Shown here one piece after another: positions 1-64,000 of a stretch of 64,000 bases of DNA. Source of the stretch: Candidatus Marinacidobacterales bacterium (GTDB lineage: Bacteria > Acidobacteriota > Vicinamibacteria > Marinacidobacterales > SMYC01). The position numbers and the translations under genes are program-made. The notes below the pieces were generated by a model. The model saw only the letters and a list, made by a program, of their open reading frames with translations, searched no databases and was not told where the DNA came from. The stretch covers positions 1,312,001-1,376,000 of the forward strand of contig CBDCYI010000005.1 in assembly GCA_965224085.1 (NCBI GenBank), written 5' to 3'. The number at the start of each line of letters is the position of its first letter. Position 1 is the stretch's first letter.

Positions 1-227
1 ATGTTGAGAAAGATCGTGAGGTCCAACCGGATGGCTACGTTGACGACGTCCTCAGTGTCCGGATGCTCGCTGGAATATTCCGCTACCGGAAGTTTGACGT
101 CGACGCCTTTTTGGAGCAGCGGGGTGATGACCATGAAGATGATGAGCAGCACCAGCATGACGTCCGCGAGCGGCGTCACGTTGATCTGGCTGTTAAGATT
201 GTCCTCCCGGCCTGTGCCCATTGCCAT
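1..227 (-). CDS. exbD: ExbD/TolR biopolymer transport protein (5' part; runs off window start)
   Basis: Manual translation MAMGTGREDNLNSQINVTPLADVMLVLLIIFMVITPLLQKGVDVKLP carries the INVTPxxDVMLVLLIIFM motif; AGGAG RBS at 236-240; lies downstream of exbB. Confidence 0.9.
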   Translation of the reverse strand, partial: MAMGTGREDNLNSQINVTPLADVMLVLLIIFMVITPLLQKGVDVKLPVAEYSSEHPDTEDVVNVAIRLDLTIFLN

Positions 228-276
228 AACTGTGTCTCCTTTACTGCGTCATTGTGCTCAATGCGACGACAGCAGT

Positions 277-954
277 TTAGCCGGCCGTCCTCTTGGCCAT
301 GTAGTCGATGAGCTCGGAGGCGCTGTTGTCCATCTCGACGGTGAAGCCTTCCACGCGCGCGATGAGATAGTTGAACGCCCACACGGCTGGGATCGCTACG
401 AAGAGACCGAAAGCCGTAGCGACGAGAGCCTCGGCGATTCCAGCCGAGACGGCGCCGATTCCACCGGAGCCCGTGAGAGCCATGCCGCGGAAAGCGTTGA
501 TAATGCCCGCAACCGTTCCGAAGAGGCCGACGAAAACAGCCGTCGCTCCCACCGTGGCGAGACCCGAAAGGCCCCTCTTGAGGTCGGTAAGATTGAGCGC
601 GGTGGCGCGCTCGATCGCGCGGTGAGCCGCTTCCATCATGTCGCCGCGGGATCCTTCACCACTCTCTTTCTGGTACTGGTACTCTTGAAGGCCAGCAAGA
701 AGAACTCTCGCCAAGTGGCTGTTCTTCACGTCCTTCCCGCTCGAAACCTTGATGGCTTCCTGGATCTTGCCGTCTTTCAACAGCTTGGCCACCTTCGGCG
801 CGTAGACTCTGGACTGCTTCTTCGCTTTGCGGAAGGTCATCCACCGCTCGATCATTACGCTCAAGGAATAAATGGACATGATCAACAACGTGAAGTTCAC
901 TCCCCTCGCGGTGAATCCCATGTGCTGCCAAATATCGATTAAGCTAAACGACAT
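277..954 (-). CDS. exbB: MotA/TolQ/ExbB proton channel protein
   Basis: LATVGATAVFVGLFGTVAGIINAF and GIAEALVATAFGLFVAIPA motifs; three hydrophobic segments. Confidence 0.92.
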   Translation of the reverse strand: MSFSLIDIWQHMGFTARGVNFTLLIMSIYSLSVMIERWMTFRKAKKQSRVYAPKVAKLLKDGKIQEAIKVSSGKDVKNSHLARVLLAGLQEYQYQKESGEGSRGDMMEAAHRAIERATALNLTDLKRGLSGLATVGATAVFVGLFGTVAGIINAFRGMALTGSGGIGAVSAGIAEALVATAFGLFVAIPAVWAFNYLIARVEGFTVEMDNSASELIDYMAKRTAG

Positions 955-1045
955 TATTTCCTCCTGTTTGCCTTAGGTGCTCTGAACTCACAACCGCCAC
1001 TCTGGTGGGGTACGAACTCGTCAAATGTAAAATAACCAAAAGAAA

Positions 1046-1786
1046 CTAACCCAATGTGAAATTAACCGTCACCGTCATCACGATCGGCACCGGTACGCCG
1101 TTCAACAACGTGGGCTCGTATTGCCAATTCCGGACGGCGTCGATGGCCGACTGATCCAGGAGCGGGATCGAGCGCAGAACGCGCACGTTCGTGACGTTTC
1201 CCGTAGGATCGATGATGGCTTCGAGGATGACGATACCCTGCACCCGCGCCTGTTTGGCGATATCGGGATATTTCGGGGCGACATCTTTGATCTTGTTCGG
1301 CGGACGGATGTCACCGCCCACGCGCACCGGCTCTTGCTTTACCGGCGGGGGAGGTGCGTCCGGCAGCCCGCCAACAATACCGCCGATGACGCCGCCCGGG
1401 ACGCCGCCTTCGACACCACCTGCGACACCGAAATCCATGCCCATGTCGTCCATCGAGATTTCGTCCGGGATCTCGACGGGCGCCACGAACTGCGGCGTCA
1501 CGGCGAGCACGGGACGCGGCGGTCTCGGCCGCGCTTTCGGCGGCGGCGGCGGTGGCGGCGGCGGCGGCGGCGGCGGCGGCTGGGCCATGAAACTCATGAT
1601 CCCTTGCGGTGTCGGCATATTATCGGTCGCCATCAAAGGAATGATGACCATACCTGCCACGATTCCGCCCTGAAAGAGCAGAGACGTCATAAAGGTCGCG
1701 AAAGACCTGCCCGTGGTAGTCGTGTTGGGCGTAAGCGCGAACATCTCTTTCTTGGGTACATCCGTTTCTTTAACGTTGTTGGCCAC
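1046..1786 (-). CDS. tonB: Energy transducer TonB
   Basis: N-terminal TM anchor, poly-Pro linker, GGVEGGVPGG repeat, C-terminal PKYP..A..ARVQG.V..W.YEP domain; RBS AAAGGAG upstream of GTG. Confidence 0.92.
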   Translation of the reverse strand: MANNVKETDVPKKEMFALTPNTTTTGRSFATFMTSLLFQGGIVAGMVIIPLMATDNMPTPQGIMSFMAQPPPPPPPPPPPPPPKARPRPPRPVLAVTPQFVAPVEIPDEISMDDMGMDFGVAGGVEGGVPGGVIGGIVGGLPDAPPPPVKQEPVRVGGDIRPPNKIKDVAPKYPDIAKQARVQGIVILEAIIDPTGNVTNVRVLRSIPLLDQSAIDAVRNWQYEPTLLNGVPVPIVMTVTVNFTLG

Positions 1787-2113
1787 GGCGTTCGGCGCTC
1801 CTTTCGGGAGATTTATGAACGACTCTGACTAATAAGTTCGCTCTAATCCGTATCGCTTTATCACCAAGCGGGATATGAGGGAGATCCCATCTCGGCTTGT
1901 TTAGGCCTTAGACACCAGGATTCCGACAAAGGTTCCCGTCCACTCGAGAAATCTATGGGAGCGAAGAATCGTAGGCACGGTGCCTCTAAATACACACACG
2001 ACGAAGTTAGAGGGACCCGTCGAGTGGTGTATGAGATATATGGAGCGTATTCCATTTGTTCGAGTAAATCTACGACGGGTGCTTGAAGGACCCCCGTCCA
2101 ATTCGAGCGGGCT

Positions 2114-2142
2114 ATATTAATTCGCGATTCGCAGCGTGTCAA
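2114..2142 (-). promoter_or_regulatory. Putative sigma70 promoter for tonB-exbB-exbD
   Basis: Minus strand TTGACA-N17-TAATAT. Confidence 0.65.
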
Positions 2143-2143
2143 C

Positions 2144-2271
2144 CCTCCTTCGCCCTCTCCGCCGTCGCCCTTCGGGCGAGGCGAATAGGGCTACGGCGGG
2201 GCAAGACCACCGTCGGCCTGCGGGGGCCTTGGCTCGCCGGAGCTAAATTGAAATAGATTTAGCGAAGGCGG
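2144..2271. repeat. Inverted pair of REP-like hairpin repeats
   Basis: CCTCCTTCGC-[hairpin]-GCTACGGCGGGGCAAG (2144-2205, +) and CCGCCTTCGC-[hairpin]-GCTCCGGCGAGCCAAG (2228-2271, -); related copy at 55801-55829. Confidence 0.65.
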
Positions 2272-2274
2272 CGA

Positions 2275-3078
2275 CTAGTGCAAATTGAAACGGACGACGA
2301 GGTCCGCTAGGCACTTTATGGGACGTCCGTTCTTGGTCGCCGGCGAGAAGCGCCAGCTGGACTCGACGACGCGGACGGCTTGCTCATCGAGCTCGGGAAT
2401 CGAGGTTAGAATCTTCACCACGTGGACGAGGCCTTGCTCGTCGATGATCACCCGCAGCTTTACGGAGCCCGTGACTTTCTCGCGAATCGCCTCCTCCGTG
2501 TAGCGAGGTAGAGGCCTCCGGATCGGGCGGGGGCCCACGTCGGGCTTCGGAAATCGTGGGAGCTCGGCGCCCGTGCCGCCGAGCACGCCACCGGGCAAAC
2601 CGCCCGGTACGCCGCCGATGACGCCCATGGGCACGCCGCCGCGCAAGCCGCTCTGGTCGCCGTCGTCGAAGCCATCCTCGACGCCTGGGCCAAGCTCGAA
2701 CGCCGGACCCAATATCGCATCGGGGATCGCCGCAAAAACCATCTTGCTGTCGAAGACAGGGCTCGCGGCGATAACGGGTCGCGGCTCCGCCTCGGATGCA
2801 CGTGTGGCCTCCGAGGATCCCCTCCGGATGGGCGGTGGCGGCGGTGGCGCGAACTGCAAGATCGCTGCGGGCAGAGGCGGTGACAAATCGATTTCGGCGG
2901 AGAGAAGCGAGAGGATGGCGAGCGCGCCAATCGCAGCCGCGTGAATGGCAAAGCCGAGGGACGCACTCAACCGATGGCGAACACCAGCGTGATGACAGCC
3001 GGCAGCAAGAGCAAACAGATCCGCCGCCTGCTCCTCCTCCCGATCGCGTGAGAGCCCCTCGTCCACGATGCTCGCCAT
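2275..3078 (-). CDS. Second TonB-family protein
   Basis: TM segment with His, PPPPP, GGVPGG repeats, PRYTEEA..KVTG.V..WRFSPA C-terminal domain. Confidence 0.85.
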   Translation of the reverse strand: MASIVDEGLSRDREEEQAADLFALAAGCHHAGVRHRLSASLGFAIHAAAIGALAILSLLSAEIDLSPPLPAAILQFAPPPPPPIRRGSSEATRASEAEPRPVIAASPVFDSKMVFAAIPDAILGPAFELGPGVEDGFDDGDQSGLRGGVPMGVIGGVPGGLPGGVLGGTGAELPRFPKPDVGPRPIRRPLPRYTEEAIREKVTGSVKLRVIIDEQGLVHVVKILTSIPELDEQAVRVVESSWRFSPATKNGRPIKCLADLVVRFNLH

Positions 3079-3167
3079 CGCAAAATAACCCCTGAACCCA
3101 TTCTACAACGGGAGCCGCGGACCTAATGTTCCTGAATCTCGCCGATGCCGCGAGGAGCGGCGCTGAA

Positions 3168-4118
3168 CTAGACTCGCGCTTCCGTTGTCTTCGGCTTGGC
3201 GCGGCTTCGGCTCCGCCCTTTCCCTGCCGCGCGCCACCACAGCACGATCGGTGCGGCGATCGCGATCGACGAATACGTGCCGATGATGACGCCTGCCACC
3301 AGCACAAAGGAGAACGGTCTCAAGACCGCGCCGCCCATGACGAATAGAGCAATCACGACGACGAGCGTGAGGCCCGACGTCAGTACCGTCCGACGCAAGG
3401 TCTGATTGATCGAGAGGTTGATGATCTCTTCGAGAGAGCTCCGGCGAACGAGCTTCCGGTTCTCGCGCACGCGATCGAAGATTACGATCGTGTCGTTGAC
3501 GGAGTAGCCCACTAGTGTCAAAAAGGCGGCGATGACGTAGAGCGTGATCTCGAGATTGAAGATCGAAACGAGCGCGAGCGTTAGCACCACGTCATGGATG
3601 ACCGCGACCGTCGCGCCGACGCCGTACACGAACTCGAAACGGAACGCGATGTAAAGGAGCATGGCCACGAGCGCAAAGAGCGTGGCATTACGCGCCTGGC
3701 GTCGAAGCTCCTCACCGACCACTGGGCCCACGATCTCGGTGCTCGAGTCCGCCAACCTATTGTTCGGGACGCTTTCGAGCGTTGCGAGGATCGTGTTGGC
3801 GGCCGTGTCGAGCTCGACGCGGTCACCGGCCTGCCGCCCGACGCGGATCATGACGGTGTTGAGCTCCTCGCGTCCGTAGCGTTGGATCACCGAGCCTTCG
3901 ATGCCTGCGCCGCGGAGCTCAGTTCGAATCACGTCGACTTCGGGTCTGTTCTCGAATTTGACGTAAACGATCGTTCCTTCGGAGAAGTCGATCCCATAGC
4001 TCAAGCCCCCTTTGCGGGCGACGTCGAGCCCTCCGAGGATGGTAACGATCAGAGAGAAGCCAATGAAGTACCATCGGTACTTCAGCCAATCGATTTTAGT
4101 GTCGCCAATGAAATCCAT
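3168..4118 (-). CDS. secF: Protein translocase subunit SecF
   Basis: GIDFSEG, VGPVVG, GYSVNDTIVIFDRVREN motifs. Confidence 0.97.
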   Translation of the reverse strand: MDFIGDTKIDWLKYRWYFIGFSLIVTILGGLDVARKGGLSYGIDFSEGTIVYVKFENRPEVDVIRTELRGAGIEGSVIQRYGREELNTVMIRVGRQAGDRVELDTAANTILATLESVPNNRLADSSTEIVGPVVGEELRRQARNATLFALVAMLLYIAFRFEFVYGVGATVAVIHDVVLTLALVSIFNLEITLYVIAAFLTLVGYSVNDTIVIFDRVRENRKLVRRSSLEEIINLSINQTLRRTVLTSGLTLVVVIALFVMGGAVLRPFSFVLVAGVIIGTYSSIAIAAPIVLWWRAAGKGRSRSRAKPKTTEARV

Positions 4119-4130
4119 CTTGCTCTCGCT

Positions 4131-5672
4131 CTAGATGCTCAGCGCTTCGACTTGCCGCCGCCCGCCGAGGACCGCGTCGAAAATGAAGCGTGAGACGAAA
4201 ATGGCCGTGAACATGTTGGAGAGAAGTCCAATGCTGAGTGTCACGGCGAATCCTTGAACCGGGCCCGTGCCGAACTGGAAGAGGATCGCCGCCGCGACGA
4301 GACTCGTGAAGTTGGCGTCGAAGATCGTCCAGAAGGCCTTGCCGAAGCCCGCGGAGATAGCCGTGCGCGGTGTCTTTCCGGCCCGCATTTCCTCTTTGAT
4401 GCGCTCGAAGATGAGCACATTGGCATCCACCCCCATTCCAATGGTCAAGATGACCCCCGCGATACCGGGCAACGTGAGAGTTGCCGAGAAATAAGCCAGG
4501 GCCCCGACTAGGATGAGTAGATTCAGGAGGAGGGCGACCACCGCGTTCACGCCGGAGAGGCGGTAATAGAGCAGAATGAATAGCACGACGCTCGCGAGCC
4601 CCACGACCGAGGCCGTGATACCGCTCCGGATAGAATCGGCGCCGAGGCTCGGGCCGACGGTGCGCTCTTCCTGATATTCGAGCGATGCGGGGAGCGCGCC
4701 GGAGCGCAGCTTCAACGCGAGATCGTAGGCGGAGTCTGTCGTGAAGTTCCCCGTGATTTGCCCGCGGTCATAGATGACCCCTTCGATGGTGGGCGCCGAG
4801 ATGACGGTGCCGTCGAGCACGATGGCGAGAGGGCGGCCGAGATTCTCCCGCGTCGCCGTCTGGAAGCGCCCGGCCGCCTCCGGCTTGAGCGTGAAGTTGA
4901 TGTCGGGTCGATTCGTTTGGGTGTCGAGGCCCGAGCTCGCGTTCTTCAAATCTCGGCCGGTGATGATAGAAGTGCGCTCCAGAAGGTAGTACGTTTTGTT
5001 GCCGGCTTCATCGGCCTCGCCGGGCAGGATCTCGGTTCCCGGCGGTTGCGGCTGAAACTGGTCCTCGGAGAGCCCCGTGGAACGCGCGATCTTCAGCTCG
5101 AGCTTGGCCGTTGATTTGATGACATCCTTCGCACGGGCCACGTCGTCGAAACCTGGGAGCTGCACGAGAATCTGGCTCCCGCGATCGCCATGGGGCGCGA
5201 TGACGGGCTCGGCGACGCCGAGTGCATCGACGCGTCGCCGGATCGTCTCGATGGCCTGGGTGACCGTGTCTTGCTGGAGGACGGCCAACTCGGCGGAACG
5301 CATTTCGAGCTCAAAGCCCGAAGAGCCCCCCAAGCTGCGCACGTCCCACGCCGGATAGCCGTTTTCGGTTAGCCTACGGAACTCGCTACTTTTATTAGTA
5401 TCGAGACCCGACACGACCAGTTTGCCGGGCTCCACAATCTCGATAGTGCCAAAGGCTATGCTCTCGTCATCGAGCACTTGTTCCAGGATGCCTACGAGCT
5501 CGTCCGTGACCGCGTTCAAGGCGTCGATCGTATTCACCCTCATTATGAGGTGGATGCCGCCTTTGAGATCGAGGCCGAGCTTGATCTTCTCTTCCGGTGG
5601 GTAGAAAGCCCAGGTGCATCCCGCCACGACGACGAGGATGAGCACGGCCTTCCAACGCAAGTTCTTCTTCAT
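4131..5672 (-). CDS. secD: Protein translocase subunit SecD
   Basis: LGLDLKGG, VGPSLG, GMGVDANVLIFERIKEE motifs. Confidence 0.97.
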   Translation of the reverse strand: MKKNLRWKAVLILVVVAGCTWAFYPPEEKIKLGLDLKGGIHLIMRVNTIDALNAVTDELVGILEQVLDDESIAFGTIEIVEPGKLVVSGLDTNKSSEFRRLTENGYPAWDVRSLGGSSGFELEMRSAELAVLQQDTVTQAIETIRRRVDALGVAEPVIAPHGDRGSQILVQLPGFDDVARAKDVIKSTAKLELKIARSTGLSEDQFQPQPPGTEILPGEADEAGNKTYYLLERTSIITGRDLKNASSGLDTQTNRPDINFTLKPEAAGRFQTATRENLGRPLAIVLDGTVISAPTIEGVIYDRGQITGNFTTDSAYDLALKLRSGALPASLEYQEERTVGPSLGADSIRSGITASVVGLASVVLFILLYYRLSGVNAVVALLLNLLILVGALAYFSATLTLPGIAGVILTIGMGVDANVLIFERIKEEMRAGKTPRTAISAGFGKAFWTIFDANFTSLVAAAILFQFGTGPVQGFAVTLSIGLLSNMFTAIFVSRFIFDAVLGGRRQVEALSI

Positions 5673-5740
5673 GGGATCTCGACTCCAAATGTTGCGTTTC
5701 GTTCTTGGCGCTCTTGGTGGCGAAGCGAAGCGATTCGACG

Positions 5741-6088
5741 TCAGGAACGCTTCGATGGCTCCTCGACGAGTTGGGTGACGGCCGACTTCGCGACTTGAAC
5801 TTTCACGCTGTCGGCCACCCTCAAGTGGATGAGATCGTCGTGCACACTGACGACGGTCCCGTAGATGCCGCCGGTCGTCAAGACACGGTCGCCATTCTTC
5901 AACTCTTCCCTCATCGTCTCCGTTTCCTGCTGGCTTTTGCGCATGGGCCTAATCATGATCAAGTAAAACAAGCCGAAGATGATGAGGATCAGTATGAACT
6001 GGTTACCGAAGAACGAACCGGGAGCCTGCCATGGTACGAACCAAGGGCTGAACATCCATGTAATGATAGTGCACTGATTTTCGGGCAT
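5741..6088 (-). CDS. yajC: Preprotein translocase subunit YajC (start 6088 or 6055)
   Basis: FYLIMIRP...LKNGDRVLTTGGIYGTV; between tgt and secD; ATG overlaps tgt stop (TGATG); the ORF-track call is over-extended. Confidence 0.93.
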   Translation of the reverse strand: MPENQCTIITWMFSPWFVPWQAPGSFFGNQFILILIIFGLFYLIMIRPMRKSQQETETMREELKNGDRVLTTGGIYGTVVSVHDDLIHLRVADSVKVQVAKSAVTQLVEEPSKRS

Positions 6089-7215
6089 CAAGCCGAAGGC
6101 GCGTCCAATCGTTCGGAAAGCTCTTTTCGGAGCGTTTCGAAACGATCTTCTTCGATGGCGCGGCGCATGCGCCGCATGAGCTCCAAGTAGAAATGGAGAT
6201 TGTGGATGGTGTTGAGCGTCCGCGCCGTCATTTCTTTGGAGACGAACAGGTGTCGCAAATAGGCCCGGGAAAAGGTCCCGCAAGTGTAGCAGGAGCAGTC
6301 CGAATCGAGCGGCCCGTGGTCGTCGGTGTAGCGGGCGTTCTTGATCGCGAGCTTCCCAGTGCTCGTGAAGAGCGTTCCATTGCGGGCGTTTCGCGTGGGC
6401 AGCACACAATCGAACAAGTCCACACCGCGGGCGACGGATTCGATCAGGTCGCCCGGCGTTCCCGCACCCATAAGGTAACGCGGGCGATCCGCGGGCAGCT
6501 CTGCAGTCGACATCTCGGTCATCGCGCGCGTCAACTCCTTGGGCTCGCCCACCGCGAGGCCCCCGATCCCGTAACCGGGAAAGTCGAGCTCGGCGAGCTC
6601 CTTCGCGTGGTCGCGCCGAATGTTCTCGAAGACGCCGCCTTGAACGATGCCGAAAAGCGCTTGCTCTTCGCGGGACTTCGCTTTCAGGCACCGGCGTGCC
6701 CAGGCGCTCGTTCGTTCAGTGGCCTTGTGCACAGTGTCTTGCTCCGACGGATAGAGGAGGCACTCATCGAGAACCATCGCGATGTCCGCGCCCAGCTTTT
6801 CCTGGATCTCGACGGCTTTCTCGGGGCTGAGCGCGTGCAAGCTTCCGTCCAGGTGCGAGCGGAAGGTCACGCCTTCGTCATCGACGCGTCTGAGCGCGGC
6901 TAGGCTTGCGATTTGGAACCCGCCGCTATCCGTGAGAATGGGCTTCCGCCACGCCATCATCCCGTGAAGGCCGCCCAGCGAAACGACTCTCTCGGCACCG
7001 GGACGCAGCATCAAGTGATAAGTGTTCGAGAGAACGATTTGGGTGCCGAGCTCCTCCACTTGTTTCTGTGTGAGCGTCTTCACCGAGCCCTGTGTCGCCA
7101 CGGGCATGAACGCAGGCGTCTCGACCATCCCGTGCGGTGTCCTCAGGACGCCGCGCCGTGCCGCGACGGACCGAGCCCGAACCGAGAACGAAAACGACGA
7201 ATCGGATTGCGTCAT
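6088..7215 (-). CDS. tgt: Queuine tRNA-ribosyltransferase
   Basis: TPAFMPV, NTYHL, TDSGGFQ, DCVLPTRNAR, CxCxxC...H zinc site. Confidence 0.98.
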   Translation of the reverse strand: MTQSDSSFSFSVRARSVAARRGVLRTPHGMVETPAFMPVATQGSVKTLTQKQVEELGTQIVLSNTYHLMLRPGAERVVSLGGLHGMMAWRKPILTDSGGFQIASLAALRRVDDEGVTFRSHLDGSLHALSPEKAVEIQEKLGADIAMVLDECLLYPSEQDTVHKATERTSAWARRCLKAKSREEQALFGIVQGGVFENIRRDHAKELAELDFPGYGIGGLAVGEPKELTRAMTEMSTAELPADRPRYLMGAGTPGDLIESVARGVDLFDCVLPTRNARNGTLFTSTGKLAIKNARYTDDHGPLDSDCSCYTCGTFSRAYLRHLFVSKEMTARTLNTIHNLHFYLELMRRMRRAIEEDRFETLRKELSERLDAPSA

Positions 7216-7349
7216 GCTCTTGCTTTATTGTCTCTCAGAAAAACGCCGAGTCGCTCTTGGCATACGTTGTGACTTGCTTTACGAAGTATGGCTCCCTGCT
7301 AACATCTTCAATCCAAAAGCCTCGAGGTTGACGTCGAACGAATTAGGCC

Positions 7350-7378
7350 TTGACAGGCCATATAGCCTTCTTTATGCT
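7350..7378 (+). promoter_or_regulatory. Near-consensus sigma70 promoter
   Basis: TTGACA (7350-7355)-N17-TATGCT (7373-7378). Confidence 0.75.
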
Positions 7379-7420
7379 ACATCTAGTATGCCAAGGGCAG
7401 ACTCAAACGATTTCTAGTGT
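7374..7420. promoter_or_regulatory. Tandem NrdR-box-like operators
   Basis: ATGCTACATCTAGTAT (7374-7389) and AAACGATTTCTAGTGT (7405-7420) match acaCwAtATaTwGtgt at 11/16 and 12/16; starts 31 bp apart; box 1 overlaps the -10/+1. Confidence 0.55.
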
Positions 7421-7596
7421 TGTGGCTCTTCGAAGCAAACAGCGTTCTTTGGACCTCGCGTCCAGAGAAGAAACTGTTTGAGTTTCTTGGCGTGCGAGCG
7501 GAAGTTCGAGATGTCATTTAGTAAAATTTCGATGTTGCAACCAAGTGACGTGTTCGGACCCCTTCGCTCTATCCCCTAAGGAGAGGAGGCGATTGT

Positions 7597-7671
7597 ATGG
7601 CAAAGAAAAAAGCTGCAAAGAAAAAGGCTAAGAAAAAAGCCACCAAAAAGAAAGCTGCAAAGAAGAAATAG
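7597..7671 (+). CDS. 24-aa Lys/Ala-rich small basic protein (histone H1-tail-like)
   Basis: MAKKKAAKKKAKKKATKKKAAKKK*; RBS GGAGAGGAGG 7 nt upstream; own promoter and terminator. Confidence 0.85.
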   Translation: MAKKKAAKKKAKKKATKKKAAKKK

Positions 7672-7696
7672 CGACTTCCTCAGGGGTATCGAGAGC

Positions 7697-7725
7697 GGGG
7701 GTGAGTCCTTCACCCCCTTTTTTTT
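7697..7725 (+). terminator. Rho-independent terminator
   Basis: GGGGGTGA-gtcct-TCACCCCC followed by T8. Confidence 0.9.
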
Positions 7726-7742
7726 CAGCGTCAGAATTAGCA

Positions 7743-8678
7743 TTAACGATCTGCTTTTTTCGATGACACTCTCTCCAATTTGGAGTCGCACCCAAGTTTA
7801 GAGAGCTTCATCACCTGGAGTGAGTCCTGAATGCCTGATCGCAGAACGTAACGTCGGATCGCCCGAGCTACTCCCGCTTCGTCGTTGGTTTCGGTTTCTT
7901 CGAAGCCGCGCTCGCGAAGCTCTTGGGTGGCGTTTTGCATTACCACACCCATCCCGGCGTGCTCCAGCATATCTAGATCGTTCCAGTTGTCTCCGATGGC
8001 GAGCGTTTCAGACAACGGTATTCTCAAACGTTCGCTCACGAAACGAAGCGCCGCGGACTTCGTCGCTTCGGCTGCCAGGACATCGAGCAGAGCGAGGTCG
8101 TCAACTGGATATTCTGTGCGCGCCAGACTTACTTCGTTTCGTCGGGCGCCGAGCTCCGTATTCAGCAAAGTCGCGAAGCTACGGATGACCGAGACGCTGT
8201 TCGCGAAGCCGATCTGGACCGGGTCGCGCTCGAGTCGTATGACGTCGGTCCAAGCAGGTGGGGGAGTCGATCGAGTCAGATAGCGCAAGAGGTGCGGGAG
8301 CTCGCGCGCGCTTTTCCTTAGAATGAGATGGCCCTCTGCGTTGGGGCCATCATGCACGACGACTTCCATCGCGCTGCGCTCCGCGATATCGAGCACCTGC
8401 TCGGCGACGGGGCGCGCGAGGAGACGCCGCCTCAAAATGGGGCCGTCGATCCCTTCCATTATGATGGCGCCGCTATTTGCGACGACGAACGCGTCGAGGT
8501 CGAGCGCCCGCAAGTAGGGAAGGACAGAAGGAAAGCGGCGGCCAGTGACGATGGCGATGGCGACGCCTGCCGAGGCGCACTCCGCGAGGGCGCGGTGATT
8601 CTCAGCGGGGATCTCGTGAGACGAGCTCAGCAGGGTACCGTCGAGGTCGACGGCGACGAGACGATAATTACCGCTCAC
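7743..8678 (-). CDS. Cof-type HAD-IIB family hydrolase
   Basis: AVDLDGTLL, IVTGRR, K..AL, AIGDNWNDLDML motifs; likely GTG start at 8678 overlapping the upstream gene. Confidence 0.92.
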   Translation of the reverse strand: MSGNYRLVAVDLDGTLLSSSHEIPAENHRALAECASAGVAIAIVTGRRFPSVLPYLRALDLDAFVVANSGAIIMEGIDGPILRRRLLARPVAEQVLDIAERSAMEVVVHDGPNAEGHLILRKSARELPHLLRYLTRSTPPPAWTDVIRLERDPVQIGFANSVSVIRSFATLLNTELGARRNEVSLARTEYPVDDLALLDVLAAEATKSAALRFVSERLRIPLSETLAIGDNWNDLDMLEHAGMGVVMQNATQELRERGFEETETNDEAGVARAIRRYVLRSGIQDSLQVMKLSKLGCDSKLERVSSKKADR

Positions 8679-10827
8679 GATAAGGAGAGTTGAAACCGTC
8701 CCAGATCGTGACCTCTTCGATGGTGTCGGAAGGCTCGATGCGGTCCACGATCTCCATCCCTCTCGTGACTTGCCCGAATACCGTGTGTAGGCCGTCGAGG
8801 TCAGGCCTCGGCAAGTGGGTGATGAAGAATTGGCTGCCGGCGGTGTCTTTGCCGTGATCCGCCATAACGAGCGTGCCGCGCGCGATGGGCCGCGTGTTGA
8901 TTTCCGAGCGGATGGCATAGCCCGGACCGCCATTGCCGTCGCCGCGTGGATCCCCGCTCTGGACGAAGCCGTTGGGCACGACGCGATGGAAGGAGAGGCC
9001 ATCGAAAAAGCCCTGCCGCGCGAGACGGACAAAATTTCGAACCGTGAGCGGCGCATCCAGCACGAACAGCTCGAGCTCGATCGTGCCCCCCCGGCTCGTG
9101 CGGATGAAGGCTTGGGGTGAATAGGGTGGGCTCACATAAGGCTCGTAGGTCCCGAGGCCCTGCTGGCTGGGCCGTGCGATCACCCGCACGTTTTTCGACC
9201 CGCCGTGTCTCAAGATCGACGCGGCTCGGATGCGGACGAGATAGTTGGTGTCCTTGAGCGCTTCGCGCGCCATCGATTCGGCTTCGGCCGCATCCAGCTT
9301 GGCGAGCGCCGCGAGAAGCTCTGCTTTGACCCGAGGCTCGTTGGAGCTCTCGATGAGGAAGGCCTGTTTGACGGGCGCCACACCGTCACGCGCTCGGAGC
9401 GCCGCGAGGCCGCGCGCGGCGGCCAGCCGCTCGAACGGGTCCTTTGCCGTCAAATGCTGAATAAGCACCGTGACCGCACCGCCCGGATCGCGCGTCGCGA
9501 GCGCGGTCAACGCGTGCGCCCGAACCCGAGGATCCAGCTCGTCCACCATCGTTCGCAGGAGCGCTACGCTACGCTCGGACGCCAAGCGTCCCAACAAATC
9601 GGCGAGGGCCGCTCGGACCCGCCAATGCTTGTCTTGGCCGAGGCCCGCCAAAAGAAGCCAAAACCCGTTGGTGTCTTGGCGCGCGAGTGCTCCGAGCGTG
9701 AGCCCACGTATCCATGGGCTCGCGCTCCCGAGCCGATCGATGAGAGGCTCGACGGCCGTCTCCGCGCGCAACTCCGCTAACGCTTTCAGCACTTCGGTCT
9801 GAACATAGCGGGTGTCCCTGTCCAAGAGTGGCACGAGATCATCGGCGCGTGCATGCAGCCGATGGGCTCCCGCGGCGCGAATAGCCTCGATGCGGACGCT
9901 CTCGTTCGGGTCCGCGATGAGGAGGCGTACATAGTCCTGCGCTTGTTCTGAGCTGATGGATCGCAGCCCTCGTGCACCCCAATACCGGAACTCGGGGTTC
10001 CTCGAACCGGCGTAAAAGCGCAGGATGGGAGCGAGCTCGTCGCCCGAGAGTGCTGTGGCTGTCCAAGCCGCGGGCCACCATACGAAACGCGGCGTGCTCC
10101 CCTGGGTCGCAAGTAGTCCCCAGCCGTAGCGAAGGCTATCGAGCCGCGCTAGCGCGAACAAACCGAGGCGCAAATCGAAATGTGGATAGCTCAAAGCCGA
10201 CGCTTGCACATCGTCGCTCCATTGGTAGGGCTCTCCGCCTTTCGGCATCCGGGCGAGAAGCGTCGTCGCGATCGCCTCGGCAGAGCTGGCATCTCCGTTT
10301 TTCCCGAGTGCTTCCACCGCTCGGGCTCGAACCCGCTCGCTCGTGTCGTCCAAAAGCTCGGTCAAACGGTCGATCGCGTCCTTAGGCAGCTCGTCTTCCA
10401 GAAGGCCGAGTGCAAACGCAGCTGTTGCACGCACATAAGGCGACGCGTCATCGAGAAGGGTTGCGATGGTGAGCGCGGCACCAGGGCCGCCGATACGGGC
10501 GCGCACGAGCGCGGCCTGCCCTCGGACTCTGCCAGCGGGATCGCTCAGCCTTGCCTCCACCTCGCCGTCGCCGAGAGAGCGCTCGTCTTCGAGCTTCATG
10601 AGCCGGGAGAGCTTGCTCTCGAGGGTCGGACCGGCCGGTGTCACAGGCGCTGACGCGCACCCCGCGGCAATCCAGATCAAGAAAAAGGCTGCCGGCAAGC
10701 TGACGAAAAAGTACAGCGGCTCGACTGGGCCGACTGCGGAGAGCCGAGCGAGGAGCGAGGGGACGTGCGCGCGAACGAGGCGTTCGCGCGCACGGATCAG
10801 TGGTATTGGGCGCAGCCGCCGTGTCAT
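8668..10827 (-). CDS. HEAT-repeat lipoprotein with C-terminal cyclophilin-type peptidyl-prolyl isomerase
   Basis: AAGC lipobox-like site, many D..VR..AA.ALG repeats, FHRVVPN..Q.GDPRGDG.GGPGY and GSQFFITH; true start may be downstream. Confidence 0.9.
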   Translation of the reverse strand: MTRRLRPIPLIRARERLVRAHVPSLLARLSAVGPVEPLYFFVSLPAAFFLIWIAAGCASAPVTPAGPTLESKLSRLMKLEDERSLGDGEVEARLSDPAGRVRGQAALVRARIGGPGAALTIATLLDDASPYVRATAAFALGLLEDELPKDAIDRLTELLDDTSERVRARAVEALGKNGDASSAEAIATTLLARMPKGGEPYQWSDDVQASALSYPHFDLRLGLFALARLDSLRYGWGLLATQGSTPRFVWWPAAWTATALSGDELAPILRFYAGSRNPEFRYWGARGLRSISSEQAQDYVRLLIADPNESVRIEAIRAAGAHRLHARADDLVPLLDRDTRYVQTEVLKALAELRAETAVEPLIDRLGSASPWIRGLTLGALARQDTNGFWLLLAGLGQDKHWRVRAALADLLGRLASERSVALLRTMVDELDPRVRAHALTALATRDPGGAVTVLIQHLTAKDPFERLAAARGLAALRARDGVAPVKQAFLIESSNEPRVKAELLAALAKLDAAEAESMAREALKDTNYLVRIRAASILRHGGSKNVRVIARPSQQGLGTYEPYVSPPYSPQAFIRTSRGGTIELELFVLDAPLTVRNFVRLARQGFFDGLSFHRVVPNGFVQSGDPRGDGNGGPGYAIRSEINTRPIARGTLVMADHGKDTAGSQFFITHLPRPDLDGLHTVFGQVTRGMEIVDRIEPSDTIEEVTIWDGFNSPYRER

Positions 10828-10856
10828 CGGGCGGCATTATATCTCGCCGCCATCTG

Positions 10857-11969
10857 CTACGACGGCGTGAGCACGCGATGGGAGATGCGGTGTTTCGCGA
10901 TCCGATCCTCGAGCACCGTGTAGCCGATCCCAGGGCCGTCGGGCACTTGAATCGTGCCGTCGCTCCGGACTTCAACCGTGGGCTCGATGAGCTCCTCGAC
11001 GAAATAGCGCTTGGAGTCCGCGACGTCTCCCGGCAGCGCAAAATTCGGGAGCGTGGAGAGGTGGACGTTATGCGCGCGTCCAATCCCGCTCTCGAGCATA
11101 CCGCCACACCAGACCGGGATGTCGTGCTCGGCGGCGAGCTTCTGGATGTTCGAAGCGCTCGAGAGTCCACCCACGCGGCCGGCTTTGACGTTGATGATAC
11201 GGGTTGCGGACATCTCGATCGCCCGTCTTGCGTCGTCGAGCGAGTGGACGGATTCATCGAGACATACCGGAGTCTTGATTTGCTTTTGGAGCGCCGCGTG
11301 GTCCCACATGTCGTGGTAGTCCAGAGGCTGCTCGATCATCATCAGATCGTAAGCGTCCATTTCTTGAAAGAGCTTCACGTCGTCCAAGGTATAGGCACTA
11401 TTGGCGTCCACCATCAGGAGGATATCGGGAAAGCGCTCGCGCACTTGCCGCACGATGTCGAGGTCCCAGCCCGGTTTGATTTTGATCTTGATCCGCCGGT
11501 AACCGTCCGCGAGCTCGCCTTCGATTTTCGACAGAAGCTGGTCGACGCTGTCTTGGATGCCGATCGAGGCACCGGAAGCGATCTCCGTGCGCGTCCCCCC
11601 GAGCGCCTTCGAGAGGGACTCGTCCCGCATCCGGGCATAAGCTTCCCAAAAACCCATCTCGACGGCTGCTTTCGCCATGTTGTGACCGCGGATGGCGTGG
11701 AGCGAGGGAAGCAGCTCGTCGGGATGGGCGTAGTCGCGTCTGAACACTATGGGTGCGATGAAATCTTCAATCGCATGGAGCGCGGTCTGGACCGTTTCCG
11801 ATGAGTAAAACGGTGACTCGCTAGCGACGCATTCGCTCCAGCCGGTCACCCCGTCGACCGTGACCTGAAGCAGCAAGAAACGCTCGTAGGTGACGCGCGC
11901 AAAACTCGTCTCGAAGAAGTTTTTGAGGTCCAGCTTGACCTCGTGGATCCCGATCGATTCGATTTTCAT
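10857..11969 (-). CDS. o-succinylbenzoate synthase / N-succinylamino acid racemase (enolase superfamily, NSAR/OSBS type)
   Basis: KIKIKPG, VDANSAY, EQPL, LDES, INVK.GRVGG, WCGGMLE, LPGD. Confidence 0.9.
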   Translation of the reverse strand: MKIESIGIHEVKLDLKNFFETSFARVTYERFLLLQVTVDGVTGWSECVASESPFYSSETVQTALHAIEDFIAPIVFRRDYAHPDELLPSLHAIRGHNMAKAAVEMGFWEAYARMRDESLSKALGGTRTEIASGASIGIQDSVDQLLSKIEGELADGYRRIKIKIKPGWDLDIVRQVRERFPDILLMVDANSAYTLDDVKLFQEMDAYDLMMIEQPLDYHDMWDHAALQKQIKTPVCLDESVHSLDDARRAIEMSATRIINVKAGRVGGLSSASNIQKLAAEHDIPVWCGGMLESGIGRAHNVHLSTLPNFALPGDVADSKRYFVEELIEPTVEVRSDGTIQVPDGPGIGYTVLEDRIAKHRISHRVLTPS

Positions 11970-12033
11970 CGCGGGATCGTAGCGCAGTTGACCGTCATTC
12001 GCTGCTGCTATCCGCTACTCCTCTGCTAACGAT

Positions 12034-13350
12034 TTACCAAGGCAGATATTTGCCGATCGCGTCGATTTTAGACAGATCGACAGCGAGGACGGTCACCATC
12101 AGAAGCAGCAGCATCACGAAGCCGACTTGCAGGATGCGCTCTTTGACCTGCCGGCTGAAATCACGGCCGGCGAGGCCCTCGAGCGCGATGACCGCCATGT
12201 GGCCGCCATCGAGAAGCGGTATAGGAAGCAGATTCAAGATTCCGAGGTTCAGGCTGAGAAATGCCATGAACATGAAGAGCTGTCGGGCGCCGCGTCGCGC
12301 TGTCTCGCCTGCGGCGACGCCGATCCCCACCGGCCCTGAGAGCGTATTCAGCGAGGCGCGCCCGGTCACGAGCCGTCCGAGCACGATGAAGGTCAGGCGG
12401 GTGAAACGCGACGTTTCCCCGAGTGCCTCCTTCAGGGCGAGCGCGGGATTCGTGACGCGAAAGAGCACCGTCGGTGTTGCGTCGAAGTTGATGCCGATGA
12501 GCCAGCGGCCGTCGTCTTGTTGAGGCGTGAGAATGAACTCCATGCTCTCCTGGTTGCGAAGGATCCCGAGCGTAACTGGCTCTCCCTGGCGAGCCTCGAT
12601 CCCTTCGATGAGCTCGGTGAAATGGAAGATGGGTTTGCCGCCCACTTTCGTGATGATGTCGCCTTCTCGCATCCCCGCGCGCTCGGCAGGGAAATCCTCG
12701 AACAGCGCGGCGACTTGAGGCTGAATGGCGGGAAACAATCCGGCATAGCCGATTTCTTCATCGCCGCGGGCCTCGATCTCGATAGGAAACTGGATGGTTT
12801 GAGCGTCCCGCTCGACGCTCAGCATGAGGGTATCGTTCGCGCTGACGATGAACTTGTCGAGCGCCGCCTTCCAGCTCACGACCGGTTCCCCGTCGATGGC
12901 GGTAATACGGTCGCCAGGCTGCACGCCGCCTCGGCTGGCCGGCGAGTCCTCAGCGACGAAACGGACGTCGACCGGATCGTCGAGACCCGCGGGTCGCTCG
13001 ACGCCGACCATGAACAAAACGGTCAGAATAAGGATCGACAGTACGATGTTCATGGCTGGGCCAGCGAGCAGAATGGCGAGCCGTTCCCACTTGGAGTGGC
13101 TCATGAACTCTTCGGGATCGCCCGTGGCCTCCATCGGGTTGTCCCCGGCCATCTTCACGTAGCCGCCGAGAGGCAACGCGCCGATTCGATACTCCGTATC
13201 TCCCCAGGTGCGGCCGACGATCTTGGGCGGAAAGCCTAGCGAGAAGACTTTGACTTTGACACCTACCCATTTCGCGACGAGGAAATGACCTGCCTCGTGC
13301 ACGAAGACGAGCACCCCCAGAACGAAAACAAAAGCCAGCATATAGGTCAT
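12034..13350 (-). CDS. rseP: RIP metalloprotease RseP
   Basis: HEAGH, two PDZ-like domains, NLLPIPLLDGG. Confidence 0.97.
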   Translation of the reverse strand: MTYMLAFVFVLGVLVFVHEAGHFLVAKWVGVKVKVFSLGFPPKIVGRTWGDTEYRIGALPLGGYVKMAGDNPMEATGDPEEFMSHSKWERLAILLAGPAMNIVLSILILTVLFMVGVERPAGLDDPVDVRFVAEDSPASRGGVQPGDRITAIDGEPVVSWKAALDKFIVSANDTLMLSVERDAQTIQFPIEIEARGDEEIGYAGLFPAIQPQVAALFEDFPAERAGMREGDIITKVGGKPIFHFTELIEGIEARQGEPVTLGILRNQESMEFILTPQQDDGRWLIGINFDATPTVLFRVTNPALALKEALGETSRFTRLTFIVLGRLVTGRASLNTLSGPVGIGVAAGETARRGARQLFMFMAFLSLNLGILNLLPIPLLDGGHMAVIALEGLAGRDFSRQVKERILQVGFVMLLLLMVTVLAVDLSKIDAIGKYLPW

Positions 13351-13380
13351 GAAATTGAAATCTCCTCGCTGCGCACTAGA

Positions 13381-15070
13381 CTAGTTCCTGTCCAGAAACA
13401 CCATAACTTGTGGTGTACGAGAGGCCTATCGAAGATGTGGGTATTATACGTTTTCAGTCGGCACCTCGTAGGCTCGGAAGCGAATGAAAATCTTGGACGA
13501 AACGAGAGGCGAATCGTCAGCAATCCATGGCTATAAACGCAGTAAGAGTAATCATTATTATCGTAATAGGTGCCTTGCCATTACCAACAGGTTGCAGGTG
13601 ATGATGGAACTCCATACGTAGGATTTGAAAGAAGGCAATGAGCGCCATGTGCATCGGTCGAGACCAAAGACTCGTTTCAAGAACGAAATGACGCCTTCGA
13701 TTCCGCAGCGAAATCGCCGTAGGCGTTGATAGACCCAGGAACTCTTGACCATATCGGTCACCGCGAAGTGAGCCTTGGTAAAGGCAACATCTTCAACTCC
13801 CTTGCCTTTGATGGCTTCCAAGTTTGCCTTTGAAGAAAACGCGCCATCGTAGGCGACCTGGCGCGGGGCCCGTTCGTAGAGTTCGACTTGACGGTCGATC
13901 ATGGTTTCCGCGAGAGTTGAATCGGACGGATTCCCATCCAAGATCACGCAATCCAAAATCATCGAGGACGAGCCACCAGTCAAACACACCTTGTGACCGT
14001 AGAGAGTCTCGCGCCGGTCTTTGCGAATAATGTCGGTGTGTTCTTCGAAGATCGAAACGACCTTTTCCTCCGCAGGCACACGCTCTTCATCAATCACTCT
14101 ACGCCGAGTTTGGTTGATGACTTTTTCGGTGAGGACGAGAAAGTGCTTAAAATCCGCGGCGATCTTCTCCGCACTCGCTCGCTTCACCGGCTCGGTCAAG
14201 CCGGACTCGTCCAACTGGTCTGCAACGCGTTGAGCGGAGCGATAGGTTTCTTCCGACACCTTCAGTAGATCTCGATAGACGCGACGCCTTTGTTCCTTAT
14301 CCTTCGCGTTTAGAACTCCCAGTCGACGTCTCTTCGCTCGACGCGTTCGATTGCCGAAGACCACTACTGTACCCAGCAGTTCGCGAGTTCGGCACATGAG
14401 GCGAGTGAGAACTCGGACGCAGTCATAAAGAAGCTCGGAGTCCGTAGGAGAATGAATATTCGACTCCACTACCGTGCAGTCCACTCGTACTTTTCTTCCT
14501 TTTTCGATCGCGGTCTTCTCGGCAACACTCACCAACTCTCGGTTGATTTTCTCCAGCGTTTCGAACTTCACGGCTTTGATGTTTGCTGCTAGGGTCGACT
14601 TCGACGGGCTCGGCTCTATGATGCCGAGCTGGCAAAACGTCCGATAGCTTCGAGAGTCTGCCAAGTGAAACGCCAGCTCCCGATAGGTGAACTGATTCAG
14701 CTGCTTGACCAACAACGCCCGGAGAACCTGCTCCGCGCTCATTCCCCCACGACCAACATCGCTCCCTGCCGATGGGGTGACCGACCTCAGGTCTTGCAGT
14801 ACCAGCTCATTGAGCTTAGGATGGGCATCGAGCAGCGATGATATCGTTTCGAGCTCGCGTGCGTGCTCCAGCTCCAGCCAGGGCTCGCGAAGGCTTGGTT
14901 GTGGGTTGATCGTTTTTCGCATTTAGGGCTGGTCTCCTTTGGAGTTAAGTCGTTTAGAATCTGCGTTTTTGTCGACTCGATACTAAACGACACTCCCTCA
15001 GAAGGCTAGCCCTAAATTTGCGATTACCCCTTTTTTCTCAACCTCTTACACCTGTCAGGACGGGTACTAG
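13381..15070 (-). mobile_element. Insertion sequence (ISNCY/IS5-like DDE type) between dxr and rseP
   Basis: Inverted ends CTAGTTCCTGTCC / CTAGTACCCGTCC; direct repeat ACTAGACTA at 13375-13383 and 15066-15074; visibly lower GC. Confidence 0.88.
13558..14922 (-). CDS. DDE transposase (ISNCY-like)
   Basis: GR.GMSAEQVLR, YRELAFHLADS, RVDCTVVE, YDGAF, R.GIEGVIS.LKR; intact 454-aa ORF. Confidence 0.93.
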   Translation of the reverse strand: MRKTINPQPSLREPWLELEHARELETISSLLDAHPKLNELVLQDLRSVTPSAGSDVGRGGMSAEQVLRALLVKQLNQFTYRELAFHLADSRSYRTFCQLGIIEPSPSKSTLAANIKAVKFETLEKINRELVSVAEKTAIEKGRKVRVDCTVVESNIHSPTDSELLYDCVRVLTRLMCRTRELLGTVVVFGNRTRRAKRRRLGVLNAKDKEQRRRVYRDLLKVSEETYRSAQRVADQLDESGLTEPVKRASAEKIAADFKHFLVLTEKVINQTRRRVIDEERVPAEEKVVSIFEEHTDIIRKDRRETLYGHKVCLTGGSSSMILDCVILDGNPSDSTLAETMIDRQVELYERAPRQVAYDGAFSSKANLEAIKGKGVEDVAFTKAHFAVTDMVKSSWVYQRLRRFRCGIEGVISFLKRVFGLDRCTWRSLPSFKSYVWSSIITCNLLVMARHLLR

Positions 15071-16233
15071 ACTAACGTGGCTGGCGCGGCCGGCGCCTGG
15101 ATGAGGCCCTCGGCGCATTCTCGCGCCCAGCGATCGGCCTCGAGCACGGTCTCGATCTCCCGCGCTGGCTTCGGGTCGTGCCGAGCGAGCGTGGTCTGGA
15201 GCGTTTCCACGATCGACAAGAATCCGATGCGCTCGTCCAGAAAGGCTGCCACGGCGACTTCGTTGGCCGCGTTCAGAACAGCGGGCGCCGTGCCTCCCTG
15301 TGACAGTGCTTCATAAGCGAGGCGGAGGCAGGCGAATCGTTCGAAATCCGGGGGGCCTAGCTCGAGCTGCAAAGGCGTTTCGAGATCGAGAGGCGGCAAT
15401 CCGGTATCGAGCCGCTCCGGATAGGTCAACGCATATTGGATCGGCAGGCGCATATCCGTGACACCGAGCTGCGCGATGAGCGACCCGTCCTCGAGCTCGA
15501 CCATCGAATGGATGACGGATTGGGGGTGGACGACGACGCGCACCTGCTCGGGGCGCACGCCGAAAAGCCAATAAGCTTCGATGATCTCGAGTCCTTTATT
15601 CATCATCGTCGCTGAGTCGATCGTGATTTTCGGCCCCATTTTCCACGTCGGGTGCTGAAGGGCGCGCTCGGGAGTCGCCTCCTGCATCTCGGAAAGGCTC
15701 GCGGTCCGAAACGGGCCGCCCGAAGCCGTCAACCAAATGCGCTTCACGGGCTGGTCGCGGCCGTCGAGGCATTGATGGATGGCGTTGTGCTCGCTATCCA
15801 CAGGGAGCAGCGTGGCGCCCGCCGCAGCGACGGCTTTTGTCATGAGCTCTCCCGCCATGACGAGCGTTTCTTTGTTCGCGAGCCCAACGCTCTTCCCGGC
15901 TTCGATCGCGCGCAGCGTCGGCACGAGACCGACCGCTCCGACCGTGGCGGAGACGACGAAATCGACTTCTAGATGCGTGGCGACGTCAACGAGCCCGTCG
16001 ACACCGCTCCGGACGTCGAGCTCTGGAAAATCGCGACGGAGAGTCTCGGCCTGATTCGAGCTTGCCACGCTGACGATAAGGGGGCAGTATTTCCGAATCT
16101 GTGCGCTGAGCGCATCCACGCTGCGACCCGCGGCAAGCCCGATGACGCGGAAACGGTCTGGGAAACGATCGATGACCCGTAGCGTATTGGTGCCGATCGA
16201 GCCGGTAGATCCGAGGATCGAGACGCCTTTCAT
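15067..16233 (-). CDS. dxr: 1-deoxy-D-xylulose 5-phosphate reductoisomerase
   Basis: LGSTGSIG, ANKE, PVDSEH, HPTWKMGPKITIDSATMMNKGLE. Confidence 0.98.
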   Translation of the reverse strand: MKGVSILGSTGSIGTNTLRVIDRFPDRFRVIGLAAGRSVDALSAQIRKYCPLIVSVASSNQAETLRRDFPELDVRSGVDGLVDVATHLEVDFVVSATVGAVGLVPTLRAIEAGKSVGLANKETLVMAGELMTKAVAAAGATLLPVDSEHNAIHQCLDGRDQPVKRIWLTASGGPFRTASLSEMQEATPERALQHPTWKMGPKITIDSATMMNKGLEIIEAYWLFGVRPEQVRVVVHPQSVIHSMVELEDGSLIAQLGVTDMRLPIQYALTYPERLDTGLPPLDLETPLQLELGPPDFERFACLRLAYEALSQGGTAPAVLNAANEVAVAAFLDERIGFLSIVETLQTTLARHDPKPAREIETVLEADRWARECAEGLIQAPAAPATLV

Positions 16234-16252
16234 ATCACTATTCTAGCGAATT

Positions 16253-17065
16253 TCACGCCATCCACAGGAGGCAAAGAAGGAGGGCAGGCCCTGCGAACAA
16301 AACCGAGTCGATCCGGTCCAGGACGCCTCCGTGGCCGGGAATCAGCGCCGAGGTGTCCTTCACGCCGGCCGAGCGTTTGAGGAACGACTCGAAGAGATCG
16401 CCGAGGACCCCCAGGAGGCTGAGCATCAAGCCGAGTCCGATCGCGTTGGCCGTTTTGAGCTCCGGAGACCAAAGCTCGACGAGTGCGACCGACACGGCGA
16501 TCGAAGCGACGATGCCGCCCACGAGACCCTCCACGGTTTTCTTGGGGCTCAGTCGTGGCGCGAGCGCGTGACGGCCGAGGGAGCGACCCGCGTAATAAGC
16601 GCCTGCGTCGCCGACAAAGACGACCGCGAGCAGAAAGATCACCGAGTGCCGCCCGGCGGGCTCCGGGCCAAGCATCCGAAGCGCGACGATACTGCCCAGG
16701 AGGGCCCCCACGTAGAAGGTCGCAAAAAAAGTACCCATGGCCCCGACGAGCCTTCCCCTGCTAGGGCTCCACTGGACGACGACCGTTCCGCCGATCACGA
16801 GAATCGATAGGAGTGTCGCGTGGGTGAGCGTGAGCGCCTCGAAATAGAAGGCGCTCGTGACCAGTAGCACCGTGAGATAGCCCGCCCCGAGAAGCTCTTG
16901 ACCTGAGCCCTTAATCCCGGACGAGCTCTTCATCAATGAAGCGAGCTCCCCATAGCCGAGAAGCGCCACGACCAGCGCGAGGGCAAAGAACAGCCAGTCC
17001 GGGCCGAGTAGAATGATCGCGAGAAGAAGAGGAACAGCGACGGCGGCGGTCAAGAGGCGACTCAT
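16253..17065 (-). CDS. cdsA: Phosphatidate cytidylyltransferase
   Basis: SPKKTVEG, GDLFESFLKR..GVKD, PGHGGVLDRIDS. Confidence 0.96.
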   Translation of the reverse strand: MSRLLTAAVAVPLLLAIILLGPDWLFFALALVVALLGYGELASLMKSSSGIKGSGQELLGAGYLTVLLVTSAFYFEALTLTHATLLSILVIGGTVVVQWSPSRGRLVGAMGTFFATFYVGALLGSIVALRMLGPEPAGRHSVIFLLAVVFVGDAGAYYAGRSLGRHALAPRLSPKKTVEGLVGGIVASIAVSVALVELWSPELKTANAIGLGLMLSLLGVLGDLFESFLKRSAGVKDTSALIPGHGGVLDRIDSVLFAGPALLLCLLWMA

Positions 17066-17073
17066 CGTCGCGA

Positions 17074-17290
17074 CTAGTGCCCTATATCAGTGATTCGTCG
17101 CATAGAGCTCGAGGCCGTTTTGTAGGCTGGCGAGGCCGTGACGACGCAGTCATATCCAGATATCTCTGGCCGCTTTCCGAGTGTCGAATGGAGCGCTCGG
17201 CCGAGGCCGCACTGCAAGGATTGCTAAAACCAAGCCAGGCCGCAAACGGGCCCGAGATTTGTGTGACGAATCACTGATACAGCGCACTAG
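17074..17290. mobile_element. 217-bp non-coding MITE-like element bounded by CTAG
   Basis: About 47-bp imperfect terminal inverted repeats (CTAGTGCcCTaTATCAGTGATTCGTCgCA... vs CTAGTGCgCTgTATCAGTGATTCGTCaCA...); the right CTAG contains the uppS stop codon. Confidence 0.85.
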
Positions 17291-18081
17291 GCCGTGCTGC
17301 GCGTCGAAGCGGCGATGCCTCCGTAGCGGCGGTCGCGCTTTTGGAAGTCGATGATCGCCTCGAAAAGCTCCCGCTTTCGAAAATCCGGCCACAACGTGTC
17401 TGTAACCCAAATCTCCGCATAGGCGATTTGCCAAAGAAGGAAGTTGGAGATGCGGAGCTCGCCGCTCGTCCGGATCATCAGGTCCGGGTCGGCGATACCC
17501 GCTGTGTACAGACGTTCCGCGAAGAAGGCTTCGTCAATCTCAGGCGCCTCACCGCGGGCGAGCGCCTCGTTCACGATGCGCTGGCACGCATCCGTGATCT
17601 CGGCGCGGCCCCCGTAATTGAGTGCGATGTTGAACAAGAGGCCCCGGTTGTTTCGCGTACGTTCCATCCCGGCCTTGAGCTCGCTGACGACATCGCCGGG
17701 TAGCTCAGACAGGCGGCCGATCACCTGGAAGCGGATATTGTTCTTCATAAGCGTCGAAAGCTCGAGCCGCAGATATTGTTTGAGCAGCTTCATCAGAACG
17801 TCGACTTCCGTACGTGGACGTTTCCAGTTCTCGACAGAGAACGCGTAGAGCGTCAAAACGGGAACATCGAGCCGAGTGCAAGTCTCGACGATCTCTCGAA
17901 CGGAGGCGATTCCAGACCGGTGTCCTTCGACGCGCGGCAGGCCGTGCCCTTTCGCCCATCGACCGTTGCCGTCCATGATGACGGCGATATGGGCCGGGAG
18001 CCTCGAGAGGTCGATCTTCTCGAAGAGCAGTCTTTCGATGGAGCCTTCTTCTGTCGTATCCAAAATATCTTGGCGGCTCAT
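17287..18081 (-). CDS. uppS: Undecaprenyl diphosphate synthase (cis-isoprenyl transferase)
   Basis: HIAVIMDGNGRWA, YAFSVENWKRP, IRTSGE.RISNFLLWQ. Confidence 0.98.
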   Translation of the reverse strand: MSRQDILDTTEEGSIERLLFEKIDLSRLPAHIAVIMDGNGRWAKGHGLPRVEGHRSGIASVREIVETCTRLDVPVLTLYAFSVENWKRPRTEVDVLMKLLKQYLRLELSTLMKNNIRFQVIGRLSELPGDVVSELKAGMERTRNNRGLLFNIALNYGGRAEITDACQRIVNEALARGEAPEIDEAFFAERLYTAGIADPDLMIRTSGELRISNFLLWQIAYAEIWVTDTLWPDFRKRELFEAIIDFQKRDRRYGGIAASTRSTA

Positions 18082-18132
18082 GGCTAGAAGATTACTCTAG
18101 CATATCGACCACGCTCAGGCCCTTTCGGGCGT

Positions 18133-19746
18133 TTGAGGGTGTGCTATTCTCCGGTCGTGACGGTCGTGATCCTCGCGCTCCTGGGGTTTCAGCCGTCACC
18201 GTTATCCGAGCATCATCGCGTTTGGCTTGCGGAAGAGGTTCATTTCCTCATCAGCTCTGAGGAGCGTGGGAGCTTTGTCGCGCTCGAAACAGATGCCGCT
18301 CGCGACAACTTCATCGATGCCTTTTGGGCGCTACGCGACCGCGAGGATCACGCCGCACGTATACGCACCTCGGATCGACTCTTCGGCGTTCGCGGACGCC
18401 ACTCGGCTAGAGGACGGGTTTATCAACTCTTGGGCCCGCCTACGTTCCGCGAGGACTATACGCATGCCGGAGCCCGTCTCTTCCCGGCGGAGTTGTGGCA
18501 CTACACGGGCGTCGCGCAGCCATACCTTCCAGACGCCTTCTACCTCGTATTCTTCAAACCGGGTGGCACGGCTCCGTTTCGACTTTGGCACCCCGAGGGC
18601 GATGGTGTTGCAGGTTTGGTGGTGGCACCGGAGCCCGGGCGATGGCAGCACGGCGCCAGTATCGATGAGGTTGACGCGATCGATGCCGAGCTTGCGCTAG
18701 CGCTAAAAGAGCTCGTGCCTGGAGGCGGGCGCGCGCAGTCGGTCTCTCTTCTCGCGAACCTGGAAGGGTTTCACGATATCGTCGCGCGCGCGCGTCGCAT
18801 GGGCGCGCGGGTCGAGACGTCCGCCAGCTTGCGACGCCTGAAGGCACACTTCGTCGCGCGCGTTTTCCATGACGATGCCGGGGTGCCCGAAATCCACCAT
18901 GTCCTCGAGCTCGACCTCGATGAGAACGTTCACTTGCCTTGGAAACGCAACGATGGACGCTGGCACACTCGATTCGCGCTGACGGGTCGCCTGCTTGACT
19001 CGGCGAGGGAGCTCGAGCGCTGGGAAGACACGATCCAGCTCGACGTGACCGACGCGGAGCGCGACGCGTTAAAGTCGACGACCCTGAGCTTTCAAGGCCG
19101 ACGTTTTCTCCCGCCGGAAGCCCATCGCATCGAGCTTGCGGTGGTAGCCGAGAACGGCTCCTCGGCCGTCGGCAAGACAACCGTCGGCCGGTCTTTGCCG
19201 CCGCTACCGCTTCTCGCGCGCCGAATACAAAGAGTGGAAGCGTCGAGGCGGCTGCCGTTTCTGGTCGGCAACCGGCTCGTGCTGCCCTGGCCGGCTTCGG
19301 TCCTCCGTGGGCCAGAGCTATTCGCAGTGACCGAAATCGCGGCGCCGGCGCGTGGCACTCCTTTCGTTTGGGAGATCCGAAGGGACGGTGAGCTGGAATT
19401 TACCGAAGAGCGCATTCTTCATGGCCAGAACCCGACACTGGTGACGACCGCGATTAAGTTAAACGCGCCCGGAGGGCGCTATCGCGTCCGCGCTCTTTAT
19501 GGTGACCGCGCGCGCGCGATCGACTTCGAGGTCGGGAGTGGGCCCGACGCGGCTTCCGTGCGGGTGCTCGCACGTGAGTCGACACCTTCAGAGGAAAGTC
19601 GCTACCGCTGGGCCCGTGGACGCGCGTTCTGGGGACGTGGATTGGGCGCGCTCGCTCTTCGCGAGCTCGAGAGCGCACTCGCGCTCGATCCCGACAACGT
19701 CGCGGCAGCGAAAGCGCTCGAGGGGATGCGCTCCGCGGCCCGGTAA
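18133..19746 (+). CDS. GWxTD-domain-like exported protein with C-terminal TPR-like helix pair
   Basis: W..EEV.FLIS.EER..F...FIDAFW..RD and GRHSARGRVYQLLGPP (variant of GWxTDRGrvYi.lGpP); signal-peptide-like N-terminus; start uncertain. Confidence 0.75.
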   Translation: MRVCYSPVVTVVILALLGFQPSPLSEHHRVWLAEEVHFLISSEERGSFVALETDAARDNFIDAFWALRDREDHAARIRTSDRLFGVRGRHSARGRVYQLLGPPTFREDYTHAGARLFPAELWHYTGVAQPYLPDAFYLVFFKPGGTAPFRLWHPEGDGVAGLVVAPEPGRWQHGASIDEVDAIDAELALALKELVPGGGRAQSVSLLANLEGFHDIVARARRMGARVETSASLRRLKAHFVARVFHDDAGVPEIHHVLELDLDENVHLPWKRNDGRWHTRFALTGRLLDSARELERWEDTIQLDVTDAERDALKSTTLSFQGRRFLPPEAHRIELAVVAENGSSAVGKTTVGRSLPPLPLLARRIQRVEASRRLPFLVGNRLVLPWPASVLRGPELFAVTEIAAPARGTPFVWEIRRDGELEFTEERILHGQNPTLVTTAIKLNAPGGRYRVRALYGDRARAIDFEVGSGPDAASVRVLARESTPSEESRYRWARGRAFWGRGLGALALRELESALALDPDNVAAAKALEGMRSAAR

Positions 19747-19909
19747 GGTGTCGGGATTCCTGACGGGCTGCCCAGCATTGCCACAAACCCATGTAGACAA
19801 AAAGTTACGCTAGATGCTTGTTCTGAGCGCGTCGGATTCACTTACAATTCTGGTGCGCTGGAAGTGACTCCTCAGCGTCAATCTACTGAAACAACAGCGC
19901 TTAGCTCGA

Positions 19910-19925
19910 TGGCACAGCCGTTGCA
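19910..19925 (+). promoter_or_regulatory. sigma54 (-24/-12) promoter without downstream gene
   Basis: TGGCACAGCCGTTGCA = TGGCAC-N5-TTGCW. Confidence 0.65.
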
Positions 19926-20031
19926 AAACTCTCGGGCAGGCTGATCGGCCAAAAAGTATCACTCGCTATCTCTTAATTAGAAGAGCTCAACGACCGGAAC
20001 AATCGACCTGAGCACTTACCCCCCTCGGGCA

Positions 20032-20057
20032 CCCCTCTCCTTTGAACGGGAGAGGGG
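20032..20057. repeat. REP-like GC-rich hairpin
   Basis: CCCCTCTCC-N8-GGAGAGGGG. Confidence 0.6.
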
Positions 20058-20118
20058 GAGGCTCGAATCATCGCATCGGTACAGACACGGCCGGGGCGAA
20101 AGTTCGGATTTCGGGCCC

Positions 20119-20442
20119 TCAGGGTGTTGCGGACCCGAGTCGCACGTTCAACGCGGTGGTCTCGCCCGCGTGCACATCGACCGTCGTGATGAATGTGCCG
20201 TAACCCTCTTTCTCGAGCTTCAGCTCGTAGCGCCCCGTGGGGAGATGCACCGTCATGCGCTCGGTGCTTCCGGGAAAGTGCCAGCGCTCGCCATCGATCC
20301 AAACCTCGGCGTTGCTCGGCTGCGAGCGCACAGCCAATACACCGTGCTCGGACGTGACCGATGCGCTCGAAGTCGATGCTGAGGCGGGCGCCGCCGCCGG
20401 CGCTGAAGACGGAGGAGGCGGCGCGGGCTCGCCGGGCTCGCT
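20119..20442 (-). pseudogene. 3' remnant of PEGA-domain protein
   Basis: Pro/Ser/Ala linker then GVLAVRSQPSNAEVWIDG...LPTGRYELKLEKEGY; no own 5' end, abuts the uvrA fragment out of frame. Confidence 0.75.
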
Positions 20443-20965
20443 GTATTCCCTGCATCGACGAGCGCATTCAGGACACCCATGAGCTTTCCGATGTCCGCGG
20501 GGTGAAGGCCGGTCGTCGGCTCATCGAGAATGTAGAGCGCGCGGCCACGCGACGGCTTGGCAAGCTCGTAGGCAAGCTTGATGCGTTGTGCTTCGCCGCC
20601 AGACAGTGTGTTCGAGGGCTGTCCCAAGGTGAGATAGCCGAGTCCAATCGCGTTCAGCAGAGCGATGGGTCGTTGCATCGAAGGGACGTTTTTAAAGAGG
20701 ACCTCTGCATCGGCGAGCGTCATCTCGAGAATCTCATGGATGTTCTTGTCCCGAAAGCGTTCCGAGAGCGTCTCTTCGTTGAACCGGCGGCCACGACAGC
20801 TCTCGCAATGCACGTAAACGTTCGGGAGAAAGCTCATCTCCATTTTGATCGTGCCGGTAACGGCGAGAAGGCTTCCACGGGGATTTCGAGGTCGAGATTC
20901 TTTAGGTTGTTTTGCCGTACGCCGCAGAGCCGGATCAACGATGGCGCTTTCGAGGAGCGCTTCAT
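20442..20965 (-). pseudogene. uvrA: UvrA-family remnant (internal deletion, frameshift, 3' truncation)
   Basis: N-terminus IRLCGVRQNNLKNLDLEIP..(fs)LAVTG joined at about 20853 to IKMEMSFLPNVYVHCESC...GLGYLTLGQ..TLSGGEAQRIKLA..LDEPTTGLH..LVDAGNT, then cut. Confidence 0.9.
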
Positions 20966-21714
20966 GCGTCTTCGTAGTGGACTTTGACGAGCTTTAGCCC
21001 TTTCGCGGCGGCGGTCGGTCCCGCTTCCGTTCGATCGCCGCGCTCGAGAAGGCGCGGGATCGACTCGGCCGCGCGTTTTCCCCGCCCGATCTCGAGCAAC
21101 GTGCCGACCATGTTGCGAATCATGTGCTGCAGAAAGCCGGTCGCCGTCACTTCGTAAACGAGCTCGCTACCGTCGTCGAGCCACCGCGAGGCGAGCACCG
21201 TTCGGGTCGTCGTTTTGGCGTTACAGGACGAAGCCCGAAAAGCCTTGAAATCGTGCTCCCCGGCAAACGCGCGGGCGCCTTGCTCCATAGCCTCGTGGTC
21301 GAGCTCGTAAGGATAGTGGAGAGTAAAGCGGCTTGTGAACGGCAGAGGCACAGGGGCGCGCTCGAGGTGGTAGCGATAGGTCTTCGAGCGGGCGCTGTAG
21401 CGCGCGTGAAACTCCGGCTCGGCTTCCTCCACCGTGCGGACGCGGATGTCACCCGGAAGCATTGTGTTCAGGCCTCGGAGGATGCCCCCGGGAGGGATTT
21501 CGCGCACGAGCTGAAAATGCGCTACTTGCCCGAGCGCGTGGACACCGGCATCCGTGCGCCCGGCTGCGACGACGTCAACGGACCTTTTCGCCATGCGCGT
21601 GAGTGCGACTTGGACGCGTTCCTGAATGGTGTCGCCCTCGGGTTGCACTTGCCAACCCTTATATGCAGTGCCGTCATACGCGAGGGTCAACTTATATAAC
21701 GGCACGGGCCCCAC
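20962..21714 (-). CDS. truA: tRNA pseudouridine(38-40) synthase
   Basis: YDGT.Y.GWQ.QP, AGRTDAGVHA.GQ, FL.HMIRNMVG. Confidence 0.97.
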   Translation of the reverse strand: MGPVPLYKLTLAYDGTAYKGWQVQPEGDTIQERVQVALTRMAKRSVDVVAAGRTDAGVHALGQVAHFQLVREIPPGGILRGLNTMLPGDIRVRTVEEAEPEFHARYSARSKTYRYHLERAPVPLPFTSRFTLHYPYELDHEAMEQGARAFAGEHDFKAFRASSCNAKTTTRTVLASRWLDDGSELVYEVTATGFLQHMIRNMVGTLLEIGRGKRAAESIPRLLERGDRTEAGPTAAAKGLKLVKVHYEDA

Positions 21715-21916
21715 ATTCTAGCCTGCAGGTCAAATCGAGCGAAACGTCTGTTTTTGGAGTGTTTTAGCGCGGTCTCTTCTGCATGGCGCGCGGTGGCGTA
21801 CTACAATGGTGGTCCTTGACGGGAACATAAATACCGGAGCTCGCGTATGTTGCAGTCGAGGTCCGCACGGTTAGAGGAGAGTTCCCGTCCGACACCGAGC
21901 AACAAGAGGATAACCC

Positions 21917-23479
21917 ATGAACGTGAAGCGCCTTTTCTTCGTGCTGTTGATCTGCCTCGCCGCTGGCGCGAGCGCTTACGGGCAGGACACCGAGCCCGAA
22001 CGGACCGCAGATCCCAACGCGATACAGCTCGCCCTCGAAGACGCCATCGAAATGGCTCTCGAGAACAATCTCGACATCGTCGTCTCGCGCCTCGATACGC
22101 AAGTTCAGGCAGAGGGCGTGCGATTCGCAAAAGGGGTGTATCAGCCCTTCATCTTCGGAAGCTTCAACAACCTCGATAGCTCTTCGCCCGCCCAGACCCA
22201 GCTCGTCGGTGCGCCAACGCTCACGAGCACACGGACGAACTACAACATAACGTGGCAGCAAGAGATCTCGACGGGCGCGAATTACAACATTACGTGGCAG
22301 AACCTGCGCTCCACCACCAACAGCGCGTTCTCCGGCTTCAACCCGCTTTACGACGCCTCCATCACCGGCCAGATCGTCCAGCCGCTCATGCAGAGCTTCG
22401 GGACCGATCCACGAAAGCAGCAAATCGTTGTGGCGAATAACGGTGAGCGTATCTCCCGCAACGCTTTCGAAGTCCAGGTGATGAATACGGTGCGGGATGT
22501 GGAGTTTGCGTACTGGGACCTGGTGTTCGCCATTCGGGATTTGGAGGTGGCGCAGACGTCGCTCGGGCTCGCCCAGGATCTTCTCAGGAACAATCGGATC
22601 CAAGTGGAAGTGGGCACGATGGCGCCCATTGACGTTCTCGAAGCCGAGGCTGAGGTGGCCTCTCGCGAGGAAGCCGTCATCCTGGCCGAGGAGGCGATCC
22701 GTCTGACCGAAGACATGCTGAAGCGTCTCATCAACGATCCCGAGACCGAGGCGTTTTGGACGAGCACCTACTCGCCCGTCGACCAGCCGACGATCGAGGA
22801 GATCCAGATCAACCTCGAGGAGTCGGTGCGCATCGCGCTCGAGCGTCGCCCCGTCCTCGATCAGAGTCGGGTCGAACTCGAGACCCGCAATTATAACGTG
22901 CGTTTCAGCAAGAACCAGCTGATGCCCCAGCTCGATCTCGTGGGATCCATCGCGTTTAACGGTATCGGCGGAACCGAGCTCGTGCGCGAGGGTTTTGCGG
23001 GGGACCCAACCCTCGTCATCCCGGGCGGTTACGGGGATGCGATCGATCAAGTTTTCGGTGGAGATTTTCGCGATTGGTCATTGGGGTTGAATATCTCCTA
23101 CCCGCTCGGAAACTCGCACGCTCAAGCTCAATACGCGCAAGCGCAGGTGGCCGAGCGCCAACAAAGGGCCGCGATCGACTCGAACGAGATTCTCATCGCG
23201 CAAGAAGTTCGCTCGACGGGGCGCGCCGTCCAGACGAACCGCAAGCGGATCGATGCGACGCGCGTGGCGCGCGACCTCGCGGAGCGACGCCTCGATGCCG
23301 AACTCAAAAAATTCCAAGTAGGTATGTCGACGAGCTTTCTCATCGTCCAAGCTCAGCGCGACCTCTCCCAAGCCGCGGCCAACGAGCTGCGCGCCCTCAT
23401 CGACTACGTCAAAGCGATCGCCGCCTTCGAGCGCGCCCAAGGAACGATTCTAGACGGACCCAATATATCTATCCGTTGA
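21917..23479 (+). CDS. TolC-family outer membrane efflux protein
   Basis: Signal peptide, L.LEDAI..ALENN, duplicated helical/beta repeat, AYWDL, G.ST...V.QAQRDL; RBS GAGGA. Confidence 0.9.
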   Translation: MNVKRLFFVLLICLAAGASAYGQDTEPERTADPNAIQLALEDAIEMALENNLDIVVSRLDTQVQAEGVRFAKGVYQPFIFGSFNNLDSSSPAQTQLVGAPTLTSTRTNYNITWQQEISTGANYNITWQNLRSTTNSAFSGFNPLYDASITGQIVQPLMQSFGTDPRKQQIVVANNGERISRNAFEVQVMNTVRDVEFAYWDLVFAIRDLEVAQTSLGLAQDLLRNNRIQVEVGTMAPIDVLEAEAEVASREEAVILAEEAIRLTEDMLKRLINDPETEAFWTSTYSPVDQPTIEEIQINLEESVRIALERRPVLDQSRVELETRNYNVRFSKNQLMPQLDLVGSIAFNGIGGTELVREGFAGDPTLVIPGGYGDAIDQVFGGDFRDWSLGLNISYPLGNSHAQAQYAQAQVAERQQRAAIDSNEILIAQEVRSTGRAVQTNRKRIDATRVARDLAERRLDAELKKFQVGMSTSFLIVQAQRDLSQAAANELRALIDYVKAIAAFERAQGTILDGPNISIR

Positions 23480-23487
23480 TTCGAGCA

Positions 23488-23596
23488 TTCAGCATTCAAG
23501 AACATCTAGCTGAATGCGAAGTTTTCGGCGAATATTTCGCGTCGCACGCCACTGTTTCGACATCACGTTTAATATTCCTGGATCCTGAATGCTGGA
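23488..23596. repeat. Hairpin element with CAGCATTCA(G/A)GA termini
   Basis: TTCAGCATTCAAGA ... TCCTGAATGCTGGA inverted pair directly after the tolC stop; same termini at 58150-58231. Confidence 0.55.
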
Positions 23597-23600
23597 AAAC

Positions 23601-23629
23601 TTGACAGATCTTTCTCGCTCGCATAAGTT
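23601..23629 (+). promoter_or_regulatory. Putative sigma70 promoter
   Basis: TTGACA-N17-TAAGTT, 48 nt upstream of a small ORF. Confidence 0.55.
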
Positions 23630-23677
23630 GTTCCGAACATCTTTTGGAAACATCCGTGACCGCGAAGGGAGCTTGAT

Positions 23678-23866
23678 ATGGCCAAGAGCAACAAGAATTC
23701 GAAACCCGATTTCTTGGCAAAGCGACGGCAGACGATTGCCGAAATGGCAAACAAGCGAAGGCAACAGCAATTATTGCGTGGGCCCGGCATATCGGTCGGG
23801 GACAACAGACACAAAATGACGGCTCCGATTTCGCTTTCGGGGACGCCACGAGCGACCCAAAGTTAA
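23678..23866 (+). CDS. Small basic hypothetical protein (62 aa)
   Basis: Intergenic ATG-start ORF with RBS GAAGGGAG and upstream promoter. Confidence 0.6.
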   Translation: MAKSNKNSKPDFLAKRRQTIAEMANKRRQQQLLRGPGISVGDNRHKMTAPISLSGTPRATQS

Positions 23867-23960
23867 TTTTATCTCGACCTACCTCCTTCCCTGCCGGGCC
23901 TCGGCACACAATCCCTTCGGTTCGAAACAAAACCTAAAGTAAAGCTAGAGGGATGGCTAT

Positions 23961-24932
23961 CTAAATTCCTACGGAGAGTGAATCGATCTGTTCGAAGAAG
24001 CGCAGCACGCGATCCGCGGCCCAAAAGAAACGAGGCGCACGTGAAGTGCCTACGAAGCCGACATGGCCGGCGCCTTTTGCGATCTCGAGCGTGACGGCGC
24101 CGGAATGTTGCCAATGATGCACGCTGTCATACGGGATGAACGGATCGTTCGTCGACGATAGAACGAGCGTCGGCCGCTCAACGTCGGCCAAGACAGGGCC
24201 GGTGCTGACGGACTGATAGTAGTCCTCTGCGTTGCGATAGCCGCCATAAAAGGCCGTGATGACGTCGTCGAATTGGCGCAAGGTGGTTATCCCGCGCTCA
24301 CGGCCGAGCTCGTAGCGCTCGGGGGCGCGACGCTGTCGCCGTTTATAGGACGCACAGAGCGAACCGGTGAACCGAGACTGGTAGATGAAATTCGCGCGCT
24401 CTTCGAGAGCGTCGGCGCATCGCGTCATATCAAGCGGTGGGCAGACGGCAGAAGCGGCTTTGAGCGCCTCAGGTAGGTGCCTTCTCTCCCGTGCAAGCGT
24501 GAGAAGCGTCAGTCCCGCGCCGAGGGAAAAGCCGACGATGGCGAAACGGGCCACCCGACTCGCGAGCCACTCCGCCGCGGCGAGTAAATCTCCCGTGAGG
24601 CCCGCGTTATAGAGCTGCGGGCACAGTGAGATGGAATCGCCACATCCGCGCATGTTCATGCGGATCACGTGCCATCCGGAACGGAAAGCTGCCACTCCCG
24701 TGCTCACGAGGTAATGCGCCTCGTCCGTGCCTTCGAGGCCGTGCACGAGCAACAATGCCGGCCGGTCGGCGTCTTTCTCCTGCCACGAAGCGCGCAGTAA
24801 GAGGCGTACGTCGAGGCCGGTGTCGACGACGACGTTTTCAGAGGGGAAGGGCCATTTCAAAAAAGATCGCGCGAGCACGCCTCCGAGCGTCTGAAGGTGG
24901 CCTCCCGGCAAGAGGGGGCGAAAACGGCTCAC
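23961..24932 (-). CDS. Alpha/beta hydrolase, YheT-like
   Basis: GGHLQT, HGLEG, RGCG, GFSLG nucleophile elbow, NDPFIP, GHVGF. Confidence 0.9.
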   Translation of the reverse strand: MSRFRPLLPGGHLQTLGGVLARSFLKWPFPSENVVVDTGLDVRLLLRASWQEKDADRPALLLVHGLEGTDEAHYLVSTGVAAFRSGWHVIRMNMRGCGDSISLCPQLYNAGLTGDLLAAAEWLASRVARFAIVGFSLGAGLTLLTLARERRHLPEALKAASAVCPPLDMTRCADALEERANFIYQSRFTGSLCASYKRRQRRAPERYELGRERGITTLRQFDDVITAFYGGYRNAEDYYQSVSTGPVLADVERPTLVLSSTNDPFIPYDSVHHWQHSGAVTLEIAKGAGHVGFVGTSRAPRFFWAADRVLRFFEQIDSLSVGI

Positions 24933-25153
24933 AGATTCGATTCGGAAGGTCGCGGCTTGGCGATGACCGAGATCGTACCGTGGGTGGCGGTCTCGGCGGC
25001 GACGCCATGTTTCGCGAGCTCCTCGAGAGTGTGCGCGAAGTCTCTAGCGTTTTGATAGGCCAAGAGCAGCGCACCGCACGCGTCACAGGTCGCGACGTCG
25101 CCATGACGTGCCAGGCTATTTCGTGCTTCTTGCTCACAGCAGGTCTTCATCAC
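24929..25153 (-). CDS. Small Cys-rich hypothetical protein (74 aa)
   Basis: CC...CxxC; 4-nt overlaps with both neighbouring genes. Confidence 0.7.
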   Translation of the reverse strand: MMKTCCEQEARNSLARHGDVATCDACGALLLAYQNARDFAHTLEELAKHGVAAETATHGTISVIAKPRPSESNL

Positions 25154-25998
25154 AGTCGCTTCTTCAAGTTACAGAGCTCGCAATTACGCGCGTTGTTGTG
25201 GCGCGGGCAATTTTCGAGGATACCCATGCGCGACAGCGCGAAATCGTATTTGATTGGATCGACCGGGTCGAGCCGCCGAAGGCGTTCGGTGATATCGAGC
25301 GCGGTACGAAATCCCGTCGTTTTCCTTTGGCTCCAACCGAGGTGGTGGCCGATGCGATAAATATGCGTGTCGAGCGGGATGACGAGATCGCATGCTGGGA
25401 TGAATGGCCAGAGCCCCAAATCCAAGCCGTCATCGGCGCGCACCATCCACCGAAGAAACATATTCATCCGCTTACAGGCACCGGTGCGCGGGCTTGTGAA
25501 AAAAAAGCGAACGCCCGCTTTCGTCGGAAGGCCGTGCCCGCGATACAGTCCTGCGTGGTCTAGCGCGAGCGCCCTCTGGGAAAACCGCATCAAGCTCGTG
25601 GCCATGTCGTTTTCGACGAAACTCTCCTCGAAGAATCGCCCTACGCTTCCGTGACTCTGGAGCATCTGGCCGGCGAAGTGTACGAGGCAGACGACGTCCC
25701 GGCCTCGTGACCACCGGTGCTGGAACTTTCCGAGCGAGGCGAGTGCTTGCTTCGGCTCGAGGGTGCGAGCGAGCTCGGCGGGACGCGGACCCATCCACAA
25801 CAGGATCCGCTCCATGCTATTGGCGATGGTCTTGACGTTCCCATAGGCCAAAGCGGAGGCCACGAGGCCGACGACTTCTCGATCGTCGCTCCGCGTAAAA
25901 CGACGGGGAAACGCCAGAGGGTCGGACGCCAGATAGCGTGCGTCGTAATGTCTTCTGAGCTCTTCCAAACCTTCGCGAAGAACGGCGAGATGTGTCAT
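25150..25998 (-). CDS. TIGR02757/DUF2400-like protein
   Basis: DPL.FP, REVVG..AS.LAYG, ACKRMNMFLRWMVR, D.GLW, IPLDTH, DPIKYDFAL; ATG overlaps pyrC stop. Confidence 0.88.
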   Translation of the reverse strand: MTHLAVLREGLEELRRHYDARYLASDPLAFPRRFTRSDDREVVGLVASALAYGNVKTIANSMERILLWMGPRPAELARTLEPKQALASLGKFQHRWSRGRDVVCLVHFAGQMLQSHGSVGRFFEESFVENDMATSLMRFSQRALALDHAGLYRGHGLPTKAGVRFFFTSPRTGACKRMNMFLRWMVRADDGLDLGLWPFIPACDLVIPLDTHIYRIGHHLGWSQRKTTGFRTALDITERLRRLDPVDPIKYDFALSRMGILENCPRHNNARNCELCNLKKRL

Positions 25999-27281
25999 TC
26001 GAGCGACCAGGCGATGCGCCCTCCGACAATCGTGGTCACGGGCCGGCCTTCGAGCTCCCAACCCGCGAAAGGCGTGTTCTTGCCGCGCGAGTGAAACGAT
26101 TCCGGGTCGACCCGAACGTGCCGCGTTGCATCGAGAAGCGTCACGTCGGCGGGGGAGCCCACTTTCAGCGTGCCGCCGGCTACGCCGAGCACCCGCGCCG
26201 GTCCCGAGGAGAGAAGCTCCACCATGCGCGACAGCGAAATGACGCCCGGCTTGACGAGGCGATCGAGACAAAGCGAGACCGCCGTCTCGAGCCCGACAAT
26301 GCCGAACGGAGCTCGATCGAAGTCCTCGCGTTTCTCGTCGGGGTGATGGGGCGCGTGGTCGGTGGCGATGGCGTCCACCGTTCCGTCCGCGAGCCCCTCG
26401 AGAAGTGCTTCGCGATCCGCTTCGGTGACGAGAGGCGGCTTCATCTTGGCGTCCGTGTCGTAGCTCTTGAGGCTCTCATCCGTGAGAACCAGATGATGCG
26501 GCGTGACCTCACAGCTCACCGCGAGCCCACGCGCTTTCGCTTCGCGCACCCTTCGAAGCGCTCCCGACGTTGACAGGTGCGCGACATGGAAGCGGGCGCC
26601 GGTGAGCTCGGCGAGCACGACGTTACGATCGACCGAAATGATCTCGGAGGCTCGGGGAATGCCTAAAAGCCCGAGAGCCGTGGACCAATAGCCCTCGTTC
26701 ATCACCCCTTTGGGATGAAGCTCGGGCGTCTCGCAATGCTCGACGACGGGAAGGTCGAAAACGGTCGCATATTCCATGGCGCGTCGCATGACGTTCACGT
26801 CGCGTACGGGAAGGCCGTCATCGGAGACGGCGACGACGCCCGCCTCCACCATCTCGCCCATCTCGGAGAGTTGTTCTCCTTGCATTCCTTTCGTAATGGT
26901 CCCGATGGGGTAAACGCGCGCCTTGTCTGCTTGCGCTGCTTTCCTGAGGATGAACTCCGTCACCGCCGCGCTATCGTTGGGTGGGTCGGTATTAGCCATC
27001 GCCGCCACCGCAGTGAAGCCGCCCGCCACCGCCGCTCGAGATCCTGTCGCGATCGTCTCCTTGTACTCGAAGCCGGGCTCTCTCAAATGCACGTGCATAT
27101 CGATGAAACCCGGCGTGGCGACGAGCCCGTCCGCATCTAGAACGTCAACGTCGACGTCTTCGGCGGTCGTTCGAGCGCCGATGGCCTTGACGATGCCGTC
27201 CTCGAGCAGCAGATCGCCGATCTCGTCGAGCTCCTGGCTCGGGTCGACGATGCGTGCCCGCCGAACGAGAAGCCGCGTCAT
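25995..27281 (-). CDS. pyrC: Dihydroorotase
   Basis: [28 protein letters not shown]. Confidence 0.96.
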
Positions 27282-28210
27282 GTTGTTTCTCCATGCCCGC
27301 CTGCGAGCAAGTACAAGACTGCCATGCGGATGGCCACACCGTTCGTCACCTGCTCGAGGATGAGGGAATAAGGACCATCGGCGACGGCCGAGTCGATCTC
27401 GAGGCCGCGGTTGAGAGGACCAGGATGCATGAGGATGACATCGGGCTTGGCGCGCTCGAGCCGCGCGGGCGTGAGCGCGTAGAGGCGAAAATATTCTCGG
27501 ACGGACGGAAAAAAGGCGCCCGTCATGCGTTCTTCTTGAACGCGCAACATCATTACGACATCAGCGTCGATGAGGGCCTGGTCCATCGTGGGCGCGACTT
27601 CGGCTCCGAGCTCCTGGATGTGCGGGGGGATCAGGGTCGGGGGACCGCTCACAACGACGTGCGAGCCCATCTTCGTGAGCAGCTGAAGGTTCGATCGAAA
27701 CACGCGGCTGTGTAGCAAATCCCCGACGATGACGACCTTGAGCTCCGACAGTTTTTGTTTGGCCTCGAGGATCGTGAAGGCATCGAGGAGAGCCTGCGTC
27801 GGATGCTCGTGCATCCCGTCTCCGGCATTGACGACCGCTGCTTTCACTTCACTCGCGACGATGTGAGGCGCACCTGAAGCATGATGGCGCATGACGATGA
27901 CGTCTGGCGCCATCGCCTGGAGGTTGCGAACGGTATCGACGAGCGTCTCGCCCTTGGCCACCGAACTGCCCGAGACGCTGACATTGATGGCGTCGGCCGA
28001 GAGACGCTTTGCCGCGATCTCGAAGGAGACGCGCGTGCGCGTGCTTGGTTCGTAGAAAAGGTTGATGATCGTGCGGCCCCGGAGAGTCGGAACTTTCTTG
28101 ATTGTCCGAGCACCGACTTCTTTGAAAGACGCGGCCGTCGTTAGGAAAAGCTCGATCTCCGCTGCGCTGAGGGTCTCGATACCCAGGAGGTCCTTGTGCC
28201 GAAGGGTCAT
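27278..28210 (-). CDS. pyrB: Aspartate carbamoyltransferase catalytic subunit
   Basis: [27 protein letters not shown]. Confidence 0.98.
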
Positions 28211-28749
28211 CCTGCGAGCACCACTTCGTCGCGGCCGTCCTGCTCACCCACGTGGACGTACACCATCTGGCTTTTCGTCGTCTCGAGGGTCGCTCCCGCA
28301 TAGTTGGCGTGAATGGGGAGCTCGCGACAGCCGCGATCCACCATGGCGAGAAGCTCGATCTTTCGCGGCCTCCCGAAATCGATAAGCGCTGTGATCGCTG
28401 CTCGGACCGTGCGACCGGTATAGAGGACGTCATCCACGAGCACGATCCACGTATCGTCGACCGGGAACGGAAGATCCGTACTTCCGACGATCGGCTGTTC
28501 CGCGACCGCGGTCAAGTCGTCCCGATAAAGAGTAATATCCAAAACCCCGAGGGCGGGCCGCTCACCGGTTTTAGCTTCGATGAGCGTCGCGATCCGTTGC
28601 GACAACGGAACGCCGCGCGTGCGTATCCCGACCAAGGCGAGACGGCCCGTAAAACCGCTCGCCCGACTCGTTTTAGACGCTATCTCGTCGGCGAGCCTCA
28701 GAAGCGCCGCCTCGAACGCGGCGCTATCCATCACGAGCTCATCGGTCAT
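28207..28749 (-). CDS. pyrR: Pyr operon regulator / uracil phosphoribosyltransferase
   Basis: [35 protein letters not shown]. Confidence 0.96.
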
Positions 28750-28789
28750 AGCCGCGGCATGCTACCACCAATTCAAGAAACTGTTGCCC

Positions 28790-30628
28790 TCACTCGGGGA
28801 TCTCGAGGAGATCGGGGACAGCGTCCAGAGGGGAGCCTTCGAAATCATCGGGGCGTCGGGGCTCGATGAGGAAGTTCTTGTAGGACGAGATGAAGGTCAA
28901 GGGTTGGGAGCGCAGCAGATCTTCTTCGAGCGCTTCCGTCAGGAGGGTCCCGTTCATGTCGTGGCCTCGCGGAAGGCCCATCAGATAGAGAAGCGTGGGC
29001 GTGATGTCGAGTACCGACGCGCCCCGGATCTTGGCGCCAGCGGCGACGCCGGAACCATGGAGGATGAGAAGACCGTCCGGCGCGTCTTCGTGATACCCAG
29101 ACAGATGGTCATTGCCTTTGAACGGCTCGATCACGCGTCGGGCGAGCGGGAGCGGCTCCATGCCGTGGCCCGAGACGACAACCAGCGTCTCGTCGTCGGT
29201 TCGAGCTTGGATGTAGCTGCCAAGAATCGTGTCCAGACGGCTGTAATACGCCTCGACGACGCGGCCGTATTTTCGAGTTTCGGCATCGCTGACGTCTCCG
29301 AAGCGATCGGGCAGCTGGTAGCGCGTGAAAGTGTGCCCGATCGCGTCCAGTCCGAAGAAGTAAATCGCGTAGACATCAGGCCGCTCTTCATCACGCAGGA
29401 GCGTTCCGATGTTTTGGTAAGTCGAGTCGTCGGCGAGGGCCCGCCGAAGCGCCTTCTGCCAGGGGACGGTGTCTCCCGGGATGTCGACCGAGGTGTCCAC
29501 GAATGGGTCGAGCGTAGCGGCATCGATATGCTCCGGCAGGACTGCGTGGGCGCTGAGACGAGAGGTGAGCCCGTCTGGATAGGTGAGATGGGGCAGGGGT
29601 GGGTCGAATCCCTCGCGCATCTGACGATGAAAGAACTCGGAGATGATGAAACCATCGATTTCGGAAGCCGGATAGGTCCCCCACCAACGGAGGAGTCCGA
29701 CACGCAGGCCGAAGCCACTCATGATGCTCCAGAAAGGTTCTGCGCGACGCGACGCCGCTGTGACGGCGCTTCGATTCAAAGCACCGAGTCGATCGAGCGT
29801 TCGGAAATCGAGCCCGCGCGGACGGAGCGAGAACGGCGTCTGGACCCATGGAAAGCGGTAGCGGTAGAAAGCTTTGAGGCCATGCTCTCGGGGGAGCTTG
29901 CCGGTCGCGATGCTCGTCCAGACTGCGAGCGATTCCGTAGGGTACAGGGTTCTCAACGCTCCCGAGGCGCCGCCTTCGATGAGGCGCGCAAAGTTCGGGA
30001 GCTTGCCTTCGGCTACGGCTGGGAGCACGTAGGATAACGAGGCCCCTTCGATACCGATGATGGTCAGACGCCGCTTTGCGGGCATGTCTTGAAGGGGCAT
30101 GCGCGGGACGGCGTCTTCGGCCTCGGGCTGCGGCCGCATGACGAGGGGCAGCACAGTTGCGGCGACAAAGAAGAAGCTGGAGAGAGCATAGCTGACGACC
30201 GCGCCCCGCCGCCCGAAGGAATAATGGAAGAGCCCCACAACGAGCAGCACCAAAGCGGCCGCCGTTTCCACCGTGGCGGCGATGGCGACCCCCGAGAGCG
30301 TTTGCGACGGGATAAACATGCGCAGATGAAGCAGATTGAACCAGAGTAGGGTGGCGGCGCTCGCGAGCGCCATCATCAAGAGCCACGTCAACACTCTGAT
30401 GGACAACCACGCCGGGCCGAGCGGCTTGCCACGGAAGGCTTCGACGACTTTGAGCAGCAGCCAAAAGGCGAGGCTTGCCGCGAGCCCGTAGGTAAGCGCG
30501 AACGTGCCCCAGACCGAGAGCACCGTTTGAAAAGTGTGGGGCACCTCGGGATTCAGCAAGAAAACACACTCCGCCAAGAGCAGCGCCACGACCTGGCCGG
30601 CGACGAGGCAGTTTGTTGCTTTCCGCAT
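28790..30628 (-). CDS. Membrane-anchored alkaline phosphatase-superfamily (type I phosphodiesterase-like) protein
   Basis: Multiple N-terminal TM helices; GKLPNFARLI, WTSIATG..P..HG, VSGHGM, SGYH, DITPTLL; several expected metal ligands look substituted. Confidence 0.8.
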   Translation of the reverse strand: MRKATNCLVAGQVVALLLAECVFLLNPEVPHTFQTVLSVWGTFALTYGLAASLAFWLLLKVVEAFRGKPLGPAWLSIRVLTWLLMMALASAATLLWFNLLHLRMFIPSQTLSGVAIAATVETAAALVLLVVGLFHYSFGRRGAVVSYALSSFFFVAATVLPLVMRPQPEAEDAVPRMPLQDMPAKRRLTIIGIEGASLSYVLPAVAEGKLPNFARLIEGGASGALRTLYPTESLAVWTSIATGKLPREHGLKAFYRYRFPWVQTPFSLRPRGLDFRTLDRLGALNRSAVTAASRRAEPFWSIMSGFGLRVGLLRWWGTYPASEIDGFIISEFFHRQMREGFDPPLPHLTYPDGLTSRLSAHAVLPEHIDAATLDPFVDTSVDIPGDTVPWQKALRRALADDSTYQNIGTLLRDEERPDVYAIYFFGLDAIGHTFTRYQLPDRFGDVSDAETRKYGRVVEAYYSRLDTILGSYIQARTDDETLVVVSGHGMEPLPLARRVIEPFKGNDHLSGYHEDAPDGLLILHGSGVAAGAKIRGASVLDITPTLLYLMGLPRGHDMNGTLLTEALEEDLLRSQPLTFISSYKNFLIEPRRPDDFEGSPLDAVPDLLEIPE

Positions 30629-30664
30629 TTCGTTGTTTGCTGACGGTTACCTGTTTCCTGTTAC

Positions 30665-31618
30665 CTATATCCGCCTCAGTTTTTTTAGGAGGTCATTCAT
30701 GTCATTTGGGATTGGGGCGGTCCATTGCATCGTCTCGTCGTTGTTTGGGTGGGTTAGTGCCAGGGACTCGGCGTGAAGGGCTGGGCGGGGGAACTGGCTC
30801 AGCCATTTGAAGGCGAGTGCGTCTTGTCCAGATGCTCGTTTTCGCCGCGCTCTGTAGTCTTGGTCGCCGGCAATCGGATAGCCGGCTTCGCTCAAATGTA
30901 CGCGGATTTGATGGGTGCGTCCCGTGTGTATTTGGATCGCGAGGAGCGCTGAGTGCGGAAGTTGTTCCAGGCGCTCGATAGTGCTCTTCGCCGATCTCGG
31001 GTGCTTGGTGCGCGTTGACATTTTGGTGCGGTGCAACCGGTCACGGCCGATCGCGCGGTCGATGACGAGGTGCTCGGGCAGCGCGCCGTGCACGACGGCC
31101 AGGTAGCGCTTGCGCACGCGGCGTTTCCGAAACTGTGTGGCGAGATGTTGGTGCGCTCGGTCGTGTTTGGCGACCACGAGCACCCCTGTCGTTCCCGAGT
31201 CCAGACGATGCACGATTCCGGGTCGTTCCACGCCGCCGATGCCGCTCAAATCGTGGCAGTGGGCCAAGAGCGCGTTCACCAGCGTTTTCGAAGGATGACC
31301 TGGTGATGGATGCACTACCATCCCTGCCGGTTTGTCGACCACGACGAGATGCTCGTCTTCATAGAGGATGGAAAGAGGGATAGGCTCGGCTTCCGGGCTT
31401 GCGGGCACCGGGGCGGGGATCACCACTTCCACGGACTCGCCTTCGTAACAGAGGCGGGACGGTCGAGCGATTTTGCCGTCGACGCGTACCCGCCCATCTT
31501 TGATCCACTTCTTGACTCGAGCGCGGCTCACATCTTCGAGGTGGCTCGCCACGGCTACGTCGAGCCGGAGAGCCGATTCCGAGGGCTCGATCTTCCAGGA
31601 TTCGAGCCGTTCGCTCAC
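30665..31618 (-). CDS. rluD: RluA-family pseudouridine synthase with S4 domain
   Basis: RLD..SRAR S4 domain, KPAGMVVHP, RPGIVHRLD, TGRTHQIRVH; GTG overlaps lgt stop. Confidence 0.93.
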   Translation of the reverse strand: MSERLESWKIEPSESALRLDVAVASHLEDVSRARVKKWIKDGRVRVDGKIARPSRLCYEGESVEVVIPAPVPASPEAEPIPLSILYEDEHLVVVDKPAGMVVHPSPGHPSKTLVNALLAHCHDLSGIGGVERPGIVHRLDSGTTGVLVVAKHDRAHQHLATQFRKRRVRKRYLAVVHGALPEHLVIDRAIGRDRLHRTKMSTRTKHPRSAKSTIERLEQLPHSALLAIQIHTGRTHQIRVHLSEAGYPIAGDQDYRARRKRASGQDALAFKWLSQFPRPALHAESLALTHPNNDETMQWTAPIPNDMNDLLKKLRRI

Positions 31619-32421
31619 GCCGTCCGCTTTTGGGGGAAGCGACGAAGGGTCGAGAGCGCGAACACAGAAAAGCCGAGGAGCACGAAAGCGATGATCTGTG
31701 ACGTCGAGACGGCGCCTCCGAGAACGAAACCTCTCGCGAGGTCTCCGCGAAAGAACTCGATCACGAAACGCGCCGTCGAATAGAGAGCGACGTAGCTCCA
31801 AAAGACTTGACCGTCGAACTTCTTCCGGCCCGCGAGAAAGATCAAGAATCCGAAGATGGCGAACTCCACGATCGATTCGTAGAGCTGCGTCGGATGGAGC
31901 GCGATACCGAGCGGCACCCCTACGATTTCGCGCGCATAGGGATCCGTGAAGGTAACGCCCCACGGCGCGGTTGTCGGTTTTCCGTAACAGCATCCGGCGC
32001 TGAAACATCCCAAACGTCCGATGGCGTGGCCGAGCGCCACGGACGGTGCGAGGATATCGGTCATGCGCCAAACGGGCAGCTTGTGCTTCCTGAAGAACCA
32101 AAGTGACGTGATCACCGCGGCGACGAGGCCGCCATAGAACACGCCGCCCGATCGGATGAGACTGAGAGGGTCGTGTCGATAGTGTGGCCAGTCGACGATC
32201 AGCAACAGGAGCTTCGCTCCAACGAGCGCGGAAATGAGGATCCAAAGTCCGAGGTCCATCGTCAGATTCGCGTCGACCCCGAATTTCTTACCGCGCCTTG
32301 CCGCGACGTTCAAAGCGATGAGAAAACCTGCGGCGAGCAGGAATCCATAGGTATGCAATACGGCGTCGAACTCGATGCCGAGGAAGCCGACCTGTCCGAA
32401 ATCGAAAAGTTTGGGATACAA
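31615..32421 (-). CDS. lgt: Prolipoprotein diacylglyceryl transferase
   Basis: GGVFYGG, GRLGCF, HPTQLYE, RFVIEFFRGD. Confidence 0.96.
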   Translation of the reverse strand: MYPKLFDFGQVGFLGIEFDAVLHTYGFLLAAGFLIALNVAARRGKKFGVDANLTMDLGLWILISALVGAKLLLLIVDWPHYRHDPLSLIRSGGVFYGGLVAAVITSLWFFRKHKLPVWRMTDILAPSVALGHAIGRLGCFSAGCCYGKPTTAPWGVTFTDPYAREIVGVPLGIALHPTQLYESIVEFAIFGFLIFLAGRKKFDGQVFWSYVALYSTARFVIEFFRGDLARGFVLGGAVSTSQIIAFVLLGFSVFALSTLRRFPQKRTA

Positions 32422-32424
32422 AGC

Positions 32425-32991
32425 CTAGTCGTCTCCTCGGCTCGCGGCCGCCGCAGCTTCGGCTTTGGGAGCCAAACCGGGTCTTGGCGCCTTTCGAAAG
32501 CTGTCGAGTAGCAAGAGCCCCACGCCGATGCAGATACAGCTATCGGCGACATTGAAAGCCGGCCAATGCGTCCCGCCGTAGAAAACGTCGACGAAGTCCA
32601 CAACATAGCCGAGACGCACGCGATCGACGATGTTACCGACAGCCCCGCCGAGAATGAAAATCAACCCGTAGCGGGTGAGGCGTTCGTGCTGCGCGGATCG
32701 GAGGGCGTAGTAAGTCACCGCGACCATCGCGGCGGTCGAAAGAAACGTGACCAGAACCGCTTTGAAGGGAATGTCTGAGCCCGACAAAAGGCCAAAGGCC
32801 ATGCCCGTATTGCGGACAAGCGTCAAGTGAAAAAAACCCGCCACGACGGGCACGGATTGCCCGAGTGATAAAGAGCTCGTGACCCAGAACTTGGTGACTT
32901 GATCGAGGGCAACGATGCTCACCACAAACGCCACAATCGTTGCCAAGTTGGTTTTCCAGTGGGCGGTGCCCGTTAGGTCTTGTTCCGTCAT
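32425..32991 (-). CDS. lspA: Lipoprotein signal peptidase
   Basis: DQVTK, NTGMAFG, GNIVDR, VVDF, FNVAD. Confidence 0.97.
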   Translation of the reverse strand: MTEQDLTGTAHWKTNLATIVAFVVSIVALDQVTKFWVTSSLSLGQSVPVVAGFFHLTLVRNTGMAFGLLSGSDIPFKAVLVTFLSTAAMVAVTYYALRSAQHERLTRYGLIFILGGAVGNIVDRVRLGYVVDFVDVFYGGTHWPAFNVADSCICIGVGLLLLDSFRKAPRPGLAPKAEAAAAASRGDD

Positions 32992-33247
32992 CGTCTTGCT
33001 CGAACCAGACTAGCACTCCGCTCCAGGCTTTTACAATATTTGCCCTGTCTTCGTCGTTCGCCCGCGTCCCCTATGTTATTGCCGATACTTGGGTTATTGC
33101 ATCGGATTCGCCTTTCACGGCATGCCGATGGTAGAATAGTCGCGTTGTCGGGACCCGACTCGGCATCGATGCAACTGGCGCGATGCAAGCTCGAGTACGT
33201 TGCCCCTTCATGAGCACCTTCCGTCGTAGATATTTCGCGAAGCGTTC

Positions 33248-35248
33248 ATGTCCGAAGAAGCCTCGATTCTCATCGTTGACGACGATGCTGAAGATCTCGC
33301 TTCGCTCACGCGAGCTCTAGAAGCTCTCGTTGCGACGATCCACAGCGTGCGCGACCCGCATGAAGTGCTCGAGGCGACCCATCGCGAGAATCCCGATGTC
33401 GTGATCCTGGACGCTCTTTTGCCCGGGTTGTCCGGCTTCGATCTGTGCAAGCAAATCAAGTCCGATACTGCGCTTAAAGGGATCCAAGTCGTCGTGATCA
33501 CGGGCGTCTACTTGAGGCAGCAATATCGGCAGGAGGCGCTGCAACAATTCAAAGCCGACGGGTTCATGACCAAACCTTATAAGCCGCCCGAGCTTCAGCG
33601 TCTCGTTGCGCAGCTTCTCGCGAAAAAGACACGAAGGCCTCAAAAAAGTTTTCTCCGCCGTTCGGGCCTGGCGGCGTCTCCCCCCGAGGCCAAAAAGCGT
33701 GGTTTCTGGGACCGGCTATTCGGAAGTACCGAACCGGAGGAGGCGGATACACGCATTGCACCCGTCGCAAGCCCGCCTCTAGCCGCACCGATGGCATCGG
33801 CACCGAAACCGGATCCGGGACCATCGCACGTGGCTCTGGTAGAAACGCCGGCCGTCACGAAGCTCGACGAGCCCGAGCCTGTCGCTGAGATCGAGAGCCC
33901 GAAGAGTGCGTCGGCTCCTTTAGGCTCGCGCACGGCCACCGAGCCCGAATCGAAGCCAGATGCGGTTGTCGAAAGCGCCGGGACGATCGCGGTATCGCCA
34001 GACGCACCGATCCAGAAATCCGAAGAGCCTGCGATCACGACCGAGAGCTCGTCCGCCGACTCCAAGCCCATCGCTACGGTTGACGAAGTGCCCGACGCCG
34101 ACGAGGCCCGCGCTATCGCCGCGGAGCCCGTGGCCGAAGCGGCGAGTGTCGAAGTCGAGGAAGCGGCGAGCGTCGTCGACAAGTCCTCGGCGGAGCCAGA
34201 GTCGGCCGCTCCCGCCGTTTCTGAAAAGCCGAGCGCTGCGGACACGAAACCCGTCTCCGAAGCGGCCGAGGAGGACCAAGAAAGAGTCGAGCCGTCGCAA
34301 GCCGACGACGCCGCGCCAGCCAAGCCGACGACCGCGCCAGCCGCGCCAGCGGAGCTAGCCGCGCCAGCCAAGCCAACGGCGCCAGCCGCGCCAGCCAAGT
34401 CAGCGGAGCCAGCCACGTCAGCCAAGTCAGCGGAGCCAGCCGCGTCAGCCAAGCCAGCCAAGCCAGCCGCGCCGACCGTGCCAGCCGCCCCCGCCAAGCG
34501 AACGAAGCCAGCGGAGGCGGCCGCGTCGGCTGGGCCCGTGGCGCCGACCGCGCCAGCTGAGCGAGTTGCGTCTGCCTCAACGTCAGAAGCATCGAAAAAG
34601 GAAGGCGACGAGGCCCCAACGGAGAAAGAGACGCGCGATGCGCCGGCCGGGATGCTCGATCGCGCTCCGCCGGCCGAAGCAGCCCGGGAAGACAAGGAAG
34701 TTCAAAGGACGGCCGAGCCTGCGTCTAGCGCGGCTCTTGAGACGCAGGCGCTGCCCGAGAAGCCCGCGCCCCAGCTGCGGAAGCCGAGATTCCGGGTTAG
34801 GGACGTCCCCATTTACGGCGAGCAGGACTTTCACGCCGAGTTGAAACGCGAGATTTCGAAATGCCGGCGCGTCGATCGGCCGTTGACCCTCATCCTCGTT
34901 CAGGTGGACGACTTGGGCCAGATTGTGGAGCTGTTCGGCAAAGAAGCTCGTGAAGGCGTGCTGTTGCACGTCGCGGAGCTTGCAACGTGGTGTGTTCGCG
35001 AAATCGACGCCGTGGGTATGATGTCGTCGAAAGACCTGGTCGCCCTCATCGCGTTCGCGTCAGACAAGTATGGCGGAAGCCGCGTCGTGGATCGGATGCG
35101 AAAGACCGTGCAGAAGAATCCCTTTCGCGTCGGCGAGGAGCTCCCCCCGATCATGCCCGCGCTTCGGTTTGGGATGTCGAGTTATCCCGACGATGGTGAG
35201 GATGTCGCCGGGCTCGTCGCGGAAGCCTACGAGGACATCGAAGACTAG
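33248..35248 (+). CDS. Response regulator: receiver + long Ala/Pro/Glu/Lys linker + degenerate GGDEF-like domain
   Basis: ILIVDDD, VILDALLPG.SG, TKP; C-terminal ELKREI....R..RPLTL....VD....I...FG; GGDEF site replaced by SSKDL. Confidence 0.82.
   Translation: MSEEASILIVDDDAEDLASLTRALEALVATIHSVRDPHEVLEATHRENPDVVILDALLPGLSGFDLCKQIKSDTALKGIQVVVITGVYLRQQYRQEALQQFKADGFMTKPYKPPELQRLVAQLLAKKTRRPQKSFLRRSGLAASPPEAKKRGFWDRLFGSTEPEEADTRIAPVASPPLAAPMASAPKPDPGPSHVALVETPAVTKLDEPEPVAEIESPKSASAPLGSRTATEPESKPDAVVESAGTIAVSPDAPIQKSEEPAITTESSSADSKPIATVDEVPDADEARAIAAEPVAEAASVEVEEAASVVDKSSAEPESAAPAVSEKPSAADTKPVSEAAEEDQERVEPSQADDAAPAKPTTAPAAPAELAAPAKPTAPAAPAKSAEPATSAKSAEPAASAKPAKPAAPTVPAAPAKRTKPAEAAASAGPVAPTAPAERVASASTSEASKKEGDEAPTEKETRDAPAGMLDRAPPAEAAREDKEVQRTAEPASSAALETQALPEKPAPQLRKPRFRVRDVPIYGEQDFHAELKREISKCRRVDRPLTLILVQVDDLGQIVELFGKEAREGVLLHVAELATWCVREIDAVGMMSSKDLVALIAFASDKYGGSRVVDRMRKTVQKNPFRVGEELPPIMPALRFGMSSYPDDGEDVAGLVAEAYEDIED
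34310..34560 (+). repeat. In-frame 9-nt-unit tandem repeats (GCGCCAGCC/AAGCCAGCC/AAGTCAGCG) encoding APA/KPA/KSA
   Basis: Repeated units visible, including a near-exact 27-nt duplication (AKSAEPAxS). Confidence 0.8.
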
Positions 35249-35313
35249 TCCCCTGTGGGTTCGTTGCCTAGAGCCTCGCCGCCTTAATATTGACGCTTCC
35301 ACAAGCCGGCCGT

Positions 35314-36153
35314 ATGATGCGCCGCGTGAGCGTTGCAATCAGAGGCCTCGAGACGTTTTCGGAATACGAGGCTTGTGCCCAACTTCAGCTCGACGTGTGG
35401 GGTTTCGCCGAAATCGACGTTGTCCCGGCGGGCCACCTCGTCGCCATGGATCACTATGGGGGCGTGTGCCTCGGTGCCTTCGACGGCAACAAGATGGTTG
35501 GTTTCGTCTGCGGTTTTGCCGGTTGGGACCACGGCCGTTCGTACCATCATTCGCACATGCTCGCTGTATTACGCGATTATCGCGGTCAACGACTTGGTGA
35601 GAAGCTCAAATGGGCGCAGCGGGAGCACGTGCTGGAGCAAGGCCTCGATGTCGTCAATTGGACGTTCGATCCCCTACAAGCGCCGAACGCGAATTTAAAC
35701 CTCAATCGTCTCGGCAGCGTTGTCCGCAAGTACAAAGTGAATCTTTACGGTGTGAGCGACAGCCCTCTTCATGGCGGTATCCCGACCGACCGCTTCGAGG
35801 CGGAGTGGCACCTCGAGAGCCAGCGTGTCGTGAAGGCACTCCGTCAGGAATGGGAGGAGTGGCCTGGCTGGGAAGAATTGCCGCGGGCCAACCGAACCAG
35901 CGTCAGCGATGAAGGCCTTCTGCGTTGCGACGAGGTCGACCTCGAGGTGGACGTCGAGGCTTTTGTCATAGAGTTCCCGAAGGCGATCACCGAGCTCATG
36001 GCGCGGAATCGGAAGCTAGCGCTCGATTGGCGTTTCCAGACACGCAAGCTCTTTCGGGAATATTTCGGGAAAGGCTATCGCGTCGAAGGCTTGCACCGCA
36101 CGGGCTCGAGCGCGTTTTACCGGCTCACCCGCGAACAAGACGCCGCTGGCTAA
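35314..36153 (+). CDS. GNAT-family N-acyltransferase (type usually partnered with NSAR/OSBS)
   Basis: LQ..VWG, HSHMLAV..YRG..LG..LK.AQRE, WTFDPLQ..NA.LN...LG, PTDRF..EW. Confidence 0.85.
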   Translation: MMRRVSVAIRGLETFSEYEACAQLQLDVWGFAEIDVVPAGHLVAMDHYGGVCLGAFDGNKMVGFVCGFAGWDHGRSYHHSHMLAVLRDYRGQRLGEKLKWAQREHVLEQGLDVVNWTFDPLQAPNANLNLNRLGSVVRKYKVNLYGVSDSPLHGGIPTDRFEAEWHLESQRVVKALRQEWEEWPGWEELPRANRTSVSDEGLLRCDEVDLEVDVEAFVIEFPKAITELMARNRKLALDWRFQTRKLFREYFGKGYRVEGLHRTGSSAFYRLTREQDAAG

Positions 36154-36212
36154 ATGGCTTAGCCGTCGATATCGATCTTGAGATCGACGTTCTGGCCAAT
36201 CGTTTTGGGTCT

Positions 36213-36989
36213 TCACTTCCCGACCCAGCAAGGCTTCCGCTTCTCGAGAAAAGCCGACATGCCCTCCTGGGCGTCGAGCGCCATGGCGTTCATGCTCATG
36301 ACTTCTTTGGCGTAGTCGTAGGCTTTGTTCTGTTCGAGATCGATTTGTGTATAGAACGCTTGCTTGCCGAGCGAGATGACGAGCGAGCTTGCGTCAGCGA
36401 CTTTTTGTGCGAGCCGCTCCGTTTCCTCCCGCAGCTTCTCCTTGGGAACGACGCGATTGATGAGACCCCAATCGGCCGCGGTCTCGGCGTCCACGAAGGT
36501 TCCCGTCAAAAGCATCTCCATAGCGCGCTTGCGGCCCACAGTCCGGGAAAGAGCCACCATGGGCGTCGTGCAAAAGAGTCCGATCTTGACGCCAGGAGTC
36601 GCGAAGCGGGCCCCCTCGGCCGCGACGGCGAGATCGCACGTTGCGACGAGTTGGCAGCCGGCGGCCGTCGCGATACCCGGCACTTCGGCGATGACGGGCT
36701 GCGAGATGCCCTGCACCGTCTCCATCATCTCGATACAGGTGTCGAAGACGAAGCGCTGATGGTTGAGATCCTTGTCGACCATGTCAGCGAGAAAATGCCC
36801 CGCCGAAAAAGCCGTTCCTTCAGCACCAAGAATAACCGCGCGCACGTCCGGGCTCCCCGCCAAGGCTTTGAGGCCGTGAGTCACTTCTTCCATCATCTGG
36901 ATGGAGAGCGCGTTACGTTTCTCCGGCCAACTCAGAGTCAATCGAGCTACCGGTTCCGTCTCTTCGATTCGAATCCGTTCGTAGGACAA
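36213..36989 (-). CDS. Enoyl-CoA hydratase/isomerase family protein
   Basis: KRNALS, FSAGH, ATAAGCQLVATCDLA, FATPGVKIGLFC. Confidence 0.92.
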   Translation of the reverse strand: MSYERIRIEETEPVARLTLSWPEKRNALSIQMMEEVTHGLKALAGSPDVRAVILGAEGTAFSAGHFLADMVDKDLNHQRFVFDTCIEMMETVQGISQPVIAEVPGIATAAGCQLVATCDLAVAAEGARFATPGVKIGLFCTTPMVALSRTVGRKRAMEMLLTGTFVDAETAADWGLINRVVPKEKLREETERLAQKVADASSLVISLGKQAFYTQIDLEQNKAYDYAKEVMSMNAMALDAQEGMSAFLEKRKPCWVGK

Positions 36990-37002
36990 AGTCCACTCCT
37001 TT

Positions 37003-38478
37003 TCAATTCGTAAGGAACTTCTTCCAGACCTCCTCCGGCGAAGGAGGCGTGAGCAAGCTCACGATCACTAGGCTCAATATCGAGGCCGTCGCGGCTGGAT
37101 AAATAATGTAGTCGTAGTCGAGCGGCAGTAGGAAGAATCCGAGATTCAAATGTGCCATCCCGCCGCTCACGAGAAAGCCGAAGGTGATCGTAGTCACGAC
37201 GCCCGCCGCGATCGACGCGACGCCTCCGGCCGGCGTCACGCGCTTCCACAAGAAGGCGGCCAGAAGTGCCGGCGTTACCGCGGCGCCCACCATCGTGTAA
37301 GCGTAGAGCGCCATATCGAGGATGCTCTCGAAGCGCGTCGTGACCACGAAGGCCACAAGGGCGAGGGCGACGATGCAAATGCGCTGGAACAGGATGATGC
37401 CTTTTTCGCTGACGTCGGGGTTGATGAAGCGCTGGTAGATGTCGCGCGCAAAGTTGGTCGAGGGCACCATCAAGAAAGTCGTCGCTGTCGAGAAAACGAT
37501 GGCGACCGCCCCCGCGAGCAAGAGACTGCCGGCGATGAGCGGCAAGTTGTGCCGCGCGAGCACGAGCAGGATGGTCTCCGTCGCGCGCGTGTTGAAACTG
37601 CCATCGGCGGCGACGAAAGCCGGGTCGGTCCAATAGCTGCCGGCAGCGAAGATCGCCGTCATATCGATCAGCGTTTCTACGAAAATGACGCCGAGGATCA
37701 TGCCGATGACGGCTTTGCGCGCCGCGTTTTCGTCGCGCGCGGCGAAAAACTTCTGATACATGCTGCTCTCGCCGAGCAGCAAGAACAGCGTCGGCAGGAA
37801 GAGTCCAATCGCCGAGGAGATTCCCAAGCGTCCTGTGATGGTGAAGTGTGTCGCCGGAAGCGTCTCGGTGAGCGTCGACCAACCGCCGGCGCCCGCGAGC
37901 GCCATAGGCGCGGCGACAGCGATGCTGACGATGATGATTATCCCGTTGAAGACATCGAGAGAGATGATCGAGAGCATCCCGGCGGTTACCGTGAACAAGA
38001 TAACGAGAGCGCAAATGATCGCTTTGCCGGTATCGGGATCGACGGCAGGGTAGAGGATGTTCAAAAGACGGCCGCCACCGATGAATTGGTAGCCGGCGAT
38101 CGTTAGATAGGCGATGACGATGGCGAGGGTGCCAAGGATTCGCGCTGACGGGTGGTACCGGGTCTCGAGAATGTCAGGCACCGTATATTGCGCAATCCTC
38201 CGTACCCGACCTGCGAGAAAATAAACGATCGCGATCCCGACCCACGCCCCCGCGCTCATCCAAAGAGCGGAGAATCCTTCGCGGAAACCTCGGCCGGCGC
38301 CAGCGAATAGGCTTCCCGATCCGATCCAAGTGCAAACGAGCGTCCCGACGAGCATGTACCAGGGGGCGCTTCGTCCCGCCACCATGAAGTCGTCCTGTGT
38401 CTTCACCTGCCGTGAGCGGTACAGGCTGACCCCGACGAGCAGGGCCAAGTAGACAACGACGACGACAACGTAAGTCAT
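37003..38478 (-). CDS. Sodium:solute symporter family protein
   Basis: DFMVAGR, TWIGSG, TVPDILE.RY, many TM helices. Confidence 0.92.
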   Translation of the reverse strand: MTYVVVVVVYLALLVGVSLYRSRQVKTQDDFMVAGRSAPWYMLVGTLVCTWIGSGSLFAGAGRGFREGFSALWMSAGAWVGIAIVYFLAGRVRRIAQYTVPDILETRYHPSARILGTLAIVIAYLTIAGYQFIGGGRLLNILYPAVDPDTGKAIICALVILFTVTAGMLSIISLDVFNGIIIIVSIAVAAPMALAGAGGWSTLTETLPATHFTITGRLGISSAIGLFLPTLFLLLGESSMYQKFFAARDENAARKAVIGMILGVIFVETLIDMTAIFAAGSYWTDPAFVAADGSFNTRATETILLVLARHNLPLIAGSLLLAGAVAIVFSTATTFLMVPSTNFARDIYQRFINPDVSEKGIILFQRICIVALALVAFVVTTRFESILDMALYAYTMVGAAVTPALLAAFLWKRVTPAGGVASIAAGVVTTITFGFLVSGGMAHLNLGFFLLPLDYDYIIYPAATASILSLVIVSLLTPPSPEEVWKKFLTN

Positions 38479-38513
38479 CGCGAGATTCTATCGCATACGC
38501 CAAACTCTGAGGA

Positions 38514-39521
38514 CTAGCCCGCCGCGTTCAGCTCGCTATGTAAGCGCTGTTTCGTCGCGTCGTTCGCCCACGTCGAATCGATGGTTTGCCGTATGAGCGT
38601 CTTGACGTCGTCCAAGGTGAAGCTGAGCTCGTTTACGAGCGCGCGATATTCCTCGTCGAGTGAGTTGCCGAACAATTTGGGATCGTCGGTGTTCACGGAA
38701 ACGAGAAGACCCTCGTCGAAGAAGGCACGGATCGGGTGCTCCTTCAGCTTCGAGACGACGCCGGTACGGAGGTTGGAGAGAGGGCACATCTCGACGGGCA
38801 ATTGGTGCTCTCGAAGGTATTCCACGAGGGTGGCGTCTTCGCTCGCGCGGGTTCCGTGGCCGATGCGCTCGACGCGCAACGTGCGGATGGCGCCCCAAAC
38901 GCTTTCCGGTCCAGCGGCTTCGCCCGCATGGGCGGTCGTGCGCAAACCGATCTCTCGCGCCCTCTCGAAGACGTGCTCATACGGCTCGGGCGGATGGTCG
39001 TGCTCGCCGCCACCAATACCGACACCGATGATCGCGAGCTCCTCCGAAGCCGCGATCTCCTCGAGCCATCCCCTGCCTCGCTCGGGGCCGAAATCGCGGA
39101 TGAGATCGGCAATCAGGTGAATCTCGATCGCGTCACGGTGTGTGTCGAGTCCGACACGCACAGCTTCGGTGATGCGGGCGACATCGAGACCGTGGATCAT
39201 ATGGAAATCGCCGGGCGAGTGAAAAGCCTCGACATAGCGGATGTTTTGAGCCGCCAAGTCGGCGGCCACCGCCGAAGCGATGAAAGTGAAATCGTCATAT
39301 TCCCGAATGAAGCCGTTTTTCCACATCCACGTCGAGAGGAAGTGAGCGAAGTCGCGATAGCGGAACTTCTCTTCAAGTGCTTTGATGGTGGGCACCTCGC
39401 TCGTGCCGTCATATTTCTGCACCAGCTCCCAGAGTGCCGGGAGCGGGATGGCGCCTTCGAGATGAAGGTGGATTTCCACCTTGGGGAGGCGACGGATGAT
39501 CGCGGCCTCGTCTGGCGTCAA
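38514..39521 (-). CDS. add: Adenosine/adenine deaminase
   Basis: LPKVEIHLHLEG, HAGE, RIGHG, CPLSN, NTDDP. Confidence 0.92.
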   Translation of the reverse strand: MTPDEAAIIRRLPKVEIHLHLEGAIPLPALWELVQKYDGTSEVPTIKALEEKFRYRDFAHFLSTWMWKNGFIREYDDFTFIASAVAADLAAQNIRYVEAFHSPGDFHMIHGLDVARITEAVRVGLDTHRDAIEIHLIADLIRDFGPERGRGWLEEIAASEELAIIGVGIGGGEHDHPPEPYEHVFERAREIGLRTTAHAGEAAGPESVWGAIRTLRVERIGHGTRASEDATLVEYLREHQLPVEMCPLSNLRTGVVSKLKEHPIRAFFDEGLLVSVNTDDPKLFGNSLDEEYRALVNELSFTLDDVKTLIRQTIDSTWANDATKQRLHSELNAAG

Positions 39522-40660
39522 AGGTTTTTCCGGGGATCGAAACCGGCCGTGCTCGGCTCGGGCTCTTCGTCCGCAGGCGTGAAATCCTCACCGGGATTGA
39601 TGAACCGGTTCATCTCGACCCGGTATTGGCGGTCGTAGAGCTCTCGGTACCGCCCGCCCTTTTTGAGGAGCGCTTCGTGATGGCCCCTTTCGACGATTTC
39701 CCCGTCCTCGATGACGAGGATCTGCTCGGAGCTTATGATCGTCGACAGGCGGTGCGCGATGACGAAAGTGGTCCGGCCGGTGCGCAGCGAGCGCAGACCG
39801 TCTTGAATCATCGACTCGCTCTCGCTATCGAGGCTCGAGGTCGCCTCATCGAGGATCAAAATCTTGGGATCGGCTAGAATCGCGCGCGCGATCGCGATGC
39901 GCTGGCGTTGGCCCCCGCTCAATTTGACGCCGCGCTCACCGACCACGGTGTCGTAGCCGTTGTCGAAGCCCGTGATGAACTCGTCGCAATGAGCGATGCG
40001 GCTCGCGTCTCGCATGTCTTGCTCGGAAGCGTCCGGACGCGAATAAACGATGTTGTCGGAAACGGTGCCGTCGAAGAGAAAGTTGTCCTGCAGCACCACG
40101 CCGAGATGTGAGCGGTAGTCGCCGAGTCGTATTTTGACTTGGTCTTTGCCGTCGATCAGCACCCGCCCCGACTCAGGTTGATTGAAGGCCAGGACGAGGC
40201 TCGCAAGCGTGCTCTTGCCGGAGCCGCTCGAGCCGACGAGCGCCGTCGTCGTTCCCGCAGGCGCCTCGAACGAAATGTGCTTCAAGACGGGAGCACCCTC
40301 CGTGTAAGCGAACGACACGTCCTCGAAGGCGATGTGGCCAACGACTATGGGCAGAGGCACACGGGCTTCGTCTTGGTCGAGCTCCGTCGAGCGGGAGCGG
40401 ATCTCCCGAATACGGTCGAGCCCCGCGAAAGCTTCGCTGAGCTGCGTGGAAATCGACGATATCTGCACGAGCGGCGCCGCGACCAGCCCGGTGAAGAAGA
40501 TATACATGACGAAATCGCCCAAAGTCATCGCGCCTGAAAGGATCGACTGGCCTCCGACGAGGATCATCAAGACTCCGACTGTGCCGAAGATGATCGTGGA
40601 CCCCGCAGAGACACCGGCCATGGCCGTCACCGCTTTTTTGACGTTTTCGAAGAGCGCGTC
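39518..40660 (-). pseudogene. 5'-truncated ABC exporter (MsbA/Sav1866-type half transporter)
   Basis: Intact NBD (GSSGSGKS, LSGGQRQ, ILDEATS) but only the last two TM helices; upstream sequence belongs to an opposite-strand gene. Confidence 0.85.
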
Positions 40661-40800
40661 CAGGGGTGGGGTCGAACGCGCTCGAGCAAGCACCCAACGG
40701 GGTCGATTGGCTCGTCACGCTCCGAGACACCACGACGGACTTGAGCCGCGTTATCCGTGTGAGCCCAGGTGGGCGGGTGCAGCTGGAAGACGAGTTGTGA
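40660..40800 (+). pseudogene. 3' remnant of probable FimT/GspH-like minor pilin
   Basis: ...WLVTLRDTTTDLSRVIRVSPGGRVQLEDEL* ends 11 nt before the pilV-like gene; no 5' end. Confidence 0.55.
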
Positions 40801-40811
40801 GGGGGCCAGGC

Positions 40812-41343
40812 ATGCCAGACATAATTGACAGAAGAAGCGAAACGAAGAGAAGAGAAAGCGGCTTCACGCTCATCGAGGTCCTCATGTCTATCGTCATTTT
40901 GAGCGTTGGGCTCTTGTCGCTGGCCCAGATGATGGTCTTGGCGACGCGATCGAACTCGCTCGCGGGTCGCATGACCTCGTCGGCAGCCCTCGCGCGTGAG
41001 CAGCTCGAACGATTGAAGGCCGCGCCTTTTTATTCCATCGCGCGTTGGGCCTTTTTATTCCAATCCGGCGTTACGAGCGCGCAACCCGGTGCTTCAGGAC
41101 GGGGGAGACGTCGAGGCGGGCGGCGGCGCCTACGTCCAGTTTTTCGATGAGAGGGGGCAGCCCGTGGCCGGAAACGGGTTCTATGAAGTCCGCTGGGAGA
41201 TCAGAAGCGTGTTCTCACCGGGGCTTCCTCTCGAAATGGTGGAGATCCGTGTGCGCTGCCTTCCGGCAGCGAGCATGAGCTCTCAGTTCGCGGTCATTGG
41301 GGATGCGCGGTTCACGACTTATCGAAGCGCGAGCGTTGGCTAA
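40812..41343 (+). pseudogene. PilV-like minor pilin, frameshifted by a 25-bp insertion
   Basis: RRESG/FTLIEVL prepilin motif; GCCTTTTTATTCCA duplicated at 41024-41037 and 41049-41062; removing 25 nt joins it to ORF 41089-41343. Confidence 0.85.
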
Positions 41344-41414
41344 CCGTGGGCGCGCTTTGTGCCCGCGGCATTCGCGTTGTTTATTGAGACGATTCATAAC
41401 GAGGAGCAACACTG

Positions 41415-42269
41415 ATGCACTCAACTCGAGCTTTTTCTCGTGACGAAGGTTCGGCTTTCGTCATCTCAATTCTGATCCTCTTCGTACTTACAGTCTTGGG
41501 CATGGCTGTCATGCTCACGACCACGACGGAAGCGGACATCGCGATCAACTATCGGTGGGGCGAGCAGGCGTTTTTCAACGCCGATGCTGCACTGGAATAC
41601 GGTAAGAACGTGATCGCGGCGTGGGTGCTCAGCAACGGCGATTTCGCCGGGCTCCTACCGCCGGCAAGAACTGACGTGACGGTACCGAATTCGGGCGCGC
41701 CGTGGGGCTTGGGAACGCCCGCGCATCCTGATACGAACGCCTGTGACTCGACGACTCCCGGTTGTCGCGACTATCAATATGGGGTCGATCGCTGCCAGCC
41801 GGATGGGTCCGGGCCATGCGTGCGCATCTATATCGGTCGCGTGCTGACGCGACCGGACGGTACGTTGACACAATACGATTTTCGATGCCATGCCACACCC
41901 TGCCCTCCCCAGCTTCAGCCCGCGGTGTACGGCGATTTGGATGGGGACGGTTTCGCGGATTTGGAAGGGAGCTTCACGATTTGGGCGCGTCGACCGATCG
42001 TCGGCGATCAAGACTACGGTGCTCCTACGGTAACGGAACCGCTCGGGCGTCACGATCGCGTCATCTTGACGGCGGAGGGGACGGCCCCTGGGGCGATGGG
42101 CGCCGGCGCGGGACGGCCGGTATCGCTGCGGCGTTTGGAAATGACCATCCGGCGACCGAGCGGGGGCCTAGAAGGTGACGAATATTCCGACACGAGTCGC
42201 GCGAGCGACGCGGGCGTTCGGCGTACGACCTACGGGCAATCGAACGCGGTCGACTTCCCGGCGAACTGA
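41415..42269 (+). CDS. PilX-like minor pilin
   Basis: RDEG/SAFVISILILFVLTVLG...QAFFNADAALEYG; RBS GAGGAG. Confidence 0.82.
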   Translation: MHSTRAFSRDEGSAFVISILILFVLTVLGMAVMLTTTTEADIAINYRWGEQAFFNADAALEYGKNVIAAWVLSNGDFAGLLPPARTDVTVPNSGAPWGLGTPAHPDTNACDSTTPGCRDYQYGVDRCQPDGSGPCVRIYIGRVLTRPDGTLTQYDFRCHATPCPPQLQPAVYGDLDGDGFADLEGSFTIWARRPIVGDQDYGAPTVTEPLGRHDRVILTAEGTAPGAMGAGAGRPVSLRRLEMTIRRPSGGLEGDEYSDTSRASDAGVRRTTYGQSNAVDFPAN

Positions 42270-42301
42270 GACTCCGTTTCAAGATCGAGGACGAGAAAAT
42301 C

Positions 42302-45300
42302 ATGCGCTCTTATCGAATCATCAAAAGAACTCTCTTGGCTCTCATCACCGTCGGTATCGCGATCACCTTTACTCAGACGGGGCGGGCCGCACCACCCTGT
42401 CTCGTCGAAAGGGGTCTCAACCCGCTCGATATCATTGGGTCCGGCGTCCTTCACAACGTTTGGGTCATGCTCGGCACCTCCAGGTCGATGGACGACCCGT
42501 TCCAAGGTGGGGCATGCATTCCAGGGGTCGATTGCAAGATCGACATCGCGAAGGACGTTATCAAGGAGCTCATGGACCGGATAGTGGATGCTTCGGGGCG
42601 ACCTCGCGTCAATTGGGCTTTCGTGCACTACGGCGCCGGCTTGAGCAACAACCCGTTTGGTCGGGGAAAGTGCCTTCAAGTCGACGCGCCGGCAGATTTG
42701 GATTTTTTCCCGGACAAACCCGGTGAATGCGTCGGCCTCGAGGATACGGCTTTCGTTTCTCCTCCGCTTTGTGGCGACGATTCGAGGGGGGCCATCCGGA
42801 CAAAGCTCGATGGTATCGTTAGCGGGGGCGCTACGCCGCTCGGCATCACCTACACGGATATCGCGGAATACCTAATCGGAGAGCAACGCCCGGACGACCC
42901 CACCGTGAGCGCGAACACGACCAATTTCGTGGATGGCCTCCTGCCCGACCAGAAGAATTTCGTCATTCAGGTCACGGATGGCAACGATACGTGCGAATGT
43001 GAATTTGGTGGATACCCTGGCTTTGCCTTGACGCCTTCCGACCCCTCGAAAAGGTGTACCTATTCGCTGGCGGACCCCCCTTCTTCCGAACCCCACCAAC
43101 GACCCGGCGTGCGCCGACCTGGTGCCGCGTCCCGTCAAGATGCGGCCGAGCTCGACCGACCCTTTCATGGAAGAGGACTCCATTTTACCTGATGTTACCG
43201 TACCAGGATCTATCCAAAACGCCGGACGCGATGTCGCGGCTTACAACGCGGGCCTCAAAGGCGAAGCCGCGCTCAAGGCGATCGATCCTAATCTCGACGG
43301 CTCCCAAGGGAATCTCTTCACGATCGGGATGGATTTGTCAGATACGGACAAGAGGAGGATCAACACGATCTCCTGGCTGTCGAGCGGCGCCCGCCTCCCC
43401 GGTCGCGATGTGTCCTTAATGAACAAGGCGCTCTTTGCGAGTGACAGGGAGGGACTCGTCGCCGCGTTCGAGGACGTCCTCGACCGCATTGGCATTCCGA
43501 CGTCGGAAGTGTCTTTCGGCCCTTCGACCGTTGCCTCGGTGAGGGAAGTCGTCCCCACGCACACGAATACGGACGTGTCGGCCATCGAGCTGGACCCAGC
43601 AGGGGCGGCCAGTGCTGGCAAAATTCGTGAGGCGCGGATCGAGCGCGCCAACCACCGCAACAACGTTTTGTTCACGACGACCGCGGAGATACCGAGCTTT
43701 CGCGGTCATTTGAAAGCGTTCAATATTTATACGGTGACCGACCCAGCTTTCCCTCGCACGGCGCGTGAAGCAGATTTCTCGTTGATTTGGGACGCCGGAG
43801 TCGAGCTTCAAGACGACGACCCGGATGCGCGTCCCATTTTTTTCAACCGAGAGGGGGAAACCCTAGTCCGGGAATTCACCACGGTCGAAGTTCGTCCCGA
43901 GGATCTCGGCGTCATGGCTGGCTATCTGTCCGAGCTCGACGGGATCGGCGCACTGACCGATGAGCACGCGAGAGATATCGTCGTCAAAGTCACACGTGGC
44001 CACCGGCTCTCTGTCCATCCGACTACCGGTACGATCTACAAAGTGCCGTGTCCCTGCATAAATACGGACCTGAATTTCTCTACTCTGGACGAGAACGGCG
44101 ATCCTACGTGGAAGCTCTACGAGAACACCGCCGGGTCGATTGCGGTGGTAGCGAACCCGCCGCGGTCGCCCGATTTCGATCCGCCGCTTGCTCACGCCGC
44201 CGAGTATGGCGTCGGCGGCTCGGTCGCTGGTGACGGCTTCTTCTGGGACCACTTCAACCGAAAGACGATCGTTTATTACACATCCAACTTCGGAATGCTG
44301 CAAGGCTTCGAAGGGGAAACAGGCAAGGAGGTCGTCGCGTTCATTCCGGACGACATCGTCGGGCTAGCGCTCACTGAGGTTGCGGGAAGCCGGGACACGT
44401 TGAAGGACGTCGTCAAGAACGTCGTGACGAACAATAACGGCATTATCAATCACAAATTTACGGCATCGGGACGCGCGACCATCGACGACGCGTTCCTTCG
44501 CGCCGATAACGGCGAAGACGATAAATGGCACTCGATGATCGTGTTTGGCCGCGGTAAAGGGGGGCGTTTCATCACCGCGATGGACATTACTACCGTCCCG
44601 AGCGCCCCGAACTCCATCCGCTTGTTGTGGAATCGCGGTAATCGCGAACTTCCAGTCATGGAAGGGCCGATCGACGGGCTAGGCGAGACCTTCTCGACGC
44701 CCGTTCTAGGAAATGTCGATACCCGAGGTCCGAGCACGCCGCCCGAGGAGGCCGATCAATGGCTCGTTTTTGCCGGCGGTGGGTACGGTTGTGACAACCC
44801 CGAGAACGAAGGGCAGAACCTCTTTGCTTTTCGCGCCGAAGATGGCGTCATCTACTACACGGCCTGGGCCGGAAACGACTCCTCGGCCGCGATCCCGTAC
44901 AACGCGCTTCCCGCAAGGCCGACGCTATTCAACCCTCATGATGCGGACACTCTAGACCCCAAAGACTTCGTGACGCGCGTCTATATTCCGGACGTACAAG
45001 GCAAAGTCCACAAACTTGTCACGACCGATCCGGACCCTGCGAACTGGCAATTCACCGTCTTCGCGGAGATGGGAACCGATCATCCGATTACCGCACCGGT
45101 CACGCTGCTGGACGACCCGTTCACGCCGGATCGCGTCTTCGTCATGGCGGGCTCTGGAGGCGACAGCCGGGCCGCCGTCCCTGTCGACGGCTTTGGGTTT
45201 CGCATCTGGCTCGACACCGACGTCGAAGGCACGGCGACGACGCAATACCCTGTGGGATCGCCCGCTAGTTTCGAGACAGCGTTTCAGAACGAGGAAAGGA

Positions 45301-45689
45301 TGACGGGACAAGCCGTGACCTTGGGCTCCATCGGAGACCCGGCTCCCGCCACGGTATTTTTCGTCGCATCGGAAGGTGAATTCGACACCTTGGCTTGCAC
45401 GTCGTCCTTCTTTAGCACTCTTTACGCTATCGGCGTCGAGTCGGGCCAGCCGGAATTCGACCTCGACCCAGATTCCCCGGGGGAGACATCGACCTCTCTG
45501 GGAGAGGGCAAAGCAACCCTTTTCGGGCGCGACGGGAACCTCTATGTCACCCGAAGTGGCGGGCTAGACGTGAACGCGGACGTAAGCGTTTTTGGCGACG
45601 GCAATTTCGACGACGACTCCATGCCTTCTGGCAGCGGTCCTTTCTCCATTCAGCTCTCCGTGGAAGGATTTCGTATCTCGCCGTTCTAA
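42302..45689 (+). pseudogene. PilY1/PilC-like adhesin split by frameshift(s) near 43040-43120
   Basis: Signal peptide, vWA-like motifs (GTSRS, TPL, VTDG) in ORF 42302-43192; propeller-type motifs (GETFSTP, GGGYG, PDVQG) in ORF 43122-45689; follows pilV-pilX. Confidence 0.75.
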
Positions 45690-45930
45690 CGATTCGTAGC
45701 CCGGTGGAAAGAATCTGACCGTACAGGTCTCGGAGGAACCGCCTCCTAGGCTGAATCCATTCAGCGGGTGGCCGGACTCGCTCCGTATCGGTTGTCGGCG
45801 GCCATTGTAGGTCCGTACAGCGACGCAATCAATCGGCGCTACGCACGGCGTTCGACCAGGAAGTGGGGAAGCGCGACCTCGAGAAGTTCAGACGACCTTC
45901 CGGTACAAGAGCGCGTTGAGCTTGGTATCG

Positions 45931-46046
45931 ATGATCTTCGTCGACACCTCGTTTTGGGTCGCCATTAGGAATCGTCTCGACGCAATCACGAACAAGCAAC
46001 ACAGTTGCTGCGCGACAACGCCGGTGTGCGGGTTTCGTCGAGCTGA
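45931..46046 (+). pseudogene. VapC/PIN toxin N-terminal relic
   Basis: MIFVDTSFWVAIRNRLD then, after a 1-nt shift, NHEQATQLL; truncated. Confidence 0.65.
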
Positions 46047-46067
46047 GAGCTTGATACTGCTGCCGCT

Positions 46068-47378
46068 TCAGAGCAAGTGGCGAGCTTTGACGTCGAGATA
46101 TTGGTTGATGACTTCAGCGGCGAGCTGGTTGGGAACCACTTCGGTCGCGTGGATCCCCGAGGCCCGCAAACCGAAGAGTCTCCGCTCTTGCGCCGCGAGC
46201 ATCTCCGTTGCCGCGGCGACTTGATACGCTTTCAGGTCGGTCCCCGGCAGCTGTTCGGCGAGGCCGATGAGAGGCAAGTCTTTCAGGAGCACGCAGAGAA
46301 AAAGGTGCGATGATATGAGCGTTCGCAAGTACCGGCCGATGGCGTCGAGATGCTGATCGTCGAGCGCGTAAGTGACGAGCAGAACGAGAGCGCGCTTTTT
46401 CTGGCGGCGCAGTAGCTCCTCGCAAGCGAGGCCGTAATCCGAGGCCTCGTGGCGAGGCTCCAGATCGTAGGTTTTTTGGATCAAAGAGTGGACGGCCGCC
46501 TTTCCGCGGATGGGGCCGACGTAGCGCTCGATGCAGTTGGAAAAAGCGATGAGCGATACGTTGTCCCCTTGACCGAGCGCGATATAGCTCAAGATGACCG
46601 ATGCATTGAGACCGCGGTCGAGATGTGAGATGCCTTCGGTCTCGTTGAGCATTGAGCGCCCGCAGTCGAGCAGAATGACGATGTTCTGATTTCTCTCGGT
46701 CGTGAATTCTCGACTGATGAGTTTTTGGTGTTTGGCGGTGGCGCTCCAGTCGATGTGGCGCATCTCGTCCTCGCGCCGATACTCCCTGAGCCGTTCGAAC
46801 TCGCCTTCCTTTCCGCGGAGCCTCCAAAGCTTGAGTCCCATTTCTGAAAGGCGGTTGCGCCGAGCGAGCAAGTCGAACCGCCGCACGGTTCGGATGTCGG
46901 GATAGATGCGCACTTCGTTCTCGAGCCGCCGCCGTACGTTGCGCGTCCAAAGCCCGAGGGGACTCTGATAGCGAAAGTGCACGAACGTGAATCGATTGGG
47001 GCCGCGTCGCTGCGGATAGACGTGATAGGTCACCTCGACTTCACGCTGCGGTTTGAGCTCGATTTCCATGGGCAGCCCTTCGACGCGGCTAGGCTCCGGC
47101 GGTTCATCAGTGAGCTCGAGCGTCATCGGTCCTGGAGCGCGGCTCAGGAGTCTTAGCACAACCGGGTTCTGCGCCCCGACGCTCAAAACGTCCGACACTT
47201 CCCGCAAGGTCTCGAATCGGTCGGGGCGGACGGTTCGGTAAAGGTCGACGCCGGCAACGAGAGCGAGCACTCCGTTTATGGCGAGCCCGACCAGCGTGAA
47301 CGCCGGGTACCACATCCCGAGCACGAGAGCGGTGCCCGCGAGTGCTATATATCCCAGAAGCGGCGTGCGAGGGATCAC
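46068..47378 (-). CDS. DUF58 / vWA-like protein
   Basis: P..RG, V.IYP, EFERLREY...DEMRHIDWSATA, LDCGRSM; GTG overlaps moxR stop. Confidence 0.9.
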   Translation of the reverse strand: MIPRTPLLGYIALAGTALVLGMWYPAFTLVGLAINGVLALVAGVDLYRTVRPDRFETLREVSDVLSVGAQNPVVLRLLSRAPGPMTLELTDEPPEPSRVEGLPMEIELKPQREVEVTYHVYPQRRGPNRFTFVHFRYQSPLGLWTRNVRRRLENEVRIYPDIRTVRRFDLLARRNRLSEMGLKLWRLRGKEGEFERLREYRREDEMRHIDWSATAKHQKLISREFTTERNQNIVILLDCGRSMLNETEGISHLDRGLNASVILSYIALGQGDNVSLIAFSNCIERYVGPIRGKAAVHSLIQKTYDLEPRHEASDYGLACEELLRRQKKRALVLLVTYALDDQHLDAIGRYLRTLISSHLFLCVLLKDLPLIGLAEQLPGTDLKAYQVAAATEMLAAQERRLFGLRASGIHATEVVPNQLAAEVINQYLDVKARHLL

Positions 47379-48364
47379 GATCTTGGGGCCGTCACCGTGC
47401 CCAGGATCTGAGCCACGACACCGTCCGTCGTCTCGCCTTCGATCTCGGCTTCGGAGCGCAAGATCAAACGATGCCGCAAGACCCAGGGCGCGATTTCCTT
47501 GATGTCGTCGGGTGTCACGAAATCTCGCCCGCGGCATGCCGCCAGCACACGCGACGCGATGAGCAGATTGACGCTTCCTCGAGGGCTCGCCCCGACGGCG
47601 ACCGAGTGGAAACCGCGTGTCTTGGCTACGATCTCGGTGATGTACTGGATGACTTTGGGCTCGACGATCACATGCGAGGCGGCAAGTTGGGCGGCGATTA
47701 CGTCCTCCGCCTGCATCACCGGGTTCAGATCGAAATCGCTCAGTTCCCGAGGATCGCGTCCTTCGGCATAGTGCGCCAGGATTTTGTTCTCGTCCTCGTT
47801 CGTCGGGTAATCGACGAGCAGCTTGAACATGAAACGGTCGATCTGCGCTTCCGGCAGCGGATAGGTGCCTTCGTGCTCGAGCGGGTTCTGGGTGGCGAGG
47901 ACGAGAAACGGGCGCCTCAACCGATAGGTTTTGCCGTCCGCGGTGACCTGGTGCTCTTGCATGACCTCGAGCAGAGCGGATTGCGTCTTTGGTGGCGAGC
48001 GATTGATCTCGTCAGTGAGGAGCAGGTTGGTGAACACCGGCCCCGGCTTGAAGTGGAACTCTTGCTCCTTCATGTCGAAGACGCTGTGGCCGGTGAGGTC
48101 CGACGGCATCAAGTCCGGGGTGAACTGGATACGGCGAAAGTGGCAGGAAACGGTCCGCGCGAGAACATTGACTAGAAGCGTCTTTCCGAGGCCAGGCCGG
48201 CCTTCGAGCAAAATGTTGCCTTCGGAGAACAGCGCGACGAGGACGCCTTCGATCAGGCGCTTTTGACCTACGATGACTTTGCTCACTTCGGCGCTCACCG
48301 CCTCGAACAAACTCGCAACCCGATCTAGGGCCATCGGTTCCGGAATGTTCCGTTCTTCCATCAA
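47375..48364 (-). CDS. MoxR-family AAA+ ATPase
   Basis: G.PGLGKT, RIQFTPDLMPSD, DEINR, ATQNP.E.EGTYPLPEAQ.DRF. Confidence 0.96.
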   Translation of the reverse strand: MMEERNIPEPMALDRVASLFEAVSAEVSKVIVGQKRLIEGVLVALFSEGNILLEGRPGLGKTLLVNVLARTVSCHFRRIQFTPDLMPSDLTGHSVFDMKEQEFHFKPGPVFTNLLLTDEINRSPPKTQSALLEVMQEHQVTADGKTYRLRRPFLVLATQNPLEHEGTYPLPEAQIDRFMFKLLVDYPTNEDENKILAHYAEGRDPRELSDFDLNPVMQAEDVIAAQLAASHVIVEPKVIQYITEIVAKTRGFHSVAVGASPRGSVNLLIASRVLAACRGRDFVTPDDIKEIAPWVLRHRLILRSEAEIEGETTDGVVAQILGTVTAPRS

Positions 48365-49491
48365 TGACTCCTCACTATCGCCTTGCGCCTCACTACTGCC
48401 AATGATCTCAAGATATGCGCGACGCGGCCACGCTCGAGGCTCGGGCTTCGCGCCGCCCGCACCGCCTGGTCGACCGCGGCGGCAGACTTCACATCGTCGC
48501 GCAAGGCGCGCTTGTCGAACTCGAGATGACGCTCCCGGCCCGACAGGCGTAGACCAAAATCCTGTCGAAAGAACTCGAGATAGGGGACGATCAGCTTGGA
48601 CCCCGAGCCCACCTTGAAGTGGAGCATGCCGAGGGCCTCGGCATGCTCGACGAGGCTTCGCCGCGCCGAGCTCGCCGCTCTACGGAGCGGTCCGAAGCGC
48701 CGCCCCACCATCCAGCCGAAGAGCAACGTGATAACGAGGAGCTGGATCGTCACGACGCGAAACGGCGATTCGAACAGAATGCCCACGACGCGAGGAGCTC
48801 CGGCCTCGTTCATCTCTTCGTCGAAATAGACCGAGCCCTGGGGCGATGCGGATTCCACGATGCGAAATGCGAGTAGGCCGTGACCCTCGGTCGCGAGGGA
48901 GCGGTTCGTGAAAATGTAGTCGCTCGCCACGACGACGACGACGCCGTCACCGATCGGTCGCCACATCACTTGTGGCGACCCGTCGACGCTGAGCGTGACG
49001 CTCACATCCGATGCCTCGCTCTGGACTTCGCCAGCGGAGACCCAATCGACTTCGCCGACGTTGAAATCGGTGGCGAAATCGGTGACGAAGCCCGGCGCCT
49101 CATCCTCTTGAAGAGCCGCGGTGGCTGGCACGACACGGATGTGGAAGGGCTCGAGTGCTATGGCCGGGTCTTGCTGCCGGGCGGCGAACACCAGCGCGTG
49201 TCCTCGAGCGACCCAGTCGAAGAGAGTCTGCCACTGGGCGCGATCGGGATAGCGTGCGGGTCCGAGCATCAAGAGCACATCCGCACCTTCCTCCGCGGGG
49301 ATGAGCGAGCCCGAGCTTCGCTCGACTCGGTCCAAGAGCTCTTGGGCCAAAAGAAAAAACGCTTTTTTCCCAGCCGAATCCTCGCTGAAGGAATCGATCG
49401 GGGTGCGCGCCTCGGGTGCGGGGATCAAGCCGTAGCCCACGGCAACGAGCATCAAGAGCGCGCCCACCCAAAGCCATTCGTTTTGTCTCAT
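48361..49491 (-). CDS. DUF4350-like membrane-anchored protein
   Basis: N-terminal TM, G.KAFF.L, WV..G..L, FTN..L, FDE, RFGP motifs; operon position. Confidence 0.75.
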   Translation of the reverse strand: MRQNEWLWVGALLMLVAVGYGLIPAPEARTPIDSFSEDSAGKKAFFLLAQELLDRVERSSGSLIPAEEGADVLLMLGPARYPDRAQWQTLFDWVARGHALVFAARQQDPAIALEPFHIRVVPATAALQEDEAPGFVTDFATDFNVGEVDWVSAGEVQSEASDVSVTLSVDGSPQVMWRPIGDGVVVVVASDYIFTNRSLATEGHGLLAFRIVESASPQGSVYFDEEMNEAGAPRVVGILFESPFRVVTIQLLVITLLFGWMVGRRFGPLRRAASSARRSLVEHAEALGMLHFKVGSGSKLIVPYLEFFRQDFGLRLSGRERHLEFDKRALRDDVKSAAAVDQAVRAARSPSLERGRVAHILRSLAVVRRKAIVRSH

Positions 49492-50255
49492 TCGGATGCC
49501 TCTAGCAGACTGCTCGACTCGTGGAAGCTCTTCCTATAGGCGCGGGCACACGTGAGATAACTTTCTGCGGTCGCGTTGCGTCGGCCGAAATAGACGAGCT
49601 CGAACGCGGCGGCGATCGTGCGGAGCGACTCCCGCATCGCGCCGCGCGCCGCCCAAATGTAGTCACGGTTGGTCAAGCCGCGGCGGTGCCGGATGAGCCC
49701 CCGTCTTTCGGTAGCACTCATGGCGCCGAGCAAGAGCTCCCGGATAGCACCTTTGTAGTCTTTTTGAGCTTGGAGTTTTTCGGCGCGCGCCCAGTATTGC
49801 TCTGGGGGCGTCTCCCCCGGCGTGGCGCCCGCCTGCACCAGGTGCGCTTGTGCATCCTCCCGCGGCAAGCTCTTCTGCCTGTGTGTTGAGAGTGCGGTTT
49901 TCAAGATGAACGCGAGCACGACGATGAGCAAAGCACCCACGAGTGCATAGACGAGAGTGTTCACGCCGACAAAACTCGTCGTCTTTGGAGCTTCCGCTTC
50001 GGGCTTGGACGCAAGCAGCTGCTCGAGCCACTCGAAGAAACGCTCGAGCCAAGAGGCGTTCTCGTCGGAGGTCTCCGGCTGGGGCTTTTCGGTGAGCCGG
50101 CGAAATTCCGGTTGCGCCATGATCGCCTCGAGCGTCTCCGTAACGACGATCGCGTCACGATACACGATGCTTTCCGCCTGCTCGTCTTGCGCAAAAGCCG
50201 CTGCCGCCGCCGTCCACACGAAGAGCCATAGCACGGCCCATCGCTCATTACGCAT
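49488..50255 (-). CDS. DUF4129-like protein
   Basis: Signal peptide, one TM, A...AIR.L, TNRDY, FE.VYFG. Confidence 0.75.
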   Translation of the reverse strand: MRNERWAVLWLFVWTAAAAAFAQDEQAESIVYRDAIVVTETLEAIMAQPEFRRLTEKPQPETSDENASWLERFFEWLEQLLASKPEAEAPKTTSFVGVNTLVYALVGALLIVVLAFILKTALSTHRQKSLPREDAQAHLVQAGATPGETPPEQYWARAEKLQAQKDYKGAIRELLLGAMSATERRGLIRHRRGLTNRDYIWAARGAMRESLRTIAAAFELVYFGRRNATAESYLTCARAYRKSFHESSSLLEASE

Positions 50256-51096
50256 GCGACAATCTCCCGGCCTCGGCATGTGACAATCTTCTGGCCTCGA
50301 CGCGAAGCTCGATCTCTACATCCCAACCTTCTTTGCGAACGCGTGCGTCCAGATAGCAGAAAAACCAAGCGAGGCGCGCGAGCGGATAGACGAGCCACCA
50401 CGTTGCGGAGAGAGCACCCACGAGCAGAGGATCGTAGGCGAGCAAGTTCGCGATGTCTTCGGCAGCAACGGCCCACGAAACTTTGGCCATCAGTATCGGC
50501 GTGGCGAATAGGAACTGCGTGCCTAAATCGAACAGCAGGAAGAGCATAACGCCGACGCAAAACGTGAAGGCTAGAATGCTCGCATAGCGGCCGCAAGTCT
50601 CCAGATAGGAGTTTCGGAGGATCTCTTCGAGGCGCTTCAGAGTCCGGGAACCGCGGAGCTGTTCGAGGATGAGTACTTCGGACAAGAAGCCGTAGCGTGT
50701 CGCCGCCGGAATGGAAAGAAGGCCCCAGCACATGACCCCGATGAGGGCATAAACGAAGCGGGCCGCGGGGAGCCAGAGAAGAAGCACCGGGAGCCGCCGG
50801 TAGGTGTGCAACAGGGCGCGTCGGATGGTGAATTCCTCGCCGAAGACGTGATGGCCCGCTCCGGCCACGACGGTGGCGCCCAGAAACGGGGACACGAAGA
50901 GAAAGAGCAGTCCCGACAGAATCCAACCGTTGCCATTGGCCGCGCCGAGCATTCCGAAGGTGACCGGAACGGCGCCGAAGATAAACGAGAGCGGGAGCAG
51001 TTTGCCGATGTGGTGCCGGTAAAACAGAATGGCGATGTCGATGCAAGCGCCGACCGATCGCGACTCGAGTGCGAGCGAAGCCTCCTCGAGCTTCAT
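50248..51096 (-). CDS. Integral membrane protein of the MoxR operon
   Basis: About 6 TM; RS.G..ID.A...Y at N-terminus and YLD.RVRKEGWD at C-terminus. Confidence 0.78.
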   Translation of the reverse strand: MKLEEASLALESRSVGACIDIAILFYRHHIGKLLPLSFIFGAVPVTFGMLGAANGNGWILSGLLFLFVSPFLGATVVAGAGHHVFGEEFTIRRALLHTYRRLPVLLLWLPAARFVYALIGVMCWGLLSIPAATRYGFLSEVLILEQLRGSRTLKRLEEILRNSYLETCGRYASILAFTFCVGVMLFLLFDLGTQFLFATPILMAKVSWAVAAEDIANLLAYDPLLVGALSATWWLVYPLARLAWFFCYLDARVRKEGWDVEIELRVEARRLSHAEAGRLSHA

Positions 51097-52079
51097 CGTG
51101 GGTCCTCCCCCCGTCCCGCGAAGCCGAGATAAGCGATCACCGCGAGCCAGAAAATGGAAGCGGCGACATATTTGACCATCGGCGGCAACGGCTGGGCGGA
51201 CCAAAAACCCTCGATCATCGCAGCGACGAAGAGCATCCCCGCAGCACCGAGAGCGAGCTGAACGGCGACGCGGCCGCGCTCGCGCAAAGAATCGACGCGC
51301 GACAGATTTCCGGGCCCGAGAATTGCGTGACCGAGCACGAGACCTGCCGCGCCCGAGACGACGATCGCGGTAAGCTCGAAGGAGCTGTGGGAGACGACGA
51401 AGCCCAGGAAACGCTCGCCGTGCCCTTGGGCGATGACATAGCCGGCTACCGTACCGATCTGAATCCCGTTCGAGAGAAGAACGTATATCGTTCCGAGACC
51501 GAGGAAGAAGCCGAGAGCAAAACACTGGAAGGCGATCGATGTGTTGTGCTTTATGTAGAAGCCCGCCATGGCCGCATCTTGGCGCTCGAAACCGCTATCC
51601 GCATCGTCATCGGATTCCGTCGAGTCGCCCTCGTACATGCTCTCCATCGCGTAGAGCACCGAGCCGGGAAGCACGCGATGCGCGAGACTCGGCTCGGAAA
51701 CGATAATGGCCCAGCTCACCGCCATGGGCACGAAGAACAACGCTGCTGCTGCCCAGAAGAAAGCTTGATTCTGTCGCAGCAGCCGCGGGAAGACGTGCGC
51801 AAAAAACGCGATCACGCGGCCGCGTTTCATGGGCTTGCCACCGTAAAACGCGCTGTGACCGCGGACGACGAGGTCGTTCAAGTAGCGTTCGATGGCCGAG
51901 CCCCAGTCACGGGACCGCACTTGTGCGAGGTCGTAACAGAGGGCGCGGAAGAGCTCCGAAAATTCACTGACTTCGTCGGGAGCGAGCTTCGGCTTTCCCG
52001 GTGCCTCGGCTCGCGTAAGAAGCGACTCGAACCGTTCCCACGCGGGTCGACGATCGCGGACAAAGCTCTGTTTGTTCAT
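51093..52079 (-). CDS. SpoIIM/DUF95-family membrane protein
   Basis: F...R...W..FE, YLN.LV...H, YI.HN..IAF..FA.G, NG...G, H...EL.AI. Confidence 0.88.
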   Translation of the reverse strand: MNKQSFVRDRRPAWERFESLLTRAEAPGKPKLAPDEVSEFSELFRALCYDLAQVRSRDWGSAIERYLNDLVVRGHSAFYGGKPMKRGRVIAFFAHVFPRLLRQNQAFFWAAAALFFVPMAVSWAIIVSEPSLAHRVLPGSVLYAMESMYEGDSTESDDDADSGFERQDAAMAGFYIKHNTSIAFQCFALGFFLGLGTIYVLLSNGIQIGTVAGYVIAQGHGERFLGFVVSHSSFELTAIVVSGAAGLVLGHAILGPGNLSRVDSLRERGRVAVQLALGAAGMLFVAAMIEGFWSAQPLPPMVKYVAASIFWLAVIAYLGFAGRGEDPR

Positions 52080-52888
52080 GCGGCGCTCGAGCCCGTGACG
52101 TCGGCCTTGCCGCCGACACGCGAGCTCCTCAAAACGCGAAACAAGAACTCGGCGGGCTGTTCGCGCGCGAATTTTCTTAGGTCGAAGGATAAGAGCCGCC
52201 GTCCCATCGGCTCGGCGAGAATCATCGCGATCTCGTCGAGCCGGGCAGAAGCGAGGTCGAGCTTGCGACAAAAAAGCGCCTCGATCGCCTCGAGCGTTTT
52301 CTCGGCCGGGCGGTAGCGGTGCTCGAACGCGTTCATCGGAAAGGGCTCGTAACTGGCAAGACCCGCGATCTCACCTTTGAGCTCCGGGCGGCGCTCACGG
52401 ATGACCATCGTGCCCGCGACCAGATCGCCGATGCGTTGCATGCGGGAGGTCGACGCCGCAGCGATGAAGCCCGCTGCGTAGAAGAGCGGAAAGAAATCAG
52501 CCGCTCGGAGAAGGTTTCGAAGCATGGCGTCGTAAAAGCTGATGGAGTAACCCTCCGTCTTGATGACACGCAGTCCGAAGATACGCTTTCCGGGCGTCTG
52601 CCCGTTCCACCACGTCTCAAAAAAACACCCATAGCCCCATTCGAGCACGAAGGCGAGAACGTAGAAGACGCCCGTCGAAAGAGCGGTGCCGGTCACCGGG
52701 GCGAGGAGAGCTCCAATGGCGATGGCCATCGCAGAGAAGATGACGACCCGTAGCGCGAAGTCCACCAAATAGGCGCCGAGCCGCATGCCGGGGCCCGCGA
52801 GGCGAAAAGCGAGACGGACGTTCTCTGGAGTCTCGAGATAGGTGCGATTGCTCAGCGGTTCGAAAGATCGATCGTCGCGAGGCTGCAT
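52076..52888 (-). CDS. RDD-family membrane protein
   Basis: TPE.V.L.F.LAG.G.R..A..VD, GQTPGKR, RNLLR, QRIGDLVAGT. Confidence 0.92.
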   Translation of the reverse strand: MQPRDDRSFEPLSNRTYLETPENVRLAFRLAGPGMRLGAYLVDFALRVVIFSAMAIAIGALLAPVTGTALSTGVFYVLAFVLEWGYGCFFETWWNGQTPGKRIFGLRVIKTEGYSISFYDAMLRNLLRAADFFPLFYAAGFIAAASTSRMQRIGDLVAGTMVIRERRPELKGEIAGLASYEPFPMNAFEHRYRPAEKTLEAIEALFCRKLDLASARLDEIAMILAEPMGRRLLSFDLRKFAREQPAEFLFRVLRSSRVGGKADVTGSSAA

Positions 52889-52986
52889 GGGCGGCGGAAA
52901 GGGAAGCTTTGACGTCTATTGTCTCACGTCGATACGAGGCGCGGGAATCGCGGGAACTAGCAGCTTGGCCGCGTCGGGCCGGCCCC

Positions 52987-53641
52987 TCAGATTTCGATGA
53001 CTTTGGTGCCGGCGATATAGTCATGAACGCAGCGCTGCTCCGCACCGAAGATGAACAGGACATCCACGAGAGCGTAGACCGGTATCTGGCGCAGCGCAGT
53101 GTTCAGCACATATCGCATCCCGAGCACGCGGGACCAGTGAGGTATTTCGCCGTCGACATGATCGACGATACGAATCTTCATCAGCTTTTTGCCAATCGTC
53201 TGATCTTCACGGATGAGGTAGGACGCTTGGACGATCCCCAAAACGAAGAGGCCGGCGAATGTTGCTGTGATCCCGAGCTCACTGACGGCTCTCTGCTCGG
53301 AAGCCGCCACCAAGATGGCGGAGCTCAGCACGGGGAGGGTGACGAGGAGGGCGCAGACATAGTCAATCATCACGGCCGCCAATCGTGCGCTGCGACTGGC
53401 GATGGCTTCAGAGACGGTGGTCGTCTGGCGCGGCGCGGAGACCGCCTCGGGTGACGCGTATGGGCGTCCCGGTCGCCGGAAGTGGCATCGGCTGTATCGC
53501 GGGTATCGCGCTGACCCGTGGTGTCGGGGCTGGTTCCAGGCCCTCCGGCGCCGCCCGGTAGCTGCCTCGCATCATCTCGACGCCACAATCCTTGCATCGG
53601 AACGACAAAGGCTGACTTGCTTGGCAGGAAGGGCAGAGCAT
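52987..53641 (-). pseudogene. Zinc-ribbon RDD-family protein, frameshifted near 53465
   Basis: MLCPSC..CKDC N-terminus in one frame; PYASPEA..ASRSARLAAVMID..QTIGKK..RCVHDYIAGT in another. Confidence 0.78.
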
Positions 53642-53653
53642 TGCTCGTAAGGA

Positions 53654-53669
53654 AGCAAGAGCGATGCCA
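53654..53669 (-). promoter_or_regulatory. Putative sigma54 promoter for the RDD/MoxR cluster
   Basis: TGGCATCGCTCTTGCT (GG-N10-GC) with AT-rich tract at about 53685-53712. Confidence 0.55.
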
Positions 53670-53843
53670 CGCGTCTTAGCGCTCTAACCTTATGGAATAA
53701 CATAACTTATTGGCCAAGCCGATAGCGGGCTATGGGAAAAAACCTACAATGGTACGAGCGCGCGGACGATTTTTACGAAAGTTATGGTCGAGCTTCATCC
53801 CCCCGCTCCTTTTCTCGCACACCGGCTCGGTTTAAGATGGGCT

Positions 53844-54524
53844 ATGGCGCGTGCAGTGTCGCTCGGCTTGTCCGTCGCGCTGGCGGCCTGCCATGCTTCG
53901 AAATCGGTCGAACAGGCATAGCGAGCGGCGAGAGCCGGTGCATGGGACGAGGCCGTTGTCTACTATGAGCGGGCTCGAGACGAGCACCCGGACAACATCG
54001 AATACCAAATGGCCCTTGATAGGGCGCGGCTCCAGGCCTCGCGTGCACATTTGAGACAAGCCCGTAAATATCTCGAAATGGACGAGCTTGACAAGAGTGA
54101 CAGGCGTAGCAGACTTGACAGGGCGGCATCGGAGCTCGAGCGGGCGATTTACTACGACCCGACGAATCGGTATGCGCATGACGACCTCGCTGAGATAGGC
54201 CGTAGCCAAGATGCGTCGCCGTCGGGGAACGTCTCGACCGACAGGTGGGCGATCTTCGAAGCCGACCGTGTGCTCGACCCGGATTCATCGAGAACCATTA
54301 GGCTGCACTTTCCGAAAGGGACGAGTTTGCGCACCGTGCTCGAGGCACTCGCGAAGCTCGCGGGCGTGAGCATCCTTTTCGACGAATCCTTTCGCGACAA
54401 AGAGGTGGCGGTGGAGCTCGATGGCGTGAGCTTTCGGGAAGCGCTCGATATCCTGATGCAGACCAACGGTCTTTTTTACCAGGCCGTCGGATCGTCTTCC
54501 GTGATGGTCTCACCACGGAAATGA
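53844..54524 (+). pseudogene. TPR + STN-domain lipoprotein (secretin N-terminus-like) with in-frame TAG
   Basis: MARAVSLGLSVALAAC lipobox; TAG at 53919-53921; WDEAV.YY.RA...P.N.EY TPR; SLRTVLEALAKLAGVSILFD..LDGVSFREALD STN-like domain. Confidence 0.75.
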
Positions 54525-54534
54525 GCCCGCTCCC

Positions 54535-55791
<1,257 letters not shown>

Positions 55792-55800
55792 TGCCTGCTC

Positions 55801-55898
55801 CCGCCTACGCGCTTCGGGCTTCGGCGAGGTCCCGACGAAGCCGGACGCTCCGGTGAGACCGAGCAGCAGGATGCAAATGATTTTTCAGCACCCTGCTA
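55801..55898. repeat. REP-like repeat plus possible collapsed MITE end
   Basis: CCGCCTACGC..GCTTCGGCGAGG (55801-55829); AGCAGGATGC...TTTTTCAGCACCCTGCTA (55865-55898) including the prmC stop. Confidence 0.5.
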
Positions 55899-56768
55899 CA
55901 GCTTCCGCGCGATGACGACTCTTGGTATGCCGGCGAGGTCGGCCACGACGCGCTCCTCTTCCATCGCGGCTTCACGCAAGAGGGCCTCGACCGCCTGGGA
56001 CTGCCCGTGGCCGATCTCCATGATGAGCACGCCTCCCGGTCTCAGAGCTCGGTGAGCCTGAGGCCCGAGCCTTCGGATCACGTCGAGGCCATCGGCGCCT
56101 CCCGACAGCGCGCTGCGCGGCTCGTGCTCCGTGACTTCGGGCTCGAGGCCCGCGAGCTCTTCGTCCGGAATGTAGGGCGGGTTGCTCACCACCGCGTCGA
56201 GATCCGCATCGGCGACGGGCTCGAGCAAGTCGCCCTCGACGAACTCGACACGTGCTGCGACGCCGTGTCGGAGCGCGTTCTCCCGCGCGATCGCAAGCGC
56301 CGCTTTCGATCGGTCGATCGCGACGAGCTCGGCATCCTCGAGTGTTTGCGCGAGAGCGATGCTGATGCAGCCACTGCCGCAGCCGATATCCGCGATCCGG
56401 GGCGCGCGCTCGTTCTTGAGCTCGAGCACCGTTTGCTCCACGACGCCTTCGGTCTCGGGGCGCGGGATAAGCACGGCCGGCGTCACGCGGAAGCTGAGCC
56501 CGTGGAACTCCTGGGTTCCGATGATGTACTGAACCGGAACCCGGCCGCGTCTTCGCTCGACGAACTGAAAGAAGTGTCCGGTAGCCTCGGCGGGAACGGG
56601 TTCCTGAAGTCGCGCTAGAAGAGACTCGCGAGAGCAGCCGAGGGCATGCCGTAGAAGCAGCTCGGCCTCGAACCCGGCCTCGGCGATGCCGGCGCGAGCG
56701 ATCTCATCCGCGCCTCGCTCGACAAGGCGCGCCGCGCTCACACTCCCGCGGTTGTCGCCGGTCGTCAC
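55896..56768 (-). CDS. prmC: Release factor glutamine methyltransferase
   Basis: VLIPRPETE, DIGCGSG, SNPPY. Confidence 0.96.
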   Translation of the reverse strand: MTTGDNRGSVSAARLVERGADEIARAGIAEAGFEAELLLRHALGCSRESLLARLQEPVPAEATGHFFQFVERRRGRVPVQYIIGTQEFHGLSFRVTPAVLIPRPETEGVVEQTVLELKNERAPRIADIGCGSGCISIALAQTLEDAELVAIDRSKAALAIARENALRHGVAARVEFVEGDLLEPVADADLDAVVSNPPYIPDEELAGLEPEVTEHEPRSALSGGADGLDVIRRLGPQAHRALRPGGVLIMEIGHGQSQAVEALLREAAMEEERVVADLAGIPRVVIARKL

Positions 56769-56770
56769 GA

Positions 56771-57856
56771 CTAGACGGTGGCCTCGGCCTCTTTGAGCTT
56801 TTCCGTTTGGTAATGGGTGACGAGCGCGTCGATCATGGTGTCGAGATTGCCGTTGAGGATGCTCGCGAGCTGGTGGAGGGTGAGATGGATGCGGTGGTCC
56901 GTCACGCGCGCCTCGCGAAAATTGTAGGTCCGGATTTTCTCGCTTCGGTCGCCGGAGCCTATTTGACCTTTGCGCTCGCTCGCTATCTGGTCCTGTTGCT
57001 CCTTGCGTGCCAGGTCGTAGAGGCGCGAGCGCAGCACGCGCATGGCCTTGGCTTTATTCTTGATCTGTGACTTCTCGTCCTGGCATGTGACGACGAGCCC
57101 CGTGGGCTTGTGCGTGAGCCGCACCGCCGAATAAGTGGTATTGACACTTTGACCACCCGGTCCGGACGAGCAGTAGGTATCGGTACGAACGTCACTTGGG
57201 TTGATGTCGATCTCGACGTCCTCGGCCTCTGGAAGCACAGCCACTGTGACGGCGGAGGTGTGGATCCGCCCTGACGCTTCGGTTGCGGGAACCCGCTGGA
57301 CGCGGTGGACACCGCTCTCGTATTTCAAACGGCTATAGGCGGCCTTGCCTTCGATCAAGGCAACGACCTCTTTGATGCCGCCGATGCCCGTCTCATTGAC
57401 GCTCATGACCTGAACTTTCCAGCGCTGCTGCTCCGCATATTGCGAGTACATGCGGAACATCTCCTGGGCAAAGAGTGCGGCCTCCTCCCCGCCGGTGCCG
57501 GCGCGAATCTCGAGGAGCACGTTGCGCTCGTCGTTCGGGTCTTTCGGGAGCAAGTTTAAGCGCAACTCTTTCGTCAGGTGCTCGAGCTCCTGCTCGAGGC
57601 GGTTGATCTCCTCCTGGGCGAGAGCTTTGAGCTCATCCTCGTCTGCCTCGGCGAGCATTTCCCGAGTCTCCACCAGCTGGCTTTTGGTGCTCTTGAGATC
57701 CCGGTACTGGCTCACGACGGGCTCGAGCTCGGCGCGCACCTTTGCCAGGCTCTGGATCTGCGCTGGGTCGGAAACGACCTCGGGCTTTCCCAGCTCGGCA
57801 GTGACTTCTATGAAGCGCTTTTCGACGGCTTCGAGCTTCTGCTCCATGTTCGACAT
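56771..57856 (-). CDS. prfA: Peptide chain release factor 1
   Basis: GTGGEEA, PAT specificity loop, GPGGQ; start 57856 or 57847. Confidence 0.97.
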
Positions 57857-57869
57857 GGCCTGCCGGGCG

Positions 57870-58103
57870 CTAGTTCGAGGACGCTGCCTTCTTTTTGCGT
57901 TGAACTTCGCCGTATTTCTGCTTGAACCGCTCCACGCGGCCGGCAGAGTCCACGAGTTTCTGCTTCCCGGTGAAAAACGGGTGGCATTTCGAGCAGATTT
58001 CCAGGCGGATCTCGCCGCCCTTGGTGGAACGAGTCGTGTACGTCTCCCCACAGGCGCAGCGAACGTTCACATCTTCATATTTAGGATGAATCTCAGCTTT
58101 CAT
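57870..58103 (-). CDS. rpmE: 50S ribosomal protein L31 (zinc-binding type)
   Basis: [29 protein letters not shown]. Confidence 0.97.
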
Positions 58104-58149
58104 GGCAGACTCCTGCAGTCTATAGCGCAATCCAATAGTATAGCCCAAG

Positions 58150-58231
58150 CAGTATTCAGGATTCAGGAAACTCTTGGACTGTGGTGCTCTTTCAGTCTTG
58201 AGAGTTCATGAATTTTGAATCCTGAATGCTG
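58150..58231. repeat. 82-bp hairpin element downstream of rho
   Basis: CAGTATTCAGGATTCA ... TGAATCCTGAATGCTG outer arms, AACTCT..GACTG / CAGTC..AGAGTT inner stem. Confidence 0.7.
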
Positions 58232-58232
58232 A

Positions 58233-59570
58233 TCAGCCCTGCATCGAGTTCAGGAACTCCGCATTGCTGTTCGTCTTGCCCATGCGGTCGAGCAGGAGCT
58301 CCATTGCCTCCGCCTGGGAGAGCGGGGAAAGCACCTTTCGGAGAATCCAGACGCGGGAAAGCTCGTCTTTCGAAAGCAGAAGCTCTTCTTTGCGGGTGCC
58401 GCTCTTGTTGATGTCGACTGAAGGGAAGACGCGCTTGTCGACGAGCTTCCGGTCGAGATGGATCTCCATATTGCCCGTGCCCTTGAACTCCTCGAAGATG
58501 ACGTCGTCCATCCGGCTTCCGGTCTCGATGAGCGCGGTGGCCATGATGGTGAGCGAGCCGCCCTCCTCGATGTTGCGCGCCGCACCGAAGAAACGTTTTG
58601 GTTTTTGGAGCGCGTTCGAGTCGACGCCACCGGAAAGCACTTTCCCCGACGGCGGCACGACGGTGTTGTACGCGCGCGCGAGTCGCGTGATGGAGTCGAG
58701 AAGAATCACGACGTCGCGCTTGTGCTCGACGAGACGTTTGGCTTTCTCGATGACCATCTCGGCGACTTGAACGTGTCGCTGGGCCGCCTCGTCGAACGTT
58801 GAGCTGATGACCTCGCCGTTTACCGAGCGCTCCATATCCGTGACTTCTTCGGGCCGCTCGTCGATGAGGAGGACGATGAGCACGATCTCCGGATGATTGG
58901 CGGTGATGCTGTTCGCGATGTTCTGCAAGAGCATCGTTTTGCCGGTTCTCGGAGCGGCGACGATTAATCCGCGCTGGCCTTTGCCGATCGGTGTCATTAG
59001 ATCCATGACCCGCGACGATAGATTGTCCTTCCCCGCCTCGAGGCTGATGCGATCTTGCGGATAGAGCGGCGTCAAATTGTCGAAGAAGATGCGCTCGCGC
59101 GCCGCCTCGGGCGTCTCGAAATTGACCGCCTCTACTTTGATGAGTGCAAAGTAGCGCTCGCCTTCTTTCGGCGGTCGTATCTGCCCGGAGATGGTGTCAC
59201 CGGTCCTCAGGTCGAACTTCCGAATCTGAGACGGAGAAACGTAGATGTCATCCGGGCCCGGCAAATAGTTATATTCGGGGGCGCGCAGAAAACCGAAGCC
59301 GTCCGGCAAACATTCGAGAACACCTTCGGAGAATATGAGTCCGCTCTTTTCCGTCTGCGCTTGCAGAATCTTGAAAATGAGATCTTGCTTGCGCATCGCC
59401 GTGGCGCCCACGACCCCGAGCTCTTTTGCAACTGCACCGAGGCCGGAGATATTCATCTCCTTGAGTTCGGCGATGTTCAAGGGCTTTTGCTTCTCGCTGC
59501 GAGACGGCTCTTCCGCTATCTCTTCGGTGCTCGTCTCGCCTCGCGAACGTGTCTCTCGATCACCGTCCAT
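58233..59570 (-). CDS. rho: Transcription termination factor Rho
   Basis: [32 protein letters not shown]. Confidence 0.98.
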
Positions 59571-60133
59571 AGCTCTTTCCTTCCTTCATTCGTGACCGCG
59601 GAAAAAGTGATGAGGGGTACTCCCTCCTCGGTCGCATAAATTTCTTCCAAAATCGTTCTCTGCCGCTTCAGCTGGCTCTTGGACAGCTTGTCCGCTTTGG
59701 TCGCGACGACCGCATAGGGTATGCGGGCTTTGTCGAGAAGCGCTTTCACCTGGAGGTCGCTCTCCTGCGGATCGCGCCGGACGTCGATGAGAAGCAAGAC
59801 GAGGCAGAGCTCCTCTCTCTCGAACAGATAGCTCGTGACGAGCGCTTCCCAGCTCTGCCTTGTTGCGCGCGGCGCTTTGGCGAAACCGTATCCGGGAAGG
59901 TCGACGAGCATCATCTCGTCCCCCACCCGAAACCGAAAAAAATTGATGAGCTGCGTCCGGCCCGGGGTTTTCGAGACGAAGGCCATGCGCTTGACACCCG
60001 TGAGCTGGTTCAAAAGCCTGGATTTGCCTACGTTCGAACGTCCCACGGCGGCGACCTCGGGACGGTCGGGCTTCGGGAAATCGCCCGCGGACGCGGCGCT
60101 CCGGACGAATTCCACCGAGGGCGTCTTCATCAT
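59516..60133 (-). CDS. engB: Ribosome biogenesis GTPase YihA/EngB
   Basis: [24 protein letters not shown]. Confidence 0.96.
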
Positions 60134-60241
60134 GACCATTGATCTCGATCGTTTCGTTCATGGAGAAATGAGAACTCCAGGCAGCCCCAAACTAATAGAA
60201 TCAGGTTGTTCAAAAACACGACCCGTGCGAGCCGCGATGTT

Positions 60242-62704
60242 CTAATGCGCGACCGACTCTCCCGCCACCGACCCATCGTCCTCTAGTGGATCGGGCGACT
60301 CGGACGGCAGATCGCTCACGATCGAAGCACTCTCGTCGAACGCTTCCAGCGACGCGTCGCGTGGCGGCGCCGTCAGCGCAGTCTCGAAAACCTCCTCGAT
60401 GTTGTCCACGAGCTTGATCGCAAGCGCCTCGCGGATATTTGCCGGGATCTCGCTCAGATCCGTTTCGTTGTCGAGTGGAAGAATGATGCGCGCAATTCCC
60501 GCGCGATGCGCGGCTAGCAGTTTCTCTTTGACCCCACCTATCGACAGTACTTTACCACGAAGCGTGATCTCACCGGTCATCGCCACATTGGAGTGAACCG
60601 GTATCTCCGTAAGAGCGGAGAGGAGCGCGGTGGCAATGGTGATGCCGGCAGACGGGCCGTCTTTTGGGATGGCGCCTTCCGGTACATGCAAATGAATGTC
60701 GCGCTTGTTGTGAAAGTCTTTAGGAAGCCGATAACGCTCGGCGCGGGAGCGGATGACCGACAAGGCTGCGCGCGCAGATTCCTGCATGACGTCACCCAGC
60801 TTTCCCGTGAGCGTGAGATCGCCCTTGCCCGGCATGAGCGTCGCTTCAGTGGTGAGAAGCTCGCCACCGACCTCAGTCCAAGCAAGACCGGTGGCGACGC
60901 CGATTTCGGCCTCACCTTCCTTGCTGCGGGGGCGGAATTTCGGGATGCCGAGCTGTTCCCCCACAAACTTCTCGTCGACAGCAATCTCGAGATCCGTCCC
61001 GGCTCGCACGATCTTCCGAGCGACTTTTCGGAAAAGCGAAGCGATCTCGCGCTCGAGGCTTCGGACACCCGATTCTCGCGTATAGCGCCGGATGATCTCG
61101 ACGATAGCGTCGTCGCTCATCGAGACTCTCTGGTTCTTGAGGCCATTCGCCTCTTTCTGCTTTTCCACGAGAAAGCGTTTAGCGATCTCGAGCTTCTCTT
61201 CCTCCGTATAGCCGGGAAGCCGGATGATCTCGAGCCGGTCCATCAAAGCGTGAGGCATGTTCGAGAGCGCGTTCGCGGTGGCGATGAACATCACGTGCGA
61301 CAGGTCGTATTCGACATCGAGATAGTGATCCTGGAACGAGTTGTTTTGCTCCGGATCGAGCACTTCGAGCAGGGCCGAGGCCGGGTCGCCCCGAAAATCC
61401 ATACTCATCTTGTCGACTTCGTCGAACAGTAAGAGTGGATTCACCGTGCCGGCTTTTTTCATCATCTGGATGATTTGACCGGGGAAAGCGCCGATATAAG
61501 TGCGCCGGTGGCCGCGGATCTCAGCTTCGTCGCGCACACCGCCGAGCGACAAGCGCACGAATTTGCGATTCGTGGCTCTAGCCACGGATTTCGCGAGCGA
61601 CGTCTTTCCGACGCCGGGCGGCCCGACGAGGCAAAGAATCGGGCCTTTTTGCTTCTTGACTAGCTTGCGGACGGCGAGGAACTCGAGAATGCGGTCTTTG
61701 ACTTTCGCGAGGCCGTAATGGTCTTCGTCGAGAACACGTTCGGCTCGGGTGATGTCGCGGCTCTCCCGTGTTCTCTTCTTCCACGGGACCGCCAAGAGCC
61801 AATCGAGATAGTTGCGGGACACGGTCGCTTCCGCCGACATCGGCGGCATGGCTTCGAGGCGCTTGAGCTCGATGATCGCTTTATCTTCGGCCTCGGACGT
61901 CATCCGAGCCTCGGCGATACGCGTGCGAAGCTCGTCGGTCTCGTTCCCTTTCTCGTCTCTCTTACCGAGCTCCTTTTGAATCGCCTTCATCTTTTCGTTG
62001 AGGTAGTACTCCTTCTGCGCACGCTCCATTTGCTTGCGTACGCGGCCCTGGACCCGCCGGTCGACTTGGAGCTTGTCCACTTCGAGCTCGAGGATGCTGG
62101 CTATGCGGGTCAGTCTTTCGAAGGGGTTCCAGATCTCGAGCAGATTCTGCTTTTCCTCGACCGTCATCACCAAGTGTGACGCGATGGTGTCGGCGAGCTT
62201 AGAGGGCTCATCCACCTGGACGGCGGCGTTTCTGACTTCGTTTTGAAGGTTGCTCGCGAGCTTGACGTATTGCTCGAACAGTGACACGACCTTGCTGATG
62301 AGCTCATCCGAGCCCGGTGGAAGATCGCGCGGCTTGGGCACGGTCTTGACGACGACCTTATAGAAGCCGTCCTCATCACGGCATTCGATCGTTCGGCCGC
62401 GATCGATGCCTTCCACGAGGACTTTAATGTTGCCGTCGGGAAGCTTCAACGATTGCAGGATGTTCGCGACCGTCCCGACCGTATAGATGTCGGGTGCACC
62501 CGGATTATCCGTAGTCGCGTCATGCTGGGCTGCAAGGAAAATCCTGCGATCGTGCGCGAGCGCGTATTCGAGCGCGTGCACCGAGGACGATCGGCCGATG
62601 ACGAAGGGCATCATCATATATGGAAAGATGACGACGTCCCGCAAGGGAACCATCGGAAGCGTCTCTCGGACTTCCGCGCGGTCTTTGCTCTTGGAGCCGA
62701 ACAT
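60242..62704 (-). CDS. lon: Lon protease
   Basis: [25 protein letters not shown] of catalytic dyad. Confidence 0.98.
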
Positions 62705-62881
62705 ATCGGTCGTGACTCGTCCCTGGTTAGCGCCTGTTCAGTTTGGCGTCCGGTCGGTGCCCGTTCGGTCTGGTTTCAATTTGGGGAATTCGGTTCGCCG
62801 CGCAAACGGCGCGACGTGCCGTAATGAATAGCGTGTTCGATAATTTTAAAAAAAATGTCGCTTGTGGCCGGACTCGAGTGC

Positions 62882-64000
62882 CTAGCCTGCCTTCTCGATT
62901 AGCGTCATCGATTTCTCGCTGTCTTCCACAATTTCCTTGGTGACAACGACTTCTTTTACCTTTTTCTGAGACGGCAGATTATACATCATGTCGAGCATGA
63001 GGTCTTCGATGATCATCCGCAGGCCGCGGGCGCCAATATTGCGGTCGACCGCCAAGTCGGCGATGGCGCCGAGCGCGTCATCTGTGAATCGGAGCTTGAC
63101 GTTTTCGTACTCGAACAACCTCTGATACTGCTTGATGATGGCATTTCTCGGCTCGCTCATGATGCGGATGAGCGCGTCCCTACCGAGCTCGTGAAGCGTG
63201 CCCATGACGGGAAGCCTCCCGACGAATTCAGGGATAAGTCCATATTTGATGAGGTCGGTAGGCTGGACTTTTCCGAAGACCGCGCCATTGCCGGGCGTTT
63301 TCACCTTCAAATCCGCACGGAAGCCCAGACTCTTCTTTCCGATGCGCCGCTCGATGATCTTGTCGAGCCCCACGAAGGCCCCGCCCGCGATGAACAGGAT
63401 GTTCGTCGTATCGATCTGATAGAACTCCTGATGCGGATGTTTGCGGCCGCCTTGGGGTGGTACGTTCGCTACCGTGCCTTCGAGGATCTTCAAGAGTGCC
63501 TGCTGGACGCCTTCGCCGGAGACGTCGCGCGTGATGGAAGGGTTCTCGTCCTTGCGGCAGATCTTGTCGATTTCGTCGATATAGATGATGCCTTCCTGCG
63601 CTTTTTCGATATCTCCCTGGGCGGCCTGGAGGAGCTTGAGGATAATGTTCTCGACATCCTCGCCCACATAGCCCGCTTCGGTGAGCGTGGTGGCGTCCAC
63701 GATCGTGAACGGCACCGAAAGCAGCTTCGCGAGCGTTTGCGCGAGCAAAGTCTTTCCCGTGCCCGTGGCCCCGATAAGTAGAATGTTGCTTTTGGTGAGC
63801 TCGACGTCCTGGCGCGCCTTGGACTTCATGATGTTGACGCGCTTGTAGTGGTTGTACACGGCGACGGCGAGCCGCTTTTTCGCCTCTTCCTGACCGACGA
63901 CATATTCGTCGAGGAATTGTTTGATCTCTACCGGCGTCGGGAGCGTCGAGCGCTGCGACCGATTCTCGAAACGGTGATCGTCAGCAATGATGTCGTTGCA
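62882..64000 (-). CDS. clpX: ClpX ATPase (5' end outside window)
   Basis: [47 protein letters not shown] loop. Confidence 0.97.

Follow-up and report, generated by a model that had tools for sequence, protein, structure and literature searches.

Dual-function sRNAs such as SgrS/SgrT, RNAIII/hld and SR1/SR1P are RNAs of a few hundred nucleotides that have their own promoter and terminator and encode a very small peptide. Ribosomal-protein leaders and RNA thermometers are mRNA structures that are autoregulatory or that sequester the Shine–Dalgarno sequence (SD). The ribosomal proteins bL37, bS22 and bTHX and the eukaryotic eL41, all about 24–33 aa long and extremely basic, were long overlooked by annotation.

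The chlamydial DNA condensers HctA (Hc1) and HctB (Hc2) are highly basic, Lys-rich proteins. Hc2 is described as varying between 165 and 237 aa by the number of its Lys-rich pentamers (PMC2848022), and translation of HctA as being repressed by the sRNA IhtA (PMC3469542, PMC4355289). The AlgP and PhaF proteins of Pseudomonas bear tails of 100–300 aa, with proline, on folded domains; in the passages cited here the KPAA-repeat tail of PhaF binds RNA through its lysines and acts next to SDs (PMC12818456), and AlgP associates with polyphosphate granules (PMC12818456, PMC9239181).

We analysed a transcription unit within a stretch of 64,000 nt (the window) from Candidatus Marinacidobacterales bacterium, assembly GCA_965224085.1, contig CBDCYI010000005.1, positions 1,312,001 to 1,376,000 of the forward strand. 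Its predicted 24-aa product contains 15 K, 7 A, 1 T and 1 M. As in the AlgP and PhaF tails, low-complexity Lys/Ala repeats differ in number between species, but here the whole protein is 14–62 aa, lacks Pro and any other domain, and has its own structured mRNA. HctA and HctB share the basic, Lys-rich character but are far longer, come from a different phylum, and involve control by a trans-acting sRNA rather than the message's own 3′UTR. The composition of the unit and its relatives (61% K, 25% A and 8% T of 983 codons) agrees with the Lys/Ala-rich low-complexity repeat of H1-like proteins, whereas those proteins have at least 100 aa, usually with a second domain, and match a curated family model, which four of the peptides did not do in Pfam or NCBIfam.

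The similarity to bL37, bS22, bTHX and eL41 lies in size and basic charge; those proteins are of fixed length and specific sequence, whereas the unit's peptides are a variable repeat (14–62 aa, 38% identity, no NCBIfam match). Like ribosomal-protein leaders and RNA thermometers, the unit places a covarying 5′ leader before a small basic protein gene, with the SD predicted to be paired; it differs in that the SD partner is past the stop codon, so that the entire ORF would be a loop, and in having no Rfam match. The unit agrees with dual-function sRNAs in being a structured RNA with promoter, terminator and small peptide ORF, although its peptide is polycationic and repeat-like and the codon-level constraint exceeds that on the RNA loop carrying it. 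The hydrophobic membrane-spanning peptide of type I toxin–antitoxin systems has no counterpart here.

Genomic context

An earlier reading made from the sequence alone (the sequence-only reading) had described a stand-alone unit with promoter, leader of about 210 nt, SD, ORF and terminator. All of these elements are present where it placed them (Table 1), and the unit, with its own promoter and terminator and a convergent next gene, does stand alone. That reading contained neither the leader structure, the 3′UTR conservation and the SD complementarity, nor the second paralogue and the K/A genes of other families, all described below. The downstream HAD hydrolase is the C-terminal 285 aa of a 437-aa ORF (7743–9056).

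Table 1. Features of the unit and its neighbours, in window positions
Feature	Position	Strand	Details
tgt (queuine tRNA-ribosyltransferase), divergent upstream neighbour	6088..7215	-	PF01702, E = 3.9e-157
Sigma-70-type promoter	7350..7378	+	-35 TTGACA 7350-7355, 17-nt spacer, -10 TATGCT 7373-7378
Predicted monocistronic RNA, ~340 nt	7385..7725	+	Predicted ends: 7 nt past -10 (5′) and U-tract (3′)
Leader domain D1, long branched hairpin	7386..7495	+	Closing helix GUAUGCCAAG/CUUGGCGUGC
Leader domain D2, hairpin	7496..7569	+	Closing helix GAGCGGAA/UUCGCUC
CCCCU (7573-7577) and Shine–Dalgarno region AAGGAGAGGAGGCG	7573..7591	+	SD GGAGAGGAGG at 7580-7589
sORF, 24 aa plus TAG	7597..7671	+	ATG at 7597; reads MAKKKAAKKKAKKKATKKKAAKKK
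Near-invariant 3′UTR block CGACUUCCUCAGGGGUAUCGAGAGC	7672..7696	+	25 nt; complementary to SD region
Intrinsic terminator GGGGGUGAG-UCC-UUCACCCCC plus U8	7697..7725	+	9-bp stem 7697-7717, then T8; conserved in relatives' units
Cof-type HAD hydrolase, convergent downstream neighbour	7743..8600	-	PF08282, E = 1.1e-32

With a minimum free energy of −122.9 kcal/mol, the predicted RNA lies at z = −6.0 relative to 100 shuffled sequences. A terminator scan of the window alone gave one site against 1.5 expected; single-sequence scans are insufficient on this point, and a chance origin of the unit is excluded because of its conservation among relatives.

Distribution and conservation

A DNA search matched the unit in 26 of 41 relatives, with 18/18 in family f1, 7/8 in f2 and 0/14 in f3, these labels denoting families of Vicinamibacteria-type Acidobacteriota; at class level the counts were 18/18, 7/8 and 0/28 genomes. 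The unit was also present in 20 of the 21 stretches from a pattern scan of public genomes, nearly all of them Acidobacteriota, Vicinamibacteria or Ca. Marinacidobacterales MAGs. These sequence comparisons show an unannotated unit whose conservation extends over a single order of Acidobacteria.

The total came to 44 distinct units, which fall into two paralogous types (27 type-1 and 17 type-2), each with its own conserved gene neighbourhood; the genome from which the window was taken has both. Every unit has TTGACA, a spacer of 17–18 nt followed by a TAYSCT-like −10, an SD, an ATG or GTG, a K-rich ORF, a TAA or TAG and a terminator. Eighteen type-1 units share without change the 14 nt directly 3′ of the −10 (ACATCTAGTATG...). 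Type-2 units, in their different gene context, keep the same architecture, with the ORF and the 3′UTR but without domain D1. The sequence-only reading had proposed a pattern search of related genomes, especially between tgt and the Cof gene. Within the available flanking DNA, tgt adjoins the unit in 15/18 type-1 loci, and the HAD hydrolase gene is next to it in 18/18, convergent in 17. The genome holds CUUCCUCAGGGGUA a third time, with GAGGAGG after it, at a separate site that has no K-rich ORF.

Coding evidence

Forty-two distinct ORFs provide 983 codons, made up of K597, A247, T79, R27, S23, V8 and G2 and no others, so that acidic residues and Pro are absent and, among hydrophobic residues, L, I, F, W, M, Y and C number zero and only the eight Val occur. 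AAR accounts for 60% of the codons. The peptides of the 44 units have a median length of 24 aa and lack a second domain; they are laid out as runs of 2–5 Lys/Arg spaced by 1–3 Ala/Thr/Ser, with a mean column identity of 38% and shifts in length through gain and loss of repeats.

Purine-rich DNA seldom contains stops and would leave a frame open by chance alone, frame +1 having a stop in only 2 of 29 sequences; indels in multiples of three are likewise weak as coding evidence, since one repeat unit measures 12 or 15 nt. The purine-only codons of a 29-ORF subset are AAG (274), AAA (140), AGA (13) and AGG (2), with the Glu codons GAR at 0/429. Both codon families of Arg (AGR and CGN) and of Ser (AGY and TCN) are in use, and codon 2 is GCA, GCG, GCT or GCC across units. 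Of the 44 units, 37 start with ATG and 7 with GTG, 25 stop at TAA and 19 at TAG, and in 39 the 3′ end of GGAGG lies 7–9 nt before the start codon. Synonymous choice is A/U-biased, GCU and GCA making up 64% of Ala codons against 24% in the long ORFs of the genome.

This codon signature, together with the conserved start, stop and SD spacing, indicates that the sORF is translated. The suggestion that selection acts on the peptide, beyond the nucleotide repeat, is thus upheld by codon usage, by the absence of GAR and by the retention of start, stop and SD. Its companion, that every KKK triplet contains an AAG, is true of the window ORF but fails as a general rule, an orthologue (L007) having AAA-AAA-AAA. 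The relatives also argue against the origins that the sequence-only reading had named as fatal to its claim: a remnant of a longer gene collapsed by deletion is ruled out by start, stop and SD being kept in 44 units of 14–62 aa, and misassembly by the identical sequence in several independent assemblies.

Leader and 3′UTR

The leader, of about 200–210 nt, contains two covarying folded domains, D1 and D2. Over its 68 pairs, 86.9% of alignment cells were paired, compared with 73.0% in shuffled and 38–44% in slid alignments, the alignment having been fitted to the model's own structure, which inflates pairing. Changes on both sides were seen in 53 leader pairs against 29.4 in shuffles, and none of 500 shuffles reached the observed value. 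By domain (Infernal alignment A3), helices 1–6 of D1 had 79–89% of cells paired and changes on both sides in 32/45 pairs, while in D2 helix 7 was 96.6% paired with 7/7 pairs compensatory and helix 8 was 90.4% paired with 12/14; unit L012, with CCGAUAGGG/CCCUGUCGG, is an example of compensation in D2. Bases at the leader helix junctions are conserved, and both the first ~40 nt of the RNA and the 3′UTR block are conserved above the level of the ORF nucleotides.

Searching positions 7150–7850 against Rfam gave nothing at E < 1; the best match reached 17.7 bits (E = 1.7), where the gathering score is 79. The leader as a mimic of rRNA or of another locus is ruled out, blastn-short against its own genome (rRNA included) returning chance matches of 14–18 nt only. 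A pairing between the 5′ end and the 3′UTR suggested by RNAalifold was not adopted: it shows no double-sided changes and competes with the covarying closing helix of D1.

Within the 3′UTR block, CUUCCUC (7675–7681) is complementary to the GAGGAGG of the SD, and AGGGG (7682–7686) to CCCCU. The SD/3′UTR duplex is predicted at −26.5 kcal/mol, compared with −12.5 ± 3.6 for shuffled 3′UTRs. In ensemble folds the probability of the SD being paired with the 3′UTR is 0.95 for the window RNA and 0.58–0.98 in the eight closest units, with means of 0.46 over 27 type-1 and 0.06 over 17 type-2 units, so that strong pairing is limited to close relatives of the window; folding without the 3′UTR also predicts a largely paired SD. 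The SD/3′UTR pairing gives no covariation readout because both sides are nearly invariant, and duplex energies carry no signal of co-evolution (−20.3 kcal/mol for own pairs, −20.1 for cross pairs). GCUCU:AGAGC, one of three candidate long-range helices, was rejected, its upstream side changing in 5/18 sequences with no compensation and covarying with D2 instead. Since the ensemble pairing is patchy, one helix is contradicted and the pairing offers no covariation test, something else may explain the extreme conservation of the 3′UTR, for instance a site for a protein or a seed acting in trans, the conserved CUUCCUC block being a candidate for the latter. A coding extension or read-through is ruled out by the offset of the block from the stop codon, which is 6, 7, 8 or 10 nt and thus keeps no fixed reading frame.

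RNA libraries and database searches

RNA data had been proposed as a check on the unit. In one study, contigs assembled from four RNA libraries do cover 7396–7641 at 95–100% identity, bridging leader and ORF, although presence in such libraries does not by itself prove transcription. The contig ends at 7396 and 7637–7641 fall at sequence that relatives have in common and at the repeat, so they probably mark breaks in the assembly rather than the ends of the RNA. The tgt and HAD genes and 7642–7725 have little or no contig cover, which carries no weight either way.

Protein searches were poorly suited to these peptides. Four of them matched no Pfam or NCBIfam family at E ≤ 10, where low-complexity filters may hide matches, and a collection of about 15 billion predicted proteins contained none of the ten looked up. 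In a six-frame search the 24-aa peptide matched itself alone, missing the paralogue in its own genome. A peptide HMM found one of the two own-genome copies and hits in 2 of 300 other genomes, and so cannot show absence; a homologous-protein search with a natural 41-aa member as query scored 0 of 477 candidates. The pattern of an SD followed by MAKKK is unspecific, most of 30 loci being ordinary proteins that start with MAKKK; by eye, they include long ORFs with FtsA-like or response-regulator-like starts. We did not find such a microprotein described in the open-access papers searched.

Discussion

On balance we lean, with moderate confidence, towards a genuine translated polycationic microprotein whose synthesis is gated by the structure of its own mRNA. 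In outline, a predicted RNA of about 340 nt, running from a consensus-like sigma-70 promoter to an intrinsic terminator, carries the microprotein ORF and is itself under selection in its leader domains and post-stop block. Folding predicts that the finished RNA loops out the A-rich ORF with the SD paired to the post-stop block. We infer from this that ribosomes would load mainly during transcription or once the helix opens, and that feedback could come from the polycationic product, or from general cation or ribosome status, through stabilization of the closed form. The peptide is probably a non-specific binder of polyanions, be they DNA, RNA, polyphosphate or ribosomes, to judge from its composition; it may be seen as a bacterial H1-like Lys/Ala tail that stands on its own.

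Two other accounts put the weight on the RNA. It seems unlikely to us that the RNA is the main effector, dual-function or trans-acting, with its C/U-rich 3′ block (CUUCCUCAGGGG) or its leader pairing with or titrating the SDs of target mRNAs or an RNA-binding protein and the peptide being secondary. This would suit the conservation of the 3′UTR block and the first ~40 nt above the ORF nucleotides, the covarying leader helices, the third genomic copy of CUUCCUCAGGGGUA plus GAGGAGG lacking a K-rich ORF, and the assembly of the RNA from RNA libraries, but the clear selection on peptide composition rules out an incidental ORF, very many mRNAs would match an anti-SD seed and leave it little specificity, and type-2 units retain ORF and 3′UTR where D1 is missing. 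We hold it very improbable that the ORF is never translated and that its A/G-rich stretch is an unstructured protein-binding platform within a structured RNA. The scarcity of stops in purine-rich DNA (the 2/29 above) and the position of the ORF in a loop between conserved complementary arms are as such a platform would have them; the ATG or GTG at a fixed distance from the SD, the retained stop, the GCN wobble at codon 2, the two-family Arg and Ser codons and the 0/429 GAR are not.

The remaining accounts assign the ORF a different role. A specific ribosome-associated mini-protein like bL37, bS22 or bTHX, with the leader as an autoregulatory operator of the kind found in ribosomal-protein mRNAs, is quite unlikely: its length range of 14–62 aa and low identity do not resemble a binder of a fixed rRNA pocket, NCBIfam and Pfam give no matches, the leader has no similarity elsewhere in the genome, rRNA included, and there are two paralogues per genome, all this despite a tiny, extremely basic product with a MAK(K/R) start, a strong SD and promoter, conserved bases at the leader helix junctions, and the occurrence of tiny basic ribosomal proteins in other phyla. 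Translation of the Lys-codon run might itself be the signal, of Lys-tRNA, ribosome capacity or poly-lysine stalling, remodelling or stabilizing the RNA with the peptide as a by-product. AAR makes up 60% of codons, and because the anti-SD block begins 4 nt past the stop, a ribosome that has reached the stop would sit over that block, so that translation and RNA conformation would necessarily be coupled; we nevertheless find this improbable, as it fails to explain the exclusion of acidic, Gly/Pro and hydrophobic residues (the two Gly and eight Val codons aside) or the K-to-R swaps through CGN codons, and there is no downstream gene to control, the terminator facing a convergent gene. Last, an attenuation-type leader peptide for a downstream operon, which a short ORF directly 5′ of an intrinsic terminator could bring to mind, can for practical purposes be set aside: gene order contradicts it, as the sequence-only reading had argued, the HAD gene being convergent in 17/18 type-1 loci and unrelated to lysine, and type-2 units have the same architecture in a different context.

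If the peptide is made, as the microprotein account that we prefer would have it, it is about the simplest polycation that a cell can encode, and would offer a clean system for charge buffering of DNA, RNA, ribosomes or polyphosphate in bacteria. Its mRNA is a new candidate cis-regulatory RNA, combining a covarying leader of ~200 nt with an SD partner past the stop codon. Small low-complexity genes of this kind escape gene callers and homology searches, and profile searches miss even a paralogue in the same genome; the unit nonetheless persists, as two copies, in two families of bacteria.

A bolder and rather doubtful extension is that Acidobacteriota encode a widespread and wholly unannotated class of oligolysine peptides serving as tunable macromolecular counter-ions, made on ribosomes and analogous to polyamines or protamines, whose level would be set by a new RNA switch in which a post-stop anti-SD and a covarying leader sense polycation or ribosome status and loop the ORF shut. 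Replacement of polyamines by the peptide is not supported, the genome having five matches to spermidine synthase (PF01564). Elsewhere in the phylum, in other families, similar tiny K/A genes carry different UTRs; five further examples of these were met by accident.

The unit and its relatives

The sequence-only reading had described a promoter, leader, Shine-Dalgarno (SD) sequence, ORF and intrinsic terminator, and all were found in the window at the positions tabulated here; the leader is ~210 nt long. The G+C content is 44–48% in the intergenic region versus 58–69% in the flanking genes. Domain matches identify the divergent neighbour as tgt (PF01702) and the convergent neighbour as a Cof-type HAD hydrolase gene (PF08282). 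Rfam matched no family around the unit (top score E = 1.7), and no Pfam or NCBIfam family model matched the peptide.

Features of the unit in the window
Feature	Position	Strand	Basis or remark
Promoter TTGACA-N17-TATGCT	7350–7378	+	Sequence scan
D1, long branched hairpin of the leader RNA	7386–7495	+	Predicted folds
D2, second hairpin of the leader RNA	7496–7569	+	Predicted folds
D3, SD + ORF + 3′UTR			Predicted folds
SD sequence GGAGAGGAGG	7580–7589	+	7 nt 5′ of the ATG at 7597
sORF MAKKKAAKKKAKKKATKKKAAKKK	7597–7671	+	Open reading frame
Terminator, 9-bp G+C-rich hairpin and U8 tail	7697–7725	+	

A DNA search with 7340–7730 gave a match in 26 of 41 related genomes (18/18 in family f1, 7/8 in f2 and 0/14 in f3). 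The class-wide search with the part from SD to terminator found 18/18 in f1, 7/8 in f2 and 0/28 in f3, with three weak matches in the 146 other genomes; the sole f2 genome that did not match, G027, is counted in that tally only. The exact 3′UTR pattern occurred in 21 stretches of a one-genome-per-species collection, and the unit was present in 20, whose records are labelled Acidobacteriota, Vicinamibacteria or ‘Candidatus Marinacidobacterales’ (an order within that class), apart from one Gemmatimonadota contig. This 2.5-kb contig (L028) carries a typical f2-type unit with the peptide MAKRRRKAAKKSKKKTSKKKK, and its label is likely due to mis-binning of a short MAG contig. The match without a unit is labelled Phycisphaerales (locus L029, 938–962); it fits all 22 specified bases and lies in G+C-rich sequence that lacks both an sORF and a terminator. 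By our estimate ~0.07 chance matches to the pattern are expected.

Altogether, 44 distinct units were recovered, 27 with long leaders (type 1) and 17 with short leaders (type 2). Type-1 leaders measure 172–239 nt from −10 to start, and their units adjoin the HAD gene and usually tgt too (the HAD gene in 18/18 loci, with tgt and HAD both within the available DNA in 15). Type-2 leaders measure ~100–160 nt, and their units, found in f1 only, lie downstream of an enolase-superfamily gene (PF13378); the copy in the window's own genome (contig C4 near 585,220–585,410, minus strand) encodes MAKKKAAKKKTTKKKAAKKKAAKKK. One unit, L055, is intermediate between the types and hard to assign to either. Because each leader type sits in its own conserved neighbourhood, we regard the two as ancient paralogues, each with a stable genomic position.

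A block TTCAATCCAAAAGCCTCGA at ~7309–7327, ~25–40 nt 5′ of the −35 box in the divergent region between tgt and the unit, is kept across several genera and could be a tgt promoter or 5′UTR, an UP-like element or an operator. Two copies of the hexamer TCTAGT lie 31 nt apart: the copy at 7382–7387 is invariant and spans the predicted start site, and that at 7413–7418 is mostly conserved. Type-2 units, and also the distant unit L061, likewise have CTAGT(A/G) 3′ of the −10 box.

Coding evidence

All 44 units have the −35 box TTGACA, and in 39 GGAGG ends 7–9 nt upstream of the start codon (ATG in 37, GTG in 7). Of the stop codons, 25 are TAA and 19 TAG, and peptide length is 14–62 aa (median 24). 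Codon 2 is GCA, GCG, GCT or GCC, so that every wobble base is represented. The 983 post-start codons of the 42 distinct ORFs specify K (597), A (247), T (79), R (27), S (23), V (8) and G (2), and no other residue. Purine-only codons in a 29-ORF subset are AAG (274), AAA (140), AGA (13) and AGG (2), with GAA/GAG at 0; G is therefore accepted at codon position 3, where it is silent, sometimes at position 2 (K to R), and never at position 1 (K to E). Across the 42 ORFs Arg is specified by AGR as well as CGN codons, and Ser by AGY as well as TCN, which is hard to explain otherwise than by selection on the residue. The residue set, the missing GAR codons and these dual codon families agree with the earlier claim of selection on the peptide; of its remark that every KKK contains an AAG, the window bears it out but locus L007 does not. 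In-frame indels add little, given repeat units of 12 or 15 nt. The case for coding is strong, although indirect.

Synonymous choice is A/U-skewed: GCU+GCA make up 64% of Ala codons in the sORFs versus 24% in long ORFs of the same genome, and AGR 70% versus 10% of Arg codons. The skew is consistent with selection for high expression or for an ORF that is purine-rich and unstructured.

Leader and 3′UTR

Single-sequence folds of 18 units share one architecture, D1 + D2 + D3. Seven close sequences served to build a covariance model, to which 20 full-length leaders of more distant genomes were aligned. In this alignment, whose fitting to the model biases it towards pairing, standard pairs fill 86.9% of cells versus 73.0% when shuffled and 38–44% with partners slid, and both-side changes occur in 53/68 pairs versus 29.4 in shuffles, with 0/500 shuffles attaining the observed value. 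D2 stands out most clearly (helix 7, 96.6% paired, 7/7 pairs compensatory; helix 8, 90.4%, 12/14). Explicit swaps are nevertheless evident in a plain MAFFT alignment, for example GAGCGGAA/UUCGCUC to CCGAUAGGG/CCCUGUCGG in locus L012. Sequence conservation peaks in the first ~40 nt, the D2 base and the SD region, and the apical helices vary in sequence with pairing kept.

The 25 nt from stop codon to terminator, CGACUUCCUCAGGGGUAYCGAGAGC, are near-invariant in both families and both paralogue types, and exceed the ORF in conservation. The block is non-coding, since its offset from the stop varies (6, 7, 8 or 10 nt). CUUCCUC is complementary to the SD GAGGAGG, and AGGGG to CCCCU immediately upstream. 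In the window RNA the SD/3′UTR duplex has −26.5 kcal/mol versus −12.5 ± 3.6 for shuffled 3′UTRs, the predicted probability that the SD pairs with the 3′UTR is 0.95, and the predicted SD unpaired probability is 0.05 for the full RNA versus 0.26 for an RNA ending at the stop codon. The mean predicted pairing probability is 0.46 in type-1 units, weaker in distant ones, and 0.06 in type 2. Both arms are invariant, and the helix is thus beyond the reach of covariation. The complementarity is real and conserved, and is a candidate cause of the block's invariance. The upstream arm of a third candidate helix, GCUCU:AGAGC, covaries with D2, and this helix was rejected.

A third copy of GGACTTCCTCAGGGGTAAGAAGAGGAGG lies outside the window on contig C5 of the same genome (~1,602,171–1,602,200, minus strand) directly after a terminator-like hairpin, with its anti-SD block upstream of an SD-like GAGGAGG and GTG. 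The frame that follows is short (25 aa) and not rich in Lys; this locus may hold a related SD-sequestering element in a different setting.

Among 23 listed runs, four sponge metatranscriptome libraries of one study contained roughly half of the sampled words, and contigs of these libraries (192–272 nt, 95–100% identity) span 7396–7641, leader plus ORF, a cover that means presence in an RNA library, not proof of transcription, and whose contig ends are not RNA ends.

Interpretation

We favour a polycationic microprotein that is translated and whose own mRNA would gate its synthesis. Rival readings are a dual-function RNA with the RNA as main effector, a translation sensor and a non-coding RNA. 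A further rival is an attenuator, against which the sequence-only reading had cited the convergent next gene; that orientation is true of the window and of 17/18 type-1 loci, the sole co-directional downstream HAD gene being in locus L012 (1471–2568; genome G029).

The last rival is a ribosomal mini-protein. The nearest known counterparts are tiny basic ribosomal proteins, the AlgP and PhaF tails of Lys/Ala repeats, and chlamydial histone-like proteins. Extracts of PMC12818456 describe RNA binding by the PhaF KPAA region via lysines, upstream of SD sequences, and AlgP located on polyphosphate granules; for the chlamydial proteins, extracts report variable repeat number (PMC2848022) and translation repressed by an sRNA (PMC3469542). 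The unit belongs to none of these groups, since it has no model match, second domain, proline or fixed length. We see the microprotein as an oligolysine peptide that stands alone, varies in its repeats and comes with a new structured mRNA; most probably it would act as a general binder of polyanions. The original observation holds, with considerably more to it than described: conserved paralogues, a covarying leader and a 3′UTR block. Its interpretation of the peptide (nucleoid-condensing, polyphosphate-binding or ribosome-associated) is backed as to kind but not as to function. A role as polyamine replacement is not supported, as the genome has spermidine synthase.

Similar genes elsewhere

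Searches with other aims found tiny free-standing K/A ORFs in further families, with their own TTGACA promoter, SD and terminator and with differing UTRs: L060 (f9, 29 aa), L061 (f8, 21 aa, its 5′ end again CTAGTATG), L062 (f19, 30 aa), L084 (f5, 33 aa), and L109 and L110 (f20, outside the class sample, 20 aa). Ten peptides looked up in ~15 billion predicted proteins were all absent, and the protein-level searches used here are unable to census such ORFs; their true range is probably wider than the observed set.

On contig C5 of the window's own genome, outside the window, a 190-aa open frame (1,701,167–1,701,739, plus strand) has ~100 N-terminal residues of K/A/T/R repeats and then a Pro-rich acidic tail, and looks like an H1-like protein. 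More K/A/T-rich frames lie on C4 near 1,736,285 and 1,758,552 and on C11 near 133,208. A repeated element with GGCGTCGGCTCTACTCAGGGGTAGAGGTGTAAGCTGGTGCGAAGT is found at 12 or more sites on C2, C5 and C9, and a repeated frame SPIVTRITARRLCPGRRSRRAKRAKP at many sites in the same genome; we regard both as multi-copy elements.
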